A DNA stretch of 64,000 bases, from the NCBI GenBank assembly GCA_963692465.1, contig OY829943.1, forward strand, positions 417,935 through 481,934, given 5' to 3'. Both the position numbers and the translations under genes were made by a program. The stretch is from Prolixibacteraceae bacterium (GTDB taxonomy: Bacteria > Bacteroidota > Bacteroidia > Bacteroidales > Prolixibacteraceae). Below, one piece after another: positions 1 to 64,000 of this stretch (the first letter of the stretch is position 1; each line of letters starts with the position of its first letter). The notes under the pieces are model-generated. The model was given only the letters and a program-made list of their open reading frames with translations, made no database searches and was not told where the DNA came from.

Positions 1-383
1 AATGGTTAAAAGAACAGAGGAATATGGCCCCCAAGAGTGCTATTGGCATAGCTGTCAACTACACTGGAAGAATGTGGCCCCGGCTGGTTCGCTATGTGGA
101 AGACGGACGATACAGCATTGACAACAACCCGATAGAGAACAAAATCCGCCCGCTTGCTCTGGGTAGAAAAAATTATCTCTTTGCCGGATCACAGCGGGGT
201 GCGCACAGAGCGGCAATGATGTATTCCTTTTTCGGTACCTGTAAAATGAATGAGGTGAATCCATTTCTTTGGCTCCATGATGTCCTTTCCCGTATTCAGG
301 AGCATAAAGCAAACCGCATTGATGAATTGCTCCCTCAAAACTGGAAGCCTCTTGATGTGCTAGTGTCTGATCCTATTAAGTAA
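1..383 (+). CDS. IS66-family transposase, C-terminal part (5' partial; the frame is open to the window edge)
   Basis: There is no in-frame stop between nt 3 and the ORF-track Met at 24. The translation ...DNNPIENKIRPLALGRKNYLFAGSQRGAHRAAMMYSFFGTCKMNEVNPFLWLHDVLSRIQEHKANRIDELLPQNW matches the conserved IS66 transposase C-terminal block (GRKN-LFAGS ... IDELLP-NW). Confidence 0.85.
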   Translation, partial: WLKEQRNMAPKSAIGIAVNYTGRMWPRLVRYVEDGRYSIDNNPIENKIRPLALGRKNYLFAGSQRGAHRAAMMYSFFGTCKMNEVNPFLWLHDVLSRIQEHKANRIDELLPQNWKPLDVLVSDPIK

Positions 384-446
384 TTTTTTGCCCTCTCTTT
401 ATACTTCTTTTCTGTTTTTCCAATAGGTGGTTGACCGGACGCTTAC
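1..446 (+). mobile_element. IS66-family insertion sequence, right-hand end only (the element continues upstream of the window)
   Basis: The transposase C-terminus (CDS 1..383) is followed 63 nt after its stop by GGTGGTTGACCGGACGCTTAC, ending at 446. Read inward on the minus strand this is GTAAGCGTCCGGTCAACCACC, the GTAAGCG-type terminal inverted repeat characteristic of IS66-family ends. Confidence 0.75.
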
Positions 447-490
447 TGGATTTCAACAAAACTAAAAAAACGCACTTACACAATTACAAA

Positions 491-1537
491 ATGAACAAAA
501 TTGATCTTTTAATAATAAATAACTGCCCAGCTTTCTATAAAATAAATCTGTACAATAAATTACATCAGTATTGTAAAATATACGTCATATTCGTAGGTCT
601 ATCAGATCAAGTTGTTATTGAAAATGATTTTGAAAAAAAAATAAAGTTTCCATTTAGCATTATCAACAAAACATCAATAAAAAAGAGGAACAAACTAACA
701 ACTCTAACAACTTTACTATCTATAGTGCGTCACTATAGTTATGATAAAATCATATACGGAGGATGGGATTTATTTGAATTGAAGATACTAATACTTCTAA
801 CTTCTAAACGGAAAAATTGTTTACAATCAGAATCTTCTATACACGAAAGCATAACAACAGGATACATTGCAACAATAAAAAAAATATTACTAACAAAAAT
901 ATCTACTATTTTAACATCAGGAAAACTTCAAAGCGATGTTTTTAAAGCATTGAAATACAAAGGGAAGTACATTGAGACAGGTGGAGTAGGAATCTTTAAT
1001 AAAAACAATACCAATAACAGAAACGAAGGAAATAAAACATCAAACTTTAGATATTTATATGTAGGAAGATTAATTCCCAAGAAAAATTTAAAATATTTAA
1101 TTGAAACATTTAATCGTTTAGGAAGTTATCTGACAATTGTTGGAAGAGGAGAACAATTTGATGAGTTAAAAAGAAGTTCTAATAGCAACATTCACTTTGT
1201 TGGTTTCGTTCCTAACAATAAGATTAATCAAATATATCATCAGCATGATGTGTTTATTCTGCCTTCCAAAAGAGAACCTTGGGGTCTCGTTATTGAAGAA
1301 GCAATTTATTACGGTCTACCAGTAATAGTAAGTAGTGCCGTTGGATGCCAAGAAGAAATGGTAAATCAGCCACAAACCGGCATTACTTTTGATTTAAAAA
1401 ATGAGAACAGCTTAAATAATGCAATTAAATTAATGGAACAGAATTATTCATTCTTTAAGAAAAATGTTTTAAATTTTGATTTTGAACAAAGAGATAGGAT
1501 TCAAGTAGATGCATACTTAGCCCTTTTAGAGAAATAA
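491..1537 (+). CDS. Glycosyltransferase, GT-B fold / family 4-like
   Basis: ORF 431..1537. The TTG at 431 lies inside the IS66 terminal repeat, so the first ATG (491, MNKIDLLIINN) is preferred. It carries the C-terminal E-x7-E retaining-GT signature EPWGLVIEEAIYYGLPVIVSSAVG. Confidence 0.8.
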   Translation: MNKIDLLIINNCPAFYKINLYNKLHQYCKIYVIFVGLSDQVVIENDFEKKIKFPFSIINKTSIKKRNKLTTLTTLLSIVRHYSYDKIIYGGWDLFELKILILLTSKRKNCLQSESSIHESITTGYIATIKKILLTKISTILTSGKLQSDVFKALKYKGKYIETGGVGIFNKNNTNNRNEGNKTSNFRYLYVGRLIPKKNLKYLIETFNRLGSYLTIVGRGEQFDELKRSSNSNIHFVGFVPNNKINQIYHQHDVFILPSKREPWGLVIEEAIYYGLPVIVSSAVGCQEEMVNQPQTGITFDLKNENSLNNAIKLMEQNYSFFKKNVLNFDFEQRDRIQVDAYLALLEK

Positions 1538-1617
1538 CGATTTCAATAAAGTACGTCTTTTTACAAAAGTCCATTATTTCCATAAAAAAGCATATAATTC
1601 AACAATAAATTTTTCCA

Positions 1618-2832
1618 ATGAAGACTCTCCTTCAAATAAACACCGTTGTTAACTCAGGATCTACAGGCCGAATAGTTGAAGGAATTGGTCAACTCGCTAT
1701 TCAAAATGGCTGGAATAGTTATATCGCTTATGGCAGAAATGAGAGGCCAAGCAAATCTAATCTACTAAAAATTGGATCAAATTTAGATGTCAAGATTCAT
1801 GGACTTCAAACAAGATTGTTTGATAAGCATGGACTTGCATCTAGCAATGCCACATATAAATTAATTAATCAAATTAAAGCAATCCATCCGGATATTGTCC
1901 ATTTGCACAACCTTCATGGATATTATATAAATATAGAAATTCTATTTAAATATTTAGCTAAGGCTGATATTCCCATTGTTTGGACATTACATGATTGTTG
2001 GCCCATAACTGGACATTGCGTACATTTTGACTATATTAATTGCATAAAATGGAAAGCCAAGTGTTGTCATTGTCCACAAACAGGTACATATCCTGCAAGC
2101 TTTTTAATAGATCGATCCAAAAGGAATTACTTATTAAAAAAAGGTCTTTTTACCTCTGTTAAAAAAATGGTAATTGTACCCGTTTCTCAATGGTTAGGCG
2201 ATATTATAAATCAATCGTTTTTATGTGACTATCCGGTTCAAGTCATTAACAATGGCATTGACATTCAAACATTTAAGTCTAACACCAATGAGATAATTCG
2301 AGAAAAATATAAAATTGAAGGAAAGTTTATAATCCTTGGAGTTGCAAGTATTTGGAGTTCTCGAAAAGGTTTGGCTGATTTCATTGAACTAAGCAAGTCC
2401 ATTGACATTAATAGTGTAATTGTTTTAGTTGGATTAAACCCAAGACAAATAAGAAATCTCCCCCATAATATCGTTGGAATAAACAAAACAGAGAATACAC
2501 AAGAACTTGCAGACTTGTATTCCTCTGCAGACGTTTTTTTAAACCCAACATGGGAAGATAATTTCCCGACTACAAATTTAGAAGCTCTCTCTTGCGGCAC
2601 ACCTGTCATAACATACCAAACAGGTGGAAGTATCGAGGCTATCTCCATGAAAACCGGAATCATAGTAGAAAAAGGAGATATTTCTGGTTTGCAGAAAGCA
2701 ATAAACAACATCCGAGATAATGGTAAAAAACATTATTCAATCGCATGTAGAGAACGTGCAAAGATGTTATATGATAAAAATGATCGTTTTTTAGATTACA
2801 TAAATCTATACAATAAATTATCCAATCTATAA
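1618..2832 (+). CDS. Glycosyltransferase, GT-B fold / family 4-like
   Basis: 404 aa. It has EDNFPTTNLEALSCGTPVITYQTGG (E-x7-E block) and SRKGL upstream, and sits in a glycan-locus context. Confidence 0.8.
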   Translation: MKTLLQINTVVNSGSTGRIVEGIGQLAIQNGWNSYIAYGRNERPSKSNLLKIGSNLDVKIHGLQTRLFDKHGLASSNATYKLINQIKAIHPDIVHLHNLHGYYINIEILFKYLAKADIPIVWTLHDCWPITGHCVHFDYINCIKWKAKCCHCPQTGTYPASFLIDRSKRNYLLKKGLFTSVKKMVIVPVSQWLGDIINQSFLCDYPVQVINNGIDIQTFKSNTNEIIREKYKIEGKFIILGVASIWSSRKGLADFIELSKSIDINSVIVLVGLNPRQIRNLPHNIVGINKTENTQELADLYSSADVFLNPTWEDNFPTTNLEALSCGTPVITYQTGGSIEAISMKTGIIVEKGDISGLQKAINNIRDNGKKHYSIACRERAKMLYDKNDRFLDYINLYNKLSNL

Positions 2833-2855
2833 TACACAACTTTATCAAATACATC

Positions 2856-3881
2856 ATGTTTAAAAATAAGGTACTTCTTATTACCGGAGGGACAGGTTCT
2901 TTCGGTAATGCTGTTTTGAATCGGTTTCTTGATTCTGAAATCAAAGAAATCAGAATTTTTTCCAGAGACGAAAAGAAACAAGATGACATGCGCCATCTGT
3001 TAAACAATTCCAAAGTAAAATTTTATATAGGAGACGTTCGTGATAGACACAGCGTCGATTATGCAATGAAAGGTGTTGATTATATATTCCATGCTGCAGC
3101 ACTTAAACAAGTTCCCTCTTGTGAATTCTTTCCAATTGAAGCAGTAAAGACAAATATACTTGGGGCACAAAATGTTCTTAGTTCTGCAATTGAACACAAA
3201 GTAAAACGCATGATTGTCCTTAGTACAGACAAAGCTGTATACCCTATTAATGCAATGGGGCTAACTAAAGCTTTAATGGAAAAGGCAATGATTGCAAAAG
3301 CAAGATCACTTGGGGATAATTCTGAAACTGTACTTTGTGGCACCCGCTACGGGAATGTAATGGCTTCAAGAGGTTCTGTTATCCCATTATTTGTTGATCA
3401 GATTAAGGAGAACAAAGATTTAACTGTAACTGACCCCAATATGACTCGCTTCATGATGACACTCGAAGATGCTGTTGATTTGGTCATTTATGCTTTTCAA
3501 CATGGTCAAAACGGAGATATATTTGTTCAAAAAGCTCCAGCATCAACAATCGGTGATCTTGCAAAATCTCTAATTGAACTATACCAATCCAAAAGCAAAA
3601 TCCGCGTTATTGGAACACGCCACGGAGAGAAACTTTATGAAACGTTGGTTAATCGAGAAGAAATGGCCAAAGCTGTTGATATGGGAGACTATTATCGAAT
3701 TCCTGCAGACAATCGTGATCTAAATTACGAAAGATATTTTAGCGAAGGAAAAGAACGAGTTTCAGAAATTGAGGATTACAATTCCCATAATACTCATCGT
3801 TTAGACATAGAAGGCACAAAAAAGCTTCTTCTGAAATTACCAATGATTAGAGAAGACATTAAAAATGAAAACGCCAAATAA
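2856..3881 (+). CDS. fnlA: UDP-N-acetylglucosamine 4,6-dehydratase/5-epimerase (FnlA/CapE/WbjB type)
   Basis: 341 aa. N-terminal Rossmann motif VLLITGGTGSFGNAV, extended-SDR CapD-like body, ...TRYGNVMASRGSVIPLF...MTRFMMTLEDAVDLV. It is followed by capF- and capG-like genes. Confidence 0.85.
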   Translation: MFKNKVLLITGGTGSFGNAVLNRFLDSEIKEIRIFSRDEKKQDDMRHLLNNSKVKFYIGDVRDRHSVDYAMKGVDYIFHAAALKQVPSCEFFPIEAVKTNILGAQNVLSSAIEHKVKRMIVLSTDKAVYPINAMGLTKALMEKAMIAKARSLGDNSETVLCGTRYGNVMASRGSVIPLFVDQIKENKDLTVTDPNMTRFMMTLEDAVDLVIYAFQHGQNGDIFVQKAPASTIGDLAKSLIELYQSKSKIRVIGTRHGEKLYETLVNREEMAKAVDMGDYYRIPADNRDLNYERYFSEGKERVSEIEDYNSHNTHRLDIEGTKKLLLKLPMIREDIKNENAK

Positions 3882-4314
3882 TATTCCTGAAATCATTAAT
3901 GGTGGAATATTCTCTGATAATAGGGGTGATATTGCATACGTAAATGGCTTTAACTTCGAAGGAGTAAAACGTTTCTATATAATAGAACATCCTGATAGTT
4001 CTGTTATCAGAGCATGGCAATATCACAGGATTGAGAAAAAATGGTTCTACGTGGTACAAGGTTCTTTTTGTATAGCGTGGGTTAAAGTTGATAATTGGGA
4101 AAATCCATCTCCTAATTTAGCTGTAGAATTCAAAATCTTAAATGCCTCTGAAAGTGAAATCATTTCCATTCCTGCTGGTTATGCAAATGGATTAAAAGCA
4201 TTAGAGCCTAATTCTAAAATCATAGTTTTTTCGGATATGGATGTTGAAACATCCATTAAGGAAAAAATTCGATTTGATAAAAATATGTGGTTTAACTGGG
4301 AAAATATTAAATAA
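3865..4314 (+). CDS. Small cupin-fold protein, WxcM/FdtA-like (putative nucleotide-sugar isomerase/epimerase)
   Basis: 149 aa. It overlaps the fnlA stop by 17 nt and abuts the next start. It has the pattern DNRGDI...VKRFYII...IRAWQYH...WFYVVQGSF...ISIPAGYANG, typical of the small sugar-cupin family. Confidence 0.6.
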   Translation: MKTPNNIPEIINGGIFSDNRGDIAYVNGFNFEGVKRFYIIEHPDSSVIRAWQYHRIEKKWFYVVQGSFCIAWVKVDNWENPSPNLAVEFKILNASESEIISIPAGYANGLKALEPNSKIIVFSDMDVETSIKEKIRFDKNMWFNWENIK

Positions 4315-5429
4315 TGAAAATAGGTATTACCGGACAAGCTGGCTTTGTTGGTACTCATTTATTCAATTATCTGAGTTTAGACAAAACTAATATCCAAATG
4401 ATTCCATTTAAGGATGAATACTTTTCGAACAAAGAAATACTTATCAATTGGGTCTTACAATGCGATGTCATTATTCATCTTGCAGCTTTAAATAGGCATT
4501 CTGATCCACAAGTTATTTATGAGACCAATATAACCCTTGTAAAACAATTAATTGAAGCATTAAAAAAAGCAGGAAACCATCCGCATATACTTTTTTCATC
4601 AAGCATTCAGGAAGAAAGAGAAAATTCGTATGGAAAATCAAAACAAGAAGGACGATTATTACTAAGCCAGTGGGCGCAACAGACTAATGCTTGTTTTACA
4701 GGAATGGTATTACCAAATGTTTTCGGTTCTTTTGGTCGCCCATATTATAATTCAGTAATCGCAACTTTTTCCCACCAATTGACACACAATGAAATACCTC
4801 GTCTTGAAACAGACAGCAATCTGCAATTAATATATATTGAAGAATTGGTTGCAAAGATTAAAGGACTAATAATCAATCATATTTCGTCAGAAGAGTATTT
4901 TGTTCCTCCTACTGCAGAAAAAAAGGTTTCAGAGATCTTAGCTTTATTAGAAAGGTATAAAGATGAATATTTTGAAAAAGGAATATTTCCAAAAATCAGG
5001 ACTCCTTTTGAACTAAACTTATTCAACACCTTCAGGTGTTATATTGATCAGCAAAAGATGTTCCCCTTCCCTCTTGAAAAACATGAGGATAACCGTGGCA
5101 GTTTTGTTGAAACAATAAAAACAGGAATCGGAGGACAGATTTCATTTTCAACAACAAAGCCGGGAATTACCAGAGGGAATCACTTCCATACCCGTAAGAT
5201 TGAGCGCTTTGCCGTCATTAAGGGAGAAGCTTTAATTCAACTCCGAAGAATAGGCACAGATGATATTATTGAATTTAAACTATCAGGAGACAAACCTTCA
5301 TTTGTAGACATGCCCATTTGGTATACTCATAACATTACAAACATAGGATCAGATGAATTATATACAATTTTCTGGATTAATGAATGGTTTAATTCAAGTG
5401 ACCAGGATACTTTCTTTGAAGAAGTTTAG
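4314..5429 (+). CDS. fnlB: Bifunctional SDR reductase + cupin (FnlB/CapF/WbjC type)
   Basis: 371 aa. An N-terminal Rossmann motif (IGITGQAGFVGTHL) plus a C-terminal cupin (HEDNRGSFVE...GITRGNHFHTRKIERF) gives the CapF two-domain architecture. Confidence 0.8.
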   Translation: MKIGITGQAGFVGTHLFNYLSLDKTNIQMIPFKDEYFSNKEILINWVLQCDVIIHLAALNRHSDPQVIYETNITLVKQLIEALKKAGNHPHILFSSSIQEERENSYGKSKQEGRLLLSQWAQQTNACFTGMVLPNVFGSFGRPYYNSVIATFSHQLTHNEIPRLETDSNLQLIYIEELVAKIKGLIINHISSEEYFVPPTAEKKVSEILALLERYKDEYFEKGIFPKIRTPFELNLFNTFRCYIDQQKMFPFPLEKHEDNRGSFVETIKTGIGGQISFSTTKPGITRGNHFHTRKIERFAVIKGEALIQLRRIGTDDIIEFKLSGDKPSFVDMPIWYTHNITNIGSDELYTIFWINEWFNSSDQDTFFEEV

Positions 5430-5439
5430 ATAAACAATT

Positions 5440-6570
5440 ATGAATAAATTAAAAGTATTAACAGTCGTTGGCACTCGCCCGGAGATTATTCGTTTAGCTT
5501 GTGTATTACAAAAATTAGATAATAGTCCGGCAATAGAACATGTATTAGTACATACTGGTCAAAATTATGACTATGAACTGAATGAGATTTTCTTTGACGA
5601 TTTAAATCTTCGAAAGCCTGATTATTTTCTAAATGCAGCAGGAAAGAATGCGACAGAAACGTCAGGACAAATATTAATTAATATTGATCCAGTATTAGAA
5701 AAAGAACAACCTGATGCATTCTTAGTATTAGGGGACACAAATTCTTGTTTATGTGCTATTGCTGCAAAAAAGAGGCATATTCCAATTTTTCACATGGAAG
5801 CAGGTAATCGTTGTTTTGATCAACGAGTACCAGAAGAAAGTAATCGAAAAATTGTAGATCATATTTCTGATATAAATATGACTTATAGCTCTATTGCACG
5901 AGAATATTTACTTCGCGAGGGTCTTTCTGCTGATCGGATTATTAAAACAGGCAGCCCAATGTATGAAGTACTGCACAAGTATCTACCAAAAATTCAGGCA
6001 GCTAATATTTTAAACACATTAAAACTTAAACGAAACAAATATTTTATTGTTTCTGCTCACAGAGAAGAGAATATTTCTTCTGAGAGGAACTTTCATAATT
6101 TAGTTAAAATATTAAATCAAGTAGCTGAGCAATATAACTATCCGGTAATCGTTTCTTGTCATCCCAGAACCCGCAAAATGATAGAAAAAGAAGAGATAAA
6201 ATTTCATAAGAATATAAAGCTTATGAAACCAATGTCGCTAAGCGATTATAACCATCTCCAAATGAATTCGACTTGTGTTCTTTCAGACAGTGGAACGATC
6301 AATGAAGAATCTTCTATTTTGAATTTCAGAGCCTTAAATATCAGAGAAGCACATGAACGCCCGGAGGCAATGGAAGAAGCAAGTGTCATGATGGTTGGTC
6401 TAAATCCTGATCGTGTAATGCAAGGACTAGTAGAAGTTCAAAGCCAAGACATAGAACAACGAAATTTCCGTCCGGTATATGATTATTCAATGCCCAATGT
6501 AAGTGATAAAGTTGTTCGAATTATTATTTCTTATACGGACTATATAAAAAGAGTTGTGTGGGGAAAATGA
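5440..6570 (+). CDS. fnlC: UDP-N-acetylglucosamine 2-epimerase family (FnlC/CapG/WbjD type, non-hydrolysing)
   Basis: 376 aa. Motifs VVGTRPEIIRL, LVLGDTNS, HMEAGNRCFDQRVPEE, SDSGTINEE. It is the third gene of the capE/F/G-like block. Confidence 0.85.
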   Translation: MNKLKVLTVVGTRPEIIRLACVLQKLDNSPAIEHVLVHTGQNYDYELNEIFFDDLNLRKPDYFLNAAGKNATETSGQILINIDPVLEKEQPDAFLVLGDTNSCLCAIAAKKRHIPIFHMEAGNRCFDQRVPEESNRKIVDHISDINMTYSSIAREYLLREGLSADRIIKTGSPMYEVLHKYLPKIQAANILNTLKLKRNKYFIVSAHREENISSERNFHNLVKILNQVAEQYNYPVIVSCHPRTRKMIEKEEIKFHKNIKLMKPMSLSDYNHLQMNSTCVLSDSGTINEESSILNFRALNIREAHERPEAMEEASVMMVGLNPDRVMQGLVEVQSQDIEQRNFRPVYDYSMPNVSDKVVRIIISYTDYIKRVVWGK

Positions 6571-7775
6571 AAATTCTAATAATCTCACAGTATTTTTACC
6601 CCGAAGAGTTTAAATGTAATGATATTGCTTTTGAACTTTCAAGACGAGGTTACGATGTAACTGTTGTTACCGGGATTCCTAATTACCCTCAAGGATCATT
6701 TTTTAAAGGATATGGACTATTAAAAAAGAAAAAGGAAGTAGTTAACAGTGTTAAAATAAGAAGAATTCCATTAGTTCCTCGAGGTAAAGGAAAAGGAATA
6801 AGATTAGCACTTAATTACTTTAGTTGGTGTGTATTGGCTTCAATATGGATTTTATTCCATGCATTAAAATACAAATATGATAGAATACTTGTACACCAAA
6901 CATCTCCGATAATACAAGGATTTCCGGCTATTGTTGCTAAAAAAATTCAGCATATTCCCATTTATTTCTGGACATTAGATTTGTGGCCAGAAAGTCTTAC
7001 TAGCGCAGGAGGAATTCACAATAAATTTATTCTCAATTTCTTTACAAAAATTGTCTGTTTTTTATATCGACAATCAGATAAAATATTAATTAGTTCGAAA
7101 GGATTTGAAAAATCAATATGCTTAAAAGGAGATTTTGCAGATAAATTAGTTTACTTTCCCAATTGGGCAGAAGATATATTTAATACTCAAATCTCTTACG
7201 CAATTCCAAAGTTACCTAAAGGATTTAAAGTAATGTTCGCAGGAAATATAGGAGAAGCACAGGATTTTGATAATATCATGCAAGCCGCAAGAGAACTTAG
7301 AAACGAAAAAGATATTAAAATCATTTTAATCGGAGATGGGAGAAAACGTGCATGGGTAGAGAACTTCATCAAAAAAGAAGATTTACAAGAAACTGTATAT
7401 GTCATGGGTAGATTCCCGTTGCAATCAATGCCTATTTTCTTTAAACAAGCAGATGTAATGTTGGTTTCATTAAAGGATGAAATTATTTTTAATCTCACCG
7501 TTCCCGCTAAACTTCAGGCATACATGGCTTCAGAAAAGCCAATTATTGCAATGCTCAATGGCGAAAGCACCGAATTAATTAAAGAAGCAAAATGTGGTGT
7601 AACTGCACCTGCAGGAAATTATAAAAAACTTGCTAGCAGAATATTACAATTAAAACATACAAGCAAAGAAGAATTAGATAAGATGGGCAAGAATGGCAAA
7701 GAATTTTGCAACCAACATTTCAATAAATCAAAATGTATAGATCATTTATGTAAATTATTTGATGAATATAAATAA
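6567..7775 (+). CDS. Glycosyltransferase family 4, WbuB-like (putative L-FucNAc-type transferase)
   Basis: The ATG at 6567 overlaps the fnlC stop as ATGA. It begins MKILIISQYFYPE and is a 400-aa GT-B protein. It sits directly after the fnl-like genes, as wbuB does in O-antigen loci. Confidence 0.75.
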   Translation: MKILIISQYFYPEEFKCNDIAFELSRRGYDVTVVTGIPNYPQGSFFKGYGLLKKKKEVVNSVKIRRIPLVPRGKGKGIRLALNYFSWCVLASIWILFHALKYKYDRILVHQTSPIIQGFPAIVAKKIQHIPIYFWTLDLWPESLTSAGGIHNKFILNFFTKIVCFLYRQSDKILISSKGFEKSICLKGDFADKLVYFPNWAEDIFNTQISYAIPKLPKGFKVMFAGNIGEAQDFDNIMQAARELRNEKDIKIILIGDGRKRAWVENFIKKEDLQETVYVMGRFPLQSMPIFFKQADVMLVSLKDEIIFNLTVPAKLQAYMASEKPIIAMLNGESTELIKEAKCGVTAPAGNYKKLASRILQLKHTSKEELDKMGKNGKEFCNQHFNKSKCIDHLCKLFDEYK

Positions 7776-8881
7776 GGAATCTTTATTATCCTCTTCTTTA
7801 ATCGATTACAAATAAAATTAAATTTTGAAATAACAGAAGGTAAAGGATCTCTTTTAATATAATAAAAAGAATTCACAACAAATTCACTCAAACTATCATC
7901 TTTTCTTTGGAAAAAGCTTCTAAAATACGCAGTCACACTCATATAATATTTATAATCATATTGGGGAATTTTAAAAAATCTATTTTGAGAAGATAATAAG
8001 TTAAAGTACGGAAAATTTACCCCAACAGATAACGATCCTAAAAGAGAAGCCCAATAACGAGGATTAATTTCAATCACCTTTATTTGTTTTTCCTTTTCAT
8101 CAAATAATAAATCAATGTGAGCAATTCCCGTCCAATTTAATTTATACATTAGCCCTTTGACTACATCTAAAAGATCTTGATTAAAAAGAAATTGGACACT
8201 AGAAGCTGGCAAGAATCTTGACTTTTTTATCACCCCACGCTGAATTGTATATGCTAATATTTCTCCGTGTCGACACAACACGCTACAATCAATATCATAT
8301 CCATAAATATATTGCTGAATTACATACCGCTTAGCAGAATTACTATAGGAATCTATTTCCTGTAGTAATTCTGCTTTCGTATTATAAAGTCGAATTCCCT
8401 CACCTCCGCTACCCTGAGTTGGTTTAATCAAAACAGGGAAAAAGGTATCTTCAAGGTTAGTTGCTTTTTCTCTCTCTAATAAAACAGTTTTAGGATGAGG
8501 AATTTTATTTTTCCAATTAAATTCAGCGAATAATGCTTTATCAGAAGCAATTTGGAAACTATCCTCATCTGGAATTGAAATAATTAATTCTAATTTTTCA
8601 AGGGTGTTTTTATTCTGTATAATAAATTGGATTCCCTTTTCCGTTACAGGTATTAGAACCGCACTTCTATTTTTAGATGCGATTTCCTTAATGCAAGCTA
8701 AACAGTCAGTTTCATTTTTCTTATAGAAAAAGAACTTGCAATAACGAGAAAACCGAATTGCCGGATATTTCAGAGAAGATAAAATATATACGTCCAGGTC
8801 TACCCTTTTTGATAGACATGTAATAACATTCAATGCAAAATTATTTTCTCCATCAGGAATAATGACAATTTTCTTTTTCAT
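7742..8881 (-). CDS. ATP-grasp domain enzyme (COG3919-like), copy 1
   Basis: ORF 7742..8896; the Met at 8881 (MKKKIVIIPDG) is preferred. It has the ATP-grasp blocks FPVLIKPTQGSGGEGI, DIDCSVLCRHGEILAYTIQ and IKVIEINPRYWASLLGS. It is a paralog of 9988..11151. Confidence 0.75.
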   Translation of the reverse strand: MKKKIVIIPDGENNFALNVITCLSKRVDLDVYILSSLKYPAIRFSRYCKFFFYKKNETDCLACIKEIASKNRSAVLIPVTEKGIQFIIQNKNTLEKLELIISIPDEDSFQIASDKALFAEFNWKNKIPHPKTVLLEREKATNLEDTFFPVLIKPTQGSGGEGIRLYNTKAELLQEIDSYSNSAKRYVIQQYIYGYDIDCSVLCRHGEILAYTIQRGVIKKSRFLPASSVQFLFNQDLLDVVKGLMYKLNWTGIAHIDLLFDEKEKQIKVIEINPRYWASLLGSLSVGVNFPYFNLLSSQNRFFKIPQYDYKYYMSVTAYFRSFFQRKDDSLSEFVVNSFYYIKRDPLPSVISKFNFICNRLKKRIIKIPYLYSSNNLHK

Positions 8882-9142
8882 TAGTCGTACCCGCAATGTT
8901 TATTCATGAAAATTCAGAGAGGGACAAAATTATGAATATATCCGAATAACAACAACTCTGTAGCAAAGAATTTATAGATAAGAAGCTCCTTTTACTAATT
9001 AAATCTATCGGTTCGTGGGATTAATCTGATACTGAGTAAACTTATATGGCATTAAATTTCATAAGAGAATTTAACACGCAGGATTGTAAAATTGGAATGA
9101 TCTTTGCCATGTAAATATTAGACAAAAAAGATATATATTAAG

Positions 9143-9946
9143 ATGAAATTAGACAAAAAAATTATTCGCACATTATTCTTTTTGCTTTTACTTTTTTTAA
9201 TTCAAGTTAAGGGATCTTCTGCTGTCTCCGATACCATAAGAGTACTCTTTATTGGGAACAGTTATATATACGTTAATGATTTACCCTCGTTATTAAAGGA
9301 AGTTGCATCATCCGATGGAAAAGTTATTATCTCCGAACAAGACACTCCGGGTGGGAGTACTCTTGAAGGACACTGGAAATCAGAAATTCCTCAAAAGCTA
9401 ATAAAAGAAGGAGGTTGGAACTACATGATTTTGCAAGAACATAGTCAACGTCCCTCAATGCCAATTGAAAGCGTGAATCAATTAGTTTTCCCATTTGTTC
9501 ACAATCTGGACAGTCTATTTAAAGCATTTAATCCTACGGGAAAAACAATATTTTACATGACATGGGGTAGGAAAAATGGAGATTCCTCAAGATGTAAAGA
9601 ATTGCCACTAGTGTGTACTTATCAAGGCATGGACGACCTCACTCGCGAACGTTATCTCATGATGTCCGAACAAAACAAAGCATTAATTTCGCCAGTGGGT
9701 GTTGTTTGGCGACATTTAAGAGAAACTAATCCCGAAATTGAACTCTACATGAGTGATGAAAGCCATCCTTCAATAAATGGTTCATATGCAGGAGCATTGT
9801 GCTTTTATACGGTTATAACGCAAAAAGACCCCACTCTTATTTCATTCAACTCGACAATTGACCCTACTATGGCTAATATCATTAAAATGGCAGTTAAAAA
9901 AGTTGTTTATGAGCATCTAGATCAATGGAATATTGGACGATATTAG
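9143..9946 (+). CDS. Secreted SGNH/GDSL-like hydrolase (DUF4886-like), copy 1
   Basis: It has a signal peptide (LFFLLLLFLIQVKGSSA), block I VLFIGNSY (Ser nucleophile context), block V SDESHPS (D-x-x-H) and MTWGRKNGDS. It is a paralog of 11371..12414. Confidence 0.65.
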   Translation: MKLDKKIIRTLFFLLLLFLIQVKGSSAVSDTIRVLFIGNSYIYVNDLPSLLKEVASSDGKVIISEQDTPGGSTLEGHWKSEIPQKLIKEGGWNYMILQEHSQRPSMPIESVNQLVFPFVHNLDSLFKAFNPTGKTIFYMTWGRKNGDSSRCKELPLVCTYQGMDDLTRERYLMMSEQNKALISPVGVVWRHLRETNPEIELYMSDESHPSINGSYAGALCFYTVITQKDPTLISFNSTIDPTMANIIKMAVKKVVYEHLDQWNIGRY

Positions 9947-9987
9947 GTATATGAGTAAAATTCTCTAAAGTTAAAATCATCATAATT

Positions 9988-11151
9988 TTAACTTTTCTGC
10001 TTAACCTTTTGTCCAGGTTCCATTTGCAAGTCAGCAATGTCCTTTTTTAAAATACTCTTCAAACAACGATAGACTGTTTTTGATTTTGAAAAAACAAAAG
10101 GCAATGGGTCTATTATAATGTAGAATAATGATGTTTTAACTTTTCCTTCTATGTTATTTCTCTCTTTTATCTTTTTAAAGCTACATTTTAAAAAGGACAA
10201 ACTGTCAACGTAACAATTAAATTTATACTTTGGCTCAGTAAAAGGAACATTGACAATAGATAAATACAATAACTGAGGAAAATTTACTCCAACAGACAGT
10301 GAACCTAACAACGAGGCCCAAAAACGAGGATTAATTTCAATAACTTTTATCTCTCCATTTTCTTCATCATAACGAAGATCAATATGAGCGACCCCATTCC
10401 AATTTAGCTTATGCATTAATTCACTTACCACCTTTAAAGTTTCCTGATCAAAGAGAAACTTTATAGTAGAAGACGGCATAAATTCGGATTTTTTCGTTAT
10501 TCCTTGTTGAATAGTATAAGCTAAAATTTTCCCGTCCTTACAAAGAACACTACAGTCAATATCAAACCCTTTAATATATTGCTGTGCGATATATCTTTTG
10601 TTAATTATCCCCTCTGACGCAATAAACTCAAGCAAATTCATTTTAGTATTAAAAAACATTATTCCTTGTCCATTGCTACCCTGAGTTGGTTTAATAAGTA
10701 CTGGAAAAGAAATATTAGAATTAGCAATATTCTTATCCACTGGGATAGTATACGGATGAGGTAAATTATTTTGTTTACTGAATTTGGCGAATAATAATTT
10801 ATCAGAGGCAATATAAAAAGAGTCAATAATAGGAAGAGACGTAAATATCTTTAATTGGTCTAACTTTTCTTTATGTTTATAAACGAACAGGGTTCCTTTT
10901 TCCTGCAATGGGAAAAGGATGATTCTTCCATCTCCTCTTTCCCTAGAAATCGCTATAATGTGATTCAATAAAAATCCTTCATTTTCGACAAAGCAGAAAT
11001 TTTTACAATATCTAGAAAATCGAACATTTGGAAATTTGACATTTGAAAAAAGATATATTTCTATTCCCTCTGTTTTTGATAAACCCGTAAGTACGCTTAA
11101 AGCAAACCCACTTTCACCATCTGGAATAATAATTATATCGTTACTTTTCAT
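9988..11151 (-). CDS. ATP-grasp domain enzyme (COG3919-like), copy 2
   Basis: 387 aa. It has the same conserved blocks as copy 1 (FPVLIKPTQGSNGQGI, DIDCSVLCKDGKILAYTIQ, IKVIEINPRFWASLLGSLSVGVNFP). Confidence 0.75.
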   Translation of the reverse strand: MKSNDIIIIPDGESGFALSVLTGLSKTEGIEIYLFSNVKFPNVRFSRYCKNFCFVENEGFLLNHIIAISRERGDGRIILFPLQEKGTLFVYKHKEKLDQLKIFTSLPIIDSFYIASDKLLFAKFSKQNNLPHPYTIPVDKNIANSNISFPVLIKPTQGSNGQGIMFFNTKMNLLEFIASEGIINKRYIAQQYIKGFDIDCSVLCKDGKILAYTIQQGITKKSEFMPSSTIKFLFDQETLKVVSELMHKLNWNGVAHIDLRYDEENGEIKVIEINPRFWASLLGSLSVGVNFPQLLYLSIVNVPFTEPKYKFNCYVDSLSFLKCSFKKIKERNNIEGKVKTSLFYIIIDPLPFVFSKSKTVYRCLKSILKKDIADLQMEPGQKVKQKS

Positions 11152-11370
11152 TTCTAATAAATTTAATCTGTTTTTACCTTTAAATATTCAATTTCAAAGG
11201 GAAGGTAGGTTAAAAAGGGGGGAGCTATATCTGAAATTCAAGCAACTGTATGAATCTATTTAATAAACAAAAGGAATCCCTCACTTAGTGTATAAAGCTT
11301 TTTCTTAAAAAAAACAATTTTCCTTATTTTCGATTGTTGAAATTTGACTGTACGAATGTAATTAAAGAAG

Positions 11371-12414
11371 ATGAAAAATTTATTCCTTGTATTTGGTGCA
11401 CTATTCTGTTTCTGCTGTTGCACAGACTATCTATCAGGACAGGAGTTCAACAACCCAAGAGTTTCCCAAGACACAATAAGGGTATTGTTTATTGGAAATA
11501 GCTATACGTATACGAATGATCTTCCTCTATTATTAAAAAAAATTGCATCATCTGATGGAAAAACTATTATAACAGAACAAGATACCCCAGGAGGATGCAC
11601 CTTAGAAGGTCACTGGAATTCAGGAGTACCACAAAAGTTGATAAAAAAAGGCAATTGGGATTATATGGTTTTACAAGAACATAGTCAACTTCCTTCTGAA
11701 CCATTGAATGGATTTAATAACAAAGTATTACCTTTTGTAGAAAAGCTTAACAGTCTTTTTAAAAAACAAAATCAAAAAGGGAAGACTATTTTATATATGA
11801 CATGGGGAAGAAAAAACGGAGATTCTGATCGCTGCGGCAAATGCCCAGACGTCTGTTCATATGAAGGAATGGACAGCCTAACTCGTGCTCGTTATTTAAT
11901 ATTAGGAGATAAAATCGAATCATATATTTCACCTGTTGGCGCCATATGGAGATACATTCGAAACAAACATCCAGAAATCGAACTTTATAGCAGTGACTGT
12001 AGTCATCCTTCAATAAATGGATCTTTTGCCGGTGCATTAAGTTTTTATACTATAATTACACAAAAGAATCCTTCTAAAATAGTCTATAACACTTCAATTT
12101 CACCTGCTATTACATCAATGATAAAAGAGGCAGTTGAGAAAATTGCATACGACAGCTTGTATTACTGGAATGTTGGAATAACTGCCTTTTCTTATAAAGA
12201 AAGAGCAAACAATCTGGTCTCCTTTCGTAATCTTTCACGTAATTACGATTCGCTACTTTGGAATTTTGGTGATGGACAAAATTCAACAGAAAAAAATCCA
12301 TCGCACCAGTATCCAAAGAAAGAAGTATACAGAGTCACTCTCTACATAACGAAGAATAACAAAACCAGCTGTTTCTCATCAGATATTTCTACTATTCTTC
12401 GTCGATTAAGATAA
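11371..12414 (+). CDS. Secreted SGNH/GDSL-like hydrolase with C-terminal PKD-like domain, copy 2
   Basis: It has a signal peptide, VLFIGNSY, SDCSHPS and MTWGRKNGDS, as in copy 1. It also has about 80 extra C-terminal residues, WNFGDGQNSTEKNPSHQYPKKEVYRVTLYI (PKD-type motif). Confidence 0.65.
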   Translation: MKNLFLVFGALFCFCCCTDYLSGQEFNNPRVSQDTIRVLFIGNSYTYTNDLPLLLKKIASSDGKTIITEQDTPGGCTLEGHWNSGVPQKLIKKGNWDYMVLQEHSQLPSEPLNGFNNKVLPFVEKLNSLFKKQNQKGKTILYMTWGRKNGDSDRCGKCPDVCSYEGMDSLTRARYLILGDKIESYISPVGAIWRYIRNKHPEIELYSSDCSHPSINGSFAGALSFYTIITQKNPSKIVYNTSISPAITSMIKEAVEKIAYDSLYYWNVGITAFSYKERANNLVSFRNLSRNYDSLLWNFGDGQNSTEKNPSHQYPKKEVYRVTLYITKNNKTSCFSSDISTILRRLR

Positions 12415-12419
12415 CCCTT

Positions 12420-13205
12420 ATGCCAATTGAGATGGAAAATAAGCTGACGAAACGGGATATAATATCAAGAGAATTTCAGATAAAGAAATTCAATGTAAAA
12501 CACATGGTCCCGACGGTCACTCTGACAATAAACGTTGAAGCTGATAATTTGATTCAACGTAAAAAGGATATCAACGGTAATGCTAATTCACCGCACCTGA
12601 CAGTTACTCATATCATTCTGAAAGCGGTTGCTGAGGTCATTGTTAACTATCCGTTGTTATACAGCTTCTTTGATAGGCACAAGATCGTCCCCAATGCCGA
12701 GTTAATTTTGAATATTCCCGTTGCCATAGAAAATCATGTCGAATATGTCTCCATTCATAATGCCGAATCAAAATCATTGGAGGATATTGCAAGTGAATGC
12801 TCGGCTGAGATAGAAAAAATCAATAGGCACGAAGGGGAATTCATGAAATTGTTAGAAAAGATGGATAGGATGTCGGTATTACAAAAAATAGGATTTTACA
12901 TCTTTGAGCTAAAAGGTGCAGTTCCCTTCTTACGAAAATACTACGGTAATTTCCCTGTTTCAAACATCGGTTCTTTTAAGGTCAACAGTGGAACTCTGGC
13001 ATTGTCACAACCGATGGTTTCATCTCTTTGTATTGGCCGCATTACGTCTGTCCTACAAAAGGAGAATGGGAACTTGATTGACAAACTTATCTTGCCATTG
13101 AGTGTTTCATTTGATCATCGGGCCCTTGACGGGGCTTATGCCGGGGCTTTTCTGAATGAATTAAAAGAACATTTGGAAAAACCGGTATTGTCTGAAATTG
13201 AATGA
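12420..13205 (+). CDS. Stand-alone 2-oxoacid dehydrogenase E2-type (CAT-fold) acyltransferase catalytic domain
   Basis: 261 aa. It has the catalytic motif SFDHRALDGAYAGAFLNELKEHLEKP (DHR-x-x-DG) at the C-terminus. There is no lipoyl or subunit-binding domain in the ORF. It starts 5 nt after the stop of 11371..12414. Confidence 0.75.
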   Translation: MPIEMENKLTKRDIISREFQIKKFNVKHMVPTVTLTINVEADNLIQRKKDINGNANSPHLTVTHIILKAVAEVIVNYPLLYSFFDRHKIVPNAELILNIPVAIENHVEYVSIHNAESKSLEDIASECSAEIEKINRHEGEFMKLLEKMDRMSVLQKIGFYIFELKGAVPFLRKYYGNFPVSNIGSFKVNSGTLALSQPMVSSLCIGRITSVLQKENGNLIDKLILPLSVSFDHRALDGAYAGAFLNELKEHLEKPVLSEIE

Positions 13206-13232
13206 GTAAGTGAGTTTTCCGGCAAAATCGTT

Positions 13233-13262
13233 ACAAATTACCAATATGAGTGTATTGGATTT
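13233..13262 (+). repeat. Copy of the last ~30 nt of the ATPase CDS 16604..17803
   Basis: ACAAATTACCAATATGAGTGTATTGGATTT here versus ACAAATTACCAATATGGTGTATAGGATTT at 17766..17793. Confidence 0.7.
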
Positions 13263-13265
13263 GTG

Positions 13266-13289
13266 AAAGCCTATTCGTAGGCTTTTTTT
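13266..13289 (+). terminator. Rho-independent terminator after the glycan tailoring operon
   Basis: Stem AAAGCCT / AGGCTTT with a 6-nt loop, followed by a T-run. Confidence 0.7.
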
Positions 13290-13301
13290 GTTCCTCTATG
13301 T

Positions 13302-13334
13302 TGTCTGATAATTATTGACATGGATAAAATTTCA
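13302..13334 (+). repeat. 33-nt core repeat, copy 1 (TGTCTGATAATTATTGACATGGATAAAATTTCA)
   Basis: An identical 33-mer occurs at 16284..16316, and a copy with 2 substitutions at 18069..18101. All three are in the same orientation. Confidence 0.85.
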
Positions 13335-13341
13335 AGTTGCC

Positions 13342-13662
13342 ATGAAAAACAACAAAGTAATTGACAGATTAAATCAAATCGTTTCTTCTGAACCATCCAA
13401 ATGGCTTGATGATGAAAAAAGAAGAAAAGAGAATCGCGATTGGTTGAATAATTCAACTAAAATCGCCATACGAATACTACGGGCTATAAGAGCTCAAAAA
13501 GAGACGAGAAATATGTCACAAAAAATGCTCGCTGACATAATGGGGGTTAGTCAACAATATATTAGCAAAATAGTAAAAGGGCAAGAGAACCTTTCTCTGG
13601 AAACAATCTGCAAGCTTGAAAAAGCTCTTGGAATTGTTCTTGTTGAGATTCCGAAACTTTAG
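13342..13662 (+). CDS. XRE-family helix-turn-helix transcriptional regulator
   Basis: ORF 13315..13662; the ATG at 13342 (MKNNKVIDRL) is preferred. It has the HTH_3 motif MSQKMLADIMGVSQQYISKIVKGQENLSLETICKLEKALG. Confidence 0.8.
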   Translation: MKNNKVIDRLNQIVSSEPSKWLDDEKRRKENRDWLNNSTKIAIRILRAIRAQKETRNMSQKMLADIMGVSQQYISKIVKGQENLSLETICKLEKALGIVLVEIPKL

Positions 13663-13670
13663 AAGAAACC

Positions 13671-13713
13671 TGTCTCAATGGAATTATCTGTATCGCATGC
13701 TGAAATTGAGACA
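13671..13713 (+). promoter_or_regulatory. 9-bp inverted repeat between the XRE gene and the ATPase gene (operator or weak terminator)
   Basis: TGTCTCAAT (13671-13679) and ATTGAGACA (13705-13713) form a perfect inverted repeat with a 25-nt spacer. Confidence 0.35.
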
Positions 13714-13773
13714 ATGGAATCAGTTACAATTATTTTTGTAATTTTGTCTAAAAGCAAACAATAATATTACACC

Positions 13774-14826
13774 ATGATTAATCGGGTAAATATCAAAAAC
13801 TTTCAGATATTCGATAATTTTCAGATATCAAATTTCACTCCTGTAAATGTTATCATTGGCCGCAATGATTCAGGAAAAACCAGTTTGCTAAAAATACTTT
13901 ATACAGTTACGAAGTCGGTTGAAGAATTTGGTCTAAAGCAACAACATTCTCCCGAATCTTTTAAAAAAATTATCAGTAAAAAAATCCAAAATACGTTTAA
14001 TACACATAAAACCGGGATTGGAAGTCTTGTAAAACGCGGGACAGAAAAGTTATTTTTTGACCTCACTTTTGATAATAACCAGAGCATTCATTTTTCATTT
14101 ACTGACCGAGCAACGGAGAACATTGTTGACTGTTCTGCATCAATCAATAACGTTGATAATTGTTTCAATTCCCTTTTCATCCCGGCAAAGGAGGTTCTTT
14201 CTATTTTCAAAGCAATAGAAACTTCTCGTGGCAGTTTATTTGTCCCTGATTTTGATGATACTTACCTTGACCTTGTTAATGCTCTAAAAATTCCAACGCA
14301 ACAAGGGCGGGTCGAAACAAATCTTCTAAATGTGAATAATATCCTTTCCCATCTTTTTGAAGGAGAGATTCAACAGGTTAACGAGGGATTCGATATCGAT
14401 TTTGTATTTAAAAAGGGAAAGTACGACTTCGCGATGCCGGTAACCGCTGAAGGAATTAAAAAAATTGGTGTTATTACAACACTTATCAGAAATCACCGAT
14501 TAAATAAAAATACAATCCTTTTCATGGATGAACCGGATACTAATTTACATCCGGATGCAATACGTCAGCTATGCGAAATTATTTATGATATCAGTAAAGC
14601 TGGAATTCAGATTTTCCTTTCTTCCCACAATTATTTCCTTATAAAGCAACTCTCTATCATTGCCCGCCGTGAAAAACAATCAATGAATTGTCTCTCTCTG
14701 TGTAATAATGAAGAGCAAAAAACTCAATATTTAATCGCTGATCTTAAAGACGGTATGCCGTCTAATTCAATTATTGACGAAGCATTGAAAATGTTAGATG
14801 ATGAAACTGACATTGATTTAAAATAA
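13774..14826 (+). CDS. ABC/SMC-type P-loop ATPase (AAA_15/AAA_21-like)
   Basis: 350 aa. Walker A VIIGRNDSGKTSLL, signature-like TAEGIKK, Walker B ILFMDEPDTNLHP, H-loop-like FLSSHN. No fused nuclease domain is recognisable. Confidence 0.75.
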   Translation: MINRVNIKNFQIFDNFQISNFTPVNVIIGRNDSGKTSLLKILYTVTKSVEEFGLKQQHSPESFKKIISKKIQNTFNTHKTGIGSLVKRGTEKLFFDLTFDNNQSIHFSFTDRATENIVDCSASINNVDNCFNSLFIPAKEVLSIFKAIETSRGSLFVPDFDDTYLDLVNALKIPTQQGRVETNLLNVNNILSHLFEGEIQQVNEGFDIDFVFKKGKYDFAMPVTAEGIKKIGVITTLIRNHRLNKNTILFMDEPDTNLHPDAIRQLCEIIYDISKAGIQIFLSSHNYFLIKQLSIIARREKQSMNCLSLCNNEEQKTQYLIADLKDGMPSNSIIDEALKMLDDETDIDLK

Positions 14827-14833
14827 TTATCTC

Positions 14834-15199
14834 ATGTCTATTAGCGAAAGTGGTATAACTCTTAATTTTCCGGATAACAATTATTTTCGATTTCAAAATT
14901 GCAAGGCATATCAAAAACTTTCTAATATTCATTTCAATTTTAAAGATAAAAAACCAACAAAAAACTGATCTAAACTTCATTAAAGATCAATATAAAGCGA
15001 TGTTCAGACCTTATGAAAAGCTTTTCAGCATTAAAAGTACAGTAATAAGTCATGATAAGGCTATTGAAAGATTTCAATGGGTAGAATAATATCTACATCC
15101 GATGGAATGGTCTGGATAAAGGGGCATGTAATCGGTAATTACAAATGGTTCTTCATCACTTCAGGCGATGTTTTAGCCGAAAGTTCCAAAAATAAATAG
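14834..15199 (+). pseudogene. Possible frameshifted partner gene of the ATPase (three consecutive reading segments)
   Basis: Segment 1 is 14834-14968 (MSISESGITLNFPDNNYFRFQNCKAYQKL...). Segment 2 continues in another frame from the A-rich run at about 14948-14965 to the stop at 15087-15089 (...DLNFIKDQYKAMFRPYEKLFSIKSTVISHDKAIERFQWVE). Segment 3 is in the third frame, to the stop at 15197-15199 (...DGMVWIKGHVIGNYKWFFITSGDVLAESS). Confidence 0.35.
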
Positions 15200-15298
15200 T
15201 TGGGTATTCGGAAATTAAATTTTCAACAATAACTGTAAAAATTAAACATTGATTTAATTCCATTGTTATTTTTGTATAGAAAAAAAATAAACTGAGCT

Positions 15299-15775
15299 AT
15301 GCCTACATCTTTTACTTCAACAGATTCTCAAGTTTGTATGTGGTTTAACAAATTGATTTCGTCTCTCGTAGGTGATCAAATTGAAATAGAATCAGGGATT
15401 GCTAATAAAGAAAAAAAAGATTTTTACGGGGCGGCTATGAATAGCGATTATTATAGTTTAAGTAGTAATGTTCGCTTACAATCAACACAATTTTTTATTT
15501 CAAGCATGCTAAAAGATTACATTGAAGAAATAAAAAAAAGGAATGCTCAACCGCTTTCTCTTTCATTGAAATTATCTAATTCGAAGATTCTTGCCTGGGC
15601 TATTACAAAAGATGATGACGAAGAAACAGAGAATAAGTTGTATTTGGCTGCTGCTGCAATAAATGCAAAATATTATAAAGAGGGATTTTATATTAGTACA
15701 ACGATTGTTGAAGAGTCGGATAATTACAATGCTCCCGCTCAATATCAACTTCTATTTAGCAATGGCCAACTTTAA
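15299..15775 (+). CDS. Hypothetical protein (158 aa), first gene of an overlapping pair
   Basis: A clean ORF with no motif I recognise. Its stop overlaps the next start by 14 nt. Confidence 0.6.
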   Translation: MPTSFTSTDSQVCMWFNKLISSLVGDQIEIESGIANKEKKDFYGAAMNSDYYSLSSNVRLQSTQFFISSMLKDYIEEIKKRNAQPLSLSLKLSNSKILAWAITKDDDEETENKLYLAAAAINAKYYKEGFYISTTIVEESDNYNAPAQYQLLFSNGQL

Positions 15776-16250
15776 TGAACATTTAAATCAAGCACAAAGC
15801 AATCTTTCTTTTTTACGGGAGATTAATAGTTTATCTAACCATTATTGGGATTGGCAGGTTACTACATGTTTTTATGTTGCGGTTCACCTCATTAATGCTT
15901 ATATCGCGGATAAATCTAACATGCATTATCGTAGTCACGAGGATGTAGCCCAGGCAATAAATCCGTATAATCAATTGTCTCCATTAAAAGTGACTGATGA
16001 AGTATACGTATCATATTGTAAACTTCAAAATTTATCTCGTCGGGCCCGTTATTTAATAAATGACAACATGAAAAATCGAGAAACAAATGGGCACTTTACT
16101 TCTGATAAACACTTTATTAAAGCATTAAAAAGTTTAGATAGAATATTAGATTTCTTCATCAAAAAATACCCTTCAGAATCTTTTGACACATTAGATTTAC
16201 ACTGCATGGAAGGAAAGAAAACATCTTTTGCCTATTTCCAGATTTTATAA
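15762..16250 (+). CDS. Hypothetical alpha-helical protein (162 aa), second gene of the overlapping pair
   Basis: ORF 15663..16250. The ATG at 15762 (MANFNEHLNQAQSNL) is preferred because upstream of it the frame runs inside the previous CDS. It contains one R-x4-H spacing (RETNGH). An internally deleted ghost copy lies at 17938..18020. Confidence 0.6.
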   Translation: MANFNEHLNQAQSNLSFLREINSLSNHYWDWQVTTCFYVAVHLINAYIADKSNMHYRSHEDVAQAINPYNQLSPLKVTDEVYVSYCKLQNLSRRARYLINDNMKNRETNGHFTSDKHFIKALKSLDRILDFFIKKYPSESFDTLDLHCMEGKKTSFAYFQIL

Positions 16251-16363
16251 AATGTAAGTGTTAATCTTTTTGTTGTTTAGAAATGTCTGATAATTATTGA
16301 CATGGATAAAATTTCAGAAAAAAATGTGAACTCCGATATTGTTGGCACTGAAAATGGCACTGT
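16235..16363 (+). repeat. ~130-nt direct repeat, copy 1 (3' end of CDS 15762..16250 plus downstream sequence; contains core copy 2 at 16284-16316)
   Basis: It aligns by eye, with a few substitutions and 1-nt indels, to 18020..18163. Confidence 0.85.
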
Positions 16364-16603
16364 TGCGTTCTTCGTTAACGGAGGAGTAATGATATCTTGA
16401 TATTAAATTTGTTGAGAAGGGAACAAGAAACGGAAAGAAATTTTTTATTGAAAGTACCAATGTAAGCAGGTTCTTCAGACAATATCACATGAACAAATAC
16501 AGCAAAAAAATATCAATAACGCTGCATGCAAACAGCATTTTTAAACTAATATTGCTGAACACAAACAGCAAATAAGTATATTTGCCACATTAATACAACA
16601 AAT

Positions 16604-17803
16604 ATGGAAACTCTATTTGCTAAACAAGATCGCTTGCTAAAACTGACTTCTACAAAAATAGTTCGTGAACTGATGAAACAGATTCATTGGGAAACTCAAC
16701 TGATCGCAATCCGAGGAGCACGAGGTGTAGGAAAAACAACACTTATGTTGCAATATATCAAACTAAACTATCCGACTTATAGTAGGGAAGTTTTGTATTG
16801 TACGATGGATTCTGTATTCTTCTCAAACCACAGTTTATTGGATTTAGCAGATACTTTTTATAAAAATGGTGGCAAGAGATTATTTTTAGATGAAGTTCAT
16901 AAATACCCTACATGGAGCAAGGAGATAAAGGAAATCTATGATATGTACCCTGATCTGCAAATCGTATTCAGCGCATCATCACTTCTGCAAATTCTAAACG
17001 GGGATGCTGATTTGTCCCGTCGATGTATCCCATACACGATGCAGGGACTTTCTTTTCGGGAATTCTTCCTGTTCTATAAGAATATTGAACTACCGATATA
17101 TTCGTTAAAAGATATTTTATCTTTCCCTGAGAAACTATGTGCTGAAGTAAACGATAAATGTCATCCATTGCCTTTCTTCAAAGAATATCTCCAATATGGA
17201 TATTATCCTTTTTATTTGAGAAATCAATTGGACTATTACACCAGCATAGAGCAGATAACGAACTTTATTATAGAAACAGAATTGACATTGCTGTGTAAGG
17301 TTGATGTGGCAAATGTACGTAAGCTGAAAGCATTGTTAGGAGTATTGGCAACTTCGGTGCCTTTCGAAGTGGATATTTCTAAATTGGCAACAACAATAGG
17401 AGTACACCGGAATACAGTGATTTCTTATTTGTATGATATGGATAAAGCTGAATTGATAAATATGTTATTTTCAGATCTTTTGTCGGTAAAGAAAATGCAG
17501 AAGCCGGATAAGATTTATTTAGATAACCCCAATTTGCTTTATGCGTTGGCTTCACAGCCTGTTAAAAAAGGAACAGTCCGAGAAACATTTGTTGTCAACC
17601 AATTAGCATATTTGCATCAGATAGAGTATGGAAAAACAGCCGGTGATTTTAAGGTGGATGGTCAATATTTTTTTGAAGTAGGCGGTGAAAACAAGACATA
17701 TAAACAGATTGCAGATGTGCCTGATTCATATATTCTGGCTGACAATATAGAAACTCCTTATCATCACAAATTACCAATATGGTGTATAGGATTTCTTTAT
17801 TAA
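16604..17803 (+). CDS. AAA+ ATPase with DUF4143-type C-terminal domain (COG1373 family)
   Basis: 399 aa. Walker A IRGARGVGKTTLM, Walker B RLFLDEVHKYPTW, and a C-terminal winged-helix/DUF4143-like region. Confidence 0.8.
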   Translation: METLFAKQDRLLKLTSTKIVRELMKQIHWETQLIAIRGARGVGKTTLMLQYIKLNYPTYSREVLYCTMDSVFFSNHSLLDLADTFYKNGGKRLFLDEVHKYPTWSKEIKEIYDMYPDLQIVFSASSLLQILNGDADLSRRCIPYTMQGLSFREFFLFYKNIELPIYSLKDILSFPEKLCAEVNDKCHPLPFFKEYLQYGYYPFYLRNQLDYYTSIEQITNFIIETELTLLCKVDVANVRKLKALLGVLATSVPFEVDISKLATTIGVHRNTVISYLYDMDKAELINMLFSDLLSVKKMQKPDKIYLDNPNLLYALASQPVKKGTVRETFVVNQLAYLHQIEYGKTAGDFKVDGQYFFEVGGENKTYKQIADVPDSYILADNIETPYHHKLPIWCIGFLY

Positions 17804-17823
17804 TATCCTATCAAGCGTTTTAT

Positions 17824-17879
17824 TTAAAAGAACGTTTGGAAAAACCGGCATTATCTGGAATTGAATAAGTAAGTTTTCC
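17824..17879 (+). pseudogene. Ghost of the 3' end of an E2-type acyltransferase gene
   Basis: It still reads LKERLEKPALSGIE-stop, versus LKEHLEKPVLSEIE-stop at the end of CDS 12420..13205 (nt 13161-13220). The flanking GTAAGT..GTTTTCC is also shared. Confidence 0.75.
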
Positions 17880-17937
17880 ATAAGCATTCAGAGACGTACT
17901 CCCCATTCACAGATAGATCGAATAATTAATGTAGCCA

Positions 17938-18020
17938 CATTATTGGGATTGGCAGGTTACTACATGTTTTTATGTTGCAATTCACCTCATTAATGCTTAT
18001 ATCGCGGATAAATCTAACAT
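17938..18020 (+). pseudogene. Ghost (5'-truncated, internally deleted) of a second copy of CDS 15762..16250
   Basis: It matches 15839..15922 with 2 substitutions. It then joins directly to the sequence homologous to 16235 onward, so about 0.3 kb of the gene is missing. Confidence 0.8.
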
Positions 18021-18163
18021 TTCCAGATTTCATGAAATATAAGTGCTAATTTTTTTGTTGTTTAGAAATGTCTGATAATTACTGACGTGGATAAAATTTC
18101 AAAAAAAATGTGAACTCTGATATTGTTGGCACTGTAAACGACACTGTAAATGGCACTGTAAAT
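18020..18163 (+). repeat. ~130-nt direct repeat, copy 2 (contains core copy 3 at 18069-18101), ending in three tandem 12-mers
   Basis: It aligns to 16235..16363. The tail is GGCACTGTAAAC GACACTGTAAAT GGCACTGTAAAT (18128-18163), where copy 1 has only GGCACTGAAAAT GGCACTGT. Confidence 0.85.
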
Positions 18164-19446
18164 TATTTAATAGCATACAATGGAACGTTTGTCATCCATG
18201 ATTCTTCCTTGTAATCGGACAACGAGGTCCGGATGGCTTTTGAAGGTTTATACTTTTCACAAAACAACCTGAAACTTTTGGCGTTCAGGTTTTCACCCGA
18301 TTTTACCTCAATGGGGATAACTTCCCCTTGGTCCTGAATGACGAAATCGACTTCCGCCGTACTCCGATCATTTGTCCAATATCCAATATAGCGTTCACTG
18401 TCCAGACGCAATTGCTGCATCACGTACTGCTCTGTGAGTGCCCCTTTAAACTCGGTAAAGATTCCATCTCCCTCAATGATCGTCCGAACGTTAAGCCCAG
18501 CCATGGCACCAAGCAAGCCTACATCGTGCAGAAATAATTTAAATACGGAAACATTCTGGTAAGCGGCAAGCGGGATTCCTGGTTTTGATACCCGATAGCA
18601 TTTCAGCAATAAGCCACAATCCGTCAGCCACTGGATAGCTAACTCAAAGTCTTTGGATCGAGCTCCCTCTCTGATTACTCCATATACAAATTTTTTATTC
18701 TCTTTAGCTAATTGCGACGGGACACTTTGCCAAACCATCCGGATGCGGGGAACGGTTTCATTAGGTGCATGCTTGGAAAAATCACCTTCATAGGAGTTAA
18801 GTATCCTGTTCTGAATGCGGCGAACCAGTTGCCAATCGCGAGTTTGAACAAAAGCATCCACCACTTCGGGCATTCCCCCCACATAGAAATAATAGCGGAG
18901 ATATTCTTTAAGTTTCTCCGTAAAAATAGAAAGGACGCTCCAGTTCTTAGCCGTTAGTGCTTCAACCAATGCCTTTTCATTCTGAGATAACAGGAATTCG
19001 GAGAACGAAAGCGGACGCAAATCCAAAAAATCAACCTTCCCGACAGGAAAAGAAACTTGACTATGCAACCCCATTCCAAGCAAGGAACCGGCTGCAACCA
19101 CATGGTATTGGGGTGCTTTCTCACAGAAATATTTCAGAGAGGTAACACCACGTTCTGCTGACTGGATTTCGTCTAAAATAATCAATGTATCTTCGGCTGT
19201 TATTGTGGTTTGAGCATGTATCTGAAGCACTGTTATTATCCGTTCAATATCGAAATCGTTAGTGAAAATAGTTTGCAATGCAGGGGTTTCCTCAAAATTC
19301 ACATAGATGAATTTAGCATACGAAGTACGACCAAACTCCTGCAAGAGCCATGTCTTTCCTACCTGTCGCGCACCTCTTACAATCAGTGGCTTACGGAATT
19401 TATCTTCCTTCCACTTCTTTAAACTGACAATTGATTCCCGATACAT
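18163..19446 (-). CDS. AAA+ ATPase with DUF4143-type C-terminal domain (COG1373 family)
   Basis: 427 aa. Walker A VRGARQVGKTWLL, Walker B LIILDEIQ, and a C-terminal PD-(D/E)xK-like/DUF4143 region (EVDFVI...IPIEVKSG). Confidence 0.8.
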   Translation of the reverse strand: MYRESIVSLKKWKEDKFRKPLIVRGARQVGKTWLLQEFGRTSYAKFIYVNFEETPALQTIFTNDFDIERIITVLQIHAQTTITAEDTLIILDEIQSAERGVTSLKYFCEKAPQYHVVAAGSLLGMGLHSQVSFPVGKVDFLDLRPLSFSEFLLSQNEKALVEALTAKNWSVLSIFTEKLKEYLRYYFYVGGMPEVVDAFVQTRDWQLVRRIQNRILNSYEGDFSKHAPNETVPRIRMVWQSVPSQLAKENKKFVYGVIREGARSKDFELAIQWLTDCGLLLKCYRVSKPGIPLAAYQNVSVFKLFLHDVGLLGAMAGLNVRTIIEGDGIFTEFKGALTEQYVMQQLRLDSERYIGYWTNDRSTAEVDFVIQDQGEVIPIEVKSGENLNAKSFRLFCEKYKPSKAIRTSLSDYKEESWMTNVPLYAIK

Positions 19447-19479
19447 CTATTTATTCCCATCTAAAATTGATATGAATAT

Positions 19480-19535
19480 ACACTTTTATCAGGATAAAAA
19501 TGTAAACAGACCACACTTTTATCAAGATAAAAATG
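19480..19535 (-). promoter_or_regulatory. Two 23-nt direct repeats, each with an internal palindrome, just upstream of ATPase gene 18163..19446
   Basis: ACACTTTTATCAGGATAAAAATG (19480-19502) and ACACTTTTATCAAGATAAAAATG (19513-19535), period 33 nt. Each contains TTTTATC..GATAAAA. Confidence 0.45.
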
Positions 19536-19842
19536 ATATACCTCCCAATGTAATCCAAATCGGAACTCCTTATCGCTACTAATTACCAGTATACGTATTG
19601 AATTTATATATTTGGATATCAAATTAAATCTGGTTATGAAGAATAACAAAAGCTTGCCCCTTCTGAATTGTTTTTAATCTGAATTTATGCAACAGGATCT
19701 GTTAACACGACGTATAGTATGGATACAGTTCGTTGCTCAAGGTTGTCAATTCGTAAATTGTCTTTACTCTTTAATACAATCCAAAGAAAAAGGGGAAGAT
19801 TGAAATCTATTTGATGATTACCTTTAATGAAAAATTCATCAG

Positions 19843-21027
19843 ATGCCTCTAATTCTAAATATTACAATATGCTTTGGATTGGCTGCAATGCTTGTCTTTT
19901 TCTGTATTCCTACAATTATTGGAGTAGCAAGGAAAAAAAAGCTCTATGATGTTCCAAACGCAAGAAAAGTAACGACTCAGGTGATTCCTACATTAGGAGG
20001 GGTTGCTATATTCCTGGGGTTCGTTATTGCAGTCACGGTCTCCCTATACAATTATACATTCCTTGAATTTCGTTATATACTAACGGCCTTAACCATCATG
20101 CTCTTTGTCGGTTTAAAAGATGACCTGATGGATATCTCGGCATCGAGTAAATTTATCGGTGAATTTGTTGCTGCTACGATGGTGTGCGTTCTGGGTAACA
20201 TTCGCTTCACTGATTTACATGGTTTATTAGGAATTCATGCATTAAATCCGTTCTTCAGTATTGTATTATCGCTGCTTTTTATTGCGTTTATTGCCAATGC
20301 AATTAACCTGATTGACGGAATTGACGGACTTGCCTCAGGAATTGTTATAGTGGCTTGTGCAACACTCGGCACTTGGTTCTATCTCTCCGGAAATAATACT
20401 TATGCTCTCATGAGCTTTGCGTTAGTGGGTGCATTGTGCTCATTTTTTCTCTACAATGTCTTCGGGAAAAGCAACAAGATCTTTATGGGCGATACGGGGT
20501 CTTTAATTCTGGGGCTCATTCTGTCGGTACTCATTATTCGTTTTAACGAATTAAATATAGTGGGTGGAAAGCCTTACTCGGTTCCTGCTTCTCTTGCCAT
20601 TTCCCTGGGTATTGTTATTCTTCCGGTCATTGATACACTTCGGGTTATGATTCTAAGAATGATCCACGGAAAGTCTCCATTTAAAGCGGATCGAAATCAT
20701 ATTCATCACATGCTCCTTGATCTTAATTTTACGCATCTGCAGGCTACGTTAATATTAGTCGGGGCAAATCTGCTCTTTACAATTGCCTCTTTTGCTCTTC
20801 GGGACCTTGGAACAAATATACTTCTGTTCATTAATGTTGCCGCCGGATTTTCATTGGCCTTTATGCCTTCTTTGATTTTGAAACGGCGGGCCGAAAAATC
20901 AATCGGTAACGAAATGAGACTAACCGATGAAGAAATGAAAGAAATTACGAAACTAATAAATGACTCTTCCTCATTGGTTATCACAAAGAAACATCATCAA
21001 CCGACCAGTATAGGTGGCACCAACTAA
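19843..21027 (+). CDS. wecA: Polyisoprenyl-phosphate N-acetylhexosamine-1-phosphate transferase (WecA/WbpL, MraY-like GT4 family)
   Basis: 394 aa, polytopic. Motifs VGLKDDL, NAINLIDGIDGLASG, MGDTGSLILG, DRNHIHH. Confidence 0.85.
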   Translation: MPLILNITICFGLAAMLVFFCIPTIIGVARKKKLYDVPNARKVTTQVIPTLGGVAIFLGFVIAVTVSLYNYTFLEFRYILTALTIMLFVGLKDDLMDISASSKFIGEFVAATMVCVLGNIRFTDLHGLLGIHALNPFFSIVLSLLFIAFIANAINLIDGIDGLASGIVIVACATLGTWFYLSGNNTYALMSFALVGALCSFFLYNVFGKSNKIFMGDTGSLILGLILSVLIIRFNELNIVGGKPYSVPASLAISLGIVILPVIDTLRVMILRMIHGKSPFKADRNHIHHMLLDLNFTHLQATLILVGANLLFTIASFALRDLGTNILLFINVAAGFSLAFMPSLILKRRAEKSIGNEMRLTDEEMKEITKLINDSSSLVITKKHHQPTSIGGTN

Positions 21028-21052
21028 GACATTAAGGTTGTTGAAAATGCGA

Positions 21053-21844
21053 TTACGCACTCAATATCCGTTGTTCCTTCATCCTTTTTGAAAATTCGAC
21101 AATTTGTTCCCGGGAAATTGAGCAACAAAATTCTTCTCCATTCTTGGTCAAAACACAGACTTTTTTGGAGATGTTTATCTTTGACAAATAGGTGGAATTA
21201 ATAATACAAGAACGCTTAGTTCGGATAAACGTATTCTTATCAAGTTTTGGGTAGATTCGCCCCAAATTGAGGGTGACCATCTCTTTTTGCTCGTTTCCTA
21301 AAAAGAAAATACTATAATTCCCTTCTGCTTTAATATAAATGATATCCTGCGGTTCAATGAGTACAAATCCATTCAAATTATGAAACGCAATCTTATTTAA
21401 TATCTGGGGAGAACAAAATCCATCGTTTTTTGAGGTTGATGCTTTCGTCTTGTTCTTTTCGTCTGCCCGTTTCTGCAATAGAACAGAAATCCGGTCCAAT
21501 AATGAGATTAAAGTCGTTTTGTCCGTTATCGGATCTGGGTCAAACTCTCTAAATCCCAGGAAATACTGGACATAGGGATTTTCATTAATAAACTCGACGG
21601 TTTTTTCGGAAGAAAAGCCTTCCTTGCACTTTACAATGACCGCTCCAATAACCAATTTTATTTCCTGATCGGGAAGTAAAAGATCGGGATAAAAAAGACT
21701 GTTTTTTTTATACAGATATAAAAGTCTTTTCCATGGAATTCGTTGTGCTAATAAAATCCAACGGTTATTTTCATCCAGCTTTTTCCCAAAATGGACGATG
21801 GAACTTTTAAAAACCAAGGGGTTTATCTGACTTTGTGTATACAT
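21053..21844 (-). CDS. LytTR DNA-binding protein fused to an IS5/IS4-type transposase N-terminal (DUF772-like) region
   Basis: Residues about 25-120 (NNRWILLAQRIPWKRL...VIGAVIVKCKEGFSSEKTVEFINENPYVQYFLGFREFDPDPITDKTTLISLLDRI) follow the DUF772 transposase N-terminus pattern. Residues about 155-255 (FVLIEPQDIIYIKAEGNYSIFFL...FIRTKRSCIINSTYLSKI) form a LytTR domain. There is no DDE domain. Confidence 0.7.
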   Translation of the reverse strand: MYTQSQINPLVFKSSIVHFGKKLDENNRWILLAQRIPWKRLLYLYKKNSLFYPDLLLPDQEIKLVIGAVIVKCKEGFSSEKTVEFINENPYVQYFLGFREFDPDPITDKTTLISLLDRISVLLQKRADEKNKTKASTSKNDGFCSPQILNKIAFHNLNGFVLIEPQDIIYIKAEGNYSIFFLGNEQKEMVTLNLGRIYPKLDKNTFIRTKRSCIINSTYLSKINISKKVCVLTKNGEEFCCSISREQIVEFSKRMKEQRILSA

Positions 21845-21879
21845 AGCGACGTTTATATTTAATTACCGAAAAAGATGAT

Positions 21880-22200
21880 CTATTTGTATGATTTTCTCGC
21901 AGCTCTAATGATTGATTTATACTGAAAGACTCTGCTATATAAAGGCAATGATTCAACCCGACGTAAGGTCTTTTGATATTGCGTTCTTAACGATTGTTCA
22001 TAAAAGAACAGATTATGCCATTTCTCTTGCTCCTTAATTTTTTCAAGTAGAATGGTCTTTTGATTTTCAAGATTCTTAATCTTTGCCTCAAGCACAATGA
22101 TCCGCTGGTGAGTTTCACTGTTCTCTAATTTTTCTATCCTTTCAAAAATTTCCTGATAAGTCTGCATATCAAGAATTACCCTGTTGCTAGATTTTTCCAT
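21880..22200 (-). CDS. Hypothetical coiled-coil protein (106 aa)
   Basis: Heptad-like sequence IEKLENSETHQRIIVLEAKIKNLENQKTILLEKIKEQEK. It is on the same strand as, and 35 nt upstream of, the LytTR gene. Confidence 0.5.
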   Translation of the reverse strand: MEKSSNRVILDMQTYQEIFERIEKLENSETHQRIIVLEAKIKNLENQKTILLEKIKEQEKWHNLFFYEQSLRTQYQKTLRRVESLPLYSRVFQYKSIIRAARKSYK

Positions 22201-22636
22201 TTCTTGTTATATTTCCTCATAAGAAAAAAGATACTTCTTAATAAAGTTAGTGAAAAATAACAAGTTAGAGGTAAAAAAACAGAAAGGCATTTAATATCGC
22301 ACAAATTATTACCGTATGACAGAATGTATACTTTCCCTTTATGAATAGCCTCATCCAGTGGGTGAATTACCTATTCTGCTGACTGAATCGTAAGCGACAC
22401 ATTGTGTGAAATGACGAATATATTGTATGAAATACCCCAAATTAGTGATAAAGCAAAATTAGATAAATGGGTGAAATGACGGGGGTAATGGATAAGCGTA
22501 TCCATTCAGTAAAGCAAATATCGCAATGTGACTTGCTAACCATGAGCACAATAAGACCTATTTACTTTCTCCAAAATTTACTTTAACTTAGATGGGATAT
22601 TGCATATTCATCGATAAAAACCAAAAAAAATTAAAG

Positions 22637-23239
22637 ATGAGAAATGTAATCCTTACTGTAAGTCTGCTCCTGGGAGGCATTTTTGCCTTCGCACAGGGAG
22701 GTGAACCACAACGTCCGGATAGGATGGCTAATCATACGACCCACAATTCGAGAACGAACATTGCGTCGTACAAAACATTTGACTTTGAACTGATCAACAC
22801 CGACAATCCGGCAATGGAAAAACAACTGACTGACATACTACAAAACAAACTGGAGCAGAAAGGACTGAAACGGGATCGGAAAAATCCAGGATTATTGGTA
22901 TTTATCAGTTTCTACTCGGGCGATGACAAACAATATGTGCCACCGACTTCAAAGGTAAAAACAAGATACGGAAACGAATATAATATATGGACGGGAGGTA
23001 ACAATAGATCGCAGATATCTTCGAAACTATCGGATGGATATCCAAAAACAACTTACCGATACTCCTACAAAGTGAGAATGTTGGATGCCCAAAAAACAAA
23101 AGCTAATTCGCCTGCCCCGCCTATTGTCTGGCAATCGGAACAAGAAGGAACTTCGGGTAAAAAAATTGACTTGCTCCAGATGGCTCCGTCGATTTATGAC
23201 CAAATGATCAGGGGCTTGCGTTACAATGCCAATGAATAG
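22637..23239 (+). CDS. Secreted protein, possibly DUF4136-like
   Basis: ORF 22592..23239; the Met at 22637 gives a signal peptide (MRNVILTVSLLLGGIFAFAQ). The family call is weak. Confidence 0.45.
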   Translation: MRNVILTVSLLLGGIFAFAQGGEPQRPDRMANHTTHNSRTNIASYKTFDFELINTDNPAMEKQLTDILQNKLEQKGLKRDRKNPGLLVFISFYSGDDKQYVPPTSKVKTRYGNEYNIWTGGNNRSQISSKLSDGYPKTTYRYSYKVRMLDAQKTKANSPAPPIVWQSEQEGTSGKKIDLLQMAPSIYDQMIRGLRYNANE

Positions 23240-23248
23240 CAACGCCAA

Positions 23249-24475
23249 TTATTCCTTTCTTAAATCGTAACCGGATGGGGACTGATAAATACGTAAACCA
23301 AAAGCGGGAAGAATAGACAAAACATGATCAATTAACTCGGATTGATATCGCTCATAAGAAACAGCATCTGTTTTGTTACTATAAGTCGTAATTTCGATGG
23401 GTAGTCCGGTCTCGGTTGGTTGCTGGTTGCGAACCATGGTCTGCATACTGATATGGGTTTGCGGCTGCTGTAGAATATAAGCTTCCATGTAGTGCCGGAA
23501 CAGTCCGATATTGGCCGGACGGTATGAACCATTCTTCAACTCGGCTATATATTCGTGAAGAAGCGGATTCCGACTGAATTTATCCAGTAGTTCATTTGAA
23601 CACAGCCGGATGCTATTCATATCAATGCGTATGGATCGTTTAACCCGGCGTGCACCGGATTCTTCCATTCCTTTCCAGTTGATGAAAGACTCAACGGTCA
23701 TGGTATAGGTGGGGATTGTGGTAATGGTCTTATCCCAATTCTGGACTTTGACGGTGTTCAAATTAATCTCTGTGACAATCCCATCGGCCTGGTGAGCCGG
23801 CATTTCAATCCAATCGCCTAATTGTACCATCTTATCGGTCGACAGCTTTATCCCGGCTACAAACGACAGAATGGTGTCTTTAAAGACTAATAAAAGAATG
23901 GCGGTTGCTGCTGTTAGTCCGGCTAACATCTTGGTGGGGTCTTCATTGATCAGAATTGATACAAACAAAATACCACTGAACAGATAAACCAGTATTTTGA
24001 CAACCTGTATATAGCTTTTGATCGATTTCTGATTGGCATTTTTCTTATAATAGATTTCCTCAGCCGCATTCAAAAACGAAACGATGATCAAAACGACAGT
24101 ACTCAGAAAATAAATCCGCCCTACCCGTAAAAGACACTCACTCAACCATGGGTATTCAAAAAGGTCTCCTGACTGAATTGAATGAGCCCCATGAATGAAA
24201 AAATAATGCGAATAATAAACAATCGCTGCAGGGAAAAAATGAGCAAAACGATGAAATACTTTATGATGGAAAAGAATACTATCCCACTCATTCTTGGTAT
24301 TGGTGGTAATCCGCAGAAATATACGGATGATAATTTCCCGAACAATATAGAAACCGATGACTGCAATGCCGGCTAAAATGACTAACGTAATAACAACGGC
24401 TAAGAAGTTAGCAAGGTGTTCTGAAAACTTATAATTCTGCAACCAGTGAAATAAAAATCGGATTACACTTTCCAT
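23249..24475 (-). CDS. Mechanosensitive ion channel, MscS family
   Basis: 408 aa with N-terminal TM helices and the MscS beta-domain motif LGDWIEMPAHQADGIVTEINLNTVKVQNWDKTITTIPTYTM. Confidence 0.85.
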   Translation of the reverse strand: MESVIRFLFHWLQNYKFSEHLANFLAVVITLVILAGIAVIGFYIVREIIIRIFLRITTNTKNEWDSILFHHKVFHRFAHFFPAAIVYYSHYFFIHGAHSIQSGDLFEYPWLSECLLRVGRIYFLSTVVLIIVSFLNAAEEIYYKKNANQKSIKSYIQVVKILVYLFSGILFVSILINEDPTKMLAGLTAATAILLLVFKDTILSFVAGIKLSTDKMVQLGDWIEMPAHQADGIVTEINLNTVKVQNWDKTITTIPTYTMTVESFINWKGMEESGARRVKRSIRIDMNSIRLCSNELLDKFSRNPLLHEYIAELKNGSYRPANIGLFRHYMEAYILQQPQTHISMQTMVRNQQPTETGLPIEITTYSNKTDAVSYERYQSELIDHVLSILPAFGLRIYQSPSGYDLRKE

Positions 24476-24491
24476 CTTCGGGGTCTTTTAG

Positions 24492-26222
<1,731 letters not shown>

Positions 26223-26247
26223 TCTTAATAATAGAAGAAAAATCTTT

Positions 26248-28200
26248 ATGGATAAGAATACAGTTACAGGACTGACCTTAATTTTTCTGGTTGTCGTTGT
26301 TTTTAGTTTTCTGAACCAGCCATCTAAAAAAGATCTTGCTGCAAAACAGCGTTATCAGGATTCTATACAGATGGTCCAATCCAGAAACGCCAAAAATGTC
26401 GCTCAGGCTGCAGCAATGGCAAAAAATGCTCCGGGACAGAATGCCCCTGCATTAAACGCCGCTTCACCTGATTCTGCTAAAAAAATAAAGAATCAACAGC
26501 AAACTCAACAGTATGGTTCTTTCGCTTCGGATGTTAATGGTTCGGAAAAACTGATTACACTCGAAAATAACCTGATGAAAGTGGTCCTTTCAAACAAAGG
26601 AGGACGAATCTATTCGGTTACGTTAAAGAACTTCAAAACCTACGACAAAAAACCACTGGTTCTCTTTCAGGGTTATAACAATCATTTCGGACTGGAGTTC
26701 TTCGCTGATAATCGGAGTATTCAAACCGAAAACCTGTTTTTCACCCCCGATCAGAATGTCAGCTCGATGTCGGTTAACGGCCCTGCTATTAAAACAGGCC
26801 GCGAAGGAAAAGAATCTTATAACAAAGATTTTCCCGGTGAAACAAAATCGATAACCATGCATCTGAATGCCGGCCCGGATCAATATATCGAATACAAATA
26901 TACGATCAAGCATAACTCCTATATGATCGGCTTCGATGTAATCACAAACGGCATGGACAAACTGATGGGAGGCAATTCTAAACTCATAAACTTCAACTGG
27001 ACTGCCAAAATTCCCCGTCAGGAAAAGATGTCGTCGATGGGCGAAGATCGCTATTCAACAATTCATTACCGCTTTGCAGATGATAAAGCTGAAAAACTCA
27101 GCGAATCAAAATCAGACTCCAAATCGCTCCGTACTCAGGTACAGTGGATCGGCTTTAAACAGCTATTCTTCTCTTCGGTATTAATCGCAGAAAAGAATAA
27201 CATGGTTAGCGCTGACATTAAAACAGACAAAACGGATAAAGACTCACTGTTTCTGGGCCGATACAGTGCTGATATTGCTTTGCCTTTCGAGGGAAAAAGC
27301 CATGAGGTACTCCCTATGAAATTCTATTTCGGTCCAAACCATTATAATACGCTAAAACAATATAATCTGGATCTCGAAAATGAAATCAACCTGGGCTGGG
27401 CTTTGGTTGCTCCGGTTAATAAATACCTCGTTATCCCGGTATTTAACTGGTTGAGAACATTCATTTCCAGCTTCGGTATCATTATCCTGCTTCTTACCAT
27501 CTTTATCCGGTTGATTATTGCTCCGTTTACCTATAAATCTTACCTCTCGCAGGCAAAGATGCGAGTACTGAAACCGGAAATAGACGAAATAAATAAGAAG
27601 ATTCCGGCAGATAAAACGGTTGAAAGACAACAAGCCTCTATGGCTCTTTATAAAAAAGCCGGGGTGAATCCAATGGGTGGCTGTCTTCCCATCTTGTTCC
27701 AATTCCCGGTGCTGGTCGCTTTGTTCTATTTCTTCCCGACGTCTATCGAGTTGCGTCAGCAAAGTTTCTTATGGGCCCCTGACCTCTCAACCTATGATTC
27801 AATTTGCCATCTGCCGTTTAATATTCCATTCTATGGCGACCATGTGAGTCTCTTCTGTCTGTTGATGACGGTTACGACGATCATTTCAACCAAACTGAAT
27901 TCGGACGGTTCAACAGCAGGTAGCGAACAGATGCCAGGTATGAAAACCATGATGTATCTCATGCCCGTTATGTTCCTGTTCATCCTGAACAGCTACTCGG
28001 CCGGACTGAGTTATTATTACTTTCTGAGTAACCTGATCGGAATCGCACAGATGTATGTATTCCGCTTTTTCATTGATGAAGATAAGATTCATCGTCAGAT
28101 GCAGGAAAACAGAAAAAAACCGGTTAAAAAATCAAGGTTCGCCAAACGTCTTGAAGAAGTTGCCAAGCAGCAACAGGCTCTTCAGGCTAAAAAGCGTTAA
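26248..28200 (+). CDS. yidC: Membrane protein insertase YidC (long Bacteroidota form)
   Basis: 650 aa with a large periplasmic domain and a C-terminal 60-kDa-IMP core (KMRVLKPEIDEINKK...YKKAGVNPMGGCLPILFQFPVLVALFYFF). Confidence 0.9.
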   Translation: MDKNTVTGLTLIFLVVVVFSFLNQPSKKDLAAKQRYQDSIQMVQSRNAKNVAQAAAMAKNAPGQNAPALNAASPDSAKKIKNQQQTQQYGSFASDVNGSEKLITLENNLMKVVLSNKGGRIYSVTLKNFKTYDKKPLVLFQGYNNHFGLEFFADNRSIQTENLFFTPDQNVSSMSVNGPAIKTGREGKESYNKDFPGETKSITMHLNAGPDQYIEYKYTIKHNSYMIGFDVITNGMDKLMGGNSKLINFNWTAKIPRQEKMSSMGEDRYSTIHYRFADDKAEKLSESKSDSKSLRTQVQWIGFKQLFFSSVLIAEKNNMVSADIKTDKTDKDSLFLGRYSADIALPFEGKSHEVLPMKFYFGPNHYNTLKQYNLDLENEINLGWALVAPVNKYLVIPVFNWLRTFISSFGIIILLLTIFIRLIIAPFTYKSYLSQAKMRVLKPEIDEINKKIPADKTVERQQASMALYKKAGVNPMGGCLPILFQFPVLVALFYFFPTSIELRQQSFLWAPDLSTYDSICHLPFNIPFYGDHVSLFCLLMTVTTIISTKLNSDGSTAGSEQMPGMKTMMYLMPVMFLFILNSYSAGLSYYYFLSNLIGIAQMYVFRFFIDEDKIHRQMQENRKKPVKKSRFAKRLEEVAKQQQALQAKKR

Positions 28201-28225
28201 TCTGATTTCTTAGATAAAAATAAAA

Positions 28226-28256
28226 GGGCAACTCTGTTTGGAGCTGCCCTTTTTTA
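28226..28256 (+). terminator. Rho-independent terminator after yidC
   Basis: Stem GGGCAACTC / GAGCTGCCC (1 mismatch), 6-nt loop, T-run. Confidence 0.65.
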
Positions 28257-28448
28257 TTCCGACGACTGTACCATGCGCCTGCGTTCATTCTATTCACAAG
28301 AAGCGTCAGCCTATCTGCATGATAAAAAGTTGCATCAAATACAGATCAACTTGAAAAACCGAGAATAAATCTGAATCGAATAAGAATATTGCAGGAAAAT
28401 AAAACAGTGGAACTCTTATTCGATCCATGAATCATTGGAAACAAAAAA

Positions 28449-28490
28449 GGAAAGCAGTCTCATCAATATGAGACTGCTTTCCTTTTTTCT
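28449..28490. terminator. Bidirectional hairpin terminator (3' of the tRNA on the minus strand)
   Basis: Perfect 14-bp stem GGAAAGCAGTCTCA / TGAGACTGCTTTCC, flanked by an A-run upstream and a T-run downstream. Confidence 0.75.
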
Positions 28491-28491
28491 G

Positions 28492-28563
28492 AGCCGGAGA
28501 CGGGAGTTGAACCCGTGACCCCATCCTTACCAAGGATGTACTCTACCACTGAGCTACTTCGGC
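28492..28563 (-). tRNA. tRNA-Thr (anticodon GGT)
   Basis: The minus strand reads GCCGAAG-TA-GCTC-AGTGGTA-GAGT-A-CATCC-TTGGTAA-GGATG-GGGTC-ACGGG-TTCAACT-CCCGT-CTCCGGC-T. This is a cloverleaf with one A/C mismatch in the acceptor stem, a T-loop TTCAACT, and the anticodon loop centred on GGT. Confidence 0.88.
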
Positions 28564-28873
28564 TTTCCTTTTTTTATTGTGGCAGCAAAAGTAAAAATTA
28601 TTTCATACCCTGCAAGGTAATCATCATGAAAACTGAGCTTTTTTTTCTCTAAACCGCTAGCTTTTTCAAGTCATTCAGCTGTAACAACCTCTAAGACAAA
28701 AAGGAAGATTGCATTCCTTCTTTTCTACTCAAAAAAAATTGAGTTTATACCCAAATCAATATTTTAAACGGACTAATTACAGTTCAAACGACTGAAGAAG
28801 AATTACAATAATTACCTTTGCGCTGTTCTGGTTGACAATTGAATCAGATCTTTTTTTAATAAAACCCGTTAAG

Positions 28874-30493
28874 ATGCGAAGACTTTTTTTACTAATGATA
28901 ATGCTTTCTCCTTATCTGTTAGCTGCACAATGTTACCCCAAACGCGAAATGAGAGCGGCATGGATTGCTACGGTAGCAAATATTGACTGGCCTTCAACAT
29001 CTAATCTTTCGGTTGAAAAACAACAGAAAGAAATGATTCGATTACTTGATGAGCTTAAATCATATAACCTGAATACCGTAATTTTTCAAATACGACCGGC
29101 TACTGACGCGTTCTATGCTTCCCCATACGAGCCGTGGTCGCAATGGCTGAACGGAAAACAAGGACGCGGTCCTGATCCTTTCTACGATCCACTCGAATTC
29201 ATTATTCGGGAATGCAGAAAAAGAGGCATGGAGATTCAGGTGTGGGTTAATCCTTATCGCGCAGTTTTCGGGGCACGAAGGACCATTACTGATCCGAAAC
29301 ATATTACTAATCTTCATCCGGACTGGTTCCTGACTTACGGAAACAGCAAATATTTCGACCCCGGCCTTCCTCAAACCCGTGACTACGTGGCTAAAGTGAT
29401 TAGCGATGTAGTCAGACGATACGATATCGACGGCGTTCACCTGGATGATTATTTCTACCCTTACAAAATCGCTCATGAAGAATTTCCCGATAATCATTCG
29501 TTCGAAGAATTTCCACGAGGATTTAAAAAAGAGCAGAAAGAAGACTGGAGAAGAGATAATGTGAATCTGATTATCAAGCAACTTCACGATAGTATCAAAT
29601 ACATTAAACCGTGGGTTCAGTTCGGCGTCTCCCCTTTTGGCGTATGGAGAAATCTGTATCAAGACCCGGAGGGGTCAAAGACCAAAGCAGGAACAACGAA
29701 TTACGACGATTTATATGCAGACATCTTAAAATGGCAGAAGAGTGACTGGGTGGACTACGTTACCCCTCAGTTATACTGGCCGATTGGAAAGAAAATTGCC
29801 GATTACGCAGTTCTCTCTGACTGGTGGAGTAAAAATGCAAACGGGGCACAAGTCTATATCGGACAGGCACCTTATCGTATTGATAAAAAATCGAAAGACC
29901 GGGCTTGGAAAAGTTCGATGGAACTGATCAGGCAAATTAACATTAACCGTTCTTTACCCAACGTGAAGGGAAGCTTCTATTTCAGTGCCAAACATTTTCT
30001 GCGCAATCCGTTGCGTTTAAAACAGGAATTAGTTAATGGAGACTATAAATATCCGGCTCTTCAGCCTGAGAATAATCGTATCCCGACAATTATTCCTTCG
30101 CTGCCCGACAATGCAGTTCTCGCTATTGAAAATAACATGTTAAAACTAAAATGGGATAAAGGGATCAACAATCAATCATTTATCATCTATTGCTATCAAA
30201 AAAATGATTCGTTAAAAACGAACAACCCGGCAAATATTATTACGATAACAGGTGAAACAGAATACTGCATCCCGTTTGATAAAAAACATGACCCATCGGA
30301 ATACATCTATGTGATCACCGCTTTAAGTCCGTCTTATGCAGAAAGTCTGCCTGTCATTTTTGAGTCGTCAAAAGAACAGAATGTTCATCTGATTACGAAA
30401 CAAGAGAAGTTACCTTTCTCTGCATCCGATTCTTCACATTACATGAAAACACTTCCTTTTTACGATTCAAACTACGACATTAATAAAAGATGA
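28874..30493 (+). CDS. Glycoside-hydrolase-like family 10 protein (GHL10 / YngK / COG1649-type)
   Basis: The Met at 28874 gives a signal peptide (MRRLFLLMIMLSPYLLAAQ). It has EMRAAWIATVANIDWPS, IFQIRPATDAFY, VHLDDYFYP. Confidence 0.7.
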   Translation: MRRLFLLMIMLSPYLLAAQCYPKREMRAAWIATVANIDWPSTSNLSVEKQQKEMIRLLDELKSYNLNTVIFQIRPATDAFYASPYEPWSQWLNGKQGRGPDPFYDPLEFIIRECRKRGMEIQVWVNPYRAVFGARRTITDPKHITNLHPDWFLTYGNSKYFDPGLPQTRDYVAKVISDVVRRYDIDGVHLDDYFYPYKIAHEEFPDNHSFEEFPRGFKKEQKEDWRRDNVNLIIKQLHDSIKYIKPWVQFGVSPFGVWRNLYQDPEGSKTKAGTTNYDDLYADILKWQKSDWVDYVTPQLYWPIGKKIADYAVLSDWWSKNANGAQVYIGQAPYRIDKKSKDRAWKSSMELIRQININRSLPNVKGSFYFSAKHFLRNPLRLKQELVNGDYKYPALQPENNRIPTIIPSLPDNAVLAIENNMLKLKWDKGINNQSFIIYCYQKNDSLKTNNPANIITITGETEYCIPFDKKHDPSEYIYVITALSPSYAESLPVIFESSKEQNVHLITKQEKLPFSASDSSHYMKTLPFYDSNYDINKR

Positions 30494-30501
30494 TCTGAAA
30501 A

Positions 30502-31608
30502 ATGGAAAAAACTCAACGTTATATTGCACTCGACGTCCTTCGCGGACTTACAGTGGCAATGATGATTCTGGTCAATAATCCAGGAAATTGGAGTTATGTC
30601 TATGCTCCCTTATTACACTCTCAATGGAACGGTTGTACGCCAACGGATCTGGTCTTTCCATTCTTTCTGTTTGTTGTGGGTGTTTCACTCTATTTCTCTT
30701 TCAATAAATACAACAACAGCTTAAACAGGCAGTCTTTGCTGAAAATAGGAAGGCGAACGGTCTTAATTTTTCTAATCGGCCTCTTTCTGAATTCTTTTCC
30801 GCAATGGATGACGGTCTATTCCAAATTACGGATCATGGGTGTTTTGCAACGAATTGCTCTGGCATACGGAATCGGCGCTCTGATTATCCTTGCTGTTAAA
30901 CCGAAGATACTACCCTATCTGGGTGCTTTTATATTACTATTATACTGGGGATTAATCTATTTTATCGGTAGTCCGGACCCTTATTCCCTACAGAACAATA
31001 TCACAACCGATGTGGATTCTGCAATTTTCGGAGTCAATCATCTTTATACGGGTTTTGGTATTCCTTTCGACCCTGAGGGAATTTTAAACACACTCCCAGC
31101 GCTTGTAACCGTCATAATCGGCTACCAAGTTGGAAAGTTGATAAAGAGCACAGACAAAGAGAAAGTTCCCATAACGCTTCTCTTTTGGGGCATTGCTTCG
31201 ATCATCGGCGGACTGATCTGGAATATCGGATTTCCGATCAACAAAGCATTGTGGTCAAGCTCATATGTTCTTTATACAGCTGGCTGGGCCATTCTAGTGC
31301 TTTCTCTTTTGGTATGGATCATTGATCTCAGGGGAAAAGTCAAATGGGCTAAGCCGTTTCAGGTATTTGGCATGAATCCGCTCTTCTTATATGCGCTTTC
31401 GGAGCTCATTGGCATCTCACTGATGAAGATAAAAGTTCCGACCGGGCCCACTACTTTTATATCTGGTGGCGGATGGATTTACAACAATTTGTTCTTCACG
31501 ATTGATAAGACGTACAATGGATCTCTTCTTTTTGCCATCATGAATGTTGTCATCTTATGGCTTATCGGATATGTGTTGTACAAACGTAAAATATTTATTA
31601 AAGTGTGA
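30502..31608 (+). CDS. Polytopic membrane acyltransferase, heparan-alpha-glucosaminide N-acetyltransferase-like (DUF1624/DUF5009, NagX-like)
   Basis: YIALDVLRGLTVAMMILVNNPGNWS...HSQWNGCTPTDLVFPFFLFVVG, with about 10 TM segments. Confidence 0.7.
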   Translation: MEKTQRYIALDVLRGLTVAMMILVNNPGNWSYVYAPLLHSQWNGCTPTDLVFPFFLFVVGVSLYFSFNKYNNSLNRQSLLKIGRRTVLIFLIGLFLNSFPQWMTVYSKLRIMGVLQRIALAYGIGALIILAVKPKILPYLGAFILLLYWGLIYFIGSPDPYSLQNNITTDVDSAIFGVNHLYTGFGIPFDPEGILNTLPALVTVIIGYQVGKLIKSTDKEKVPITLLFWGIASIIGGLIWNIGFPINKALWSSSYVLYTAGWAILVLSLLVWIIDLRGKVKWAKPFQVFGMNPLFLYALSELIGISLMKIKVPTGPTTFISGGGWIYNNLFFTIDKTYNGSLLFAIMNVVILWLIGYVLYKRKIFIKV

Positions 31609-31620
31609 TCGGACAAAAAA

Positions 31621-31650
31621 GGCTGAAGAAAAAATCTTCAGCCTTTTTTA
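31621..31650. terminator. Bidirectional terminator between convergent genes
   Basis: Stem GGCTGAAG / CTTCAGCC, with an A-run before and a T-run after. Confidence 0.7.
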
Positions 31651-31662
31651 TTGTTTTATACT

Positions 31663-32151
31663 TTACTTTTCAGGATGCTTGACATAGATCATTTTGTCAT
31701 CTTTTTCATCATAGTAATCTTTAAGGGTCGCGACAGCGGTATATCCCCGTTTATCAAAGAAAATACGGGCAACCCGACATCTGGACCGTGAGGGAATTTC
31801 AGCCCAAATATGTTTTCCTCCCCGTTTGGCAATATCCTTCTCTGCGATCTTCAGAATCAACTTACCGATCCCGGTCTTCACCTTTTCCTGTCTCACCCCA
31901 AGGAACCGAATATAGAAAGACTCAGGACTAACCGGGTCCGGTCCATATCCAACAAAACCGACGACCTGCTTTCCATCCTCAACGATGACCCAATAAGAGC
32001 CGCTATCGGGCTCTCCCCATTCTATATTCTGTCCTGCCATCTTTACGGCCGCATCAACTTCATTATCCTGGAATACATCAGAAGTCTCAAGGATATAACT
32101 GATCGAATCAACATCAGAAGATTCAAGATAATTTCTAAACTCTAATTTCAT
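31663..32151 (-). CDS. GNAT-family N-acetyltransferase
   Basis: ORF 31663..32211; the Met at 32151 (MKLEFRNY) is preferred. It has the acetyl-CoA binding block FLGVRQEKVKTGIGKLILKIAE. Confidence 0.7.
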   Translation of the reverse strand: MKLEFRNYLESSDVDSISYILETSDVFQDNEVDAAVKMAGQNIEWGEPDSGSYWVIVEDGKQVVGFVGYGPDPVSPESFYIRFLGVRQEKVKTGIGKLILKIAEKDIAKRGGKHIWAEIPSRSRCRVARIFFDKRGYTAVATLKDYYDEKDDKMIYVKHPEK

Positions 32152-32342
32152 ACCGGTCACAAGTTTTTTTTGTAAAACACGCGCCCCGAAAGAAAAAATG
32201 TCGGGAATCATTTTTATTTCATCAGGTGCTAATAATATGAAATTCCACGATAAAACAAAAATCTATTTCACAAAATAAATTCACATTCCCTCATCTTTCT
32301 TAAAATTATCTCACTTTAAAGGATTTTCGTAAGGTTTTCTCC

Positions 32343-32388
32343 TTAAAAAACGAATAGGAGATGAAAAAAAAATCACCTCCTATTCGTT
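32343..32388 (-). terminator. Rho-independent terminator downstream of the acidic-protein gene
   Basis: Perfect 12-bp stem (AACGAATAGGAG / CTCCTATTCGTT), followed on the minus strand by TTTTTT. Confidence 0.7.
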
Positions 32389-32465
32389 GATCCGTATGAC
32401 AAATATTTTAGAAAACACAAGTCATATCCAACAATAAAAGAACACATTAGTATTTTCTTATTGCT

Positions 32466-32864
32466 TTAAAAATCATCATCATTATAATACCCGCCACCAC
32501 CGAATTCTTCATCACTACTAAGATCGTCATTCAAAAGGTCACTCGACTCCTCAATATGAAGATCTTCAAATTCTCTCATATCTTCATCAAAATTATAAGC
32601 GGCGTCGTCGTTGCTCTCTTCGTCATCCGATGATTCATCGTCTTCGTCTTCATCATCATCTTCAACATCAGCCTCATCAATGTCATAATCATCGTCAAGA
32701 TCGTCCTCATCGACATCATCATCTTCACGATCTTCGTCGTTGAAATCGTCATCTTCGTCAACACTTTTCTTCATTGAATACTCCAACGAACCATAGAACT
32801 TATCCATTCCACCAAAGTCTTCTTCAAAACCACCGACTTCTTCAAAAATGTCACCTTTTTTCAT
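32466..32864 (-). CDS. Hyper-acidic low-complexity protein (132 aa)
   Basis: Long D/E runs (DEDDDFNDEDREDDDVDEDDLDDDYDIDEADVEDDDEDEDDESSDDEE). It has its own terminator and lies 176 nt downstream of the PBP1A gene on the same strand. Confidence 0.6.
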   Translation of the reverse strand: MKKGDIFEEVGGFEEDFGGMDKFYGSLEYSMKKSVDEDDDFNDEDREDDDVDEDDLDDDYDIDEADVEDDDEDEDDESSDDEESNDDAAYNFDEDMREFEDLHIEESSDLLNDDLSSDEEFGGGGYYNDDDF

Positions 32865-33040
32865 TTCGGCCTAGTTTTATTTGTTATACATTTATTTTAG
32901 TTACCTGTAAAACAACATTATTACTCATCTCATAAAAATAAATAGTGCTCATAATCCGCTTCTCAATAACAAGATGGCTCTTTTGTTACTCTTACATGAG
33001 CAAATATACGGGAAAGATTAATACACCTAATAGTTTAAAA

Positions 33041-35527
33041 CTATTTTTTCTCTTCTTTATCAGGAGAAGTTCCTTTTGTTGGGGTTACGGTATTTCCGGG
33101 TACGGTTGCCGGGACATTTCCAGGTGCGGTTGCCGGGGTATTCGCCGGAGTATTATTTGTCGATGAACTCTGTTTTTGTTCTTCCAGTTGTTTTTGTAAG
33201 TCAGACAGATATTGCTGTTTGAGTCCTTCAACCGTCACATCGGCATAAGGAGATTCACCCGTTCCACTAATGTGCGGCAATTGAAGTTTATCCCAGACTG
33301 GTTTAATGGGCTGATGAAAAGAAGCATAAGTTACTTTTCTGAAACTCGGGTCGGCATTTACTTTCTGCATAAAATAAGCAAAAACAGGCATTGCCTGTAC
33401 GGAAGCTTGTCCGAGATTCAATGTTTTAAAATGGATTCTGGGATCATCCGCTCCGACCCAGCAACCGGCAACTATCGATGGGTTATAACCGATAAACCAC
33501 CCATCAGCCTGATTCTGTGAGGTTCCGGTCTTCCCCGCCAAATCGGTCTTAACACCATAGGCATAACGGAGTGCACCTGCGGTTCCGCTGTTCACAACGG
33601 CCCTGGTCATACAATTCAGAATATCTACATTGGTAGTGTCTGCGACGTAGGTCCGACCGGAATGTTCTCCTGTAAAATCGTGAATCAGATTTCCCCCTGC
33701 ATCGGTTATTTTCAAAAGATAATAAGGGTCTACCCGACTGCCACGGTTAGCAAAAACACTATAAGCTTCAATCATTTCCCGAAGAGAAACATCAGCCGAC
33801 CCAAGGGCCAGAGATGCATATCCCGGTAACTCTGAAGCAATGCCCATCTTCTTAGCCAAACGAATGGCATTTTCTATTCCGCCTCTCAATAACATCTCAA
33901 CAGAGATAGAATTAACCGAATAGGCCAAAGCTCCTTCCATCGAATAGTAATTTCCGTAAGTGTTATCAGAATTCTTCGGGGACCAGTTATTATAAGCTTC
34001 ATAAGTCTTTCGCTCATCCTTATAATATACAAACGGACTGACTCCATTTGCCAATGCAGATAGGTATACAATAGGCTTAAACAGCGAACCAGCCTGTCGT
34101 TGCGATGTCACATGATCGTACTTAAAATACTGTTGGTTAATACCCCCTATCCATGCTAATACTTTACCCGAGCGGGGATCCATCGCCATAAAACCGCAAT
34201 TGAGAAAACGAAGATAGTGTTTGACCGAATCAAGAGGGCTCATCATAACGGTTTTTTCACCATTCCAGTCCCATATACGCATCTTAACCTTTGTGACAAA
34301 AATCTTTTTAATCCATTTATCTGAAACCCCGGATGCTTTTAATTGTTGATAATGATCGGAACGTCTTACGGCTTCACTTAAAACCGAAGCATCATTACCC
34401 CATGGATTGTGTCGTCCCCATTGATTATCAAACTGCCGCTGCAGCGAAGCCATGTGATGTTGCATTGCCTGTTCGGCATAAGTCTGTAACCGGGAATCGA
34501 TGGTTACATAAATTTTCAGTCCGTCATTATACAAGTCCCAGTAAGATCCATCCGTTTTAGGGTGTTTGCGAAGCCAGTCCTCCAGCTCTACTTTGATTTT
34601 CTCCCTTAGGTAAGGTGCTAATCCGTCACTTTGTGTATCCTTCCGATAGTTGAGATCAAGCGGTTTTATCTGGGCCATGTTTTCTTTTTCCGGGGAAATA
34701 ACGCCGTATTTTGCCATCTGTGCAAGGACCACGTTTCTCCGGTCAAATGCACGTTGTGGAAACATACGTGGATTAAATAACGCAGGAGCTTTTAACATTC
34801 CAATTAGAACGGCTGATTCATCAAGAGTCAAATTTGAAGCATGCTTGCTGAAAAAACGTTGCGATGCAGCTTCTATGCCATAAGTCTCTTCACCAAAAGG
34901 GACCGTATTTAAATAAAGATCAAGTATCTCATCTTTGGTATGAAGTTTCTCTATACGAGTTGCGACAATTACTTCCCTCACTTTAGCCACTGGCATGGTA
35001 AAAGGACCGTGATCAACGCGGGGAAAAAGATTTTTTGCCAACTGCTGACTCAAGGTACTTCCTCCACCGGAACTACGATCGCCTAATATAAGCGACTTAA
35101 ACAGCACCCGGAGTAAACTACGGCGGTCAACCCCTTTATGCTCATAAAAACGAGCATCTTCTGTTGCTATTAATGCATTGACAACATCCGGAGAAATCTT
35201 ACTTAAAGGGACTGTCGTTCTATTTTTACTAAAAATTCGCCCCAGTACATGATTATCGGAAGAGATAATCTCGGTTGCCGTAACCGTTCGGATTCGTTCC
35301 AAATCGGCCTTATTGGGAATGATTCCCCACCAGCCCTGATAAACGGTAATAATAAAAACAGAAAAAAGAACAATTGCCGAAACAATACAGACAGCAGAAC
35401 CGATTAGAATTCTTTTTCGCGTAAGAACTTTCCTCAACAGTTCATGCAGGAACACCTCTCCTTGTTTAAATGCTGAAAACAATTTTCCTCCTTTCCATCT
35501 GCCATGCATGTTCTTATTTTCTCTCAT
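33041..35527 (-). CDS. mrcA: Penicillin-binding protein 1A (bifunctional transglycosylase/transpeptidase)
   Basis: GT51 motifs (ATEDARFYEHKGVD, GGSTLSQQLAKN), transpeptidase motifs (SLFKP, SVN, KTGT), and a low-complexity Pro/Thr/Ala tail. Confidence 0.9.
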   Translation of the reverse strand: MRENKNMHGRWKGGKLFSAFKQGEVFLHELLRKVLTRKRILIGSAVCIVSAIVLFSVFIITVYQGWWGIIPNKADLERIRTVTATEIISSDNHVLGRIFSKNRTTVPLSKISPDVVNALIATEDARFYEHKGVDRRSLLRVLFKSLILGDRSSGGGSTLSQQLAKNLFPRVDHGPFTMPVAKVREVIVATRIEKLHTKDEILDLYLNTVPFGEETYGIEAASQRFFSKHASNLTLDESAVLIGMLKAPALFNPRMFPQRAFDRRNVVLAQMAKYGVISPEKENMAQIKPLDLNYRKDTQSDGLAPYLREKIKVELEDWLRKHPKTDGSYWDLYNDGLKIYVTIDSRLQTYAEQAMQHHMASLQRQFDNQWGRHNPWGNDASVLSEAVRRSDHYQQLKASGVSDKWIKKIFVTKVKMRIWDWNGEKTVMMSPLDSVKHYLRFLNCGFMAMDPRSGKVLAWIGGINQQYFKYDHVTSQRQAGSLFKPIVYLSALANGVSPFVYYKDERKTYEAYNNWSPKNSDNTYGNYYSMEGALAYSVNSISVEMLLRGGIENAIRLAKKMGIASELPGYASLALGSADVSLREMIEAYSVFANRGSRVDPYYLLKITDAGGNLIHDFTGEHSGRTYVADTTNVDILNCMTRAVVNSGTAGALRYAYGVKTDLAGKTGTSQNQADGWFIGYNPSIVAGCWVGADDPRIHFKTLNLGQASVQAMPVFAYFMQKVNADPSFRKVTYASFHQPIKPVWDKLQLPHISGTGESPYADVTVEGLKQQYLSDLQKQLEEQKQSSSTNNTPANTPATAPGNVPATVPGNTVTPTKGTSPDKEEKK

Positions 35528-35642
35528 AAAAAGTGGAACCTTCTAACGTGGCAAAAGTAACAAAAAAAAGAAACCCCTTGAAATACATGTTCGGTATTCC
35601 AAGGGGCTCTGGTTACAGCATTATGTTTTATATTTTTCGCTC

Positions 35643-35940
35643 CTACTGAAGAGTAAAAACTTCTTTTTGTAGATTTTGTGAATCCGTACCAACAAAAACA
35701 TCATATCTCCCGGGTTCGGTTCCTACCGTCATACCCTTTCTAAGAAACTCAAGACCACAGTCCTTCGTTGTTGGCAATATAAACAAAGCCTTGCCGGTCT
35801 GTCGCAATTGACCAGTTTTGATTTGCAGTATGATACTCCGATTTATTGTAATTGACAACAAATGAATTTGCTACAATATTATTTTCCACAAAAAAAAGGG
35901 AAACAATAATGCTGACCAAAATAAATCTGCCCTTTCTCAC
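35643..35940 (-). pseudogene. Scar made of two unrelated gene fragments (sensor N-terminus + glycosidase-like C-terminus)
   Basis: 35749-35940 encodes a signal/TM segment plus one two-component-regulator-propeller-like repeat (YHTANQNWSIATDRQGFVYIANNEGLW) and then stops. An overlapping frame, 35643-35861, ends ...GTEPGRYDVFVGTDSQNLQKEVFTLQ, which resembles the C-terminal end of GH3-type glycosidases. Confidence 0.4.
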
Positions 35941-36138
35941 CCTTAGTTAATTTAGTAGTAGGCAAATTTACGCATTTTTTTACGGACTATTTATGAGTAT
36001 AATTATAATTACAAAAACTCATCTTCTGATTGACTTTTCTATTAAATTACGAATTGACTTCAGGTTGCCTACCGCAGACTTACCATTGGGGTAGGCTTAC
36101 GGTAGGTTATATGCTTCCTGCTTTGACACCTGAAAAAT

Positions 36139-36909
36139 TTATTCTTCTTTTTTCTGTTTTTGTACCATCTCGGTAAAACTCTTAGCAGCAGTCGTAATTT
36201 CGGAAGGCATCATGATAACCGTTGTTGTATTGTTGTCAATTCCGATTTCTGAAAGCATCTGCATCCGTCTAAGTTCAAGCGCAATCGGACTTCCCTCCAT
36301 CTGCTTTGCTCCCTGAGTTAGTTTAACTGAAGCCTCCAGCTCAGCTTCCGCTTTAATAATACGAGCTCTCTTTTCCCGAATTGCTTCTGCTTCACGAGCC
36401 ATAGCACGTTGCATTGATTCTGGAATCTCAACATCCTTCATCTCAACCATTTCTATTTTTATTCCCCATGGTTCCGTAGCTGAATCGACTAACTGTTGAA
36501 GCTTGTTATTAATATCTTCCCGCTCTTTAAGCACTTCGTCCAATTGGTGTTGCCCGATAATATTACGCAAAACTGTTACAGAGAACTGATAAACAGCCTG
36601 ATTATAATTGGCAACTTCAATAATTGCCTTCTTTGGATCTATAACTTTAAACCATAAAACGGCATTCACTTTAATAGTCACACTATCTTTCGTGATAGTT
36701 TCCTGTTGCTCCAAATCAACGGTTTTTGTCCGCATATCAATTTTCTGCTGAGAATCGATAACTGGAATAAGCCAATACAATCCAGGCCCTTTAACTGCAT
36801 GAAACCGACCCAAACGAAAAACAATCGCTCTTTGATATTCCTGTGCTACTCTTAATCCAGAAAGGAATAAAAGCACAATCATTAGTACAATAAAACCTAG
36901 AATCTCCAT
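36139..36909 (-). CDS. SPFH/band-7 protein (stomatin-like)
   Basis: N-terminal TM segment, VAQEYQRAIVFRLGR, and a coiled ...REAEAIREKRARIIKAEAELEAS. Confidence 0.9.
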   Translation of the reverse strand: MEILGFIVLMIVLLFLSGLRVAQEYQRAIVFRLGRFHAVKGPGLYWLIPVIDSQQKIDMRTKTVDLEQQETITKDSVTIKVNAVLWFKVIDPKKAIIEVANYNQAVYQFSVTVLRNIIGQHQLDEVLKEREDINNKLQQLVDSATEPWGIKIEMVEMKDVEIPESMQRAMAREAEAIREKRARIIKAEAELEASVKLTQGAKQMEGSPIALELRRMQMLSEIGIDNNTTTVIMMPSEITTAAKSFTEMVQKQKKEE

Positions 36910-37244
36910 AATCGTTAATTTTTCATTTAAAACATGTGATGAATTTAGAATATATAATAATATCTACGCTATAAATTTCTGTTTTTTATTGTCGAAAACG
37001 AATTAACATTATTTCTTAACGGAAAGACAACACGAACAATTGCGGTCGCCTGCTCCGCTTTTTAAATCATTCAAGATTATATTCTTATGATCGGTACATT
37101 CAAAACAAGGAGGTATCTTGCCTTTTTGGACAAGATGAATGTGAAATAATGGTCCTTTTTAATCTAAAACAGGTTCTGAAACAGGTATAATTTTTAAACA
37201 GGCAACCTTTCTATTATCTTTGTACCCTTCAAATTTTAATATTT

Positions 37245-39179
37245 ATGGTTTCGGTAGATCAGTTATGTGTTAGCTTCGGGGGGTTCGACCTGCTGAAAGA
37301 TATTTGCTTCTTAGTTAATCCTAAAGACCGCATCGGATTGGTCGGCAAAAATGGAGCAGGAAAATCAACACTTTTAAAAATAATCGCAGGAGAAAAGCAC
37401 CCGTCTTCAGGGCGGGTTGCTATGTCAAAAGACATTACCATTGGATATCTTCCTCAGCACATGCCGTTAATTGATGGCAAAACAGTCATGGAAGAGGCTC
37501 TTGGTGCCTTCGAGCATATCAATTTCATGGAAAAAGAGATTGGTCGGATGAATCAGGAATTAATCCAAAGGACGGACTATGAATCGGATGAATACATGGA
37601 TTTAATAACCCGTGTTACGGAACTCACTGAACGTTTTCAGATCTTCGGCGGACAAAACATGGATGAAGAAGCGGAAAAAACACTACTTGGACTGGGCTTC
37701 CTCCGTAAAGATTTTGACAGGCAAACATCCGAATTCAGTGGCGGTTGGCGTATGCGTATCGAATTATCAAAAATTTTATTGCGCCGTCCCGACATCTTTC
37801 TGCTTGATGAACCAACTAATCATCTTGATATTGAATCAATCCAGTGGCTTGAGACTTTCCTCAGTTCCTACAATGGCTCTGTGGTCCTCGTTTCTCACGA
37901 TAAAGCTTTCCTGGATAATGTTACAAACAGAACCATCGAAATTTCACTCGGCCACATCTATGATTACAAGGCCAATTATTCCAGATACCTTGAACTTCGG
38001 GCAGAACGAAGAGAACAACAACTATCGGCTTATCGGAATCAACAAAAAATGATTCAGGAGACAGAAGATTTTATCGATCGTTTTCGCTATAAAGCAACAA
38101 AAGCGGTTCAGGTCCAATCAAGAATCAAACAACTGGATAAAGTTGACCGTATCGAAATCGACGAAGAAGATTATTCCCGATTGAATATCAAATTTCCTCC
38201 GGCACCCCGATCTGGAAATATTGTCGTTGAGGCTAAAAATTTCACAAAAGCATTTGATGACCTTGTTGTTTTAAAAAACGTGAACCTAACCATTGAAAAA
38301 GGACAAAAAATTGCTTTCGCCGGAAAAAACGGTGAAGGAAAAACAACAATGGTCCGTGCCATCATCGGTGAAATACAACATGAAGGTTATTTAAAAATAG
38401 GGCACAATGTTCATATTGGCTACTTTGCCCAGAATCAGGCAAGCATGCTTGATGAAAGTAAAACAATCTTCGACACCATTGACCAAATAGCGGTTGGTGA
38501 TATTCGCACCAAAATACGGGATATTTTAGGAGCTTTCATGTTCTCCGGTGATTCTGTCGATAAAAAGGTAAAAGTACTCTCGGGAGGAGAGCGAACTCGC
38601 CTTGCAATGATTAAACTGCTCCTTGAACCTGTAAATCTGCTGATTCTCGATGAGCCAACAAATCACCTTGACATGCGAACCAAAGAAATTCTAAAACAAG
38701 CTCTTATTGATTTTGATGGCACACTGCTTGTTGTTTCTCATGATCGGGAATTTCTCAATGGATTAGTTAATATTGTCTATGAATTCACCAACAAACAAAT
38801 CAAACAACACATTGGCGGAATCTATGACTTCCTAAAAAGTAAAAATGTAGAGTCTCTTCACGAATTAGACAAAAAGAGTACAACGTCTAACTCCAATCAA
38901 AAGAAAACAGTTGAAGTCCCTAAGGTCTCTTACGAAGAACAAAAAGAAATTAATCGAAGTATTAATAAAGTTGAAAAGGATATTTCTCGGGCTGAAGAAA
39001 AAATAGCCTCAATAGAGAAAAAAACAACTGTTTTAGACCGGGAACTCGCTGCTGACACTGCAAATTCCTCTCTTTTTCAACAATACGAGAATCTAAAAAA
39101 AGAACTCGCTACAACAATGAATTTGTGGGAAAAACTTAATGAAGAGCATGAACAATGGATGAAAAAGAAAACATGGTAA
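37245..39179 (+). CDS. ABC-F family ATPase (two ABC cassettes, no TM domain, coiled-coil tail)
   Basis: GKNGAGKST and GKNGEGKTT Walker A motifs, LSGGWRMR / LSGGERTR signatures, LLDEPTNHLD twice. Confidence 0.9.
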   Translation: MVSVDQLCVSFGGFDLLKDICFLVNPKDRIGLVGKNGAGKSTLLKIIAGEKHPSSGRVAMSKDITIGYLPQHMPLIDGKTVMEEALGAFEHINFMEKEIGRMNQELIQRTDYESDEYMDLITRVTELTERFQIFGGQNMDEEAEKTLLGLGFLRKDFDRQTSEFSGGWRMRIELSKILLRRPDIFLLDEPTNHLDIESIQWLETFLSSYNGSVVLVSHDKAFLDNVTNRTIEISLGHIYDYKANYSRYLELRAERREQQLSAYRNQQKMIQETEDFIDRFRYKATKAVQVQSRIKQLDKVDRIEIDEEDYSRLNIKFPPAPRSGNIVVEAKNFTKAFDDLVVLKNVNLTIEKGQKIAFAGKNGEGKTTMVRAIIGEIQHEGYLKIGHNVHIGYFAQNQASMLDESKTIFDTIDQIAVGDIRTKIRDILGAFMFSGDSVDKKVKVLSGGERTRLAMIKLLLEPVNLLILDEPTNHLDMRTKEILKQALIDFDGTLLVVSHDREFLNGLVNIVYEFTNKQIKQHIGGIYDFLKSKNVESLHELDKKSTTSNSNQKKTVEVPKVSYEEQKEINRSINKVEKDISRAEEKIASIEKKTTVLDRELAADTANSSLFQQYENLKKELATTMNLWEKLNEEHEQWMKKKTW

Positions 39180-39186
39180 TAAAAAA

Positions 39187-39225
39187 AGAAGAGGTCATCT
39201 AAATAGATGACCTCTTCTTTTTTTA
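39187..39225. terminator. Bidirectional terminator between convergent genes
   Basis: Perfect 14-bp stem AGAAGAGGTCATCT / AGATGACCTCTTCT, flanked by an A-run and a T-run. Confidence 0.8.
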
Positions 39226-39696
39226 TTATGGTTGGATTATCGGGACTTCTCGTTTAAACGTTTCTTCAAGAGAGATAATAGTCTCGGTACTCGCGACTCC
39301 TGATATTTTCTGAATTTTATCATTGAGGATTTCCTTCAAATGCTCATTATCCCGGGCATACAACTTGATAAATATAGCATACTGTCCTGTTGTATAATGA
39401 CATTCTACAACTTCGGGAATTCGTCTCAATTCTTCTGTAATTTCCGAATACAATCCTGCTTTATCCAGAAAAATCCCCATATAAGTACAGGTTCTATATT
39501 CGATCATCTTTGGATTAATATGATAACCGGATCCTGTAATTACTCCCATCTCAATCATTCTGTTCACGCGCTGATGAACAGCCGCTCTCGATATTCCACA
39601 TACTTCTGCAACATCTTTAAACGGAGTCCTTGCATTTTTGGTTATTATATCTAAAATCTGATAATCTATACTATCAAGATAATGCTTTGTTGTCAT
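39226..39696 (-). CDS. Lrp/AsnC-family transcriptional regulator
   Basis: The Met at 39696 (MTTKHYLDSIDYQILDIITKNARTPFKDVAEVCGISRAAVHQRV) is preferred over the ORF-track start. It has an HTH plus an RAM/ASNC domain. Confidence 0.85.
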   Translation of the reverse strand: MTTKHYLDSIDYQILDIITKNARTPFKDVAEVCGISRAAVHQRVNRMIEMGVITGSGYHINPKMIEYRTCTYMGIFLDKAGLYSEITEELRRIPEVVECHYTTGQYAIFIKLYARDNEHLKEILNDKIQKISGVASTETIISLEETFKREVPIIQP

Positions 39697-39856
39697 GTTT
39701 CCTCTTTTTAATTCCGACAGACAACAAATATAAGCAAATACCATCTATTTGGAAAAAAAACAAATAAAATAACACCATAAAGCAATAATTCAGTCAAGAA
39801 TTAAGTTCATGTGCAATAGTATTAAAAAAAGAAAACACACTCTTTTAATTTATATA

Positions 39857-40339
39857 TTATCGGATAGGAACCTGACGTTTAAAAACGGTATCCAAAGAAA
39901 TAAAAGTCTCCGTTCTTGCAATACCTTCGATACCCTGCAAATCGGTATCAATAACTTTCTTAAGATGCAGATTAGTTTTCGCCTGAACTTTAGCAAAAAT
40001 TGCATACTGTCCGGTCATATGATAACATTCAACAATTTCAGGAATCAAACTTAGTGCCTTTACCACCTTCGTATCATAACTGGCTTTCTCAAGATAAATC
40101 CCCATATAAGCACACGTATTATAGCCCAGTTTCTGTGGATCAACAATGAAAGCAGATCCGGTAATAATTCCAAGATTTAACAACCTCTGTACCCGCTGAT
40201 GAATAGCTGCCCCTGAAACACCACAGGCTCTGGCAACTTCAAGAAAGGGAATTCTTGCATTCTTCGTTATTAAGTCAAGAATTTTTTGATCCAATTCATC
40301 AATCTGAACGTTTGTTGTATCGAGAAAATCACTTATCAT
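39857..40339 (-). CDS. Lrp/AsnC-family transcriptional regulator (paralog of the adjacent gene)
   Basis: LDQKILDLITKNARIPFLEVARACGVSGAAIHQRV, with the same domain order. Confidence 0.85.
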   Translation of the reverse strand: MISDFLDTTNVQIDELDQKILDLITKNARIPFLEVARACGVSGAAIHQRVQRLLNLGIITGSAFIVDPQKLGYNTCAYMGIYLEKASYDTKVVKALSLIPEIVECYHMTGQYAIFAKVQAKTNLHLKKVIDTDLQGIEGIARTETFISLDTVFKRQVPIR

Positions 40340-40514
40340 GATATTTAATTTTAGATTTCGCTATTACTGTTTATAAATTTACAAAAATTCCATCTCAACT
40401 TCCAATATGTTATTCAACACATTTTTCAGGAAGCTCCCCGTTTGGACGTGCGAATATATAATTTTTAAAAACGGAATATTCAGTTCTTCTATTAATCTTT
40501 TTCTGTATAAAGCA

Positions 40515-42455
40515 CTACTTGAATACAAGAGGAAGAGGTTTTCTCCCGGCAAAATTATTAAACAATGGACGTAATTCTCCTTTTAATGTAAACCCAAAAC
40601 CTTTCATCCCTCCCGGTCTGGAAGGGAAAACCTCACCCGAAAGTTCAATGGTTCTAAAAACAAGTGCTTCATTCATGATTCGAACTCCCATTCCCACTCC
40701 CACATAGAGTTTCTGTTCATTTAACGGAGCTCCTGAATGCCCAAGCAAACTAAAATCAGAAAAATAGAAACTCGCTAATTTAAAATTCAAAATACTCTGG
40801 TAATGAAACAGTACGGTCTCACTCCGAAAAGTAAAACGTTGGGTATTATTTATCTGTGAATTCAAAAAATCACGAATTCCTTTATCATTATCAACAAATA
40901 AACCTTCCGGGTTAAACCGGTGAATTCCAACCGTATAATAAAGGGCAAAAAATTGCCGACTCTTCAAGCCCATCAAATAAAATAACCGGGAAAAATATTG
41001 TGATGTAAAATCAAATATTCCCTGTTGAAAATTACGCTTATTATAAAAACCTCCAAATCCGGCAGAACAATACAAATAATTCATTCGGGGAGATAAAAAA
41101 TGTCCTGTCGAAAAAAACAAATGCCCGTACCCCCGATTTAGAAACTCATTCTTATCATATCCGGCAACTCCTTCCAAAAGCATTCCAATCGGAATATCCT
41201 CAGTTCTTCCAAAGCCATAAATCAGATTATTCTGCACATGACTCCATTTAGAAAACGACAGTCCACCGTAAAAAGAAAACGAATTAGAATAATAATAGGC
41301 CATCTCTGACGAACTATCAGGTCGCTCATTGAAATGTTTGATCTCAATCAAATTGGATAGAATAAGACTAGAGGCTTTCTCTCCTACTGCATCATTCAAC
41401 GGAAAACTCCTTCCAAGCCAATATTCTTGATAATTAAAACCAAGAGGATTTTTTGAAATTATGGGGTCCGAATCCGAAACACGATATGCATCTTTCAGTA
41501 CCCATACGGATGCCCCGCCTGCCCATTTCGTTTTTATCGTTTTAAAATCCTTTTCCAAAGATACCCCAACGCCTCTACGGTTATAATTATTTCCGACATC
41601 AATGGTCAAATCAGCAAAAGTTCCTCCTATATTGCGGATATAGTAATTAATATCATATCCCGTCTGTGGTATTTTCTGATTATTGTACAGTAAGGCCAAT
41701 GATAATTCCTGACCGACTCCCAGTACATTCTTATTATAAATCTTTGTCTCTGTTTTATTGTACGAGGTATTACTAATATCAATTCCAAAAGAAAAAACAT
41801 CTTTAACCATCACGGTTAAATCTACAATACTTGGATCATTGAACCTTGCAACCGGAACTATTCGTACATCTCGAATAAACGGATACTCTCTCAATATGCG
41901 TTCATTCTCGGTAAGGATAAAACTACTTAAGGATTCACCACTTTTAAACAAAAGCGATTTTTTTATAAAGCTGACCCTTGTTTTTACATGGGCATGGTTT
42001 GCCGTTCGTCCAGCCCATGTTGTAGCTGGTCTGTCAGGAGAATTAAAATCAGCTCCGAATGGAGCCAACTGAACAATGTAAATATACCCTATCTTTCGTC
42101 CCTCATAATACTTGAAAAAGTTTCTTCTATCAGGTTCATTCATCTGATAATCGTCCGGCTTATTGATAAACCAGTCATGAAGCATTTTTGTTAGAAAATT
42201 TTGATACGCAACCGCTCGCAATGTGTCATAAAACGATTCATTGGTCGGTAATGGGATCAAACGAAGAGCCGGATCTTTTTCTAAATTCTGATTTTTTAAT
42301 ACATAGGGTTTAAGAAACCATAAAGTATCCTGATCTGAAACAACGTAATGTGGAGGAATTACAAGACGTTCCCTCCCCGTAGCAAATACGCTTCGAATCG
42401 GGGTAAAAAAGCAAATCATACCGACAATTACAATCGTGATTATCTTCTTCAACAC
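40515..42455 (-). CDS. Outer-membrane protein, Omp85/BamA-like (one POTRA-like segment + beta-barrel), function unknown
   Basis: A signal sequence, then a POTRA-like stretch (RKIGYIYIVQL...LLFKSGESLSSFILTENERILREYPFIRDVRIVPV...IVDLTVMVKD). About 400 aa of alternating aromatic/glycine beta-strand pattern follow, ending in F-K. Confidence 0.55.
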   Translation of the reverse strand: MLKKIITIVIVGMICFFTPIRSVFATGRERLVIPPHYVVSDQDTLWFLKPYVLKNQNLEKDPALRLIPLPTNESFYDTLRAVAYQNFLTKMLHDWFINKPDDYQMNEPDRRNFFKYYEGRKIGYIYIVQLAPFGADFNSPDRPATTWAGRTANHAHVKTRVSFIKKSLLFKSGESLSSFILTENERILREYPFIRDVRIVPVARFNDPSIVDLTVMVKDVFSFGIDISNTSYNKTETKIYNKNVLGVGQELSLALLYNNQKIPQTGYDINYYIRNIGGTFADLTIDVGNNYNRRGVGVSLEKDFKTIKTKWAGGASVWVLKDAYRVSDSDPIISKNPLGFNYQEYWLGRSFPLNDAVGEKASSLILSNLIEIKHFNERPDSSSEMAYYYSNSFSFYGGLSFSKWSHVQNNLIYGFGRTEDIPIGMLLEGVAGYDKNEFLNRGYGHLFFSTGHFLSPRMNYLYCSAGFGGFYNKRNFQQGIFDFTSQYFSRLFYLMGLKSRQFFALYYTVGIHRFNPEGLFVDNDKGIRDFLNSQINNTQRFTFRSETVLFHYQSILNFKLASFYFSDFSLLGHSGAPLNEQKLYVGVGMGVRIMNEALVFRTIELSGEVFPSRPGGMKGFGFTLKGELRPLFNNFAGRKPLPLVFK

Positions 42456-42584
42456 TTCACGCCTTTAGAGATACACTTCTTATTTTACCAAAATTGGAAA
42501 AAAATCACTCCTTACGCAACCTTTCTTATACATTTTGAATCAATAAAATGAATGTTCTTCGAATTAAATCTAAATAGCAATAAT

Positions 42585-43352
42585 ATGAAACGATTTTTAT
42601 TCCTTTTTATCGCATGCTTATCTGTCGTAGGATTCTTTTCGGCATGTATTAACAACAATGACACTGACCGTGGTTCTTCCGACATAGGAACAGTTAATAA
42701 AACAGATGATGCAAGTGCAAAATACACAATTACCTGTGACAATAGTACACTTTTACTTCCGACCACAACTGATTCATACGGACCAACTTTAAAAAACGGA
42801 GAGAGAGTTTATGTCGAATACAGCCTTATAAGTGCCAATCCTTCTTCTGTGGCATCTTCGGTCCAATACAATGTAAAAATACTTGGAATAAGTCCGATTT
42901 TAACCAAGCCCATTTTCAATATTACCCCGGCCACCCAGGACAGCATTGGAAACGATCCCATACTTTGTATTGACAATATGTGGATTTCAGGAAAATACCT
43001 CAACTATATGCTTGAGTATTATGGAGGGACAACGACCCACCTTATAAATCTTGTTAAAGATGTAAAAAAACAGGACCCGACCGGAGCAACCATAAATCTG
43101 GAACTAAGACATAACAGTAAAGGAGATGCCGGTCAAACGTGGTTCCGCACAATTGTTAGTTTCGATCTTACCTCTTTACAACAAGCAGGGAGAAATTCAC
43201 TAAATATTGTAGTCTCTGACAAAGAGTATTATGGGCAAATAACAACCAAGCAAATTACATATACATACACTGGAACAAAATCCGCTATAAGCAAACAACC
43301 ACAAAACAAGATAAACATAAGCACAATACCCACCAGTAATATCTTAAAATAG
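42585..43352 (+). CDS. Lipoprotein, possibly NigD-like, copy 1
   Basis: The Met at 42585 gives a lipobox (MKRFLFLFIACLSVVGFFSAC). It shares long blocks with copy 2 (ILTKPIFNITPATQDSIGNDPI..IDNMWISGKYLN...YYGGTTTHLINLVKD..KQDPTGAT.NLELRHN.KGDA). Confidence 0.55.
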   Translation: MKRFLFLFIACLSVVGFFSACINNNDTDRGSSDIGTVNKTDDASAKYTITCDNSTLLLPTTTDSYGPTLKNGERVYVEYSLISANPSSVASSVQYNVKILGISPILTKPIFNITPATQDSIGNDPILCIDNMWISGKYLNYMLEYYGGTTTHLINLVKDVKKQDPTGATINLELRHNSKGDAGQTWFRTIVSFDLTSLQQAGRNSLNIVVSDKEYYGQITTKQITYTYTGTKSAISKQPQNKINISTIPTSNILK

Positions 43353-43653
43353 CGTGCACATTCATTTCTCTCAATAAAGTTTCTTTAGGGGCTGTCTAAT
43401 GACAGCTCCTTTTTTATTTTTTCTTCTCAATAAATCAGACTAATCAACTACTTATTATTCCAGTTTGATTTGCATCGCTTTTCATTGTCGGGTCACTACA
43501 GATTCGTTTTTAACTACAGATCCAATTTTTAGAGGAATTAGAGTCTCCCTAATTTTATCCAAACTGGGAAAAAACTTAATTCTCACGCAACCTTTTCGAT
43601 ACATTCTGAATCAATAAAAGAAATATTCGTTCAAATCACTAAACAGAAACAAT

Positions 43654-44346
43654 ATGAAACGATCCTTATTCCTTTTTATTTCGTGTTTGTCCTTCATCGG
43701 ACTCTTTTCCGCATGTAACACCCACAATGAATATGACCCTGTTTATCAAGACTTAGGGATAATTACGCAAACATCTAGTGATATGCCTTCCGGTTTCAGA
43801 ATTACCCGCGATGATAATACGGTATTAATTCCATCGAATGCCAGTTCTTTTGTCTCAACAGTGAAAAATGGTCAGAGGGTTCTGGTTAATTACACCCAAA
43901 TAAAGGACAATTCTTCGTCTGGAACCTCTACACAAAATGTAAAAATACAATCGCTATACCCAATTCTAACAATGCCCATTTTTAATATTACACCAACTAC
44001 ACAGGATAGCATCGGAAATAATCCGATCACCATTGACAATATGTGGATTTCAGGAAAGTATCTCAATTTCCAACTTAGATATTACGGAGGAACAACAACC
44101 CACCTTATAAATCTTGTTAAAGATGCCCAAAAACAAGATCCAACCGGTGCAACCGTAAATCTTGAACTAAGACACAACAACAAAGGAGATGCAGCACAAG
44201 TTCAAATAATTACTATCGTCAGCTTCGATATTTCTTCCTTACAGCAAAGCGGGAAAACAGTTGTAAATATCTCAGTATTGAATAAAGACTATTATAACCA
44301 AACAACAACAAAACAAATTACTTACTCTTGGTTTCATGCCGACTAG
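43654..44346 (+). CDS. Lipoprotein, possibly NigD-like, copy 2
   Basis: Lipobox MKRSLFLFISCLSFIGLFSAC. It is a paralog of 42585..43352. Confidence 0.55.
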   Translation: MKRSLFLFISCLSFIGLFSACNTHNEYDPVYQDLGIITQTSSDMPSGFRITRDDNTVLIPSNASSFVSTVKNGQRVLVNYTQIKDNSSSGTSTQNVKIQSLYPILTMPIFNITPTTQDSIGNNPITIDNMWISGKYLNFQLRYYGGTTTHLINLVKDAQKQDPTGATVNLELRHNNKGDAAQVQIITIVSFDISSLQQSGKTVVNISVLNKDYYNQTTTKQITYSWFHAD

Positions 44347-44451
44347 CTTTTACATTCATTTCTCACAATAAGGTTTCTTAGGGGTTGCCCATTTTAGGGT
44401 AGCCCCCTTCTTTTTGCCTTTACAAAATCGAACATTAACCGATTTGCTTAT

Positions 44452-45288
44452 TTAATCCAAGCTTATTTGTGTCGCTTCTATTCTTTTACCAAGAAAAACC
44501 TCCGCATTGTTCTCGAATAAATCAGAAGACTCGGTTGTAAGAAATCGTATATTTCCTGTTCGGGAACAACGTTCATCAATCTCCTGATGGCGAATCATAT
44601 AATCCTGTAATTTATTGGCGACAATAGGCCCCTGTTCTATGATTCGCACCGTAGAAGGAATGTATTGTTTGATCTTATGAATAAGAAGTGGATAATGAGT
44701 ACACCCCAAAATTAGGGTATCAATATCAGGATCCTTTGTAAGCAACATCTCAACATATTTACGAACAAAATAATCGGCCCCAGGGGTTTCTATTTCCTGA
44801 TTCTCAATAATAGGAACCCACATCGGACAGGCAAGTTGAGTAACATGAAAATTAGAGGTCCCTTTTATTTTTTCTATTTCCAATGGGTACGATTGGGATG
44901 CCACAGTCCCGACAGTGGCAAGAATTCCGATATGACCATTTCTGGTAAGAGAAGGAACCTCTTCAACACTCGGTCTTATAACTCCCAACACTCTTCCTGA
45001 AGGATTAATTCGATGAAGATCTTTTTGTTGAATGGTCCGCAATGCCTTCGCAGAAGCCGTATTACATGCTAGAATAATCAAAGGACACCCCATTTCGAAA
45101 AGTTTAGTCACTGCCTGAAGGGTGTAATTGTAAACGACTTCGAAAGATCTGGACCCATAGGGAGCACGCGCATTATCGCCTAAATAGAGATAGTCATATT
45201 GCGGTAGAACTTTAACAATCTCTCTCAATATTGTCAAGCCTCCGTAGCCAGAATCAAAAACGCCTATCGACTTAATATCTTTAATCAT
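44452..45288 (-). CDS. murI: Glutamate racemase
   Basis: The Met at 45288 (MIKDIKSIGVFDSGYGGLT) is preferred. It has ILACNTAS and LGCTHYPL motifs. Confidence 0.9.
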   Translation of the reverse strand: MIKDIKSIGVFDSGYGGLTILREIVKVLPQYDYLYLGDNARAPYGSRSFEVVYNYTLQAVTKLFEMGCPLIILACNTASAKALRTIQQKDLHRINPSGRVLGVIRPSVEEVPSLTRNGHIGILATVGTVASQSYPLEIEKIKGTSNFHVTQLACPMWVPIIENQEIETPGADYFVRKYVEMLLTKDPDIDTLILGCTHYPLLIHKIKQYIPSTVRIIEQGPIVANKLQDYMIRHQEIDERCSRTGNIRFLTTESSDLFENNAEVFLGKRIEATQISLD

Positions 45289-45357
45289 TTCAAATAGATA
45301 AAAGAAAAGCCATCCTAACAGATGGCTTTTCAAAATTAAATATTGTTGATGAAATTT

Positions 45358-45885
45358 TTATTGAATACCCAATTTCTTTTTTACGAAAGGAAGAACATCA
45401 AGACTTTCTGCCGATTTGTACAAAATAGGAGAATTTCCTTCGGTAGCTTCAAAAACATAAATCAACCCCTTTTCCTTAGCAACTTCATCAATTGCAGCTC
45501 TTGCTTTTTCAAGCAGTGGTTTGAAAAGTTCTGCTCTTTTTTTGTTCACTTCTGTTGTTGCTGTCTGCTGAAAAGTCTCCATTCTTTTATTCATGTCATT
45601 CAATTGTGTTTCTGCGGCAGTTTTTGCTGCATCATTCATTGAATCTCTTTTACTAACGTAAACAGAAACCTTCTGCTGATATTCCTTTTGAATAGCACTA
45701 TACTGATCATCAAATTCTTTAGCATACTTTTCCAATTGAGTTTCTGCTACTGCTCTGCCCGGAAGCACTTCCATAAGTTTCTGAGAATCAATATGACCAA
45801 ATTTTAATGCTTTCTGCGCAAACGTATTATTCCCTGCAAAAATCAGGAAAAGGGCAATTACACTAAGTCTGAAAAAATTCTTCAT
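45358..45885 (-). CDS. skp: OmpH/Skp-family periplasmic chaperone
   Basis: The Met at 45885 gives a signal peptide. It has a coiled, Lys/Glu/Gln-rich body and sits downstream of bamA. Confidence 0.8.
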   Translation of the reverse strand: MKNFFRLSVIALFLIFAGNNTFAQKALKFGHIDSQKLMEVLPGRAVAETQLEKYAKEFDDQYSAIQKEYQQKVSVYVSKRDSMNDAAKTAAETQLNDMNKRMETFQQTATTEVNKKRAELFKPLLEKARAAIDEVAKEKGLIYVFEATEGNSPILYKSAESLDVLPFVKKKLGIQ

Positions 45886-45918
45886 AACACTGAGTTTTGT
45901 TTTTAGCAAATATATCAA

Positions 45919-46431
45919 TTAATTTTTATACCCTAACTTTTTCAACACCTGATCACTTAAATCATAAGTCGGATTTGTATACAACAGAGTTGTTCCATTG
46001 GCTTTATCAAAGATAACGGCATACCCCCCTTCATCTGCAATCACCTTAATTGCATTGTAAACCTCGTTCTGAATTGGCTTTACCAAATTCTGACGTTTTT
46101 TATAAAGATCTCCTTCCGGACCAAAATATTTTCTCTGTAAGTTTTTATATTCTTTTTCCCGATTAATGATAACGTCTTCTCTTTTTTGTTTCATATCTGC
46201 CGAAAGAAGAACACTCTCGGATTGGAAGTTTTTATACATCTGTTGCAATTCAGTCTGAACGGTTTCCAATTCTTTCTGATATTGCTTCGACGTTTGATCA
46301 ATCTGCTCCTGAGCTGTCTTAAACGCAGGAATATTATCTAATATATATTGCGTATCGACATATCCATATTTCTGCGCAAAAAGGTTTCCTCCCATAAGGA
46401 GCAAGACAAAAGCAAAAAATATCTTTTTCAT
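45919..46431 (-). CDS. skp: OmpH/Skp-family periplasmic chaperone
   Basis: Signal peptide, YGYVDTQYILDNIP, and a position directly after bamA. Confidence 0.8.
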   Translation of the reverse strand: MKKIFFAFVLLLMGGNLFAQKYGYVDTQYILDNIPAFKTAQEQIDQTSKQYQKELETVQTELQQMYKNFQSESVLLSADMKQKREDVIINREKEYKNLQRKYFGPEGDLYKKRQNLVKPIQNEVYNAIKVIADEGGYAVIFDKANGTTLLYTNPTYDLSDQVLKKLGYKN

Positions 46432-46446
46432 AGCGATCGTTTAAAA

Positions 46447-49029
46447 TTAGAATTGTTGTCCAAGCGTAAATGCGAACTGTCCTTTATTTCCGGTTCCTCC
46501 TGAAAGATGAGTTTTATCAAATCCATATCCCCAGTCAACTCCCATCAATCCAAACATTGGCAGGTAAATACGAACACCGATACCGGCAGACCGTCTTATA
46601 TCAAACGGATTAAACTGAGTAATGTCATACCAGGAATTTCCCCCCTCTAAAAATGCCAGAGCATAAATAGTGGTCGATTCTTTCAATGCAATTGGATAAC
46701 GAAGCTCCATCGTTAATTTATCATATACATTTGCACTCGGACTCGCAGTCAGAGCATTACTTTCATACCCTCTTAATCCGATAACTTCATAAGTATAATA
46801 AGACATTCCCGACATACCGTCTCCACCAAGAGAGAACCCATCAATCGGAGAACGCTTGTTCTTGTTATAATAACCGATATAACCATATTCAAATTTCGTA
46901 TTCAGAATCAGCTTCTGATCGTTCGTTAAAGCTGTAAAGTTTGATCCTTTAAACTTCCATTTATGAAATTCGATCCAACGGAAACGAGACTGATCAGAAA
47001 GACTGGAACTAGAATAGTTCTTACCATCCCATAATGAGTACGGAGGCGTTAGTTCGACAGAAAGAGTATAAGATGACCCATTCCTTGGATAAATCGGATT
47101 AACAATAGATGAACGACTCAAGGCTGTTTTCAGACTAACGGTATTTGTGTTCCCATTGCTAATAACCGTATAACCATAATTCCAGTTTTTCAAATAATTA
47201 TACTGGTAACTCAATTCATGATAAAGCGAGAAGTAATCATCCGGCCAGTTTAGTCGGTAACCATAACCAACAGATATTCCACTTGTTACATTTTTCGCCT
47301 TAACTTTATAATCAGAATAGTCGGTGGAATAAGTACTACCATATCCATAATAGCTCCCATATCCATAAGATCCTGTCGAACTATAGGGATTCGTATAATA
47401 GCTACTTTCCCCAATTGTATAAATATTGTGGAACAAACTCACAGTAAACGAGTTGGGCTTCTTTCCACCAAACCATGGCTCGGTAAATGACAAACTATAA
47501 GTTTGGTAAACCTTTCCATTGGTCTGAACTTTTAGACTCAGGGTTTGTCCATCTCCTGTAGGCAAGGGTCGCCATGCATCTTTATTAAAAATATTTCGAA
47601 CCGAAAAGTTTGAAAATTTCAGTCCAACACTTCCGATTAACATTCCGCCACCCCAACCACCGGATAACTCAACCTGGTCATTAGCTTTCTCTTCAAGACC
47701 ATAGATTATATTAACCGTGTTGTTTTCGTAATTAGGCTGAACATCCGGTTTGATCTTTTCCGGATCAAAATGCCCGAGTTGCCCTAACTCCCGATATGAA
47801 CGCAAAAGATTATCCTTACTGAAAAGATCTCCGGGGAGAGTTCTGAGTTCTCTTCGGGCAACATGTTCATTGGTTTTCGTGTTTCCTTTTATTTCAACCC
47901 GATCAATTGTTGCCTGTTGACCTTCATAGATTCGCATTTCAAAGTTGATCGTATCCCTACTAATATTAACCTCAACCGGATCTATCTGGAAAAAGACATA
48001 ACCATGATCATTATATAAAGAACTTACATTAGTGCTCTGATCATCTTTCAACCTGTCATTTAATAGTTTCAGGTCATAAACATCTCCTTTTTTTATCCCG
48101 AGAACCCGATCAAGAACGACCTTATCATAAACGGTATTCCCTACCCACCGAATGTCACCAAAATAGTATTTATTCCCTTCACTAATCCAGAGATCCAAAT
48201 TGATTGTCTTGTCAGGGTTCTTACTAATAGAATCTTTGGTGACAATTGCATCCCGATACCCCAGGTCGTTATACTTGGCTATCAGATTGTCTTTGTCCTC
48301 CCTGTATTTGCTTTCGATAAATTTTTTGGAAAAGAAGAAGTTTTTGAATTTCTTTTCTTTCGTCTTTTTCATTGCTTTTTTCAGAGTAGTTTCTTTAACG
48401 TTTTTAACGCCGTGGAAAGTAATGTTAGCAATTTTAACCTTAGCCTTTTTGTCTACAGTTATATCAACAAAAACGTAGTTTTTTCTGTTCGGATCATCCC
48501 GTTGAACAACGGTAACTTCCGTATTAAAAAATCCCTTCTCTTTATAATAATCCAGAATAGCCTTTTGTGCATTATTCAATTGAGGTTTGGATATTTTCTG
48601 TCCCTCGATCATCACCACTTTACCAAAAATCGCTTCTCTCTCTGATTTGGTTACTCCTGTAATATTCATCTTTGACAAACTTGGAACTTCCTGAAGATAA
48701 AATTGAAGATAAACTTTCCCATCTACGATTTTTGCAACTACAACCTTCACATCAGAGAAAAGCTGAAGGTTCCAAAGGTTTTTTATCGCAGAAGTAACTG
48801 CATCACCGGGAATTTCCACTTCATCTCCTACCTGAAGACCTGTAGCCTGAAGCAGAGATGCATGATCAAAATACTTAATACCAACAATTTCCAAGCCCCC
48901 AATAACATATTTCTGTGGAGACGAATAGGATACCGAAACGTTTGTACTATCGGCTGCCACCTGGCTAAAACCTGAATAGCCAAAGATCAGGAGGAGGAAT
49001 AATAAAGTTAATTTCTTATGCATTCTCAT
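46447..49029 (-). CDS. bamA: Outer membrane protein assembly factor BamA
   Basis: The Met at 49029 (MRMHKKLTLLFLLLIFGYSGFSQ) is preferred and overlaps the uppS stop. It has five POTRA-like repeats plus an Omp85 barrel ending ...FAFTLGQQF. Confidence 0.9.
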   Translation of the reverse strand: MRMHKKLTLLFLLLIFGYSGFSQVAADSTNVSVSYSSPQKYVIGGLEIVGIKYFDHASLLQATGLQVGDEVEIPGDAVTSAIKNLWNLQLFSDVKVVVAKIVDGKVYLQFYLQEVPSLSKMNITGVTKSEREAIFGKVVMIEGQKISKPQLNNAQKAILDYYKEKGFFNTEVTVVQRDDPNRKNYVFVDITVDKKAKVKIANITFHGVKNVKETTLKKAMKKTKEKKFKNFFFSKKFIESKYREDKDNLIAKYNDLGYRDAIVTKDSISKNPDKTINLDLWISEGNKYYFGDIRWVGNTVYDKVVLDRVLGIKKGDVYDLKLLNDRLKDDQSTNVSSLYNDHGYVFFQIDPVEVNISRDTINFEMRIYEGQQATIDRVEIKGNTKTNEHVARRELRTLPGDLFSKDNLLRSYRELGQLGHFDPEKIKPDVQPNYENNTVNIIYGLEEKANDQVELSGGWGGGMLIGSVGLKFSNFSVRNIFNKDAWRPLPTGDGQTLSLKVQTNGKVYQTYSLSFTEPWFGGKKPNSFTVSLFHNIYTIGESSYYTNPYSSTGSYGYGSYYGYGSTYSTDYSDYKVKAKNVTSGISVGYGYRLNWPDDYFSLYHELSYQYNYLKNWNYGYTVISNGNTNTVSLKTALSRSSIVNPIYPRNGSSYTLSVELTPPYSLWDGKNYSSSSLSDQSRFRWIEFHKWKFKGSNFTALTNDQKLILNTKFEYGYIGYYNKNKRSPIDGFSLGGDGMSGMSYYTYEVIGLRGYESNALTASPSANVYDKLTMELRYPIALKESTTIYALAFLEGGNSWYDITQFNPFDIRRSAGIGVRIYLPMFGLMGVDWGYGFDKTHLSGGTGNKGQFAFTLGQQF

Positions 49030-49768
49030 TCTGGATTTGTTCACTTGTTTTACCAAATCGTCTTTCTCTTTGCTGAAAATCATATAAAGCTTCAAAAAGA
49101 TCTTCTTTGCGAAAATCAGGCCACAAGATAGGAGAAAAATATAATTCAGCATAAGCAATTTGCCAAAGAAGAAAATTACTTATACGTAATTCACCACTAG
49201 TGCGAATCAGTAACTCCGGATCCGGGATACCTGATGTATTTAAATAACGGCTAAAATCATCCTCTGTCAACGTCTCCAATGAGGTTTCCCCATTTTTAAC
49301 TGCTTTCCCTATTTCCTTTACCGCATGGAGTATCTCCCATCTGGAACTGTAACTCAACGCCAGAACGAGATTTAATCCTGTATTTTTATTAAGTTTTTCT
49401 TTGCTTTCATCTAAATTCTTCCGAACCTCAATTGGAAGGCTATCCAAATCTCCAATAGAAAGCAACTTGACATTATTCTTATTCAGATTCTCTGTTTCAT
49501 TAGAAATAGCATATACCAATAAAGCCATCAGTGCCTGGACTTCCGCTGTCGGACGATTCCAGTTTTCTGTTGAGAAAGTATAAAGTGTAATGTATTCTAT
49601 ACCCACTTCACTAGCCCCTTCCACTACCGCACGAACAGCATCCAGTCCGTGCTCATGTCCTACGGCATGATCGTCTCCTCTCATGCGAGCCCAACGACCG
49701 TTCCCATCCATTATAATGGCAACATGCCGAGGTATATGGTCCAATTTTAATTTCTCTTTAAAAGACAT
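49016..49768 (-). CDS. uppS: Undecaprenyl-diphosphate synthase (isoprenyl transferase)
   Basis: PRHVAIIMDGNGRWA, TLYTFSTENWNRP, RTSGELRISNFLLWQ. Confidence 0.95.
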   Translation of the reverse strand: MSFKEKLKLDHIPRHVAIIMDGNGRWARMRGDDHAVGHEHGLDAVRAVVEGASEVGIEYITLYTFSTENWNRPTAEVQALMALLVYAISNETENLNKNNVKLLSIGDLDSLPIEVRKNLDESKEKLNKNTGLNLVLALSYSSRWEILHAVKEIGKAVKNGETSLETLTEDDFSRYLNTSGIPDPELLIRTSGELRISNFLLWQIAYAELYFSPILWPDFRKEDLFEALYDFQQRERRFGKTSEQIQNENA

Positions 49769-49777
49769 AGCACAAAA

Positions 49778-50482
49778 CTAATTTAAACCTTCTAATGAAG
49801 GACATGGCTTTTTGCCCGTATAAAACAAATAACTAATATGGATACCTAGCCAAGATATCCAATCATTATTATGAACATTACTTGTTGCCTCAAGATTAAG
49901 AGGATCTTTGTACATTTTATTTCCTTGTTGATGATCAATCTCATCACTAAAAGTTTTCTGAACATTAATTTCCGCACCGATACCCCATTTAGGAGATAAA
50001 CTATAATTAAACCCAAAAGATAATGGAATAAATGCGGTTATATTATTTCCATTGGAACTTCTCCATACACCATTCACAACTCCGTTTTCTTTGTCGTTAT
50101 CAAAATAGAGCGTCCCCACTCCCAGTGCAAGATAAGGACTAAATTTGTAATTATCATTTCCGAGGATATAATCCAAATAATTGACCTGAAGTTGAACAGA
50201 AAACTCAGCTATTCTTTTTGAGAATGTCGTCTGTTGTTCATTGAAAGTTCCGTCGCTCTTTAACTGCCCATAATACAGTCCTGTTTTTATTGCAAAACGA
50301 GTATTCAAGTTCCGTAAATAAAACAACCCCATCAACGGGGCAACAGACTGTTTCATCTTTTGATTCGTTATATCTCCATAGTAGTGGGACACAGCACCTA
50401 CAAGTCCAACTTCGGCAGACTCTTGCGCATCAACTGTGCCAATTACTAGTAATAATACTGAAAACATAACTAATCGTTTCAT
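49778..50482 (-). CDS. Outer-membrane beta-barrel protein (DUF6089-like)
   Basis: The Met at 50482 gives a signal peptide. It has an alternating beta-strand pattern. Its position upstream of uppS-bamA is conserved in Bacteroidota (recalled synteny). Confidence 0.55.
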   Translation of the reverse strand: MKRLVMFSVLLLVIGTVDAQESAEVGLVGAVSHYYGDITNQKMKQSVAPLMGLFYLRNLNTRFAIKTGLYYGQLKSDGTFNEQQTTFSKRIAEFSVQLQVNYLDYILGNDNYKFSPYLALGVGTLYFDNDKENGVVNGVWRSSNGNNITAFIPLSFGFNYSLSPKWGIGAEINVQKTFSDEIDHQQGNKMYKDPLNLEATSNVHNNDWISWLGIHISYLFYTGKKPCPSLEGLN

Positions 50483-50648
50483 TGATATTCTTGTTGTTCG
50501 GAGTTTTTTCAAAACAATTCTATTGTTTCTTACAATATCTACTCCGTTGGAAAGTTACAAATGTAATATAATTATAAAAACATGCTGCTTTATAGTCTGC
50601 GAAAGGATTTTAGTGGATGTTAAAAATTTGTAAGGAAAAGTTAAAGTC

Positions 50649-51530
50649 CTAATTCCTCTTATCAACTCCCCACATTAATTTACCTCTCAGGGTCGAATAG
50701 AAATCATGTTCCCTAAGTTTTATGATCCGAAGTTTAAACCCTGCTTTTCTTATTTTTATTCGCGTTTGAACATCTGTAATCATTGAACGTGAATCAAGAG
50801 AAGTTAGGAAATGCTCACTTCTTCCCTCTATTTCAAACGACAATTCATTCCCATCCGGGATTACAATTGGACGAACGGTCAGATTATGTGAAGCAATTGG
50901 AGATAAGACAAATACAGACGCATCAGGAGAAACAATCGGACCATTAACACTTAATGAATATGCGGTTGATCCGGTAGGCGTTGAAATAATCAACCCATCA
51001 GCCCAGTACGTATTCAAATATTCATCATTGATATAAGCGTGAATGGTTATCATTGATGAACTATCAATCTTATGAAAGGTAATCTCATTCAATGCATAAT
51101 TATATTCCCGAAATAAGTTACTGGGTTTCACTAACTCAAGAAGACTCCTTTCCTCCAGACGATAATGTCCATCAAGAATTTGGTCTATTGCATAACCAAT
51201 TTCTGCCTGCGAAATATCGGCTAAAAATCCCAGCCTCCCGATATTTATTCCTACAATTGGTATTCTTGACTCACCGACTAGCGAAGCAGCCTCCAAAAAC
51301 GTACCATCTCCCCCAATACTAACCAACAAATCAGTTGTATTTTTCAATTCTTCAGAAGTACTGAAAAATGCATCTATTGCCGGATTTATATCGTATTTCG
51401 TTTTTAAATACTCTGCAAACGGACGATACAACACTATTGCATTCTGTCGACATTTAAGTGCTGTGAATATATTGTTCAAACTTGCAATAAATTCAGAATG
51501 AATATTTTTCCCAAAAATTCCAATTCTCAT
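50649..51530 (-). CDS. nadK: NAD kinase
   Basis: SIGGDGTFL, GINIGRLGFL, DGLIISTPTGSTAYSLS. Confidence 0.9.
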   Translation of the reverse strand: MRIGIFGKNIHSEFIASLNNIFTALKCRQNAIVLYRPFAEYLKTKYDINPAIDAFFSTSEELKNTTDLLVSIGGDGTFLEAASLVGESRIPIVGINIGRLGFLADISQAEIGYAIDQILDGHYRLEERSLLELVKPSNLFREYNYALNEITFHKIDSSSMITIHAYINDEYLNTYWADGLIISTPTGSTAYSLSVNGPIVSPDASVFVLSPIASHNLTVRPIVIPDGNELSFEIEGRSEHFLTSLDSRSMITDVQTRIKIRKAGFKLRIIKLREHDFYSTLRGKLMWGVDKRN

Positions 51531-51537
51531 CGCTTCA

Positions 51538-52203
51538 CTATATATTCAAATATTTCATAAACTCCTCAAAACGATCATCATAAAGGTTCTTCATCATTGA
51601 ATTGTCATTATAAAAAGCCTTTATATTATAATCATAACGAACAAAGGTCTGTATTATTGCCGAAAGATCTGAGATATTTATCCTCAAAGTAATATCAAGC
51701 TCTTGTGAATCAGGGACAGAAACCACATATAAATTCAAAATCTTTGCGCCATTTCCTTCCACGATCTGTGATATCTGAGATAAAGAATAATCGAAATGCC
51801 CAACCTCAAGGACTAAAGTACTACTAACCCCCTGTCCGGAACAAAAATCGCATATTTTAAAAGCCAGTCGGTTTAAGGAAACCATCCCTTTGTATTTTTT
51901 ATTTGAATCAAGAATTGGGACTACCGTTATTTTAAAGCGAGAAACAATAGTTGCTATATCAAAAAAATGCTGTGTCGTCACAACATACGGACTGATCAAC
52001 GACATCTTTTTGCTCTTAATCGGCACATTCACAAGATCATTATCATAAATATCCTGATCGGATATTAGCGCAATATACTCCCCGTCATCAACAATAGGCA
52101 AATGGGATACTTTAAAAGTTTCCATCCAATTAAGTGCTTTTTGTCCAATGTCATCAAGCGATAAAGATGGAAGTATATCTGAAATAAGTTGTTCTGCTAT
52201 CAC
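51538..52203 (-). CDS. CBS domain-containing protein
   Basis: ORF 51538..52272. The long form would abut the divergent pdxJ start, so GTG 52203 (VIAEQLISD) is preferred. It has two CBS repeats (HLPIVDDGEYIALISDQDI; VVPILDSNKKYKGMVS). Confidence 0.7.
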   Translation of the reverse strand: MIAEQLISDILPSLSLDDIGQKALNWMETFKVSHLPIVDDGEYIALISDQDIYDNDLVNVPIKSKKMSLISPYVVTTQHFFDIATIVSRFKITVVPILDSNKKYKGMVSLNRLAFKICDFCSGQGVSSTLVLEVGHFDYSLSQISQIVEGNGAKILNLYVVSVPDSQELDITLRINISDLSAIIQTFVRYDYNIKAFYNDNSMMKNLYDDRFEEFMKYLNI

Positions 52204-52271
52204 TTTTTTGGGTTTTTTATTAAAAACAACTATAAATATTGTATTTTGCAGAATATTAAAAAAAATTAGCA

Positions 52272-52988
52272 ATGACTAGATTAAGTGTAAATATAAACAA
52301 AATTGCCACACTTAGAAATGCAAGAGGAGGAAATGTTCCTAATGTTTTCCAATGCGCTATCGACTGCCAGTCTTTTGGTGCTGAAGGGATTACTGTTCAT
52401 CCTCGTTCCGATGAAAGACATATTCGTTACCAGGATGTTTATGATATCAGACCGATTATTACCACTGAACTTAATATGGAGGGATATCCCGATCATCGAT
52501 TCATTGATTTAGTAAAAGAAGTAAAACCAAATCAAGTTACTCTTGTCCCCGATCTTCCCAATGCCATAACATCCAGTGCAGGTTGGGATACCTTATCCCA
52601 TCAGGACTTTTTACGGGAAATTGTCAGAGAACTAAAAGATGAAGGAATACGGGTTTCTATTTTCGTCGACACAAATCTTAAAAATATTGACGGAGCACTA
52701 AAGGTTGGCGCTGACCGCGTTGAACTATACACGGGCCCTTTTGCGTTTAACTTCCCGACAGATGCAAAAAAAGCAATTGCCCCTTTTACAAAAGCAGCCA
52801 ACTATGCTCACAAATTGGGACTTGGATTAAATGCAGGCCACGATCTTAACTTAGATAATTTGAAATTCTTCAACGAACAAATTCCATTCCTTGATGAAGT
52901 CTCTATCGGGCATGCTTTAATTTCCGATGCTCTTTATTTGGGACTCGAAAAAACAATCAAAGCTTACCAGAGCTGTCTGTTAAAATAA
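52272..52988 (+). CDS. pdxJ: Pyridoxine 5'-phosphate synthase
   Basis: [45 protein letters not shown]. Confidence 0.95.
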
Positions 52989-52994
52989 ATTCCC

Positions 52995-53807
52995 ATGAAT
53001 TTGTTTTTTCGCAAACTCGGGAGTGGATCCCAGAAAATAGTAATTCTCCATGGGCTTTACGGCTCATCGGATAACTGGATGACCATCGGTAGAAAATTAT
53101 CAGATACCAAAGAGGTATTTCTAATTGATCTTCGTAATCATGGTCATTCATTTCACGATCCGGTACATTCTTACAAAGCAATGGCCGAAGACGTGATTAA
53201 TCTCCTTCATAAAGAAATCACAGGACCAATTTGCCTCATGGGACATAGCATGGGAGGAAAAACAGCAATGCTCATTGCTGCATTATGCCCTGAAAAAATA
53301 GAAAAACTCATCATTGCAGATATCGCACCCAAAGACTACCGACTCATGTCTGAAGACCAAAGCCAGTTCTCTTTTCACAAAAATCTGCTAAGCCAAATGA
53401 ACCTAATTGATTTTAAAGATTGTAAATCACTCAAAGACGTAGGAGAAAAAATATCCCGATTTGCACCTGACCCTGCACTATGCCATTTTCTCATGAAAGA
53501 TGTTGCAAAAACAGCACTAGGCTACCAATGGAAAATAAATATTCCTGTTCTGTTTCAATCTATTGATGAAATAATCGGAGGCCCGAAATACAAAGTTCTC
53601 CAAAATAGCAACGGACAGAAATTTACTTTCCCCGTACTGCTCCTTCGTGGCGAGAATTCTCCCTATGTCAATACTTCTGATCTTCCTCTCTTTACAAATC
53701 TGTACAATGATTTTAGTATTAAAACAATTCCCAATGCAGGGCACTGGCTTCATGCAGAACAACCGAATATCTTTTTAGAAAACGTCTCTTATTTTCTTAA
53801 TAAATAA
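52995..53807 (+). CDS. Alpha/beta-fold hydrolase (YbfF-like esterase)
   Basis: Oxyanion HGLYGS, nucleophile elbow GHSMGG, C-terminal NAGHWLHAEQP. Confidence 0.8.
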   Translation: MNLFFRKLGSGSQKIVILHGLYGSSDNWMTIGRKLSDTKEVFLIDLRNHGHSFHDPVHSYKAMAEDVINLLHKEITGPICLMGHSMGGKTAMLIAALCPEKIEKLIIADIAPKDYRLMSEDQSQFSFHKNLLSQMNLIDFKDCKSLKDVGEKISRFAPDPALCHFLMKDVAKTALGYQWKINIPVLFQSIDEIIGGPKYKVLQNSNGQKFTFPVLLLRGENSPYVNTSDLPLFTNLYNDFSIKTIPNAGHWLHAEQPNIFLENVSYFLNK

Positions 53808-53816
53808 ACTTTCTGC

Positions 53817-55319
53817 CTAACACTTATCCTTCTTCAACCGATTATATTTCTTCGTTACCTCTAGAAGAAAACGAATAGACTCTTCTTTGAGCTCTTCTTT
53901 TTTAAACCGCCATTCCCAATTATTTCCAAGAGTTCCCGGAGTATTCATGCGAGCTTTTTCATCCAACCCCAAAATATCCTGCAATGGTGCAATTGCCACA
54001 GATGCCACAGATGCCCAAACTGTTCGGATCATTCGATGTGAAATTAAAGCATCAGTTCCTGTCAGATATGAAATAACAAGATTCTGTTCTTCCTGACTAA
54101 GTCCGCTAAACCATCCTTCTGTTGTATTATTATCATGAGTTCCGGTATAAGCCACAAATTCATGTTCGTAATTCTGTGGCAAATATTCATTCCCCGAGTC
54201 CGAAGAAAAGGCAAACTGTAAAACTTTCATCCCCGGCAAATGAAATTCATTTCTCAATGCTTCTACTGTAGGAGTTATAAGTCCCAAATCTTCAGCTAAA
54301 ATTGACATATCCTTCACCTGCGACTTAAAGAGCGATAACATCTCTTTTCCTTTAGCCTTTAACCATGTTCCCCCCACTGCATCTTTTGATCCGGCAGGAA
54401 TAGCCCAAAAAGACTCTAAGCCTCTGAAATGATCAATACGAATGCGATCAAACAACTTCAGATTAAAATGCAAACGTGCAATCCACCAGTCATAATCTCT
54501 TAATGCCAAGCTCTCCCAATCATAAACAGGATTTCCCCATAACTGTCCTGTAGTACTAAAATAATCAGGAGGGACTCCTCCAACCTTCGTGGGCTTATGA
54601 TCTTTATCTAAATAGAAGATGTTCTGGTTTCCCCAGACATCAGAACTCTCATATGAAACATACAAAGGTAAATCTCCTATAATCCTGATTCCTTTCTTAT
54701 TCGCATATTTTCTTAATTGGAGCCACTGTTTGAAAAACAAAAACTGAATAAATCGATTCCGTTCATAATCTTCATTATACCTCCTCCGATAAGCACTCAT
54801 CGTATCAGCATTCCGGTTTGCCAACCCTGGCTCCCATGTATTCCAGGAGGTTTCACCCAAATGTTTCCGGCAAGCCATAAATAAAGCATAATCGTCAAGC
54901 CACCAATTGTTTTCCATAAGGAAATGCCGATATTCAGCAATATCTTCCGAATTTCCTTTCCTTGCAAATCCATCAAATGCCTTAAAAAGAAGAGGAAGCT
55001 GAATCTCAGCCGACTTTCGATAATCCACCTTCTCTTCTGAAAACCGATTCTTCGGAAGATCTTCCTTGGTCAGCCATCCTTGGGCAATCAAATCCATTAA
55101 ATCAATTAACAAAGGATTCCCTGCAAACGCAGAATAACACTGATAAGGTGAATTTCCGTAAGCTACCGGACCAAGAGGAAGAATCTGCCACCACGATTGT
55201 CCTGTAGTCGACAAAAAGTCAATAAACCATCGGGCCCCAGAGCCTAATGTTCCAATAGGAAACGGACCCGGTAAAGAAGATGGATGTAATAAAATTCCTG
55301 AAGAGCGTTTGCCAATCAT
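53817..55319 (-). CDS. malQ: 4-alpha-glucanotransferase (GH77, amylomaltase)
   Basis: RSSGILLHPSSLPG, RIDHFRG, AEDLG, YTGTHDN. Confidence 0.9.
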   Translation of the reverse strand: MIGKRSSGILLHPSSLPGPFPIGTLGSGARWFIDFLSTTGQSWWQILPLGPVAYGNSPYQCYSAFAGNPLLIDLMDLIAQGWLTKEDLPKNRFSEEKVDYRKSAEIQLPLLFKAFDGFARKGNSEDIAEYRHFLMENNWWLDDYALFMACRKHLGETSWNTWEPGLANRNADTMSAYRRRYNEDYERNRFIQFLFFKQWLQLRKYANKKGIRIIGDLPLYVSYESSDVWGNQNIFYLDKDHKPTKVGGVPPDYFSTTGQLWGNPVYDWESLALRDYDWWIARLHFNLKLFDRIRIDHFRGLESFWAIPAGSKDAVGGTWLKAKGKEMLSLFKSQVKDMSILAEDLGLITPTVEALRNEFHLPGMKVLQFAFSSDSGNEYLPQNYEHEFVAYTGTHDNNTTEGWFSGLSQEEQNLVISYLTGTDALISHRMIRTVWASVASVAIAPLQDILGLDEKARMNTPGTLGNNWEWRFKKEELKEESIRFLLEVTKKYNRLKKDKC

Positions 55320-55468
55320 ATTAAATGCTTGTCATAGAAGGATGCAAATTTATAAAAAATAGGACAATACAATCTTAAGAAATATCAATACCCGTCATCG
55401 AATATCAAACACCGTCTACGTTATTGCATTCATGTTCAAATAACCCAGGAAGCACCGACACCCGACTC

Positions 55469-55521
55469 AAAAAAATAAAAAAATCCAGAAATTAGAGATT
55501 TCACACCTCTAATTTCTGGAT
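55469..55521 (-). terminator. Rho-independent terminator after the S9 peptidase gene
   Basis: Perfect 15-bp stem ATCCAGAAATTAGAG / CTCTAATTTCTGGAT, followed on the minus strand by a T-run. Confidence 0.8.
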
Positions 55522-55563
55522 TCTAATAGTATTTACCAACCAAGCGATTGGTTACGCATAAAT

Positions 55564-57660
55564 TTATTTCTTATCAACTTTTAGCCATTTATCAAGCCAC
55601 CCAAAGAATACCCTTTGCCATAAAATTCCGTTCTGGGCTCCTAATACCCAATGATTCTCTTCTGGAAGGAAAAGGAATTCTGCCGGAATGCCTTTAAGCA
55701 ATGCAGAATTATAAGCTCCCATCCCTTGCGTATAAGGAATACGGAAATCCTGTCCTCCATGAATAACTAAAATCGGGGTATCCCAATTCTGTACAAATTT
55801 ATGGGGAGAGAAAGAGTAGGAACGTTGTGCTGCAAGATTCTTCCGATCCCAATAAGCTCCTCCTGTATCCCAATTTTCAAACCACATCTCATCGGTTGTA
55901 GAATACAAAGCTTCTATATTGAAAATTCCATCATGAGCAATAAAAGCTTTAAATCGTTTCTGATGATGTCCTGCAAGATAATAAACAGAAAATCCGCCAT
56001 AACTTGCACCGACACATCCCAGATGATCTTTATCTACATAAGGCTCTTTCGAAACAGCATCAATAGCCGACAAATAATCATTCATATTCTGTCCCCCATA
56101 ATCCTTACTGATCTGTTCCAGCCATTTCATCCCAAAACCCGGTACCCCCCGACGATTAGGTGCCACAATAATATAATTGTTGGCAGCCATCATCTGAAAA
56201 TTCCACCGAAAACTCCAAAACTGGCTAACAGTCGATTGAGGACCTCCTTCACAATAAAGTAATGTGGGATATTTTTTTGACGCATCAAAATGCGGAGGGA
56301 GAATAACCCACACCAACATCTCTTTATTATCAGTGGTTTTGACCCAGCGTTTTTCTACTTTACCAAAAGTAAGCTGCGACAACAAATTATCATTCACCGT
56401 TGTAATCGGCTCATCTTTACCGGTCATCGGATCAACCCGGTAGATTTCGGCAGGTTGAGACATCGAGACCTTTTCTGCAACCAGGTACTTCCCGGCAACA
56501 GCTACATTGTGATAATCATGAATTCCATTCGTCACCGGAGAAATCTTTCCACTTGCAATCTCCATTTTATAAATTTCTTCGGTAGCATGCCAGTCCGAAA
56601 TAAAATAGATCGTCTTACTATCCGGACTCCAACTCATTAACGTCGCATTCTGATCAAAGTTTTCAGAGTAATTTTTACGCTGTCCGGTTGTCAAATCCTT
56701 AATCATAATCCGGGTCTTGTCCGACTCATATCCATCACGTTCCATACTCTCCCATGCTAAATATTTTCCATCAGGAGAATAAACCGGATTCCAGTCATAT
56801 CCCATACACCCTTTGCTGACATTCTCCGTTTTCCCGGTAGCCAGGTCATAAACATAAATCTCTGAGTTTGTTGAAAGAGTATAAGCCTTTCCTGTTAATT
56901 TTTTACAAGAATAGGCAATTTGCCTGCCATCCTGACTCCAGTTGATTTGTTCCATTCCTCCGGAAGGTTTGATTGGCGAATCAAAACGTTCACCTTTCAT
57001 CAGGTCTTCAACGCCACTCAATGTTCCATCTGCATAATCGGCAACAAAAACGTGACTGTAAGTATAGTCATGCCATGCATCCCAATGCCGGTACATCAAA
57101 CCGGTCTCCAACCGGGCGTTTGCCTTAGGCAAATCAGGAAAAAGATCCTGTACACTTTGATCTAATTTAACATTCCCTGTAAAAAGAATTTTATTGCCAT
57201 CCGGTGAATATTTAAATCCGGTAATTCCACCTTTAACAAAAGTAACCTGCCGGGGATTACTCCCATCCGGATTAATCTCCCAAAGTTGCTCCTCTCCGCT
57301 TTTGCCCGAGATATATCCGATTTTCTGACCATCCGGGCGCCAAAGAGCACCATATTCCTTTTCCGGGGTGTTGGTTATCTGCCGGGCAGTTCCTCCTGCT
57401 ACCGGAACAACATAAAGGTCTCGATATGATTTATTTTCCGGAATATTAAAGTAAGTTACACCATACAATAATTGCTGACCATCCGGAGAAACAACCGGTT
57501 CACTGACCCGACCAAAACTCCATAATACTTCCGGAGTCATAATATCCGACTTTAATTTTTGCACAGAGGGAATGTAGTCCTTCGCCTCCTGCCCTTCACT
57601 CTGAATTGCAGAAGCCGAAAGTAATCCACACAAACCTAAGCCTAAGATTGCCATTTTCAT
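55564..57660 (-). CDS. S9-family serine peptidase (beta-propeller + prolyl-oligopeptidase/acylaminoacyl-peptidase domain)
   Basis: Signal peptide, TolB-like repeats (SPDG...), nucleophile GASYGG, C-terminal HGGQDFRIP...ENHW. Confidence 0.85.
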   Translation of the reverse strand: MKMAILGLGLCGLLSASAIQSEGQEAKDYIPSVQKLKSDIMTPEVLWSFGRVSEPVVSPDGQQLLYGVTYFNIPENKSYRDLYVVPVAGGTARQITNTPEKEYGALWRPDGQKIGYISGKSGEEQLWEINPDGSNPRQVTFVKGGITGFKYSPDGNKILFTGNVKLDQSVQDLFPDLPKANARLETGLMYRHWDAWHDYTYSHVFVADYADGTLSGVEDLMKGERFDSPIKPSGGMEQINWSQDGRQIAYSCKKLTGKAYTLSTNSEIYVYDLATGKTENVSKGCMGYDWNPVYSPDGKYLAWESMERDGYESDKTRIMIKDLTTGQRKNYSENFDQNATLMSWSPDSKTIYFISDWHATEEIYKMEIASGKISPVTNGIHDYHNVAVAGKYLVAEKVSMSQPAEIYRVDPMTGKDEPITTVNDNLLSQLTFGKVEKRWVKTTDNKEMLVWVILPPHFDASKKYPTLLYCEGGPQSTVSQFWSFRWNFQMMAANNYIIVAPNRRGVPGFGMKWLEQISKDYGGQNMNDYLSAIDAVSKEPYVDKDHLGCVGASYGGFSVYYLAGHHQKRFKAFIAHDGIFNIEALYSTTDEMWFENWDTGGAYWDRKNLAAQRSYSFSPHKFVQNWDTPILVIHGGQDFRIPYTQGMGAYNSALLKGIPAEFLFLPEENHWVLGAQNGILWQRVFFGWLDKWLKVDKK

Positions 57661-57733
57661 ATTCTTGTGAAATTATAATCCAAAAGCAAAATTAGCCCTA
57701 ATTTTACTTTTTCCTGCTTTTTTCTAAAATTAA

Positions 57734-59047
57734 TCAGCTACAGGTATCAAGCATAAAGTTTTTAAATTGTTCGAATTCGGAAGAAAGGGCTATCGATTTC
57801 TTCTCTCCTTTCATAAAAACTTTCAGCTTTTCTGGAACTACGATTGTTCCTTTCCCAACAATCTCTTCCATCGTCGGTAAGAATTTTGCAGGATGAGCTG
57901 TTTCCAAAAATACACCAACCTGACCTTCTTTCAAGTACGTCTTCAATCCATTGAATGCACAGGCCCCATGAGGATCTAAAAGATACCCCAAGTTCTTATA
58001 AGTCGATTTAATTGTCTGACGAATCTCTTCATCTGAAAAACGACATCCTTGTATCATACGGGCAATCGCCGAATGTGATCCGTCATACAAATCCAATATC
58101 CGGGCAAAGTTACTGGGACTTCCTACATCCATTGCATTAGCAATAGTCTCAACAGAAGGAACCGGATCATATTTACCCGTTTGAAGATACCGGTAAACAA
58201 CATCATTCTCATTGTTAGCCGCAATAAACTGTTCGATCGGTAATCCCATCTCACGAGCAAAAAGTCCGGCCGTTATATTTCCAAAATTTCCACTGGGAAC
58301 AGCAAATACCAAATCCTTATTTCTTAATGCTCCTATTTCTTTCAATCGGGCATATGCATTAAAATAATAAAACGACTGGGGTAAAAACCGGGCAACATTG
58401 ATTGAATTCGCAGAGGTCAAATAAAGCACCTTTCGCAAATCTCTGTCAAGAAATGCCTGTTTAACCAAACGCTGACAGTCATCAAAATTTCCATCAACCT
58501 CCAATGCTGTAATATTGGCACCTAACGTTGTAAACTGCTTTTCCTGAATTTCACTCACCTTCCCTTTCGGATAAAGAACGAATACTTTTATTCCCGGCAC
58601 ATTAAGGAACCCGTTAGCTACTGCACTTCCGGTATCTCCTGATGTTGCAACCAACACATTAACAATCTGATCTGAACCTTCAATAAAATATTCAAGCAAA
58701 CGAGCCATAAAACGAGCCCCTACATCTTTAAACGCAAGAGTCGGCCCATGGAAAAGTTCAAGCGACCAAATCCGATCTGTTACCGAAACAATCGGACAAT
58801 CAAAATTAAGGGTATCATCAACAATCTTTTTCAACCTCGACGATTCAATGTCTTCCCCAAAAAATTTGAATGCAACTTCTTCAGCTATTTCTTGAAAAGA
58901 TAATTGATCAATCTCCTCAAAGAAATGAGAATCAAATTTTTCAATCCGATCCGGCATAAATAGTCCTTTATCATCGGCGAGGCCGGAGACAACGGCCTCT
59001 TTCAGACTAATTCCGCTAATTTTTTTATTGGTACTATAATATTTCAT
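57734..59047 (-). CDS. thrC: Threonine synthase
   Basis: PLP lysine context HGPTLAFKDVG, ATSGDTGSA, 437 aa. Confidence 0.93.
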   Translation of the reverse strand: MKYYSTNKKISGISLKEAVVSGLADDKGLFMPDRIEKFDSHFFEEIDQLSFQEIAEEVAFKFFGEDIESSRLKKIVDDTLNFDCPIVSVTDRIWSLELFHGPTLAFKDVGARFMARLLEYFIEGSDQIVNVLVATSGDTGSAVANGFLNVPGIKVFVLYPKGKVSEIQEKQFTTLGANITALEVDGNFDDCQRLVKQAFLDRDLRKVLYLTSANSINVARFLPQSFYYFNAYARLKEIGALRNKDLVFAVPSGNFGNITAGLFAREMGLPIEQFIAANNENDVVYRYLQTGKYDPVPSVETIANAMDVGSPSNFARILDLYDGSHSAIARMIQGCRFSDEEIRQTIKSTYKNLGYLLDPHGACAFNGLKTYLKEGQVGVFLETAHPAKFLPTMEEIVGKGTIVVPEKLKVFMKGEKKSIALSSEFEQFKNFMLDTCS

Positions 59048-59107
59048 CGTTCTTAATTTAATAATTCGAAAACTGATTCTTCTCAGGCAAAAAACCAGAA
59101 TATCCTA

Positions 59108-60313
59108 TCATTTTAATAACTCTTTAATAAATTCAGTCCCATATAAAACACCATATTCTCCTTCTTTTACTGAATCTTCATTGAATATAGTTACACAATC
59201 AGCCTGAATTCCTGGTTTATAGATTACAAAAGGAACAGGCTTCCGGGTATGAGTTCGAATAGCACAGGGAGTCGGATGATCAGGTAACAAAGCAATACAT
59301 ACCGGTTCGTCAAAAGAAGCGACAGCTTTCATTATCGGCCCCAATACCCGATGGTCAATATCTTCAATAGTCTGCTTTTTCAACAAATAGTCCCCTTCGT
59401 GACCAGCCTCATCCGGAGCTTCAATGTGTAGATAGACCAAATCATTCTTCTTGAGTGCCTCAATTGCAGCCTGTGCTTTTCCCTCATAATTGGTATTGAA
59501 TAATCCGGTAGCTCCTTTGACTTTAATAATCTCCATTCCTGCATATACTCCAATTCCCTGAATCAAATCAACTGCAGAAATAACAGCAGTATGATTCAGA
59601 CCATACATCTCTTTCAGAGTTTCCATACGCGGTCTGTAACCCGGAGACCATGGCCAGATTGAGTTAGCAGGATCTTTCCCTTCCGCTTTTCGTTTTAAAT
59701 TAATCGGATGATTTTCTAAAATCTTCATTGATTCAACAATCAACCGGTTTAAAAGCTCTGCGGTAGGTTCTGCTTCTGGCACCTGTGCCTTCACCAAAAT
59801 ATTGCGCCAGGGAGTCCCCGGAACATCATGAGGAGGAATACAATCAATACGTTTATCCCCTCCTTTTATAACTAAAAGATGTCGGTAAGAAACTCCTTTA
59901 TAAAAACGCACCCGATCTGTTCCTAATTTTTCTGAAAGAACATCAATCAATTCATGGGCCTCTTTATTCGTAATATGACCTGCCGAATGATTTTTCAGGT
60001 TATCACCTTCAATAGAAACCAGATTGCACCGCATAGCCATATCATCCGAGCCCAACTCTACCCCAATACTGGCAGCTTCCAAAACTCCTCTTCCTTCATA
60101 AATCTGCTCAACATCGTAGCCCAAGACAGCAGAATTTGCAACTTCACTTCCAGGATGAAGACTCTCTGGAACAGTCACTAATTGTCCGTTTCTCCCTATT
60201 CTGGCCAGTTCATCCATATAAGGTGTATCTGCAGCCATCAATGGTGTTTGGTTATTTAATTCTTTTATCGGTTCATCGGCCATTCCATCAGCCAATAATA
60301 TCAGGTATTTCAT
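59108..60313 (-). CDS. Cofactor-independent phosphoglycerate-mutase-like (ApgM-type metalloenzyme); probable non-canonical homoserine kinase
   Basis: Alkaline-phosphatase-superfamily motifs (LILLADGMAD, HIEAPDEAGHEG, LLPDHPTP). It sits between thrA and thrC where thrB would be expected. Confidence 0.75.
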   Translation of the reverse strand: MKYLILLADGMADEPIKELNNQTPLMAADTPYMDELARIGRNGQLVTVPESLHPGSEVANSAVLGYDVEQIYEGRGVLEAASIGVELGSDDMAMRCNLVSIEGDNLKNHSAGHITNKEAHELIDVLSEKLGTDRVRFYKGVSYRHLLVIKGGDKRIDCIPPHDVPGTPWRNILVKAQVPEAEPTAELLNRLIVESMKILENHPINLKRKAEGKDPANSIWPWSPGYRPRMETLKEMYGLNHTAVISAVDLIQGIGVYAGMEIIKVKGATGLFNTNYEGKAQAAIEALKKNDLVYLHIEAPDEAGHEGDYLLKKQTIEDIDHRVLGPIMKAVASFDEPVCIALLPDHPTPCAIRTHTRKPVPFVIYKPGIQADCVTIFNEDSVKEGEYGVLYGTEFIKELLK

Positions 60314-60326
60314 TTTTTCTGTTTTT

Positions 60327-62756
60327 TTAAATGTTAGACACTCTCATGATATCTGCAAATACTCCGGCAGCTGTAACATCAGCCCCAGCTCCATATCCTT
60401 TAATAATCATCGGATACTGGTTATAACGATCGGTTGTAAAAAGAAAAACATTATTACTTCCTTCCAGTTCGTAAAAAGGATGATTAGGCGGAACCGTTTC
60501 AATACCCACGGTTGCTTTACCCTCTTCATAACGAGCAACGAAACGCATCCTTTTCCCTTCAGACGCGGCTTTAGCTGCAATCTCTCCAAAAATTTTATCG
60601 TACGCTTTGATCTTTTGAAGAAAGTCCGCCGCCGGACCTTCAAAATATTCCTCCGGAATAAAACTTTTCACATCAACCTCTTCCTGCTCAAGGCAATAGC
60701 CTGATTCACGAGCCAAAATAACGAGTTTACGAACTACATCTCTTCCACATAAATCAATTCTCGGATCCGGTTCTGTATACCCTTTTTCTCTGGCCAGACT
60801 AATTGCTTCACTAAGCGGAGTTTTTTCATCAACTACATTAAAAATGAAATTCAAAGTTCCTGAAAGAACCGCTTCAATCTTTATGATTTTATCCCCCGAA
60901 TTTCTTAAATCATTTAGGGTATTAATAACCGGCAGTCCGGCACCAACATTAGTCTCAATAAGAAATTTCACACCTCTTAAGGCTGCCGTATGTTTCAATT
61001 CCAGATAATCGGAATAAGCAGAAGAGGCCGCAATCTTATTCGCTGCAACAATCGAAATATTATTATCAAGAATCGGCTTATAAAAAGCCACAGGAGCATC
61101 TCCTGCCGTACAATCAACAAATAATGCATTAAAAAGATTCAGAGATATGATTCTTTTTACAAATTGCTCAAGATTTGCAGGTTCTCCCTGTTCCTCTAGA
61201 ATTTTTTGCCACTCATCTAACAATATTCCCTCTCGTGAAAAATACATATTCCGGGTATTGGTAATCCCGACAATTCTCAACCGGAGTCTTTTACCCCGCA
61301 ATAATTTTTCCTTCTGCTGTCTGATTTGATCCAACAAATGACTGGAAACCCGACCAGTACCAACAATGAACACATTCAGTTCATTATACGGAGAAAGAAA
61401 AAACGCCTCATGAGCTACATTCAAAGTCTTGTACAAATCCCGGTCAGCAACAACCCACGAAAGATTAAATTCCGAGGCTCCCTGTGCTATCGCTATAACA
61501 TTAATTCCACTCTTCCCCAAAGTATTAAATAGTTTTCCGGCAATACCTGGTGATTGTTTCATATGCTCCCCAACAATGGCTACAATACTTAGATCTTGTT
61601 CAATCTGAATACAATTAATAATACCACGTTTTATCTCCACATCAAATTCGCGATGCAAAGCTACATCTGCCTTATCTGAGAAATTCGCATCAATGGCAAC
61701 ACTAATGGAATTTTCAGAAGAAGCCTGTGAGATTAGAATAACATTAATTTCCTGTTCAGCAAAAACACTGAATAGTCTTGCTGAAATGCCTGTAACTCCA
61801 ACCATTCCCAAGCCCTGCACGGTTATCAGTGCAATACCCGGAATGGAAGAGATTCCTTTTACCGGTTTACCAACCCCATTTTTCCCAAGTTCTGAGATAA
61901 CTGTTCCTGCAGCTTCGGAATTTGATAAATTACGAATATGAAGCGGTATTTTCTTTTTATAGATCGGAATAATTCCCGGAGGATATAAAACACCAGCTCC
62001 AAAATGAGATAATTCCATTGCTTCCGCATAGCTCAATCGTTCAATTGGATAAGATTGATCAACCACTTCCGGATCTGCGGTCATAAAACCATCAACAGAA
62101 GTCCATATCTCCAGAATGTCTGCATCAAGAACTGATGCTATAAGTGAAGCCGTGTAATCCGATCCGCCACGCCCTAGTGTTGTTATATTTCCGGTCACCG
62201 AAGATGCAATATATCCGGCAATAACAGGAATTCCTTCAAGTCCTGTTATTGCTTCAATGATTGCTTTCTGTGTATATTGATGATCCACATTTGCTTTACC
62301 AAAATCATCGTCAGTTTTAACAATTTTCAGTGCATCAATCGGTACTGCTCTCGGAATAAAATATTCTATAATCTGCCATATAAAACGTTCCCCAAAACTC
62401 AGAATCCGATCCTGAAGAGCCGGAGTAAGTTCCCTTACCATCGAAACCCCTTTTGCATACCTTTCCAGCTCAGAAAAAAGTGACAAAAATTCACTTCTGA
62501 CAAGATCCCTTTGATCCTCGTTAAACAAAGAATCGATCAAATTTAAATGACACGTTCGTATTTCTGATAATGTTATATGATAATCCGACGAAAAAGCAGC
62601 TGCTTCATTGGCAGCTTTAAGTAATTGATCGGTTATTCCACGCATAGCCGAAACAACTACAACAACTTGATCTTTTTCTTTAACAATAATTTCCTTCATT
62701 TTAAGAAAACTCTGAGGACTATATAAAGAGTCTCCTCCAAATTTCAAAACTTTCAT
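60327..62756 (-). CDS. thrA: Bifunctional aspartokinase / homoserine dehydrogenase
   Basis: 809 aa. MKVLKFGGDS, GRGGSDYTA, two ACT regions, and a C-terminal homoserine dehydrogenase domain (VFIVGTGRVS ... GAGADVTAAGVFADI). Confidence 0.95.
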   Translation of the reverse strand: MKVLKFGGDSLYSPQSFLKMKEIIVKEKDQVVVVVSAMRGITDQLLKAANEAAAFSSDYHITLSEIRTCHLNLIDSLFNEDQRDLVRSEFLSLFSELERYAKGVSMVRELTPALQDRILSFGERFIWQIIEYFIPRAVPIDALKIVKTDDDFGKANVDHQYTQKAIIEAITGLEGIPVIAGYIASSVTGNITTLGRGGSDYTASLIASVLDADILEIWTSVDGFMTADPEVVDQSYPIERLSYAEAMELSHFGAGVLYPPGIIPIYKKKIPLHIRNLSNSEAAGTVISELGKNGVGKPVKGISSIPGIALITVQGLGMVGVTGISARLFSVFAEQEINVILISQASSENSISVAIDANFSDKADVALHREFDVEIKRGIINCIQIEQDLSIVAIVGEHMKQSPGIAGKLFNTLGKSGINVIAIAQGASEFNLSWVVADRDLYKTLNVAHEAFFLSPYNELNVFIVGTGRVSSHLLDQIRQQKEKLLRGKRLRLRIVGITNTRNMYFSREGILLDEWQKILEEQGEPANLEQFVKRIISLNLFNALFVDCTAGDAPVAFYKPILDNNISIVAANKIAASSAYSDYLELKHTAALRGVKFLIETNVGAGLPVINTLNDLRNSGDKIIKIEAVLSGTLNFIFNVVDEKTPLSEAISLAREKGYTEPDPRIDLCGRDVVRKLVILARESGYCLEQEEVDVKSFIPEEYFEGPAADFLQKIKAYDKIFGEIAAKAASEGKRMRFVARYEEGKATVGIETVPPNHPFYELEGSNNVFLFTTDRYNQYPMIIKGYGAGADVTAAGVFADIMRVSNI

Positions 62757-62991
62757 AACATCAATGTATTATCAGAAAATTCATTAAATTTTCAAGTAAA
62801 AAATAGCATAACATAAATCTATGATACACCGTTACAATCACATAAAAAATAATCGAATAAGAGAAAAAGGAACATAACAAATGCAGGAGACCTCTCATCT
62901 TTCCTTCTCAATCTTTCAAAAGGAAAAAGGTCTTAAGAAGCAGGCGGTAATCAGCCCGCCCGCTCTTTGTTTTTTGATGTTGATGGATAGT

Positions 62992-64000
62992 TTATTCGGC
63001 CGAGGCCGTCGTCCCTGAGACGGACGTAAGAATCTTTGATTCTAATTCCTGGGCTAGTTCCAGGTTGTCACGAAGAAGATTTTTAACGGACTCTCTACCT
63101 TGTCCTAATTTTGTGTCACCATAGCTAAACCATGATCCACTCTTTTGAATAATACCGCGCTCTACTCCCATATCAACTATTTCGCCGTTTTTCGAAATAC
63201 CTTCACCATACATGATATCAAAGTCTGCTTTTTTAAATGGAGGTGCCACTTTATTTTTTACTACACGAACCCGAGTATGAGTTCCAAGGACTTCTTCTCC
63301 ATCTTTAATTTGTCCGGTACGTCGGATATCCAAACGAACCGAAGCATAAAATTTGAGAGCATTTCCTCCTGTTGTGGTCTCCGGATTACCGAACATCACC
63401 CCTATTTTTTCCCGCAACTGGTTAATAAAAACACAACAAGTTCCAGTTTTACTAATAGTGGCAGTCAACTTCCGTAATGCCTGCGACATCAAACGAGCCT
63501 GAAGTCCCATTTTAGAATCCCCCATCTCCCCTTCTATCTCTGCCTTAGGAGTCAACGCTGCAACCGAATCAATTACGATAATATCCAGTGCACCCGAACG
63601 AATAAGGTTCTCTGTAATTTCAAGAGCTTGTTCTCCATTGTCGGGTTGAGAGATTAATAAATCGTCTATTTTTACGCCTAACTTTTGTGCATAAAGAGGA
63701 TCAAACGCATGTTCTGCATCAATAATAGCAGCCATACCCCCTGTTTTTTGTGCCTCTGCAATTGCATGAATAGCCAGTGTTGTTTTTCCTGATGATTCCG
63801 GCCCATAAATTTCGATAATACGACCTTTGGGAAGACCGCCTATCCCTAAGGCAATATCAAGCCCCAGAGAACCTGTCGATATAGACGGTATATTCTCCAA
63901 GGGTTTATCGCCCATTCGCATGATAGACCCTTTCCCATAGGTTTTTTCAATCTTATCCATGGTCAACTGAAGTGCTTTCAGTTTCTCCCGATTTGTGTTA
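62992..64000 (-). CDS. recA: Recombinase RecA (5' end beyond the window)
   Basis: [19 protein letters not shown] and [17 protein letters not shown] motifs. The frame remains open upstream of the ORF-track Met at 63966 (...[22 protein letters not shown]) to the window edge. Confidence 0.95.

What the first reader, a model, noticed from the sequence alone, without database searches (positions are those of the whole stretch)
15299..16250. Overlapping two-gene module of unknown function with toxin-antitoxin-like architecture
Seen: two small ORFs (158 and 162 aa) overlap by 14 nt (ATG at 15762 inside the end of the first ORF, stop at 15773-15775). They have their own long upstream gap (15200-15298). 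A second, degraded copy of the distal gene lies 1.7 kb away (17938-18020). I recognise no family for either protein. The second is predicted to be helical by composition and contains a single R-x4-H spacing (RETNGH), which is compatible with but far from diagnostic of a HEPN-type RNase. The first has no nucleotidyltransferase (GS-x10-D-x-D) motif, so it is not a canonical MNT partner. Inference: the tight coupling, small size, island location and presence of a decayed paralog are what one expects of an addiction or defence pair.
Basis: partly seen in the sequence, partly recalled or inferred. Interest (0 to 1): 0.6.

Follow-up and report, generated by a model that had tools for sequence, protein, structure and literature searches.

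The report
HEPN gene pair with non-MNT partner
Two overlapping small genes form one copy of a mobile, strictly conserved module, made of a HEPN-fold (RNA-nuclease-type) protein and an acidic partner from an unnamed family, that most likely acts as a toxin-antitoxin or phage-defence pair, though nobody has tested it.

Summary
ORF A (15299-15775, 158 aa) and ORF B (15762-16250, 162 aa) overlap by 14 nt. A decayed copy of B lies at 17938-18020.

B is a confident four-helix HEPN fold (pLDDT 94.7), and the seven best PDB matches are all HEPN proteins. It carries the variant site of AF0298-type 'HEPN-T' (class II) proteins: invariant R96-Y97 at the end of helix 3, Asp/Glu at 101 in place of the canonical His, and an alternative His59.

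A belongs to a large unannotated family (428 clusters at 50% identity). It has no nucleotidyltransferase motifs and is always acidic, whereas B is usually basic.

The two genes are adjacent in 84 of 85 B-seeded loci and 9 of 9 A-seeded loci, and they co-diverge (r = 0.81). They are absent from all 40 relatives searched. A Microcystis temperate phage carries the pair beside its integrase.

Best reading (about 0.6): B is the toxin or effector, and A neutralises it by binding. Activity is untested. This is a new variant of a known kind.

The parts
15267..15274 (+). TATTTTTG, matching the Bacteroidota -7 promoter consensus TAnnTTTG, 32 nt upstream of the partner gene's ATG
   Evidence: Read from the sequence. 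The same motif lies within 100 nt upstream of the partner gene in 46 of 77 homologous loci, against 6% of random 100-nt windows. The consensus itself is from my own knowledge of Bacteroides/Flavobacterium promoters.
15299..15775 (+). Gene A: 158-aa acidic partner (pI 4.8) from an unannotated family; proposed antitoxin or regulator
   Evidence: No Pfam, NCBIfam, PADLOC or PHROGs family. 428 representative clusters. AF2 pLDDT 90.4, three N-terminal helices followed by beta-beta-alpha-beta-beta. Invariant W100, E111, N122, D141, P146.
15762..16250 (+). Gene B: 162-aa HEPN-fold protein of the AF0298-type HEPN-T kind; proposed toxin or effector
   Evidence: AF2 pLDDT 94.7. Foldseek top 7 hits are all HEPN proteins. 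Pfam PF05168 at E = 0.008 for this protein, and in 26 of 77 family members, best 1.9e-6. hhalign against canonical PF05168 proteins, P = 1.6e-4.
15762..15775 (+). 14-nt overlap of A's end and B's start (translational coupling)
   Evidence: Across 79 loci the A-B gap ranges from -20 to +38 nt, median 6.
15936..15938 (+). [quoted passage not shown]
   Evidence: H in 76 of 77. Aligns with the conserved 'TH' of canonical PF05168 proteins. Role as described for AF0298-type HEPN-T in PMC3710099.
16047..16064 (+). Codons R96-Y97-L-I-N-D101: variant of the Rx4-6H motif, with Asp/Glu in place of His, at the end of helix 3
   Evidence: R96 and Y97 in 77 of 77. Position 101 is E or D in 61 of 77. Helix 3 spans residues 79-97 in the model.
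17938..18020 (+). Remnant of gene B (codons about 27-54), 2 mismatches in 83 nt against 15840-15922; no start codon and no partner gene
18019..18130 (+). Copy of B's last 17 nt and of the sequence downstream of B (16234-16345), fused directly to the remnant; contains the 33-nt core 18069-18101

Best explanation
The two genes are an autonomous, horizontally mobile two-gene conflict module: a toxin-antitoxin pair, possibly acting as an abortive-infection phage defence.

Gene B encodes the effector. It is a HEPN-domain protein of the AF0298-like 'HEPN-T' / class II kind. [quoted passage not shown] Further near-invariant residues (R93, R94, H42, H117) line a basic surface. By analogy with other HEPN proteins, it would bind and cut RNA as a dimer.

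Gene A encodes an acidic protein that is made first and is translationally coupled to B. It would hold B inactive by direct binding, as in a type II system. It would not do so by AMPylation, because it lacks every nucleotidyltransferase motif.

Shown here: the fold, the conserved site, the obligate pairing, the co-divergence, the mobility and the charge complementarity. Inferred: RNase activity, toxicity, neutralisation by binding, and any role against phages.
For: 1. B has the HEPN fold. The AF2 model has pLDDT 94.7. The best seven PDB matches are HEPN proteins (2hsb/AF0298, 1wol, 1ufb, 4nqf, sacsin HEPN 3o10, HEPN toxin 7ae6), with Foldseek probability up to 1.00 and TM 0.58/0.73.

2. B is homologous to PF05168 HEPN, not only similar in fold. 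PF05168 is hit by 26 of 77 family members, best E = 1.9e-6. hhalign against 26 canonical PF05168 proteins gives P = 1.6e-4 and places H59 on their 'TH' and R96-Y97 on their 'RY'. Intermediate sequences hit both profiles.

3. The site matches the published description of AF0298-type HEPN-T. There, the H of Rx4-6H is replaced, the R is kept, and a second conserved H sits in the helix 2-3 insert (PMC3710099).

4. The pairing is obligate. An A-like ORF lies directly upstream of B in 84 of 85 loci; the one exception is cut by a contig end. It also does so in 5 of 5 viral contigs that carry a true family member. B lies directly downstream of A in 9 of 9 A-seeded loci. The gap is -20 to +38 nt.

5. 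The two genes co-diverge. Pairwise identities correlate at r = 0.81, against a permutation maximum of 0.13.

6. The charges are complementary. A is acidic in 77 of 77 (median pI 4.8). B is basic in 65 of 77 (median pI 8.8).

7. The module is mobile. It is absent from 40 of 40 relatives and present in 5 of 103 Chitinophaga genomes. Its neighbours vary, with integrases, R-M and Schlafen genes among them. In Microcystis phage Mea-Yong924-1 it lies next to the integrase.

8. One homologue of A is fused to an XRE helix-turn-helix domain, an architecture typical of antitoxins.

9. B starts with TTG or GTG in 66 of 79 loci, while A starts with ATG in 77 of 79. This fits lower synthesis of the toxin.

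10. The pair usually has its own promoter motif.

11. In this window it sits among defence-type genes (HEC-02A ATPase, two PDC-S01-like ATPases), and a partnerless copy of B has decayed.
Against: No experiment exists for this family. According to the literature read here, none exists for any class II (PF05168-type) HEPN either. Those proteins lack the RX4H RNase motif, and their status as toxins is unproven (PMC7641770; PMC11586414).

The window's own B scores below Pfam's cut-off (16.8 against 22 bits).

Neither protein matches a PADLOC, NCBIfam or PHROGs model.

Most genomic neighbours in other genomes are ordinary genes, not defence genes.

One metagenome bin (L009) has a frameshifted A with an intact B. 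That is unexpected for a potent toxin, though it may be an assembly error.
Confidence: 0.6

Rival explanations
1. The module is like a type VII system. A is a strongly diverged but still active enzyme, derived from a minimal nucleotidyltransferase. It neutralises B by covalently modifying the invariant Tyr97, as MntA AMPylates HepT.
For: A's best PDB structural match is a putative MNT (2rff; E = 0.011, probability 0.99), and one viral nucleotidyltransferase-domain protein appears among the BFVD hits. A's order of secondary-structure elements (alpha-beta-beta-alpha-beta-beta) is collinear with an MNT that has lost its GS loop. A has conserved carboxylates: E111 and D141 invariant, E138 in 75 of 77, E102 in 59 of 77. 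Tyr97 of B is invariant, and class II HEPNs are noted to keep a tyrosine that could be adenylylated (PMC7641770).
Against: A has no hG[GS] loop and no DxD. hhalign of A against 31 canonical MNTs is at noise level (probability 0.8%; P = 0.29 even in a forced alignment). No member of the family hits an NTase Pfam model. The TM-scores are low (0.36/0.48), and most other structural hits are generic alpha/beta domains.
Confidence: 0.12
2. The pair is not a toxin system. B is a non-catalytic nucleotide- or RNA-binding HEPN domain, as proposed for human sacsin. With A it forms a harmless regulatory or stress-response heterocomplex that happens to be mobile.
For: Class II HEPN proteins lack RX4H and have never been shown to cleave RNA or to be toxic. 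Most neighbours of the module are ordinary genes. L009 seems to tolerate a broken A next to an intact B.
Against: B has many invariant His and Arg residues (H42, H59, R93, R94, R96, H117). This looks like a catalytic or ligand site rather than a passive scaffold. The module shows extreme patchiness, phage carriage beside an integrase, an acidic/basic pairing, weak start codons on B, and an HTH-fused partner in one homologue. All of these are typical of conflict modules.
Confidence: 0.2
3. The roles are reversed: A is the toxin and the HEPN-fold B is the antidote, as was first proposed historically for MNT-HEPN pairs.
For: A carries several invariant polar residues of unknown role. In a minority of type II systems the toxin gene comes first.
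Against: A is acidic and less conserved than B (36% against 44% mean pairwise identity). A comes first in the operon, and one homologue is fused to a DNA-binding HTH. All of these are antitoxin traits. HEPN proteins are the toxic component in every tested HEPN system named in the papers read.
Confidence: 0.05

Closest known systems
Class II HEPN/MNT modules (PF05168 HEPN-T + PF01909 nucleotidyltransferase; AF0298/2hsb, ST0689/1wol, TT1696/1ufb type)
   Same: B shares the fold and the variant site: an Arg-Tyr at the end of helix 3, no His four to six residues after it, and an alternative His between helices 2 and 3. The gene order is the same, with the partner upstream, the HEPN gene downstream, and the two tightly coupled. 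The biochemistry is likewise uncharacterised.
   Different: The upstream partner is not a detectable MNT. It has no GSx10DxD motif, is about 158 aa with an extra three-helix N-terminal region, and belongs to an unannotated family. B is about 40 aa longer than typical PF05168 proteins, with a long helix 2-3 insert and a C-terminal beta-hairpin. The window's B falls below the PF05168 cut-off.
Type VII HepT/MntA (class I HEPN/MNT; Shewanella SO_3166/SO_3165, Aphanizomenon HEPN-MNT, Legionella HEPN-MNT)
   Same: A two-gene operon with a HEPN effector and an upstream neutralising partner. It is mobile and widespread.
   Different: B lacks the RX4HXY motif, and A lacks the nucleotidyltransferase motifs. 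Neutralisation by AMPylation is therefore unlikely, and direct binding (type II logic) is proposed instead.
AbiV (Lactococcus abortive-infection HEPN; PDB 9bj5)
   Same: PMC3710099 describes AbiV as sharing the alternative-histidine arrangement of AF0298-type HEPN-T. It is a demonstrated rRNA-cleaving antiphage HEPN (bioRxiv 10.1101/2024.05.05.592566).
   Different: The preprint reports that AbiV's antitoxin is an RNA (type III), whereas here a conserved protein partner exists. B does not match PADLOC's AbiV models. Its structural similarity to 9bj5 is weak (rank 9, probability 0.20).
RnlA-RnlB / LsoA-LsoB (type II HEPN toxin with a protein antitoxin that binds it)
   Same: The proposed mechanism is the same: a HEPN RNase held inactive by a directly binding, unrelated protein antitoxin, with an anti-phage role.
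   Different: No sequence relationship was found. RnlA is a large multidomain protein with a canonical Rx4-6H motif. The gene order and sizes also differ.

Membership tests
HEPN superfamily | All-alpha four-helix up-and-down bundle with the HEPN topology | tested here: met
   The AF2 model has pLDDT 94.7 and helices at 4-24, 29-52, 79-97 and 115-135. The seven best Foldseek PDB hits are HEPN proteins, with probability up to 1.00.
HEPN superfamily | Canonical Rx4-6H motif at the end of helix 3 | tested here: not met
R96 is invariant, but position 101 is E or D in 61 of 77 and no His follows within 4-6 residues. PMC3710099 lists families with this variation as HEPN members, so the failure excludes the canonical class but not the superfamily.
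AF0298-type HEPN-T (PF05168; class II HEPN) | [quoted passage not shown] | tested here: met
   R96 in 77 of 77, E/D101 in 61 of 77, H59 in 76 of 77, with H59 lying between helix 2 (29-52) and helix 3 (79-97). hhalign aligns H59 and R96-Y97 with the conserved TH and RY of 26 canonical PF05168 proteins. The feature is as described in PMC3710099.
AF0298-type HEPN-T (PF05168; class II HEPN) | Score above Pfam PF05168's gathering threshold (22 bits) | tested here: inconclusive
   The window's protein scores 16.8 bits, E = 0.008, which is below the cut-off. Of 77 family members, 26 hit PF05168 at E <= 1, best 1.9e-6. The family sits on the fringe of the model.
Class II HEPN/MNT module | Adjacent partner is a minimal nucleotidyltransferase with GSx10DxD (PF01909) | tested here: not met
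   No NTase Pfam hit in 77 partners. hhalign against 31 canonical MNTs gives probability 0.8%. The motif is absent from the alignment. There is only a weak fold match to MNT 2rff.
Type VII HepT/MntA (class I) | RX4HXY in the HEPN protein and GSx10DxD in the partner | tested here: not met
   Both motifs are absent.
Toxin-antitoxin module (generic, type II logic) | Small, tightly linked two-gene operon that is conserved as a unit and patchily distributed | tested here: met
   Pairing in 84 of 85 and 9 of 9 loci. Gap of -20 to +38 nt. Co-divergence r = 0.81. Absent from 40 of 40 relatives. Present in 5 of 103 Chitinophaga genomes.
Toxin-antitoxin module (generic, type II logic) | One product is toxic and the other neutralises it by binding | not testable with these tools
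   This needs expression and rescue experiments and a binding assay.
Known catalogued defence systems (PADLOC 2.0) | Match to a PADLOC model | tested here: not met
   No hit for A or B at E <= 1.

The most novel reading that the evidence does not exclude
[quoted passage not shown] It has lost the GS loop and the catalytic carboxylates and now neutralises its HEPN by binding alone. This would be a documented evolutionary switch from an enzymatic (type VII) to a stoichiometric (type II) antitoxin. In the same module, an AF0298-type HEPN would cut RNA through the alternative Arg/His site, an activity never shown for this class.
Probability: 0.25. Interest if true: 0.7.

Novelty: new variant of a known kind. 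Interest (0 to 1): 0.55.

Why it matters
Class II (PF05168-type) HEPN proteins are numerous in bacteria and archaea. The papers read here state that no biochemistry exists for them, and that it is not established whether they are toxins.

This module offers a simpler handle on that question. It pairs a class II-like HEPN with a small non-enzymatic-looking partner. The family is large and strictly paired, and it is also found on an isolated temperate cyanophage.

If B is an RNase, that would demonstrate the alternative Arg/His active site predicted in 2013. If A neutralises by binding, that would add a new antitoxin family and show that HEPN modules can swap their controllers. It would also give annotation pipelines names for two protein families that are now 'hypothetical'.

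Tried and rejected
Rejected, because it is not conserved.
- Pfam DUF5721 for A (E = 0.026). It appears in only 1 of 77 members, so it is noise.
- PADLOC, NCBIfam and PHROGs for A and B. No hits.
- PDB search by sequence profile. For B, only chance-level hits (LicT PRD, E = 0.013). For A, nothing.
- hhalign of A against canonical MNTs, in local, low-mact and global modes. Not significant.
- Foldseek of A against BFVD. Weak and heterogeneous hits.
- Plasmid collection. No match for B.
- Phage collection. No match for A by tblastn, although the profile search did recognise the Microcystis phage partner.
- The search for related loci with the 77-sequence partner alignment. Failed because no conserved stretch was found. 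It was repeated with the 5-sequence alignment.
- Base composition. The island does not differ from its flanks.
- Empty-site comparison. The flanking gene is not conserved at DNA level in relatives.
- Whether this is the 'HEPN-T (Cpin_6617)' family of PMC3710099. The supplement is not held. A genus-wide Chitinophaga search cannot name genomes. This remains unresolved.
- RNA-seq evidence.
- In one search the fourth query was partly mistyped by me and should be ignored. Only the first query (the real ORF 14834-14968) is used.

Full report
**Observation.** The window has ORF A at 15299-15775 (158 aa) and ORF B from the ATG at 15762 to 16250 (162 aa). They overlap by 14 nt. Homologues of B are 160-163 aa and align from their first residue with the 15762 start. 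A public gene call used an earlier in-frame ATG (173 aa). The 99-nt gap upstream of A (15200-15298) contains TATTTTTG at 15267-15274, which fits the Bacteroidota -7 promoter consensus TAnnTTTG (consensus from my own knowledge). The same motif lies within 100 nt upstream of the partner gene in 46 of 77 homologous loci, against 6% of random 100-nt windows. The pair is therefore usually its own transcription unit.

**The second copy.** It is real. 17938-18020 equals 15840-15922 apart from 2 mismatches. It is fused directly to a copy of B's last 17 nt and of the sequence downstream of B (18019-18130 against 16234-16345, about 91% identical). This is a 5'-truncated, internally deleted B with no A gene beside it. 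A whole-genome search found only these two places.

**What B is.** With a 77-sequence alignment, AlphaFold2 gives a confident model (pLDDT 94.7, pTM 0.91). It has helices at 4-24, 29-52, 59-65, 79-97 and 115-135, and a small C-terminal hairpin.
- Fold. The seven best Foldseek matches in the PDB are all HEPN proteins: AF0298 (2hsb), ST0689 (1wol), TT1696 (1ufb), 4nqf (two chains), the sacsin HEPN domain (3o10) and the HEPN toxin 7ae6.
- Sequence. The window's protein hits Pfam HEPN PF05168 below threshold (E = 0.008, 16.8 against 22 bits). However, 26 of the 77 family members hit it, the best at 1.9e-6.
- Profile comparison. I collected 26 canonical PF05168 proteins and 31 adjacent MNTs from genomes of the same phylum. 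hhalign of the B family against the canonical HEPNs gives P = 1.6e-4 over 94 columns. It puts B's His59 on their conserved 'TH' and B's Arg96-Tyr97 on their conserved 'RY'. The cross controls (B against MNT, A against HEPN) are at noise level.
- Bridging sequences. More distant phage and metagenome relatives hit both the B profile and the canonical HEPN profile.

**The site.** In the B family, R96 and Y97 are invariant (77 of 77). H59 is present in 76 of 77, R93 in 75, R94 in 76 and H117 in 75, and H42 is invariant. Position 101 is Glu or Asp in 61 of 77. Anantharaman et al. [quoted passage not shown] The Rx4-6H motif lies at the end of helix 3. In these families its His is missing (often replaced by Asp) while the basic residue is kept. 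A second strongly conserved His, coming from the insert between helices 2 and 3, could complete an alternative active site.

**What A is.** A has no consistent hit in Pfam, NCBIfam, PADLOC or PHROGs and none in the PDB by sequence. A profile search of 1.84 billion representatives finds 428 clusters at E <= 0.001. The 150 best listed are mostly stand-alone proteins of 150-170 aa. The AF2 model (pLDDT 90.4) has three N-terminal helices followed by beta-beta-alpha-beta-beta.
- For an MNT origin. The best PDB match is a putative minimal nucleotidyltransferase from Sulfolobus (2rff; E = 0.011, probability 0.99, TM 0.36/0.48). The rest are generic alpha/beta domains such as the MamM C-terminal domain and KH-like ribosomal proteins. 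BFVD gives weak, mixed hits that include one nucleotidyltransferase-domain protein.
- Against an MNT origin. hhalign against canonical MNTs is not significant. A forced alignment is collinear only if the GS loop is deleted (P = 0.29).

Descent from an MNT therefore remains an open possibility, not a finding. The GSx10DxD motif is absent. Invariant residues are W100, E111, N122, D141 and P146. One homologue (P0176) carries an N-terminal XRE helix-turn-helix domain fused to the A domain.

**The pair as a unit.**
- B-seeded loci. Among the window and 84 other loci found through B, mostly Bacteroidota with some Ignavibacteria and Balneolales, an A-like ORF lies directly upstream on the same strand in 84. 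The one exception is cut by a contig end.
- A-seeded loci. In 9 of 9 metagenome loci found through A, B follows directly. In one of them B is broken.
- Spacing and start codons. The intergenic distance is -20 to +38 nt, median 6. A starts with ATG in 77 of 79 loci, whereas B starts with TTG or GTG in 66 of 79.
- Co-divergence. Pairwise identities of A and B correlate at r = 0.81, against a permutation maximum of 0.13. A evolves faster (36% against 44% mean identity).
- Charge. A is acidic in 77 of 77 (median pI 4.8). B is basic in 65 of 77 (median pI 8.8).

**Mobility and context.** The module is absent from all 40 relatives searched (same genus, family and order). It is present in only 5 of 103 Chitinophaga genomes. 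Immediate neighbours in 70 loci are heterogeneous. Integrases are the commonest family (6 of 138 neighbours), and R-M methylases, Schlafen/AlbA_2 and HTH genes occur, but most neighbours are ordinary genes. Five IMG/VR viral contigs carry the pair. The isolated temperate Microcystis phage Mea-Yong924-1 carries both genes next to its integrase (A profile 4.5e-20, B profile 2.2e-39). More distant B-like proteins also have an adjacent upstream gene of about 125-185 aa that matches neither the A profile nor the MNT profile. These are in Thermus phage Tsatsa, in three further viral contigs (L122-L124; L122 and L123 examined) and in a second pair in locus L007. Pairing of HEPN-T with non-MNT partners is thus broader than this one family.

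In the window, the pair lies in a small accessory stretch. That stretch holds an XRE regulator, a HEC-02A/AbiLi-like ATPase (PADLOC 1e-101), a decayed HEC-02B, and two AAA_14/DUF4143 (PDC-S01-like) ATPases. Its base composition does not differ from the flanks.

**Mechanism proposed.** B is the effector, a dimeric HEPN protein that binds and probably cleaves RNA using Arg96/His59. A is made first and in excess, from a strong ATG against B's weak TTG/GTG and coupled start, and keeps B inactive by direct binding. On loss of the module, or on a trigger such as phage infection, free B would act.

The fold, the site conservation, the pairing, the co-divergence, the mobility and the charge pattern are shown here. 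Toxicity, RNase activity, binding and any phage trigger are inferred. The main caveat comes from the literature. Class II (PF05168) HEPN proteins lack RX4H, no biochemical study of them exists, and whether they form toxin-antitoxin systems still needs validation (PMC7641770; PMC11586414). AbiV shares the alternative-His arrangement according to PMC3710099. A 2024 preprint reports it as an rRNA-cleaving RNase with an RNA antitoxin. This shows that such sites can be active.

**Rivals.**
- A is a still-active, diverged transferase that modifies Tyr97 (type VII-like), about 0.12.
- The pair is a non-toxic regulatory HEPN complex, about 0.2.
- The roles are reversed, about 0.05.

**Novelty.** I found no paper that describes this pairing. 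NetFlax states that it missed even HEPN-MNT. Earlier AI notes of this scan report similar 'HEPN-T plus non-MNT partner' cassettes in other genomes. They agree with this reading but are not independent evidence, and I did not test them. I rate this a new variant of a known kind, of moderate interest.

**Limits.** No complex prediction was possible. 

Noticed in passing
window 13342-15199: An XRE helix-turn-helix gene and an AAA_21 ATPase matching PADLOC HEC-02A (E = 1e-101) are followed by a frameshifted remnant. Its first piece (14834-14968) matches the N-terminus of HEC-02B (E = 6.9e-8). This is a HEC-02 candidate defence system whose second gene has decayed.
   Followed up: partly
window 16604-17803 (+) and 18163-19446 (-): Two AAA_14/DUF4143 ATPases match PADLOC PDC-S01 (E = 6e-27 and 8.6e-184). 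They lie in convergent orientation and bracket the remnant of gene B.
   Followed up: no
window 13161-13334, 16234-16345, 17824-17866, 18019-18130: Repeated junction pieces. A core of about 33 nt occurs three times in the same orientation, before the XRE gene, after B and after the B remnant. The last 43 nt of the acyltransferase gene (13161-13203) recur at 17824-17866, 91% identical. This looks like scars of successive cassette insertions or recombination at one site.
   Followed up: partly
protein P0176 (from the representative library): This 248-aa homologue has an XRE-type HTH domain fused to the partner (A) domain. Its N-terminal part resembles the window's own XRE protein at 13342-13662 (by eye only).
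   Followed up: partly
L125 (Microcystis phage Mea-Yong924-1, MZ447863.1) 898-1908; L126 (Thermus phage Tsatsa, PQ109078.1) 1128-1857: Both temperate phages carry an upstream-partner plus HEPN-T pair directly beside the integrase gene. The Microcystis pair belongs to the A and B families. The Thermus pair has a B-like HEPN with an unrelated 126-aa partner.
   Followed up: partly
L007 15-847: A second, distant pair (144-aa partner plus 133-aa HEPN-T-like, overlapping by 4 nt) lies about 4.7 kb upstream of the main A-B pair in the same Chitinophagaceae contig.
   Followed up: no
79 loci, start of the B-family gene: The distal gene starts with TTG (50) or GTG (16) far more often than with ATG (13), whereas the partner gene starts with ATG in 77 of 79 loci. 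The window's copy is one of the ATG minority.
   Followed up: partly
window 18128-18163: Tandem 12-mers (GGCACTGTAAAT-like) abut the stop codon of the minus-strand ATPase gene. The homologous repeat copy near 16346-16363 has fewer units.
   Followed up: no
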